Shown one piece after another: positions 1 to 64,000 of a stretch of DNA of 64,000 bases. How positions within the stretch are numbered: the first letter of the stretch is position 1; each line of letters opens with the position of its first letter. The notes beneath the pieces are model-generated. The model was given only the letters and a program-made list of their open reading frames with translations. It did not search any database and was not told the DNA's origin. The DNA comes from Squalus acanthias (lineage: Eukaryota). The translations under genes and the position numbers were made by a program. Location: positions 145,950,001 through 146,014,000 of the forward strand of contig CM059431.1 of assembly GCA_030390025.1 (NCBI GenBank), given 5' to 3'.

Positions 1-3000
1 TGATTGATATAGGGTTATGGGGAGGGAGCGAGGCAGTTGGAGTAGTTTGGGGTTGATACAGGGTTACGGGGAGAGCGGGGCAGTGGGATTAGTTTTGTAT
101 TGATACAGGGCTATGGGGAGCGAGCGGGACAGTGGGATTAGTTTGGGATTGATACAGGGTTATGGTGGGAGCGGGGCAGTGGAATTAGCTTGGGATTGAT
201 ACAGGGCTATGAGGAGAGAGCGGGGCAAAGGGATTAGTTTTGTATTGATACAGGGCTATGGGGAGAGAGCAGGGTAGTGGGATCAGTTTTGTATTGATAC
301 AGGGTTATGGGGAGAGCGGGGCAGTGGGATTAGTTTGGGATTTATACAGGGCTATTGGGGGAAAGCGGGGCAGTAGGATTAGTTTGGGATTGATACAGGA
401 CTATGGGGGGAGAGCGGGGCAGTAGAAGTAGTTTGGGATTGATACAGGACTATGGGGGGAGAGCGGGCCAGTTGAATTAGTTTGGGATTGATACAGGACT
501 ATGGGGGGAGAGCGGGGCAGTGGGATTAGTTTGTGAATAATACAGGGCTATGGGGAGAGAGAGGGGCAGTGGGATTAGTTTGTGAATAATACAGAGCTAT
601 GGGGAGAGACTAGGTCAGTGGGATTAGTTTGGGATTGATACAGGGCTATGGGGAGAGAGCGGAGTAGTGAGATTAGGTTGGGGTTGATACAGGGCTATGG
701 GGGAGAGCGGGGCAGTGGGATTAATTTGGAATTGTTACAGGTCTATGTAGAGAGAATGGGGCAGTGCAATTATTTTGAGATTGATACAGGGCTATGGGGA
801 AAGAGTGAGGCAGTGGGATCAGTTTGGGATGGATACTGGGTTATGGGGAGAGAGCAGGGCAGTGGGATTACTTTGGGATTGATACAGGGCTATTGGGAGA
901 GAGCGGGGCAATGGGATTAGTTTTGTATTGATACAGGGCTATGGGGAGAGAGCAGGTCAGTGTGATAAGTTTGGGATTGATACAGGGCTATGGGGAGAGA
1001 GTGGAGCCGTGGGATTATTTTGGGATTGATAGAAGGCTATATGGAGAGAGTGAGGCAGTGGGATTAGTTTGGCATTGATACAGGGCTATGTGGAGAGAGT
1101 GAGGCAGTGGGATTAGTTTAGGATGGATACTGATCTACGGGTAGAGACCAAGGCAGTGTAATTAGTTTGGGATTGATACAGGGCTATGGGGAGGGAGCGA
1201 GGCAGTGGGAGTAGTTTGGGATTGATACAGGGTTATGGGCAGAGCGGGAGAGTGGGATTAGATTGGGATTGATACCGGGCTATGGGAAGAGAGCGGTGCA
1301 GTGGAATTAGCTTGGGATTGATACAGGACTATGGGGAGAGAGCGGTGCATTGGAATTAGTTTGGGATTGATACAGGGCTATGAGGAGAGAGCGGGGCAAT
1401 GGGATTAGTTTTGTATTGATACAGGGCTATGGGGAGAGAGCAGGGTAGTGGGATCAGTTTTGTATTGATACAGGGTTATGGGGAGAGCGGGGCAGTGGGA
1501 TTAGTTTGGGATTTATACAGGGCTATTGGGGGAAAGCGGGGCAGTAGGATTAGTTTGGGATTGATACAGGACTATGGGGGGAGAGCGGGGCAGTAGAATT
1601 AGTTTGGGATTGATACAGGACTATGGGGGGAGAGCGGGCCAGTTGAATTAGTTTGGGATTGATACAGGACTATGGGGGGAGAGCGGGGCAGTGGGATTAG
1701 TTTGTGAATAATACAGGGCTATGGGGAGAGAGAGGGGCAGTGGGATTAGTTTGTGAATAATACAGGGCTATGGGGAGAGAGAGGGGCAGTGGGATTAGTT
1801 TGTGATTATACAGAGCTATGGGGAGAGAGTAGGTCAGTGGGATTAGTTTGGGATTGATGCAGGGCTATGGGGGAGAGCGGGGCAGTGGGATTAATTTGGA
1901 ATTGTTACAGGGCTATGTAGAGAGAATGGGGCAGTGGAATTATTTTGAGATTGATACAGGGCTATCGGGATAGCGGGGCTGTGGGATTAGCTTGGGATTG
2001 ATACAAGGCTAAGGGGAGTGAGCAGGACAGTGGGATTAGTTTGGGATTGATAGAGGCCGATGGGGAGAGAGCAGGGCAGTGGGATTAATCTGGTGTTTGC
2101 TACAGGGCTATGGGAGGGGTGGAGCGAACCAGTGGGGTTAGTTTGAGATTGATACAGGGCTATGGGGACAGTGCGATGCAGTGGGAGTAGTTTAGGATTG
2201 ATACAGGGCTATGGGGAGAGAGCGGGGCAATGGGATTAGTTTGGGATTGATACAGGGCTATGGGGATAGAGCGCGGCAATGGGATTAGTTTGGAATTGAT
2301 ACAGGGCTATGGGGTGACAGTTGGGCAGTGGGATTGGTTTGTGATTGATACAGGGCTATGGGGAGAGGGCAGGGCAGTGGGATTAGGTTGTGATTGATAC
2401 ATGGCTCTGGGGAGAGAGCAGGGCAGTTGGCTTAGTTTGGGATTGATACAGGGCTATGGGGTGACAGTTAGGCAGTGGGATTTGTTTGGCATTGATACAG
2501 GTCTCTGGGGAGAGAGCGAGGCATTGTTATCAGTTTGGGATTGCTCCACAGCTCTGGGAGGATAGTGAGGCAGTGGGATTTGTTTGGGATAGATACATGG
2601 CTATGGGAGAGAGAGAGGTAGTGGGATAAATTTGGGATTGGAACAGGGCTATGGGGAGAGAGTGGGGCAGTTGTATTGGTTATGGATTCATTCAATGCTA
2701 TGGGTTGGGAGTGGGGCAGTGGGATTAATTTGGGATTGATACATGGCTATGGGGAGAGAGCTGGGCGGTGGGATTAAATTGGGATTAATACAGGGCTATA
2801 TGCAGAGAGTGGGGCAGTGGGATTAGTTTGTGATTGATACAGGGCGATGGGGAGAGAGCAGGGCAGTGGGATTAATCTGGTGTTTGCTACAGGGCTATGG
2901 GGGTGGGGAGCGAACCAGTGGGGTTAGTTTGAGATTCATACAGGACTATGGGGACAGTGCGATGCAGTGGGAGTAGTTTGGGATTGATACAGGGCTATGG

Positions 3001-3823
3001 GGAGAGAGCGGGGCAATGGGATTAGTTTGGGATTGATACAGGGCTATGGGGAGAGTGCGGGGCAATGGGATTAGTTTGGAATTGATACAGGGCTATGGGG
3101 TGACAGTTGGGCAGTGGGATTAGTTTGGGATTGATACAGGGCTACGGGGAGAGGGAAGGGCAGTGAGATTAGGTTGTGATTGATAGATGGCTCTGGTTAG
3201 AGAGCAGGGCAGTTGGATTAGTTTGGGATTGATACAGGGCTATGGGGTGACTGTTTGGCAGTGGGATTAGTTTGGCATTGATACAGGGCTCTGGGGAGAG
3301 AGCGAGGCATTGTTATCAGTTTGGGATTGCTCCAGAGCTCTGGGGGGATAGTGGGGCAGTGGGATTTGTTTGGGATAGATACATGGCTATGGGGAGAGAG
3401 AGGGGTAGTGGGATAAATTTGGGATTGAAACAGGGCTATGGGGAGAAAGTGGGGCAGTTGTATTGGTTATGGATTCATTCAATGCTATGGGTTGGGAGTG
3501 GGGCAGTGGGATTAGTTTGGGATTGATACATGGCTATGGGGAGAGAGCGGGGCGGTGGGATTAGTTTGGGATTGATACAGGGCTATATGGAGAGAGTGGG
3601 GCAGTGGGATTAGTCTGTGATTGATACAGGGCGATGGGCAGAGAGCAGGGCAGTGGGATTAATCTGGTGTTTGCTACAGGGCTTTGTGGGTGGGGGAGCG
3701 AACCAGTGGGGTTAGTTTGAGATTGATACAGGGCTATGGGGAGAGAGCGGGGCAGTGGAATTAGTTTGGGATTGATACAGGGCTATGGAGAGAGCGGGGC
3801 AGTGGGTTTAGTTTGACATTGAC
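1..3823 (+). repeat. 49-bp G-rich tandem satellite (consensus GGGATTGATACAGGGCTATGGGGAGAGAGCGGGGCAGTGGGATTAGTTT)
   Basis: The unit recurs continuously from the window start to ~3820, with higher-order periods of ~1171 and ~787 bp. Confidence 0.97.
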
Positions 3824-3824
3824 A

Positions 3825-6800
3825 GCCCCACCAAACACAGAGCCAGCGCAGCCTGTCTACCTGTGTCCCCTGGAGTACGACGCTTGGAAGAGGCCACTTG
3901 TTGGGATGGAGGTGGAAAAGGTGAAAGGGACTTATCTGTTAGATAGTGGAGCTTCCAGCACCATAGCCTATTCAGAGAATCCCACAGCCTCACCTCTGTC
4001 TAATGGGGTCCCGTACAGTTTAGTGTGATTCACAGGTAACGAGCAGACTGGCTCGTTCTCAATCCCGCTGTCCATTCATTTAGGGACACTCCACATCAAG
4101 TGGACCTGTGTCCTGATGAAATGGGAGAAAGAGGGGATGGGGATCCTGGGGGCCGACTTTATCACAGGCCACAGGATTTTAGTGGATCTTAGGAACCACT
4201 GTCTGTGGGGAGCATGTGTGGGTAGAGAAAGTGAAGTGGCAGTCATCCCAGGGAAACAGGGCAAGGGAACCTTGTGTACCCTAAAACCTAAGGAAGGTTA
4301 CGACCTCGAGCAAATGGTCAGTAACACTCCGGTGGAGTACCAGGCATTTGTGCGAGCGCACCTCGCAGCATTTGCCACCCACAAGCATGACTGTGGGAGG
4401 GTCAACGGGGTCGAGGTTAGTGTCAGTGGAGACCCCATGACCCGACCACAGAAGCAGTATAACTTCCCCAGGGAGGCAGAAGCAGACATGGAAGCAGCCA
4501 TGGCTGCCTTAGTAAAGCAGAGGGTGCTGAGACCGATAGCCACCCATGTAAACTCCCCACTGTGGCCGGTTAGAAAACCGGACAACTCCTGGAGGGCCAC
4601 AGTGCACTATCGGGTACTCAACCGTAACATCCCCGCCTGTGCACCCACGGTGGCAGCCATTGCCGACCTCATTGGAAGAATCCCAGCATCTGCAACCACC
4701 TTCACAGTGCTGGACATTTCCAACGGGTTTTGGTCCATCCCTTTAAGAAGGGAGGACCAGTACAAGTTCGCCTTCGCGTTTAAAGGCCAACAGTACACCT
4801 GGAATTGCCTACCCCAGGGTTTCCACAATAGCCCCAGCATTTTTCATCAATGCATGGCTAATTGTTTGAAGGGTTTTAGCCGGCCCCGGCAGTTGGTACG
4901 GTATGTGGTTGACCTACTCTTGTTCACCGATGAAGGAGAGGAACACGGTCCACTACTGGCTGAAATGCTGGAGCTGCTCCGGCAAGGAGGCTTCAAGGTA
5001 AACCCTAAGAAGGTACAGATCGGCCAACAGGAAGTAAAATTCCGAGGGCTAACTGTGCGCGCAGGGGAAAGGGCCATCGACAGAGCCAAGAGGGAAGCAG
5101 TGCAGGAGTTACCAGCCCCCAACACAGTCACAGGGGTAAGATCCTTTCTAGGGCTAACTGGGTACTGCAGAGATTTTATTGAGGATTATGCAGCCACAGT
5201 GGCCCCTCTGCTCCGACTCCTACACAAGGGTGTAGAGTGGGCTTGGGACGAGGGTTGCGAGGCAGCATTTGTGAAGCTCAAGAAGGATCTGCAGACCGCA
5301 CCAGCTCTAGGGGCTATTGATGGGGAGAAAGAGTTTTTCCTGGAGGTGGCAGCCAGCGGGGACAGTCTGAGTGCTGTGCTGCTCCAAGAGAGGCACGACA
5401 GGCTGAGACCAGTGGTCTACTCCTCCAGGATACTCACTGATGTGGAGAAGGGCTACTCCAACTGTGAGAGGCACCTCCTCGCCACTTACTGGGCTGTGAA
5501 AAGATCATTGATCTTCACAGGCACACCTCCCATCACCCTGCTCACCCATCACACGCCCACCCAGATGCTCCTAGATGGGAGAATCAAAGATGGGACAGTG
5601 AGCAGTGCCCGCATTGCCCGCTGGACCCTATTTCTCTCCCAGATGGACCGAAGGATAAAAGGTCTCTGTGAGCCGAGGCTCGCAGCCAACCTGATTTACC
5701 CAGGGAACGCCCACCGATGTTCCATTGAAGGGGTATGGGAAGTCAACATAGGTTTTCGGGCCGGGATACACCCCACAGGCCGCAAAATCTATGTGGACGG
5801 TTCGAGCACAGTATCTGCTGGAGAACGACTCACAGGGTGTGGAGACATTGCCTTGGCCATTAGACTACCCAACACCATGAGCGCCCAGCAGGCTGAACTG
5901 TCTGCGGTGGTGTGTGTGGTTGCACACCCCGAGAAGTTCCCTACCCCATACACGATTTGCTCGGACAGCATGTTCACATGCAATTCATGTACGGAGTACC
6001 TGGCCATCTGGTCCCGTCGTGGATACACCTCCGCTGATGGGAGACCCCTCACCATAAAGCCCCTGTTGGAGAAAATCATGTCAGCAGTGGGGGAGGGAGG
6101 GAAGGTCTTTATCCATAAGGTAAAGGCCCACTCTAAGAAAGAGCCCAAGTGGGAAAATAACCACAAGGCAGACGAGCTGGCCAAACAGGGGGCCAGAGAA
6201 GGGGTATTCTGGGACCCGTACCAAAAGGATCCAGTAGCAGCAGTCTGGGCCAGGAGAAGCACACAGGGTGTAGCTTTGGCCCCGGACTTAAAGCAGGCCC
6301 AAGCCCAGGACACAGTCCTCAAGACTGTCCTGAACAGGCTTGAAAAAGGGGAGAAAGTAGAGGGCCCGTATGGCGCAGCAGCCATCACCGTAAAGGAAGG
6401 CATGCTGTTCAGGGGGGAGCAGTGGGTGGTGACACAGCAGCACCGAAGGGAATTCCTCCAACTGGCCCATGAGGGTCCAGGAGCGGGGCATCCCGTGCCT
6501 GAGACCACCTGGCAGCAGGTGGAACAGACAGGATGGTGGCCAGGACTGAGGGAGGATGTCCGCGAGTTCTGTGCAGGCTGCCTAGTGTGTGCTGCTAACA
6601 ACCCAGACCCCCAGAAAAGGAAGGTGTCCATGGGACACATCAGGAGGGTAGAGTGACCATGGCAGTCGATCCAGGTCGACTACATCGGGCCCCTACCCAC
6701 CGCCCAGGGAGGCTTTAAGTACTGCCAAGTCCTGGTGGATGTGTTCTCAAAGTGGGTAGAAGCGTTTCCATGCCGTACTGCTACTGCATTGGGTACGGCT

Positions 6801-8018
6801 AGGATCCTAGTCAGGGAAGTGTTCTCACGGTGGGGACTACCACAGTATGTGGAGTCCGACCAGGGGAGTCATTTTAATGGGCAGGTTATGCAAGAGACCC
6901 TCAGGGTGCTCGGCATAGAGGGGAAATGGCACGTCGCCCACAACTCGCAGTCATGGGGTCCTGTGGAGCGTTTAAACCGTACCATCAAGGAAAGGCTACG
7001 GAAGGAAACGGGAGACTCACCCAAAAGGTGGGAAGAACTCTTACCATTGGTCATAATGGGGATCCGGGCCAGCCAGTCAAAAAGCACGGGGTATTCCCCA
7101 CACGAGCTCATGACTGGCAGGATTATGCGGACCCCCACCCATGTGCTAGCCCCAGTGCTCACGGAAGGGCAGCTCAGGGAGGTGAACCGGGACAGATTGG
7201 TCAGGAATCTGTTGGACCACCTTAAACAGGTCCACTGGCAGGCTGTGAGCAACATGGGAAAGCAGCATCGGAGTAACCGATTGCTGCTGGAACCCCGCAA
7301 GCACCACGAGTGGGAGGTAGGAGACCAGGTCATGGTTAGGAATTTTGCCCGGGTGGGGAGTTTCGAACCACTGTACATGGGGCCCTACCACATTGTGGAC
7401 AAGGCAAGCTCCATGGTCTATGCCATAAAGATGCCCCGCCGTACAAAGTGATGTCACATCAACCAATGCAAGCTGTTTAAACCCGAGAAAAGGGAACAGT
7501 CAGCAAAGGTGGACCACCCTAAAGTTAGAGATCCCCAGCCAGCAGCTGTGGCAGACTCACAGGCTGCAGCGGTGGGGACAGTGGCTTGCATCACAGGAGG
7601 GTACACTCCACCGATTATGTGGGACTCAGGCACACCCACAGTGGCCAGAGTCCTAAGAAGGTCTCCCCGCACACCACGGCCTAAACTGCCGTGGTCACCG
7701 GTGCATCAGTGGGTCAGCCCAAAAGGGGCTGCAACCCGCAAAGGAGTGCCCAAGGCCAGGGAGCGTTCGAAGGTTAGGGATCCCCAGCCTGCAGCCCCAG
7801 GCTGCGGGGAACCCACAGGACAGGACAGGGACTCAGCAGCCACACCAAAGGGGGCAGTGTGCTGTAGCACAGGAGGGGACACTCCCGGGATTGACAGGGA
7901 TTCAGGGAAACCCTCAGTTGTTTTAAGAAGGTCAAGGGTCCTGCGGTACAGGCCACCTTACGCCCAGGCGTGCAGGCTGCTCAGAAGCTGCCCAACGCAG
8001 AGGCCATGCAGGGATTGA
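3825..8018 (+). pseudogene. pol: pol pseudogene (protease LLDSGA, RT, degenerate RNase H tether, RNase H IYVDGS, integrase HHCC/DDE/GPY, C-terminal extension)
   Basis: ORFs 3813-4028, 4116-6656, 6735-7451 and 7509-8018 share one frame, broken by TGA at 4026, 6654 and 7449. RT YVDD is mutated to YVVD, and there is an 18-bp deletion (VYDPAA) in RH relative to ERV2. Confidence 0.95.
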
Positions 8019-10285
8019 CCTGGCCGTCCGGAGACGGGCGGCGAATGTACAGAGTTATAATTTTAGGTGTTTTACACTTTTGGTAGTTTTAAGATTTTAA
8101 GAATTCTAGTTTTAAGGATTTTAGTAAGTAAGTTTTAAAGTTCTCAAGAATCGATCACCCGTCAAGCCAGAGAACCTTCTCGGGACATGGCTGTCTGTTT
8201 TGTGTGTCCCCACAGAGAGGAAATCGGCTTGACAAGGGTTCTGCTCCTGCTCGCCCTGGTAGGGGTGAGCATCGGTGACCGAGGTGACGTGGAGGACTCC
8301 CACATCTATGGGTACTCGGGAGAGAGAGCACCAGTCGTCACTGCAGGGGGTGGCGAGCGGGGAGTGGAGGAGCTCGCCATCTACTTCCACGAGGGAAGGT
8401 GGCCAGGGTGGCTGGGGTCCAACTCTACTAAATACTCCAACCAGCCCGGGTTCACGTACGGGGAGGCCTCCCTCCCATGCCCCAGGGTACAGGTCGTTGC
8501 CACAAGGGTCAGTGTCACCAAGGGGAAATGTGTGTGCCTTACCTGCAAGGGACGAATTCCCCTGAATAGGTGGTGGTGGCTCAGGAAGCTAAGCAGGGAC
8601 GCAGGGGACCATAAAGCCGACTGGGAACGACTAGGGAACGACACCTACCGGACAATCACAGGGACCCATGGGGGAGTGAGTGTGTGTTGGGATAGGTGGT
8701 TGGAGTCGGAACAGGGAGTCTATGTCTGCATGTGGGCATCAGAGAAAGCCTGCCCCACAGGCATATCCATCATCTTCTCCAGACAATGGCAAGATGCTGG
8801 GGAGGGGATGGGGTGAGATTCTAGCCTACATGTGTGCGCGCTCCCACACACCCCTACCCCAGTCAACACCACCGAACTCGTGGCACGCCCCCGAAAGCCC
8901 CTGCCCACGACCACGACCTCACGGACAGTAGTAGAGAGTTGTCCTACCACCACCAGGGGACCAGAGAATGGGTTAGTCCTAGTGCCAACCGAAAAGGTAC
9001 TATACCAGGGGGTACACTATGCAGCAGCTTCAGTAATATTAAACCTTACCGAGGTATACTTACCTAAATGGTGTCCTAAGGAGACAGAACAGCTATACCA
9101 GGCCCTGCTAAAGGAAATGTTTAGAAAATTACATGAATTCGACTTTGCCAACGTGGACAAAGCAGAACTGTACGGATTACACCCTGAGCGCACCATGGGC
9201 ACAGGGAGACAAAGAAGGGGGACCTGGAACGATATTTTCACTACCTACAAAACAGAATCCTCAGTAATAAATAGCCTGGATGACATAGAGCTACAAACAC
9301 AGATAAATGGTTTAAAAACCCAGTTAAGAAAGATCCTAACGGACAGGAACACAGTGGTGGGCTCAGAGCTACACGAGGACCAAGCTATGACGGTCCATCT
9401 ACAAGAGATTATTGCTGAGCTAGTGAGACATGCTAAAACAGTGAATGCACTCATACGGGAGGACAGGAATGCTTCGGATCAGGCTGCATAGAATGAGGTG
9501 TGTGTGCTATACGGGGCATGGTTGCTGGGCGAGGGCCGCAGCAACCTGGAGGATTTAAAACAAGGTTTAGTCCCCTCCTGGATTAGCAACAAACACCTCG
9601 CAGCCCTCCACCTGTTCAGCAATTCGCTGAGCCCGTGTCAGCTCCGTCTAGCCTCTGAAGCCTACCCAGTCCCAGTAGATTGTGGACGTTCCAATCACTC
9701 TATCATGGGGATAGTAGTAAGATGGCCGGTCATGGGTGGGACAGCCCGACCCGCACCGGTATACAGGGTGGAGAACATTGGGATCATTCAAGGAGGTGTA
9801 CATGTCCGTTTTGCAGCGGTCCCACCTTATGTGATAAAGTGGGAGCACGCTATGAGAGGTACTGACCTCTCTGTGTGCCGGAGCCGGGGTTCACACATAA
9901 TACTGTGTCCCCAGCACTTGAACGCCTATCCTAAACCACAGTGTGGGTTTAAAGCTGCTGGCGCTCGACCTATCAACTGTACCATGGAGTAGGCCATGTT
10001 CCCCCACAGGTAGCATTCATCGGGGGTGGGACATATTGTGTCACCACAAGGGCGCCCCACTACCAGCATGGACAGCATTTTTGGTGTCCGGTAAGTGACA
10101 GCAGCTTCTGCTTTAAACCTGAGGCAGAAGTTCAAGTGGCCCAGGAATGGATTGTCCCCATTCCTGAACCCTCAACCGTTCATCTCACTGTAAGGGAAAA
10201 CATTACCAACCTGCAAAACTATGTCACCTTCTTCGGCTATAAAATTCCCCCTCTGCCTGAACACCTTATCGTCTTACTTAAAGCT

Positions 10286-10577
10286 ATGATGTGGAGATGC
10301 CGGTGTTGGACTGGGGTGGACAAATGTGAGAAGTTGCACAACACCAGGTTATAGTCCAACAGCTTTATTTGAAATCACAAGCTTTCGAAGCGCTGCTCCT
10401 TCGTCATAAAGGGCAGTTGGAAAGATTAACTGTAGTCACCTGGCAGTGTTCTCTGACTATATATGCTGTGCCTATATGCATCTTTTCACTTCACCTGACG
10501 AAGGAGCAGCGCTCCGAAAGCTTGTGATTTCAAATAAAGCTGTTGGACTATAACCTGGTGTTGTGCGACTTCTCACA
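10286..10577 (+). mobile_element. Short Penelope-like element (pLTR) insertion with an internal 84-bp inverted repeat
   Basis: 12-bp target duplication TTACTTAAAGCT (10274-10285 / 10578-10589). Inverted arms 10323-10406 and 10496-10579 differ at 2 positions. Contains a hammerhead core and AATAAA. Confidence 0.75.
10491..10527 (+). ncRNA. Minimal type I hammerhead ribozyme motif
   Basis: Helix I TCAC/GTGA, core CTGACGA plus an extra A, helix II GGAGC/GCTCC, GAAA, palindromic AAGCTT, putative cleavage triplet CUU. Confidence 0.65.
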
Positions 10578-10666
10578 TTACTTAAAGCTGTACAGGTATC
10601 ACAAAAGCATTTCTACACCCTAGAACAAAAGACACTCGAGATAGGGGCTGAGATTTCGGCCATCAC

Positions 10667-12471
10667 TGTAGGCTTTGCAAAATCCCCCAGAAACTCAAAC
10701 AGAACCCTAAAGGGGGTGATTTTTGGATTTTTATACGAATTTGGAATGATGCGACCTAAATGAAGGAATTTGATGTCAGAACCTCCGTTTTGGTCATTTT
10801 TAAGGATCAGGGAAGGAAAACCCTGAGGAAAAAGACTTTTGGATGATAAGACACCTTTTAAAAGGGCCATTGGGAAAACCTGCAGTCACAGAAACTCCAC
10901 AGGCTGCAGGAAAGGGTGTGGTGAGGCAGTGGACAGCTTTCGGTTATTGGGACCCAGCCAAGCTGTCAGGGAGATGTTTGCACTGCAATCCAACCAGGGA
11001 GGAAGAGCCTCACCCAAAACCTCAGATACACATCCAAAAATGAATAATCCAAGACCCCTTTTGAAATCCCCAGGCCCACACAGGATGCTAGAAGCCTGAA
11101 AACAATAAAACATCCAGTACACCCATCAACCCATCAAAAACCAATCAGCCAAGCATCTACAGGGACAGATTAACAAGCCCGCCAAAAACCTAAGACAAAA
11201 GGGGCGAGATTTGGCGCGTATGTAAAGGCCCTGCCTAAATGGGAGACATCGAAAGCCATCAGGACAATTTAACACCAAGTTAAATCATCAAAACTTAACG
11301 AGCCCACCAAAACCTAAGACAATGGAATGAACAGGCCTCAACTGAAACCTAAATCACTTCAACACAAAACCGATTTAGTAAAGCGATTTTGTCGCGAAAA
11401 ATACAATGGGCCTGAATGGAATAATTGAGGGGCTATTCCCCCAGCAAACACAGCAAGTTAATCACCGCTACAGAGGGCCACACGACACGAGCAGGAGGAC
11501 AGAGAAGCAGCTAAGCCACGAGGCAGGCAGACCCGAGGCGCGATCGGAGGCAGGGACAGACAAGGCCAGGCAAGGGCTAGAACTGAGACCACGAGCTGGG
11601 AGCGAGTCGGCATCGCTGAACATACGCTCCAGCTCTAGTAGGTACTAGCCAAGGCCACTGGAAGCTGGGAGCGAGTCAGCATCACTCAACCCACAGTCCA
11701 GCTCCAGGAGGTACCGCCCCGACAGGCCTCCAATGCAACAAACCAGCTACAAGAGCCGGCAAGGGCTCCACGAGGTGAACCGACACTCGAAAGTACCGCG
11801 GAAACCAAGGCCCCGCGCAGCAACCAACCACCAGGCAACCATGACCAAGAACCAGACCAACACCAGAAAAAACCGAGGACACGCAAGTTTCCACACTACA
11901 AACTATTCCTGACTTACCCCTGGGTAAGATTTTCCGTTAAAAAACTCTAAACCCTACCTCGAAGGGAGAAAAATTGGGTACTTACCTGATAAAGTCCAAT
12001 ACGCACCTTACCGCGTCTGCGGACAAACCCAAACTGACCTGGAGTGCAGCTGGAGTCTTCCACCACGTCCGGGGTACGGCAGGTCCCAACAATCAAAAAC
12101 CGCAGTGAACCCCGAAATCACAAAATATCTCAACTGTCAAGAACTGTCATTGGTGAGCATTATCCCTGATCCTTTGGAATTGAAACCTAGCTAGACAGTG
12201 GGATTGGGAGGGATAAGGGTTTTTGTATATTGCCAATCTCCCTCGCCTGTACCGTGTGTTCCCCAACCTGTGTTTAGGCATTAAGTGTGTTTTAAGTTTG
12301 TTACCTTTTTCTTTTAATAAAGTCAAAATTCTTTCATCAGAGCCTGTTGTCTGCTGCATCTTTGTTCACAACACCCAAATAAGTCCAAGGTCTAGAACCA
12401 GGGACGTGGGAGCGATTCGAACCGCTCACTGAGTCAGAGGTGAGGCTGGCCCTACTACACCACCCCCTACA
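10667..12471 (+). mobile_element. Solo LTR (LTR-A, 1805 bp) nested in env of ERV1
   Basis: TGTAGG...CCTACA termini, 4-bp TSD TCAC (10663-10666 / 12472-12475), AATAAA at 12316. The 3' half is clearly homologous to the LTR at 13268-14902. Confidence 0.93.
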
Positions 12472-12520
12472 TCACGGTTCCACCCTGGTGGGACATTTTT
12501 GAGAATATAGAGGTTCCTTC

Positions 12521-53838: not shown

Positions 53839-54094
53839 GGAAGAGAGGGAGAGAGTGACAGACAGACAGAGAAATAGAGAGAGAGAGATAGAGTGAGAGA
53901 GAGATAGTGAGAGCGAGACAGAGAGGAAAAGAGAGAAGACAGAGATAGGAAGAGAGACAGACGGAGAGAGAGAGACAGAGAGAGAGAGAGGAAGAGTGAG
54001 AGAGAGACATAGATGGAGAGTGAGGAAGATAGACAGAGAGAGAGACAGAGAGAGAGTTAGAGAGAGATAGAGAGACAGAGGGAGAGAGACAAAG

Positions 54095-54128
<34 letters not shown>

Positions 54129-54778
54129 AGAGACAGACAGAGAGAGAGAGAGAGAGAGATAGAGACCAAGAGAGAGACGAAGAGAGAGTGACAGCGAGAG
54201 GGAGGCAGAGATGGAGAGAGATAGTCAGAGAGAGAGAGCAAGTTACAGACAAAGAGAGCGAGACAGAGCATGGCAGACAGACTGAGTTATAAAGAGACAG
54301 ACAATGAGAGTGGGACAGAGATAGAGAGAGAGAGACAGAGAGAGGAAGAGTGAGGGAGAGAGAGAGAGAGAGAGGCACAGAGAGAGAGGAAGAGAAAAAG
54401 TATGAGAGAGACAGAGAGAGAGACAGAGAGTGACAGACAGACAGAGAAATAGGGAGAGAAATAGAGTGAGAGAGAGATAGAGAGAGCGAGACAGAGAGGA
54501 AAAGGGAGAGAGACAGAGAGTGACAGACAGACAGAGAAATAGAGAGAGAGAGATAGAGTGAGAGAGAGATAGTGAGAGCGAGACAGAGAGGAAAAGAGAG
54601 AGAGACAGAGATAGGAAGAGAGACAGAGAGAGAGAGACAGAGACGGAGAGAGAGAGACAGGGACAGAGAGAGGAAGAGTGAGAGAGAGACATAGATGGAG
54701 AGTGAGGAAGAGAGACAGAGAGAGAGACAGATAGAGAGTTAGAGAGAGATAGAGAGACAGAGGGAGAGAGACAAAGAG

Positions 54779-54812
<34 letters not shown>

Positions 54813-55841
54813 AGAGAGACAGAGAGAGAGACAGAGAGAGAGAGAAAGACAGAGAGACCGAGAGAGACAGAGAGAGAGAGACAGAGAGAGAGACAGACAG
54901 AGAGAGAGACAGAGAGAGACAGAAAAAGTGAGAGAGAGACCGAGAGACAGAGAGAGAGAGAGAGATAGAGAGAGAGAGAAAGACCGAGAGAGAGAGAGAG
55001 ACAGAGTGAGAGACAAAAAAAGTGAGAGAGAGAGAGAGAGACCGAGAGAGAGAGACAGAGATAGAGAGACAGAGAGAGAGAGAGAGAGAAACCGAGAGAG
55101 GGAGAGGCTGAGACAGAGAGAGAGAGAGACAGAAAAAGTGAGAGAGACAGAGAGATAGAGAGAGAGATACAGAGAGAGAGAAAGAGAAAAATATGAGAGA
55201 CAGAGAGAGAGAGACAGAGAGAGAGAGACAGAAAAAGTGAGAGAGAGACAGAGAGAGAGAAAGACTGAGAGAGAGGCAGAGACGGAGAGAGAGAGGCAGA
55301 GACGGAGAGAGAGAGACCGAGAGGCAGAGCGAGAGAAAGACCGAGAGAGAGACAAAGATAGAGAGACAGAGAGAGAGAGAGAGAGAGACAGAGGGACAGA
55401 GATAGAGAGAGAGATAGATAGAGAGAGAGCGACAAAGAGAGAGTGACAGAGAGAGGGAGAGGCAGAGACAGCGAGAGACAGAGGCAGAGATGGAGCGATA
55501 GACAGAGAGAGAGAGACAGAGAGAGAGAGCAAGATACAGACAAAGAGAGGGAGACAGAGCGTGGCAGACATACTGAGTTATAGAGAGACAGACAATGAGA
55601 GTGGGACTGAGATGGAGAGAGAGAGACAGAGAGAGGAAGAGTGAGGGAGAGAGAGAGAGAGAGAGGCACAGAGAGAGAGGAAGAGAAAAAGTATGAGAGA
55701 GACAGAGAGAGAAAGAGAGTGCCAGACAGACAGACAAATAGATAGAGTGAGATAGAGTGAGAGAGAGATAGAGAGAGCGAGACAGAGAGGAAAAGAGAGA
55801 GAGACAGAGATAGGAAGAGAGACAGAGAGAGAGAGAGAAAG

Positions 55842-55872
<31 letters not shown>

Positions 55873-56533
55873 TAGGGAGAGGCAGAGAAAGAGTGAGACA
55901 GAGAGAAAGATAGAGACTGAGAGAGAGAGTGTGAGATAGAGAGATAGAGTGAGAGACAGAGAGAGAGAGAGACAGAGAGGGAGACCGCGAGGCAGACAGA
56001 GATATATAGAGAAAGAGATAGAGACAGAGAGAGTGAGACAGAGACGGAGAGAGAGAGACAGGGGCAGAGAGAGAGGAAGAGTGTGAGAAAGACAGAGATG
56101 GAGAGTGAGGAAGAGAGACAGAGAAGGAGACAGAGAGAGCGAGAGATAAAGTGAGAGAGACACAGAGAGAGACATTAAGAGAGAGAAAGACAGCAAGAGA
56201 GAGAGAGACAGAGAGAGAGACAGACAGAGGGAGCGAGACAAAGAGAGATAGAGACAGAGAGAGAGACAAAAAGAGAGAGAGAGAGACCGCGAGAGACAGA
56301 GAGACCGAGAGAGAGAGAGAGACAGAGAGACCGAGAGAGAGAGACCGAGAGAGAGACAGAGAGAGAGAGACAGAGAGACAGAGAGAGAGAGACAGAGAGA
56401 GACAGAAAAAGTTAGAGAGAGACAGAGAGAGAGAGAGACAGAGAGAGAGAAAGACCGAGAGAGGGAGAGGCAGAGACAGAGAGAGAGTCAGAGACGGAGA
56501 GAGAGAGGCAGAGATGGAGAGAGCGAGACCTAG
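49116..56533 (+). repeat. Complex (GA)n/GACA array
   Basis: Same composition; the first part mirrors 29.4-34 kb. Confidence 0.97.
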
Positions 56534-57108
56534 TGTAGAATTCGCAATATATCGCGATTTTATTAATAAGGAGAAAACACAGAGTTTCGTTCAAACAGCT
56601 TTTATTTCAGCAGAATGCTGACAGGTTTAAAGTGGACACAAGCAGCCTGTAAAATGGCCGCCGCACCTCGGGACAGAACATTCTAGACTTTTCAACAGGC
56701 AGACAAGATGGCGTTCCAATAAACATTTGTGCAAGATCGATTAAGAGTCAGCACAGTGAAGATAATACACGAGACATTATGGGTTTGCAGTATACACATA
56801 GATACTGAAATCGGTCTCCCAGGTACAAAGGAAAGCCATTGTACCGAGTAATCAAGGGCCCATCCAAAGACATTAATATGTAAAATCCCAACGACTCTAC
56901 GATGAGAGAGCCGTTAGCAGGTAGTTATACAGGACACTTGGAAGCCCCAAAACCCCTCCAGGGAGAACGCCGACCGATTTAACAATGGGAGAAATATTAA
57001 CAGGTACTCAGACATTTACGAGTAGCCCCGAAACCCATTAAGAACGGAGATCACCCATACAAGACATTTGAGCGCCAGACCCTAAACAAAAGAATGGACA
57101 TTATAGTT

Positions 57109-57140
57109 GGGCGGGAAACGGAAGATTTTTGCACTATAAT
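57109..57140 (+). promoter_or_regulatory. Putative LTR core promoter (GC box + TATA-like)
   Basis: GGGCGG followed 26 nt later by TATAAT. The same arrangement is present in the solo LTRs and in LTR-B (GGCGGG...TATAAT at 13965). Confidence 0.55.
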
Positions 57141-57898
57141 TGCAGGCTCCAAACCGTCCATCTTTCTCTTGCTGCTCTTATCATCGTGGCTGCTCCTGTG
57201 TACTCGTAGTTGGGCTTCTGCTTGCCTGTTGCCTCTTCTGAAAAGACTGTTGAACTTTCTGATCCGTTCGGATCTACCTCGTGTCGCGTAACGAAGACCT
57301 ATATTGGTAACCGGTATCGGAACCAAAAGGCCCGAGAAGAGATGAGATGAGATGAGATGAGAAGAGAGGAAGACCATATCCATCGCCACGGTCAGTAAAT
57401 CCCGACCGCGCCTGTAGGTCGATTAGCCAAGTTTTCCTTGCCAGGAAGACTTCTTCGAACTTGCAAAGAAACATATCGTATCGATGATATTGACAACTGT
57501 GCTCGAAAAGTACCTGTTAAACCAACCAACACAGGTCTTCATCACAGCAGACGTTCCAGCCTGCTAGCCGGAGCAGCAGAAGCAAGTAAACAAGTGGGAC
57601 CAGGAGATCTCCTGACCGACACGTGGGTGCTGCGGTGAAAAACATCCGATCAGCTATTCGGAATTTCTCCGAGTTATCACGAGTGGTGAGCATGAGTCTC
57701 GAGATCCTACGAATCTAGTTTAGGATAGATATTGATAGGGGAGGGTTTAAGGATTAAGGATATTTGTAATGTGTGTCCCTATTTACTTTGTGCCGTTCGT
57801 TCCTCGTTTCCCTAAGATCGACTATATAACTGTTTGTAAGATTGTACTGTCATTAATCTGTGCTTATGACATGTATTTCATAATCTTAAGTATCATGC

Positions 57899-57904
57899 AA
57901 TAAA
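57899..57904 (+). terminator. LTR polyadenylation signal
   Basis: AATAAA is positionally conserved in all five LTRs (12316, 14748, 27946 rc and its duplicate, 57899). Confidence 0.75.
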
Positions 57905-58158
57905 GATTTTCCATTTCGTACCATTCAAACCGAGTCTACATGAGTTTCATCTCCATTACTGCTCTCGCATCTAAGTCCAGTGTCTAGAACCGTAAGGGAG
58001 AGTGATTCGAACCACTCACAGGTGTGTCTAGTGTTCCCAGACTGGCTGGAGACCAGAACAGGCAACAAGGCCTAGACCCGCACTGACATACAGGCTGCAC
58101 AGAGCCGCGTGAATCTCACAGGCTGCGAGACACGCAGGGTCAGAATCCCTTACAGAAA

Positions 58159-59970
58159 ATGGCGACCGCGGCAGGACACTGGCAGCGAGAGGGTAGTGTG
58201 TTAGATTTTGGAATGACTGTACGAAATGTTATGCAGGAAAAGATAGCGGATTATGTGTTTGGAAAGGTTAATCTAACTAAGAAATGGATAAGTGAATTGT
58301 TAGCGGATAAAAGCCCGCTAGAGGCAGCTGAAAGGTGGACAGATAGTAAAGAACATAGAAAGACACTTGAGAAAGCAGTCTGGCTTATGTGTTACAAAAG
58401 GCAGGTTCAGATTTCAAACCAGACCATTACAGCGCTAGTAGCTCGAATCAGTCATTTAGAGGGAGAAATGGATGAGAAGGTTTCTGGAGGGGAGGTGCTC
58501 ATTAAGAATTTAAATGAGTTACACCAAGAAAGCCAGGAAGTCTCCAGTCACCTTAAAACAAGGATAGATTATCTCGAGTGCCAGGTCACTGAGGCGAAGT
58601 TGAATGAAAGCAGGTTAAAGGAGAGATGTAACCGCCAAGCTGCCCAGATAAGAACTCAAGAAGAGAGCTTAACGGGGGTTAGGGCGGCATATAAGTTGGC
58701 CCTTGAGGATAAGTTTCAGGGAGCCGATCATAGCGCCTGCCAAAGGGAGATAGAGCACCTCAAAAAGGCCGTGAACAATGCGAACGGCATGGTGTGCCTT
58801 ATCAATCCGTCGGCACACCAGCCGCTAGTAAGTGAGAGATTTAAAAAATCCCCACCAAGTAAAGCAGAAGAAGTAGTAGCCACTGCGCCCTCCGCTCCAC
58901 CCAGCTATTCGGAAACCTGGGTTAGGGAGGAAGCAATGGAAGAAACAAAAGAGCCCATTGAAAAAGAAGTAGGAAAGGGATCGTTGTATCCAGTAACGGG
59001 TATTAAAAGGGGCCCAAGCAGAAACGGTGGGGAAGAACCGGGGGATCTCCTCGGACAGCTGGTGTTGCCTCACAGTTCACATCAGCTGAGAGCTATGATA
59101 AATCACGTACGGAAGCTGACCGAGGCAGACGACCCTTCCGTACATTTCAGAGAAGTTGAGCAAGCCGCAGCCATTAACGGCTGCGATGATGGGGAAACAG
59201 CAAAAATGCTGCTGTTCTCATTAGACAGCTCGGTCCTTCAGTGTCTCTCAGGCGAGAGCAAGAGGGGAACCAAGAGTTATGAGGAATTAAAGAATGAGGT
59301 CCTGGAAGTGTTGGGGGCGAACGACGAAGGTCCGTTTGCTCGAGTGGGACAGACAGTGCAGATGGAGGGAGAACCCCCGAAGGTTTTTGCCGACAGGCTG
59401 TGGCCGGTATATGAGCGCAGCTGCCTAGGTGCGCCCGAGCGCGAAGATGTGGAAGGCACCGCTTTAACTCATTGGCTTAGGTGCATAATAGCCAACAGTT
59501 TACCAGCCGTCAGAGAGCAGGCAAAAGCATGGTTTGATCCCAATGACCCCAACATTACGGAAGAGTCGGTCTTGAATCGACTCACGTTAGGTTATCGCAA
59601 TATAAGGGGTATGGCAACACGTCCCCTTAAGGGAAGGGTACATGAGGTACGACCCGCAGCCCCGTATCAAAGAGAGTGGCATCAGGAGGGTAATCGCGCC
59701 CCACAGGCAGGTAATGCTTGTTACGGGTGTGGGAAGACAGGGCACTGGCGCAAGCATTGCAGGAACCCTTGGAAGGATTCCAAGGATAAAAATCCCGCGG
59801 TCCGAGCCCAGGCGCCTGTCCCGGCTAAGGAAGCTAGTGCACCCACCCCTCCCGACGACCTCGAAGCAGTGTTAGGAGCCATGCGCAAGCTGGTCTTGAA
59901 TGCGCGTGGACAGGTGGCGGTCGCAACCAGCCCCGTAGGTGCCGCAGGACCGTCTAATAGTACCCCATGA
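58159..59970 (+). CDS. gag: Gag polyprotein (coiled coil, PSAPPSY late domain, capsid-like region, one CCHC knuckle)
   Basis: 603-aa ORF between the PBS and pol; CYGCGKTGHWRKHC at 59719-59760. The true start could be the second ATG at ~58213. Confidence 0.93.
   Translation: MATAAGHWQREGSVLDFGMTVRNVMQEKIADYVFGKVNLTKKWISELLADKSPLEAAERWTDSKEHRKTLEKAVWLMCYKRQVQISNQTITALVARISHLEGEMDEKVSGGEVLIKNLNELHQESQEVSSHLKTRIDYLECQVTEAKLNESRLKERCNRQAAQIRTQEESLTGVRAAYKLALEDKFQGADHSACQREIEHLKKAVNNANGMVCLINPSAHQPLVSERFKKSPPSKAEEVVATAPSAPPSYSETWVREEAMEETKEPIEKEVGKGSLYPVTGIKRGPSRNGGEEPGDLLGQLVLPHSSHQLRAMINHVRKLTEADDPSVHFREVEQAAAINGCDDGETAKMLLFSLDSSVLQCLSGESKRGTKSYEELKNEVLEVLGANDEGPFARVGQTVQMEGEPPKVFADRLWPVYERSCLGAPEREDVEGTALTHWLRCIIANSLPAVREQAKAWFDPNDPNITEESVLNRLTLGYRNIRGMATRPLKGRVHEVRPAAPYQREWHQEGNRAPQAGNACYGCGKTGHWRKHCRNPWKDSKDKNPAVRAQAPVPAKEASAPTPPDDLEAVLGAMRKLVLNARGQVAVATSPVGAAGPSNSTP
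58160..58177 (+). promoter_or_regulatory. Primer binding site, tRNA-Arg(TCG)
   Basis: TGGCGACCGCGGCAGGAC, 5 nt after the LTR end. It is complementary to ...GUCCUGCCGCGGUCG-CCA, the 3' end of a vertebrate tRNA-Arg(UCG) as I recall it. Confidence 0.85.
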
Positions 59971-62900
59971 CTAGAACCGGCGCAGCCCGTCTACCTGTGT
60001 CCGCTTAGCTATGATGCGTGGAGGCGACCTGTGGTGGAGATGGAGGTAGAGAAACAGAAGGGTAGTTATTTGTTGGACACGGGAGCTTCTTGCACCATAA
60101 TCCATACAGATAACCCTTTTGACTCGCCGCTATCTACCAAGGTCCCATTCACGTTAGCAGGGTTCACAGGAAAAGAACAGGCTGGCACGTTTTCCCTTCC
60201 GCTATCCATTCGTTTAGGAACACTTCGCCTTAAGTGGAAGTGTATACTGATGGCATGGCAAAAAGGGGGTGGAAGAGGTATTCTCGGGTCTGATCTCCTA
60301 GCGGGACACGGGATCCTCGTGGACCTCAGAAATCACTGTCTCTGGGGGGCTAAAGGTGAAAAAGGCGAGGTAATAGTGATTCCGGGGGAGGAAGAAACAG
60401 GGGTCCTGTGTACCGTACAGCCATCCGGAGGCTACGACCTCAGGCTTATGGTCGCAGATGTCCCAACGGACATGCAAACGTACGTGTCAGATAATATGCA
60501 CGCGTTTGCAACCCACAAGCACGATTGTGGGAGAGTGGTCGGGTTTGAGGTCAGCGTAGATGGGGACCCCATGACCCGACCCCAAAAGCAGTATAACTTC
60601 CCCAAAGAAGCAGAACCCGATATGGAGACAGCAATGTCTTCCTTGGTGCAGCAGGGCGTGTTGAGGCCGATAGCCACACACGTGAACTCCCCATTATGGC
60701 CGGTTAGGAAGCCGGATAATTCGTGGAGAGCCACGGTGGACTACAGAGTCCTTAACAGTAACATTCTCGCCTGCGCGCCCACAGTAGCAGCAGTTGCTGA
60801 CCTAATAGGGAGCATCCCAGCGTCCGCGACCACGTTCACGGTGCTGGATATCTCGAACGGTTTTTGGTCCATCCCGCTGCGGCGAGAGGACCAGTACAAG
60901 TTTGCCTTTACTTTCAAAGGGCAACAGTACACGTGGAACTGTCTGCCACAGGGTTTCCACAATAGCCCCAGTATTTTTCATCAGTGTATGGCAGGAAGTT
61001 TAAAGGAGTTTAGTCAGCCCAATCAGATAGTACAGTATGTGGATGATTTGCTCCTATTTACGGACTCAAGGGAGGAGCACGGACCACTACTGGACGAGTT
61101 ATTGGAGCTGTTAGCGAGAAAGGGTTTTAAAATAAACCCTAAGAAAGCACGTATCGGTCAGCGGGAAGTAAAATTCCTGGGATTGACCATACGCGCTGGG
61201 GAAAGAGCCATAGACAAAGCAAGGAGGGAGTCGGTGCAAGAATTACCGATTCCCAACAACGTAAGGGGTGTGAGGTCCTTCTTGGGACTGACCGGTTACT
61301 GCAGGGATTTTATCGAAGACGATGCGGCCACAGCGGCGCCGCTCCTCCGACTCCTCCATAAGGGGGTGGAGTGGCTTTGGGACGAGAGCTGCCAAGCAGC
61401 CTTCGAGAAGTTAAAAAGGGATCTGCAAACCGCGCCAGCCTTAGGGGCCATAGATGGGGGGAAGGAGTTTTTCCTGGAGGTAGCTGCCAGCGGAGACAGC
61501 TTAAGCGCCGTGCTGCTCCAAGAGCGTCACGGCAAGCTGAGGCCGGTTGTCTATTCATCCAGGGTGTTAACGGATGTGGAGAGAAGTTTCTCCAATTGCG
61601 AAAGGCACCTTTTAGCCACGCATTGGGCTGTGAAAAGATCAGCGATCTTCACAGGGCTCTCTCCCATCACTCTCCTCACACATCACACACCAACTAAGAT
61701 GCTTCTGGATGGGAGGATTAAAGACGGGACCGTAAGCAGCGCACGCATTGCGCGTTGGACCCTTCTCCTCTCCCAGTTGGATCTTAGAGTGAAAGGTCTT
61801 TGCGAGCCAAGGCTTGCGGCCAATTTGGCATACCCCGGTACAGCCCACCGGTGTTCGGTGGAAGGGGTGTGGGACGTCAACATAGGTTTACGGGCCGGGA
61901 TACATCCCACTGGGCGCGAGATTTATGTTGATGGGTCTAGCACAGTATCCGCTGGCGAGCGACTCACAGGGTGTGGAGTTTATGACCCTGCGGCAGACCT
62001 TGCCCTGGCGATCAAGCTCCCTAGCACCATGAGCGCGCAGCAAGCCGAGCTGTCTGCCGTGGTGTACGTTGTGACCCACCCAGACATTTTCCCAACCCCA
62101 TACACGATTTGCTCGGACAGTATGTTCACCTGCAATTCGTGTACGGAATACCTGGCCATTTGGTCCCGCCGCGGATACACCTCCGCGGACGGGCGACCTT
62201 TAACGGTGAAGCCCTTGCTGGAAAAGATCTTAGCAGCAGCAGTAGGGGAGGAAGGAGAGATTTTCATCCATAAGGTGAAAGCTCACTCCTCCACAGAGCC
62301 CCGTGGGGAGGGCAACCGGCAGGCGGATGCGCTAGCCAGGGAAGGTGCCCGCGACGGCACTTTCTGGAACCCCTATAGGACCGGACCCATAGCAGCGGTC
62401 CGAGGCGGGGACGGGAATCCCGGGAACACCAGGGTAGCATTGCCCCTAGACCTTAAGACCGTCCAAACCCAGGATCCCGCCCTAAAAGCAGTCCTAAAAA
62501 CGATTGCTGAGGGGAGGCAGGTAGAAGGTCCGTACAGTACGGCAACCCTCTCAGTTAAGGAAGGCATGCTGTTCCGCGAGGAGCAGTGGGTTGTGCCGCA
62601 GCAGCACAGGAGGGAATTCCTCCAGTTGGCTCACGAGGGACCAGGGGCAGGGCACCCCGGGCCCGAGGTTACCTGGCAACGGGTAGAGCAAGCGGGATGG
62701 TGGCCAGGGCTCAGGGAACAAGTCCGCGAGTTCTGTGCAAGCTGTCTTGTGTGCGCTGCAAACAACCCAGACCCCCAGAAAAGGAAGGTGCCCATGGGAC
62801 ACGTAAGAAGGGTAGAGGGACCATGGCAGTCGATACAGATCGACTATATAGGACCCCTGCCCACCACCCAGGGAGGTTATAAGTATTGCCTCGTCCTGGT

Positions 62901-64000
62901 GGATGTGTTTTCCAAGTGGGTGGAAGCCTTCCCTTGTCGAACAGCTACGGCACTGGGTACAGCAAAAATCTTGGTCCGGGAAGTGTTCTCGCGGTGGGGA
63001 CTTCCCCGTTTTGTGGAGTCAGACCAAGGGAGTCATTTCACCGGCCAGGTGATGCAGAACACCCTCATGCTTTTGGGCATTGAAGGGAAGTGGCACGTAG
63101 CACACAATCCCCAGTCATCCGGGATTGTTGAACGTATGAACCGGACCCTGAAGGAGAAATTGAGGAAAGAGACTAGGAACTCGCCCCAAAAATGGGCGGA
63201 GGTTCTGCCTTTAGTCCTCATGGGGGTCCGGGCCAGTCAGTCAAAAAGTACGGGGTACTCCCCGCACGAGGTAATGACCGGGAGGCTCATGCAAACCCCC
63301 ACCCATGTGCTAGCACCGGTGCTCACTGAGGGTCAGCTCCAAGAGATAAGCAGGGACAAGTTCGCCCAGACTCTCTTGGAGCGCCTGAAGCAGGTTTATG
63401 AGCAGACGGCTGGGAACATGGGAAGGCAGCATCAGGGCAATCGCTTGTTGCTGGAACCCCGCAAAACGCGGGAGTGGGAAGTGGGAGACCAGGTCATGGT
63501 CAGAAACTACGCCAGAGTAGGGAGTCTGGAACCACTGTATATGGGACCCTACAACATTGTAGACAAGGCGAGTCCCATGGTTTACGCCGTAAAAGTACCT
63601 CGGCGCACTAAGTGGTTCCACATAAACCAATGCAAACTATACCAGCCAGGTGCGCAAGGGAAAACTACAGGGGTAAATCCCGCCAATGGGAAAGCACAGC
63701 CCCAGGTAGGACCACAAGGCACACAGGCAGGCATAGCAGCTTGCATCAGGGGAAGGGACATCCCGGACGATCATGCAGCGTTTTTCTGGAATTGGGGGTT
63801 AGATGAGGAAGAATTCAGGGTACCCGGGTCAGATGAGGATAGTGCAGATGAGAATAGTGATGACGACGGGTGGTTCCTGAGGAACGGTCTGGAGGGAATG
63901 GGGGCTGTAGGTAGAGATCCACACAGGGTGGACACCCAAGCTGCAGGTCTCGAAGACAGGAGGGAGGAGCTAGAGGAGGCAGGGCCAGCCGCTATGGGAG
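59971..64000 (+). CDS. pol: Pol polyprotein (PR-RT-tether-RH-IN-extension), 3'-partial, probably made by readthrough of the gag UGA
   Basis: Same frame as gag. DTG at 60076, YVDD at 61036, IYVDGS at 61921, HX6H...CX2C, QIDYIGP/ESDQGS/VERMN, GPY. It is absent from the ORF track, consistent with no stop before the window end. Confidence 0.94.

Follow-up and report, generated by a model that had tools for sequence, protein, structure and literature searches.

Among the described systems closest to the endogenous retrovirus (ERV) family presented here are snakehead retrovirus (SnRV; L012) and the clade Huo/class III ERVs. In the elephant shark, the element ca_mi_ERV1 carries both of the reverse transcriptase (RT) motifs discussed below and was placed in clade Huo near SnRV, as judged by tip order (Xu et al. 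2018, PMC6001957). In the same host, a snakehead-related lineage, CmiERV lineage I, was dated to about 75 million years (Han 2015, PMC4422223). Together, these two reports make this an ERV kind already known from cartilaginous fish. Another relevant group is that of the lokiretroviruses, renamed lokiorterviruses (PMC9040795). Six cartilaginous-fish genomes were screened for them and, in the portion of the survey available to us, none is marked positive (Wang and Han 2020, PMC7947760). Moreover, the foamy virus Env (PDB 8rm0/8rm1) was linked to the F proteins of paramyxoviruses and pneumoviruses (PMC11468914). Finally, an N-terminal Ig-type domain, the putative receptor-binding part, was described in IgV-headed gamma-type Envs (Hoetzel 2024, bioRxiv 10.1101/2024.03.17.585361).

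The window studied here is a stretch of 64,000 nucleotides of Squalus acanthias (assembly GCA_030390025.1, contig CM059431.1). It contains two related proviruses that are 75% identical, copy A, which is old and broken (3.8-14.9 kb), and copy B, which is young, starts at 56.5 kb and extends past the window end. We consider it quite probable that they represent an elasmobranch ERV of the basal class III/clade Huo (snakehead-retrovirus-related) grade that arrived in several invasion waves, the latest of them very recent. Across pol, copy A (3839-7474) and copy B (59973-63638) are 74.7% identical in DNA and 75.7% in protein. A GA-rich satellite fills about 40 kb of the 3824..64000 span.

The original prediction of a near-intact member is borne out by copy B, which is young and in which gag, pol and env are all uninterrupted. 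Its 5' LTR of 1,621 bp (56534..58154, plus strand) bears a TATA-like box at LTR position 1290 and AATAAA at 1366. It shows no difference from the 3' LTR, which is located beyond the window in the adjoining stretch (L011:4546-6166). The primer-binding site, 18 nt long (58160..58177, plus strand) and a perfect complement of the 3' end of the host tRNA-Arg(TCG), is found 5 nt behind the LTR and overlaps the first gag ATG. The gag gene (58159..59970, plus strand) encodes 603 aa with one CCHC knuckle and ends with TGA then CTAG, in the same frame as pol. The latter (59971..64000, plus strand) runs uninterrupted past the window end and comprises protease (PR), RT, tether, RNase H, integrase and a long acidic/proline tail. 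The env gene of 783 aa lies outside the window, ahead of the 3' LTR (L011:1743-4094). No extra long ORF was seen in copy B beyond these three genes; an smc-like gene is described as optional in lokiretroviruses (PMC7947760).

In copy A, pol (PR-RT-tether-RH-IN; 3824..8018, plus strand) is 5'-truncated against a 49-bp satellite and has in-frame stops at 4026, 6654 and 7449; the 20 kb that lie upstream of the window yielded neither gag nor a 5' LTR of this copy. An env with a furin site and a transmembrane (TM) anchor had been predicted, and both elements are present in the env of copy A (8238..12968, plus strand). The gene itself, however, is broken by stops at 8814, 9489 and 9990, by a frame change near 9990 and by three nested insertions. 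Its pieces are 41-78% identical to the env of copy B, the furin site reads RQRR and the TM anchor (12813-12965) sits behind two of the insertions. The first insertion (10286..10577) is a palindromic repeat with 84-nt arms flanked by 12-bp direct repeats. The second (10667..12471, plus strand), of about 1,805 bp with TG...CA ends, is a solo LTR from a related subfamily; over its 3' 650 bp it shares 75% identity with the LTR that belongs to copy A itself. The third (12520..12815) is a repeat that we take to be SINE/LINE-tail-like. The provirus ends with a 3' LTR of about 1,635 bp (13268..14902, plus strand) that is preceded by a polypurine tract and belongs to an older subfamily, of which 39 other scored copies are 92-96% identical. 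Rfam gave no match at 3.8-15 kb.

Two further solo LTRs, each of 1,670 bp, lie on the minus strand. One (27715..29384) is 72% identical to the LTR of copy B, and its twin (47446..49115), 98.8% identical to it, reflects a segmental duplication of about 19.7 kb in the satellite that holds both. LTR lengths of 1.6-1.8 kb, as predicted, do thus occur in the window, except that the 1.8-kb LTR is the insertion in the env of copy A and not copy A's own. The predicted 4-bp target duplication was found twice, as CTAG around copy B and as TCAC around the solo LTR inside the env of copy A.

The family had been taken for loki-like. Both pol copies do contain the double RNase H that had been reported for them, namely the tether (RT_RNaseH, E 4e-18 and 3e-19) and a further RNase H domain (E 2e-19 and 5e-17), and both have the motifs LDISNGFWS and LPQGFHNSP. 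The YVDD-type RT is intact in copy B and degenerate in copy A. Tether and RNase H are not diagnostic of lokiretroviruses because they are common to all retroviruses. As for the motifs, they are also present in SnRV and in the elephant-shark clade-Huo ERV, whereas the loki rows differ. In the searched supplement of the loki paper (PMC7947760), SNGFWS was found solely in snakehead-retrovirus rows (3 of 3 matches), PQGFHNSP was absent by term search, and the loki rows inspected show PFGY or a variant at the corresponding RT place.

RT trees were built with gamma, foamy, delta, alpha/beta, epsilon, lenti, loki and Gypsy references and with unnamed proteins. Near-duplicates were left out, the 46-row tree is also without alpha, beta, delta and lenti, and neither tree includes ERV-L or Odin. 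The loki references were three metagenome loci matching rows of PMC7947760 and three proteins with loki motifs, making six loki rows in the 46-row tree. Both copies fall inside the canonical-retrovirus clade in the 54-row tree (100/99), with the lokis sister to that clade, and again in the 46-row tree (100/98), with the lokis outside. Constraining the copies to the lokis was rejected (AU p 0.0013 in the first RT tree test and 0.0005 in the second). These trees and tests contradict a true shark lokiretrovirus (lokiortervirus), which we regard as very improbable. The family also lacks the loki RT signature, PFGY, as well as the long PR-RT insert of lokiretroviruses. In addition, no exact loki RT motif was found in the host genome, and no loki RT either, the best match to a loki RT query being 43% identical among 150 scored.

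A Ty3/Gypsy (Metaviridae) identity was ruled out by the RT trees and the dual RNase H; the family is retroviral, as had been proposed, on the combined basis of tether, RNase H and trees. Within the canonical retroviruses, the RT of the copies stays outside the gamma/epsilon, alpha/beta/delta/lenti and foamy clades, foamy RT being a distinct long-branch clade. The copies group with SnRV at 79/88 in the 54-row tree, among rows from which ERV-L is absent, and the node uniting SnRV, the shark copies and the gamma/epsilon clade in the 46-row tree reaches only 67/36. The position of the copies within the canonical retroviruses is basal, and their grouping with SnRV is weak, SnRV being a tentative sister. 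A viral-contig search with the RT returned one relative, snakehead retrovirus (identified by equality with the SnRV row), at 42% identity. The nearest named Pol relatives, at 43-45%, are from frogs and coelacanth.

With SnRV, the shark family shares the LDISNGFWS and LPQGFH motifs and a pol that continues the reading frame of gag beyond a stop. It differs by the low RT identity, by its junction (TGA-CTAG vs TAG-GGC in SnRV), by having no long insert that separates RNase H from integrase, and by its 1.6-kb LTRs. With CmiERV lineage I and ca_mi_ERV1, it has in common a cartilaginous-fish host, the relationship to snakehead retrovirus, the RT motifs and THKHDCG before RT. However, the RT is clearly diverged by eye, and an age of about 75 million years contrasts with identical LTRs and thousands of copies. 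The family was not found in the searched supplements of PMC7947760, PMC6001957 and PMC10435555, and it may already stand in Repbase or Dfam.

The integrase and the tether give a different picture from the RT, since their scores favour the lokis over SnRV (217 vs 126 bits for integrase, 71 vs 31 for tether), which speaks for loki identity. In the integrase tree, which does not include a NYNRIN row, the lokis form their own separate clade (98/97), a point against loki identity, and neither partner was rejected (p 0.18 for lokis and 0.14 for SnRV). This leads to the idea of a recombinant, in which a canonical-retrovirus RT would have been combined with an env, and perhaps an integrase, captured from a lokiretrovirus; lokis are rejected by RT and not by integrase, the best Env profile score is that of loki, and class III ERVs are known to exchange env (XtERV-S, PMC8278194). 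Nevertheless, the integrases of the relatives are annotated as NYNRIN-like, and this NYNRIN-like integrase, together with the same Env type, occurs across the shark, skate, frog, coelacanth and bird relatives. The host genome, as mentioned above, yielded no loki RT. As homology also extends to the Envs of SnRV and foamy viruses, shared ancestry is a simpler explanation than the capture of a loki env, and we hold the recombinant to be unlikely.

Gag argues in the same direction as the RT. The CCHC-bearing Gag of copy B aligns weakly to that of SnRV (E 7e-4) and does not align to loki Gag (E 0.07). The gag stop, in contrast, recalls lokiretroviruses and may be counted in favour of loki identity, as the TGA-CTAG of copy B is the same in loki L045 and close to the TGA-CTAA of loki L044, these being the two loki loci compared. 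Basal readthrough is supported by UGACUAG, a sequence that does not appear among the retroviral contexts in the accessible part of a 2026 readthrough review (PMC13517186), while a TGA gag-pol junction was reported for XtERV-S (PMC8278194). No stable RNA structure was detected 3' of the gag stop of copy B (z +1.65).

The Env of the family consists of a signal peptide, a cysteine-rich head, a proline-rich linker, a furin site (RQRR at 327) and a TM segment at about 734-752. A motif check found neither CX6CC nor an immunosuppressive domain (ISD). Among the 50 Env relatives found, which include shark, skate and frog proteins, the closest named ones come from skate (75%) and saw shark (54-73%), in agreement with the cartilaginous-fish host inferred beforehand. 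A host-gene segment of saw shark, compared on its own, also matches six exons, in order, of the 3.7-Gb host genome at 64-87%, so that an elasmobranch host is likely. The Env alone had no significant match in Pfam or PDB, no direct match to PF00523 was obtained, and a direct BLAST comparison with the Env of SnRV gave no significant result (E 0.25), the similarity being visible to profiles only. An Env profile of 39 sequences matched foamy Env PDB 8rm1 (E 1.2e-4), SnRV Env (92%) and a partial loki Env (97%, E ~1e-11). With a profile of 18 sequences, the probabilities were 97.5% for loki, 87% for SnRV and 50% for foamy (14 foamy Envs), as opposed to 1.9% for gamma (10 Envs, all with CX6CC), 2.4% for epsilon and 0.5% for delta. 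In the Env-versus-loki comparison, the reversed and five shuffled controls scored 0.1-0.4%, and controls overall remained at or below 1.3%. The loki reference is one partial sequence of 323 aa; compared directly with foamy or SnRV Env it gave 0.1%, which is no fair test because it is single and partial.

On these sequence comparisons, the Env is of the F-like type, as the original prediction had it, homologous to the loki, SnRV and foamy Envs and not gamma-type. The Atlas also placed the ectodomain with F proteins (PF00523 clusters) and Gypsy/baculovirus F at 0.91, from a single source. The proximity to loki Env by profile is a point for loki identity, and tether, RNase H and an F-like Env with an RXKR site are shared with lokiretroviruses, as may be, by the relatives' annotation, a NYNRIN/CGIN1-like integrase. 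On the other hand, the peptide that follows the furin site is not of the hydrophobic loki type, its mean hydropathy being 0.11 in the shark family vs 1.96 in loki and -0.52 in SnRV, and an extra N-terminal domain distinguishes the shark Env. The weakly hydrophobic post-furin peptide is common to SnRV, whose Env is colinear over 275-296 columns (87-92%), although its frame has 1,134 codons vs 783 aa in the shark. As regards foamy Env, a homologous cysteine-rich fusion core is shared, and the shark protein differs by a cleavable-type N-terminal signal and one ectodomain furin site.

The head of the Env probably carries an Ig-like fold. The Atlas assigned it to Ig clusters at 0.86-0.87, a lead from a single source, Pfam Ig scores were weak (E 0.0085-1.1), and an Ig-head profile did not match the frog, shark and SnRV heads (0.2-2.5%). 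The Ig head may be the receptor-binding part. The N-terminal Ig-type domain is a feature in common with the Envs of Hoetzel 2024, but those are gamma-type and the part of that work available to us includes no shark element or F-type core. A literature search joining snakehead retrovirus with the immunoglobulin domain found nothing.

The family is abundant and young. Exact LTR-PBS junctions were counted 2,412 times in the genome and exact LTR starts 3,638 times (controls 0), so that there are at least 2,400 proviral 5' ends. Among the best 150 RT matches, a set biased to the best, 94 lie in frames open over at least 1,490 codons. Ten copies were sampled from the best RT matches. Both LTRs were recovered in 8 of them, with 0-8 mismatches (99.5-100% identity), and their target duplications were six exact 4-bp ones, one with a mismatch and one possibly of 5 bp. 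In copy B the LTRs are identical, and gag, pro, pol and env are all intact; these are two of the features that define invading ERVs (ERVi); insertional polymorphism in the host population is the third (Wang and Han 2023, PMC10435555). The accessible part of that 2023 survey lists no cartilaginous-fish order and no invading ERV for this vertebrate class, and its RT alignment is without the RT motifs of the shark copies.

How these recent copies spread is a separate matter from their identity. With the same identity, they could have multiplied within germ cells, env being a passenger of a young burst. The copy number of thousands fits this, as do LTR pairs with a spacing of only about 7.7 kb in the LTR lists, which imply that deleted derivatives multiply too, and the env frame is cut short in 4 of the 10 sampled copies. 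Against it, the full 783-aa env is kept in the other 6, where env pN/pS relative to copy B is 0.08-0.25 in all six comparisons, although sampling by best RT, measurement on copies with a whole env and the use of a single reference favour a signal of purifying selection. Moreover, across 200 aa the 150 env matches that score best show about 100% identity. We find multiplication within germ cells doubtful, though not negligible; the data suggest that env is under purifying selection in the young copies and that this clade Huo-grade virus spread recently by infection.

The life cycle of this virus might be as follows. A full-length RNA would be driven by the 5' LTR, and host tRNA-Arg(UCG) would prime its reverse transcription. 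Gag would be the main product, with Gag-Pol arising through leaky readthrough of UGA-CUAG, and Env would be made from a spliced RNA, as suggested by an acceptor-like sequence ahead of the env ATG; contigs from sequencing runs, among which no RNA source is listed, contained no splice joint, which is uninformative as to expression. Cleavage of Env by furin at RQRR would yield a surface part, with the probable Ig-like head and the proline-rich linker, and a fusion part predicted to share its architecture with paramyxovirus F and with the Envs of foamy viruses and lokis. Integrase would generate the 4-bp target duplications. Besides intracellular copying, infection of germ cells may have been a route of spread, in view of the purifying selection on env.

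Independent Env origins in lokis and canonical retroviruses have been preferred, as no similarity was detectable between them (Wang and Han 2022, PMC9040795). The finding of a virus with a canonical RT whose Env profile detects the loki, snakehead and foamy Envs means that this premise fails. Env homology is nevertheless no proof of vertical descent because F-type Envs also exist in invertebrate Gypsy elements (PMC13524379) and in RNA viruses. It is conceivable, at somewhat less than even chances in our judgement, that an F-type Env of one origin was ancestral to canonical retroviruses and lokis and was later replaced in orthoretroviruses. The shark lineage would then keep the ancestral kit of F-type Env, NYNRIN-like integrase and UGA-CUAG readthrough, would have added an Ig head for attachment, would bridge the loki, snakehead and foamy Envs at the sequence level and would still be invading its host. 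With intact, multi-copy natural sequences at hand, a single origin of the F-type Env becomes testable. In addition, the UGA-CUAG gag-pol junction adds a context absent from the retrovirus part of the 2026 readthrough review (PMC13517186), as far as its accessible text goes, and the shark family represents a rare case of a young and massive ERV invasion in cartilaginous fish.

In copy B, the young provirus that starts at position 56,534 and runs past the window, gag ends in a TGA-CTAG stop (window 59968-59974). This junction recurs in all six of the other copies in which the pattern was found among nine loci inspected, and an identical one closes gag in the lokiretrovirus locus L045 (1733-1739), whereas a second lokiretrovirus locus, L044, reads TGA-CTAA. 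Two relatives from the S. acanthias genome, L076 and L071, also end gag in TGA, each in a different context from these.

The primer-binding site of copy B is separated from the LTR by five nucleotides rather than two (spacer and site together, window 58155-58177) and is overlapped by the first ATG of gag, and both features are repeated in 9 of the 10 copies sampled. The 3' pattern of the putative primer, tRNA-Arg(TCG), has 422 exact matches at 39.0-42.2 Mb of a contig of the same genome (G000:C26), many of them within 1.62-kb tandem arrays. At its C-terminus, the Pol of copy B carries an acidic, proline-rich tail of about 270 amino acids (window 63640-64000 and, in the neighbouring stretch, L011:640-1455) with an RRSSREPQPRR motif; Pol of the snakehead retrovirus ends with RRRSPRF.

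A V-set-like domain opens the Env relative P0084 (residues 25-96). In the frog relative P0005 (residues 1205-1300), a single gene model passes from the integrase through a signal peptide to an Ig-like domain. On these two cases, Ig heads may be clade-wide, though mutually dissimilar. Two saw-shark gene models, P0002 and P0003, fuse env-family pieces to Niban-like and zinc-finger genes; they may be gene-model artefacts or exonised env.

One GA-rich satellite (window 14903-56533 and L011:6167-7260) houses the 3' end of the old, broken copy A, the two minus-strand solo LTRs (27715-29384 and 47446-49115) and copy B, as well as an unrelated LTR-like element of 0.9 kb (L011:6325-7259). The eight other family copies with resolved flanks lie outside GA repeats. 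An array of a 49-bp satellite, about 10 kb long (window 2-3822 and, in the stretch upstream, L103:3729-10000), directly borders copy A at its 5' truncation.

At least two further basal class III-like RT lineages, mostly decayed, are present in the S. acanthias genome (L067-L078). Over L011:600-6166, all 30 bins were covered by contigs, mostly 95-100% alike, in four sequencing runs under four organism labels. The presence of a near-identical family under several organism labels would reflect either recent spread or close kinship.

Follow-up and report, generated by a model that had tools for sequence, protein, structure and literature searches.

The gag and pol genes of an endogenous retrovirus (ERV) in Squalus acanthias are separated by a single in-frame UGA stop followed by CUAG, and the sequence indicates that Pol is very probably made by readthrough of this stop. 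We conclude that the UGA-CUAG junction is real and is a new variant of a known readthrough strategy. The window is the whole 64,000-nucleotide stretch analyzed (GCA_030390025.1, contig CM059431.1, positions 145,950,001 to 146,014,000 of the forward strand), and all coordinates refer to it.

Architecture of the element and its gag-pol junction

The letters were re-read, giving CCA at 59965-59967, TGA at 59968-59970, CTA at 59971-59973, and GAA at 59974-59976, exactly the lone in-frame UGA in UGA-CUAG that a first-pass annotation had described. Both genes lie in a single frame, open for gag from 58087 up to the stop ending at 59970 and for pol from 59971 to the window end, and both remaining frames are closed near the junction. 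That annotation also had pol running in frame into the protease, which is borne out by a DTG at 60076 and by a weak Pfam protease match (E = 7e-4) that begins at pol residue 17. The junction-bearing copy, which runs off the window end before env and the 3' LTR, comprises the following features.

56534 to 58154, forward strand: 5' LTR, 1621 bp, its ends set by two solo-LTR-like copies in the window that are 81% alike to it
58160 to 58177, forward strand: putative primer binding site (PBS), 5 nt past the LTR and overlapping the first gag ATG (58159), which may match the 3' end of a vertebrate tRNA-Arg(UCG)
58159 to 59970, forward strand: gag ORF of 603 aa counted from its first ATG (627 aa from stop to stop)
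59968 to 59974, forward strand: in-frame UGA stop with CUAG context; the A at -1 (59967) is likewise invariant among copies
59971 to 63999, forward strand: pol ORF, 1343 aa, still open at the window end

The LTR, PBS, and gag with a CCHC knuckle are features of Retroviridae, the single knuckle (approximately 59716-59763) giving a weak zf-CCHC match (E = 0.3). The leader upstream of gag is very short, and a Met at 58231 is common to the relatives. Domain matches place the reverse transcriptase (RT) at approximately 60703-61191, followed by a tether, RNase H (approximately 61918-62349), and the integrase core (approximately 62821-63111), so that Pol has the retroviral order of protease, RT, tether, RNase H, and integrase, with dual RNase H. 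Three further copies lie in the window.

3822 to 10350, forward strand: decayed second family copy with pol and env-like remains and without gag, 74.7% identical over 3675 nt
27715 to 29384, reverse strand: solo-LTR-like copy, 80.7% identical to the 5' LTR
47446 to 49115, reverse strand: solo-LTR-like copy, 81.0% identical to the 5' LTR and 98.8% to the other solo copy

The second copy has stops inside pol, and its env-like remains include, by eye, a signal-like stretch and an RQRR site; none of its four broken env pieces had a Pfam match, including to the paramyxovirus fusion protein (PF00523). We regard the element as a multi-copy ERV belonging to an unclassified lineage among vertebrate retroviruses.

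The frequency of the motif was considered in two ways. The TGACTAG 7-mer has two matches in the window versus 8.5 in shuffles, a comparison that is uninformative in a window that is mostly microsatellite. By our own arithmetic, TGA followed by CTA and G is an event of approximately 0.1 to 0.2% given a gag stop, because CTA accounts for only 14 of the 1343 pol codons; the context was chosen after the fact.

Routes to Pol other than readthrough

Readthrough is favored because pol has its first Met within the protease, the potential splice acceptor stands in a middling context, and a slippery site is absent (no such heptamer in 59700-60100). That Met (60040, residue 24) stands 12 residues upstream of the catalytic Asp (DTG, residue 36), and initiation there would, judging from retroviral protease anatomy, lose the N-terminal strand of the protease. 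The second copy has the same 10 residues after CTA; these precede this Met and would therefore have to be translated from upstream. Reinitiation or internal initiation past the stop, frameshifting, or selenocysteine insertion at the UGA is very improbable. The Met at residue 24 does recur in the second copy and in the protein P0001, but it falls within the protease match, gag and pol occupy the same frame, and an Rfam search of 56500-64000 found no SECIS or other family above threshold (two matches, both under gathering scores).

A spliced pol mRNA in foamy-virus style, with the AG of CUAG as acceptor and a start codon from an upstream exon, is only slightly less improbable. The motif terminates in the YAG form, the lineage is placed among deep-branching retroviruses, and spumaviruses are described as initiating pol separately (PMC8278194), but only 6 of the 12 upstream nucleotides are pyrimidines, and the site ranks 131st among 532 AG sites, with 80 ties. 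The branch-point-like word at 59954-59958 is variable among copies (59955 and 59958), three of the seven lokiretrovirus junctions examined have UGA-CUA without the AG, and splicing would require neither UGA as the stop nor one gag-pol frame. The opal suppression proposed by the first-pass annotation is what we also infer: the stop is inherited, pol offers no suitable start codon upstream of the protease, and splicing and frameshifting have little support.

The stop is inherited among copies

The annotation had named conservation of TGACTAG across family copies as a check, and the motif was intact in all nine contigs spanning it, from three other organisms (4/4 in X16, 3/3 in X18, and 2/2 in X19); the sense codon that it had raised as counter-evidence was seen in none of them. 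The depth sums of the contigs agree with the listed pieces, and eight of the nine pass the 31-letter bridging rule. The motif is kept even in pieces that differ at 18 positions over 104 nt or at 20 positions, plus 3 gaps, over 169 nt. The neighbors of the motif vary among copies (59962, 59966, 59976, 59979, and 59982), and no alternative letter was listed at 59967-59975 in four of four runs; in X2 (287 contigs), the same positions had no variant at or above 2%, the level at which listing starts. The motif sits in a 9-nt run that is longer than any other invariant run nearby, although with 25 of 103 nearby places variable the probability of invariance at seven given places is 0.14, which by position alone falls short of significance. 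Rare variants are lost in contigs, and 60033-60120, most of the hairpin described below, was left without contig cover. The nine contigs are not nine independent events, because three of them have a common loose end at 60002 and X16, X18, and X19 have half or more of their words in common; the three with the loose end probably represent a single locus, seen once in each organism. The data sets listed as containing the sequence included none from RNA, which has no bearing on expression.

More distant Gag homologs end in the same place. P0104 (50% identity), P0105 (44-45%), and P0106 (38%) terminate no more than one residue from the position of the stop, as judged from protein ends only and partly by eye. 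The second copy has no stop ahead of its protease and has apparently undergone a 12-nt deletion over the junction stop; of the 18 nt preceding its Pro-Ala-Gln codons, 16 agree with an X2 loose end (by eye; two records). With this apparent loss, no gag, and stops in pol, it was rejected as a sense-codon counter-example.

These results bear on whether a once-fused gag-pol acquired the stop by nonsense mutation, either private or spread by a defective sublineage. In favor of this, the second copy lacks a stop ahead of its protease, a weak Gag-like part runs into Pol without a stop in the more distant coelacanth model P0005, and 9 of 23 displayed lokiretrovirus entries are annotated as fused gag-pol. 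Against this stand the nine intact contigs, the coincident Gag ends at 38-50% identity, and the damaged state of the second copy, and we give the nonsense mutation almost no credence. Its private form, already largely refuted, was rejected on the contigs and the coincident Gag ends. Wider scans added no junction: viral contigs scanned for DNA of relatives yielded no confirmed relative (and 10 chance pattern matches), prokaryote genomes scanned likewise and a metagenome scan (80 of 538 loci kept) yielded no junction, and none of 90 scanned loci matched protease or junction DNA (best RT identity, 33%).

A predicted hairpin 3' of the stop

Folding of the region downstream of the stop predicted the following.

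59971 to 59979, forward strand: 9-nt spacer between stop and hairpin, the first pairs with p > 0.9 beginning at 59980
59980 to 60186, forward strand: extended stem-loop of 207 nt predicted from folding energy, a candidate stimulator of readthrough

The first-pass annotation had suggested folding the downstream 150 nt. The fold emerged only at windows of approximately 200 nt; short windows (40-100 nt) directly 3' of the stop gave no signal (z -1 to +0.6). At the longer size its z of -5.3 to -6.2 was the lowest among 57 windows, and it held against synonymous recoding (z -4.4; 0 of 300 equally stable). The programs used do not predict pseudoknots, and minimum-energy folds put additional weaker pairs within the spacer. 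Comparison with the second copy, where the region folds at a z of only -0.4 to -1.2, gave 49 of 67 pairs kept versus 44.2 expected (p 0.065) and four compensatory pairs versus 2.3 expected (p 0.20), a covariation that is not significant with two copies. Third-position conservation was no higher in the hairpin (21/47) than in the rest of pol (489/863), and the four variable places in 59971-60032, three unpaired and one retaining a wobble pair, are uninformative.

The hairpin may stimulate readthrough, a prospect that we put at just under even on the folding models. We hold it somewhat less probable that readthrough is real through local context alone, the hairpin being incidental or serving packaging or dimerization. 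The very short pre-gag leader suits such a role, z values of -4 to -5 occur in further windows of the element as well, and the covariation is not significant; in four mammalian genes 12 nt past the stop suffice (PMC4132726), and UGACUA is said to need structure only conditionally (PMC13517186, section 2.5). Conversely, the strongest of the 57 folds immediately follows the stop, at a spacing like that in alphaviruses, and the second copy keeps the basal helices, the two-copy fold beating 196 of 200 codon-column shuffles. The signal may thus be context plus structure, the hairpin having been missed by the earlier annotation.

Affiliation of the element

The element has relatives in a skate, frogs, and coelacanth. 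In an RT tree of 21 rows selected from 105, it fell in a 99/98 branch with snakehead retrovirus (SnRV) and vertebrate ERV matches, and in a 48-row tree the gypsy-like rows together with P0026 were set apart (96/96); the RT groups with retroviruses, apart from Ty3/gypsy. Its identity to epsilon- or gamma-like matches, labeled from our own reading of Pfam and names, was 35-43%. The closest named virus found was SnRV (RT 44%; P0011, assigned to SnRV by motif), SnRV-like ERVs are present in cartilaginous fish (PMC4422223), and the clade Huo ERVs include the elephant shark CmiERV lineage I. Grouping with SnRV and clade Huo was neither recovered nor rejected (polytomy, p-AU 0.14). Membership in the lokiretroviruses was rejected, the RT being parted from Loki by the 99/98 branch; it is 36% alike to the Loki-type protein and lacks the Loki RT signature words. 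The AU test of Loki monophyly was borderline (p 0.0455) with a single Loki-type row (P0026, recognized by motifs). In the published Loki screen, none of three Orectolobiformes genomes was positive, and cartilaginous fish are absent from the hosts (PMC7947760).

A model for Pol synthesis and its implications

Most translation of the unspliced RNA would yield Gag, and in the remaining passes decoding of the UGA by a near-cognate tRNA would give Gag-Pol. The residue inserted at UGA would be Trp, Cys, or Arg. The CUAG context and the A at -1 would weaken the UGA, and the long hairpin beginning approximately 10 nt past the stop may lift the readthrough rate, as in alphaviruses. The CUAG context has probably been selected for readthrough; UGA-CUAG is a tested readthrough signal with a purine preferred at -1 (PMC4132726). 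Alphavirus stems follow an 8- to 9-nt spacer and stimulate 3- to 14-fold (PMC3159437).

The junction is not surprising in kind, since UGA junctions and gag-pol readthrough are already known, the latter as textbook biology. We found no published report of UGA-CUAG at a retroviral gag-pol junction, in a literature search that reached a minority of subscription papers, of figures, of supplements to preprints, and of repeat-database records; none of the papers listed there for lokiretroviruses and readthrough named Loki. A 2026 review calls readthrough unverified even in epsilonretroviruses, and its list holds no retrovirus with UGA-CUA (PMC13517186, section 4.1). Very little is known of how deep-branching retroviruses balance Gag against Gag-Pol, and the junction described here, together with seven from published Loki data, makes a cheap, directly testable cassette set. 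For annotation, the stop should not be scored as a defect, nor should Pol begin at its first Met.

Comparison with known systems

Moloney murine leukemia virus (MoMLV) and WDSV likewise keep gag and pol in one frame, interrupted by one stop that lies after the nucleocapsid knuckle and before the protease DTG (PMC13517186, section 4.1). Gamma- and epsilonretroviruses use UAG-G (type III readthrough), with a compact pseudoknot in MoMLV, whereas the element has UGA-CUAG and the predicted 207-nt hairpin; the SnRV junction, UAGGGC, also differs (PMC13517186). In setting UGA against the UAG of gamma- and epsilonretroviruses the first-pass annotation overstated the contrast, as an in-frame UGA with presumed readthrough is reported for SSSV (UGAAGA), ZFERV (UGACGA), and a frog ERV (UGAAGU) (PMC13517186, section 4.1.2) and for XtERV-S (TGA; PMC8278194). 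None of the first three contexts is CUA, and the passages cited describe no stimulatory structure for any of the four.

The lokiretroviruses (Wang and Han 2020, PMC7947760) share dual RNase H with the element, and UGA-CUA occurs in six of the seven published Loki consensuses with separate gag, unremarked in the main text of that paper. By eye, the gag ends in Dataset S1 read UGA-CUA-G in Ofa, Cne, Pyo, and Sau and UGA-CUA-A in Bsp, Dcl, and Lro, with flanks unrelated to those of the element. It is conceivable but unlikely that alphavirus-style type II readthrough is a third, overlooked retroviral route to Pol, common to the cartilaginous-fish-associated lineage and many lokiretroviruses (sister of all other retroviruses) and maybe ancestral to the UAG-pseudoknot, frameshift, and spliced strategies; the alternative is repeated convergence on one signal.

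In its stop context the junction conforms to type II readthrough of Beier and Grimm, UGA followed by CUA or CGG (as defined in PMC13517186). Alphaviruses, a different virus order, use UGA-C as the annotation had stated: UGA-CUA in Sindbis (and also in PSIV), UGA-CUA-G in O'nyong-nyong, and UGA-CGG in VEEV (PMC13517186, Table 1). Their extended stem-loops span 126-177 nt and start at +12 to +16, and, counted likewise, the stem of the element begins at +13; the alphavirus stems are backed comparatively and by mutation (PMC3159437), that of the element by folding energy and weak conservation. The same 7-mer is conserved throughout vertebrates in OPRL1, OPRK1, AQP4, MAPK10, and MDH1 (PMC4132726), and the host ribosome should therefore respond to it, but these genes need no downstream structure and gain short C-terminal extensions. 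Calling the motif host-type was overstated, since O'nyong-nyong virus has it too; the junction connects the retroviral, alphaviral, and host-gene classes of readthrough.

Codon context of the gag-pol junction

In the window sequence, the codons CCA TGA CTA GAA occupy positions 59965-59976, and the single in-frame UGA in a UGA-CUAG context that the first-pass annotation had placed at the gag-pol junction was confirmed, with the pol frame continuing beyond it. Upstream of this stop the gag frame is uninterrupted back to 58087; downstream, 1343 further codons in that frame are free of stops up to the window end, with Pfam matches to protease, RT, tether, RNase H, and integrase. The relevant features are as follows.

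1621 bp, ending at 58154, forward strand: 5' LTR of the main element (the endogenous retrovirus)
5 nt after the LTR end at 58154, forward strand: putative primer binding site (PBS) of the main element
About 3822-10350, forward strand: decayed second family copy with pol and an env-like region, 74.7% alike to the main element

The main element has a very short leader (58154-58231), in which the first gag ATG and the putative PBS overlap. Two Gag relatives, P0104 and P0106, start with the same PBS-derived residues, and a second Met at 58231 is common to all Gag relatives. The putative PBS presumably resembles tRNA-Arg(UCG), which we take to be a possible UGA near-cognate. At the other end (63640-63999), Pol extends beyond integrase as a long tail, part of it acidic, whose frame is still open where the window finishes; the Pol tail of the second copy is basic and unrelated to it.

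Inheritance of the stop codon

A raw count of the motif is uninformative, and the question that informs is whether the stop is inherited. Twenty sequencing runs, from eight studies and five organisms, each contained at least approximately half of the words in 58200-61200. Copies were compared over 59821-60120 in contigs only, from 4 of these 20 runs. No alternative letter was listed at 59967-59975 in any of the four, where contigs conceal rare variants and the listing for organism X2 shows only variants at 2% or above; variable places lie beside the motif at 59962, 59966, 59976, 59979, and 59982. Conservation of TGACTAG across family copies, a check raised in the first-pass annotation, was borne out in the contigs that cover the stop by summed depth (four, three, and two in organisms X16, X18, and X19, respectively), all nine of which retain the motif, including pieces with approximately 83% and 88% identity to the window; three of the nine are probably one locus. 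The probability of invariance at seven given places was P = 0.14. An identical loose end at 60002 was seen in the X16, X18, and X19 runs, and it probably marks a single old copy that breaks off 32 nt past the stop and that the three organisms have by descent. As a line of evidence independent of the contigs, the Gag C-termini of the relatives P0104, P0105, and P0106 lie within one residue of the junction position. The common variant at 59966 changes the last Gag residue to Gln, which is also found in two of these three proteins. A counter-observation comes from the coelacanth model P0005, in which a part with weak Gag likeness (25% over 116 aa) continues into Pol with no stop; this could reflect a fused relative, or the gene model could be an artefact. 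We conclude that the gag-pol UGA-CUAG junction is real and inherited.

The second copy and neighboring repeats

The second copy lacks gag and has stops inside its pol, and a satellite cuts it at its gag-pol junction, which appears at first sight to hold a sense codon. The 18 nt preceding its Pro-Ala-Gln codons match, by eye, a loose end seen in two X2 records at 16 of 18 letters. Because the matched stretch sits four codons farther from the Pro-Ala-Gln residues in those records (also by eye), a 12-nt loss across the stop is the likelier history of the second copy. Given this likely loss, the absent gag, and the stops in pol, we rejected the second copy as a sense-codon counter-example. Its env-like remains matched no Pfam family and are broken at 10323-10579 by a self-inverted 257-nt insert (82% arms), presumably a back-to-back pair of shark-type SINE tails. 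Direct repeats of approximately 640 nt (11832-12471 and 14280-14902; 74.6% alike) are unlike the main-element LTR, and the retroviral pieces are surrounded by purine-rich satellite (1-3820) and approximately 40 kb of GA-rich simple repeat (about 15000-56500). Two further copies were found.

27715-29384 and 47446-49115, reverse strand: solo-LTR-like copies of 1670 bp, 98.8% alike

Their flanks within the GA microsatellite are identical, and they are perhaps one insertion duplicated together with the array.

Expression of Pol

Pol of the main element is very probably made by UGA readthrough. Downstream of the stop, Met first occurs at pol residue 24, ahead of the DTG at residue 36, and the Pfam protease match begins before that Met, at residue 17; residues directly after the stop are conserved between the main element and the second copy. 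The AG of the CUAG motif is a mediocre splice acceptor (rank 131 of 532), no slippery heptamer was found at the junction, and an Rfam search found no SECIS.

A predicted hairpin 3' of the stop

Folding of the downstream sequence, also suggested in the first-pass annotation, gave a strong predicted fold at 200 nt and none at 40-100 nt, where windows folded no better than shuffles. The 200-nt region had a z of -6.2, the lowest of 57 gag-pol windows (next lowest, -5.2). When synonymous recoding served as the control, 0 of 300 recoded sequences reached its stability, and it still ranked lowest among 37 pol windows. This extended structure is a feature absent from the first-pass annotation.

59980-60186, forward strand: predicted hairpin (longer-context fold; most basal pairs p > 0.9)

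The hairpin starts at 59980, so the spacer after the stop is 9 nt, versus the 8-9 nt given for VEEV in the part of PMC3159437 covered, where the stem stimulates readthrough 10- to 14-fold. The second copy has a similar fold topology with a z of only -0.4 to -1.2; it retains 49 of the 67 pairs (p 0.065), with four compensatory changes (p 0.20), and a joint two-copy fold was better than 196 of 200 shuffles. Third positions are no better conserved in the hairpin than in the rest of pol (21/47 versus 489/863; 5' basal arm, 6/7). Comparative support from these sequences is weak, and the chance that the predicted hairpin stimulates readthrough is put at slightly less than even.

Relationship to known retroviruses and readthrough junctions

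The closest Pol relative among 103 hits was one protein at 80%, followed by frog and coelacanth models at 44-46%; the Gag relatives are a skate protein (50%) and two further proteins (44-45% and 38%). The skate homologue and the presumed shark-type repeats both suggest that the host is a cartilaginous fish. In an RT tree of 21 rows picked from 105, the main element fell within retroviruses (99/98), separate from the Loki-type protein and gypsy-like rows, and formed a polytomy with SnRV, frog and coelacanth ERVs, and others. Constrained grouping of the main element gave a p-AU of 0.0455 with Loki and 0.14 with SnRV. The SnRV (P0011) and Loki-type (P0026) rows were identified through motifs in the covered part of the PMC7947760 supplement. 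SnRV-like ERVs occur in cartilaginous fish and vertebrates broadly, according to the parts covered of PMC4422223 and PMC6001957.

The following comparisons refer to the covered portions of the papers cited. SSSV, ZFERV, and a frog ERV likewise have UGA at the gag-pol junction but without the CUA of the main element, and SnRV has UAGGGC rather than UGA-CUAG (PMC13517186). XtERV-S also has TGA there (PMC8278194). UGA-CUA(G) is found, as in the main element, in alphaviruses and PSIV (PMC13517186), and the CUAG readthrough motif was established by PMC4132726; PMC12440569 and PMC10435555 gave nothing further on junctions. We found no report of UGA-CUA at a retroviral gag-pol junction in the literature covered, to which subscription papers, figures, preprint supplements, and repeat-database entries are mostly external.

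Dataset S1 of PMC7947760 holds 24 lokiretrovirus consensuses, with gag annotated separately in seven. With frames set by eye, 6 of these 7 have UGA-CUA at the gag end, followed by G in Loki-Ofa, -Pyo, and -Sau and by A in -Bsp, -Dcl, and -Lro; the seventh, Loki-Tfu, available as protein sequence only, has X then Leu-Ser. Loki-Cne, annotated for pol only, has UGA-CUA-G too (by eye). With Loki-Cne there are seven UGA-CUA junctions, four of which were located by motif search, so the unbiased count is the 6 of 7 separate-gag entries. The Loki-Bsp stop shares its frame with the conserved stretch, but farther on the consensus shifts frame. As the annotation stands, 9 of the 23 displayed entries are fused gag-pol. 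Neither stop codons nor readthrough came up in a keyword search of the PMC7947760 main text. That type II readthrough is an ancestral retroviral strategy seems unlikely. Within this dataset, the lokiretroviruses named above have the gag-end UGA-CUA in common with the main element; the one Loki-type RT in the tree occupies a separate position.
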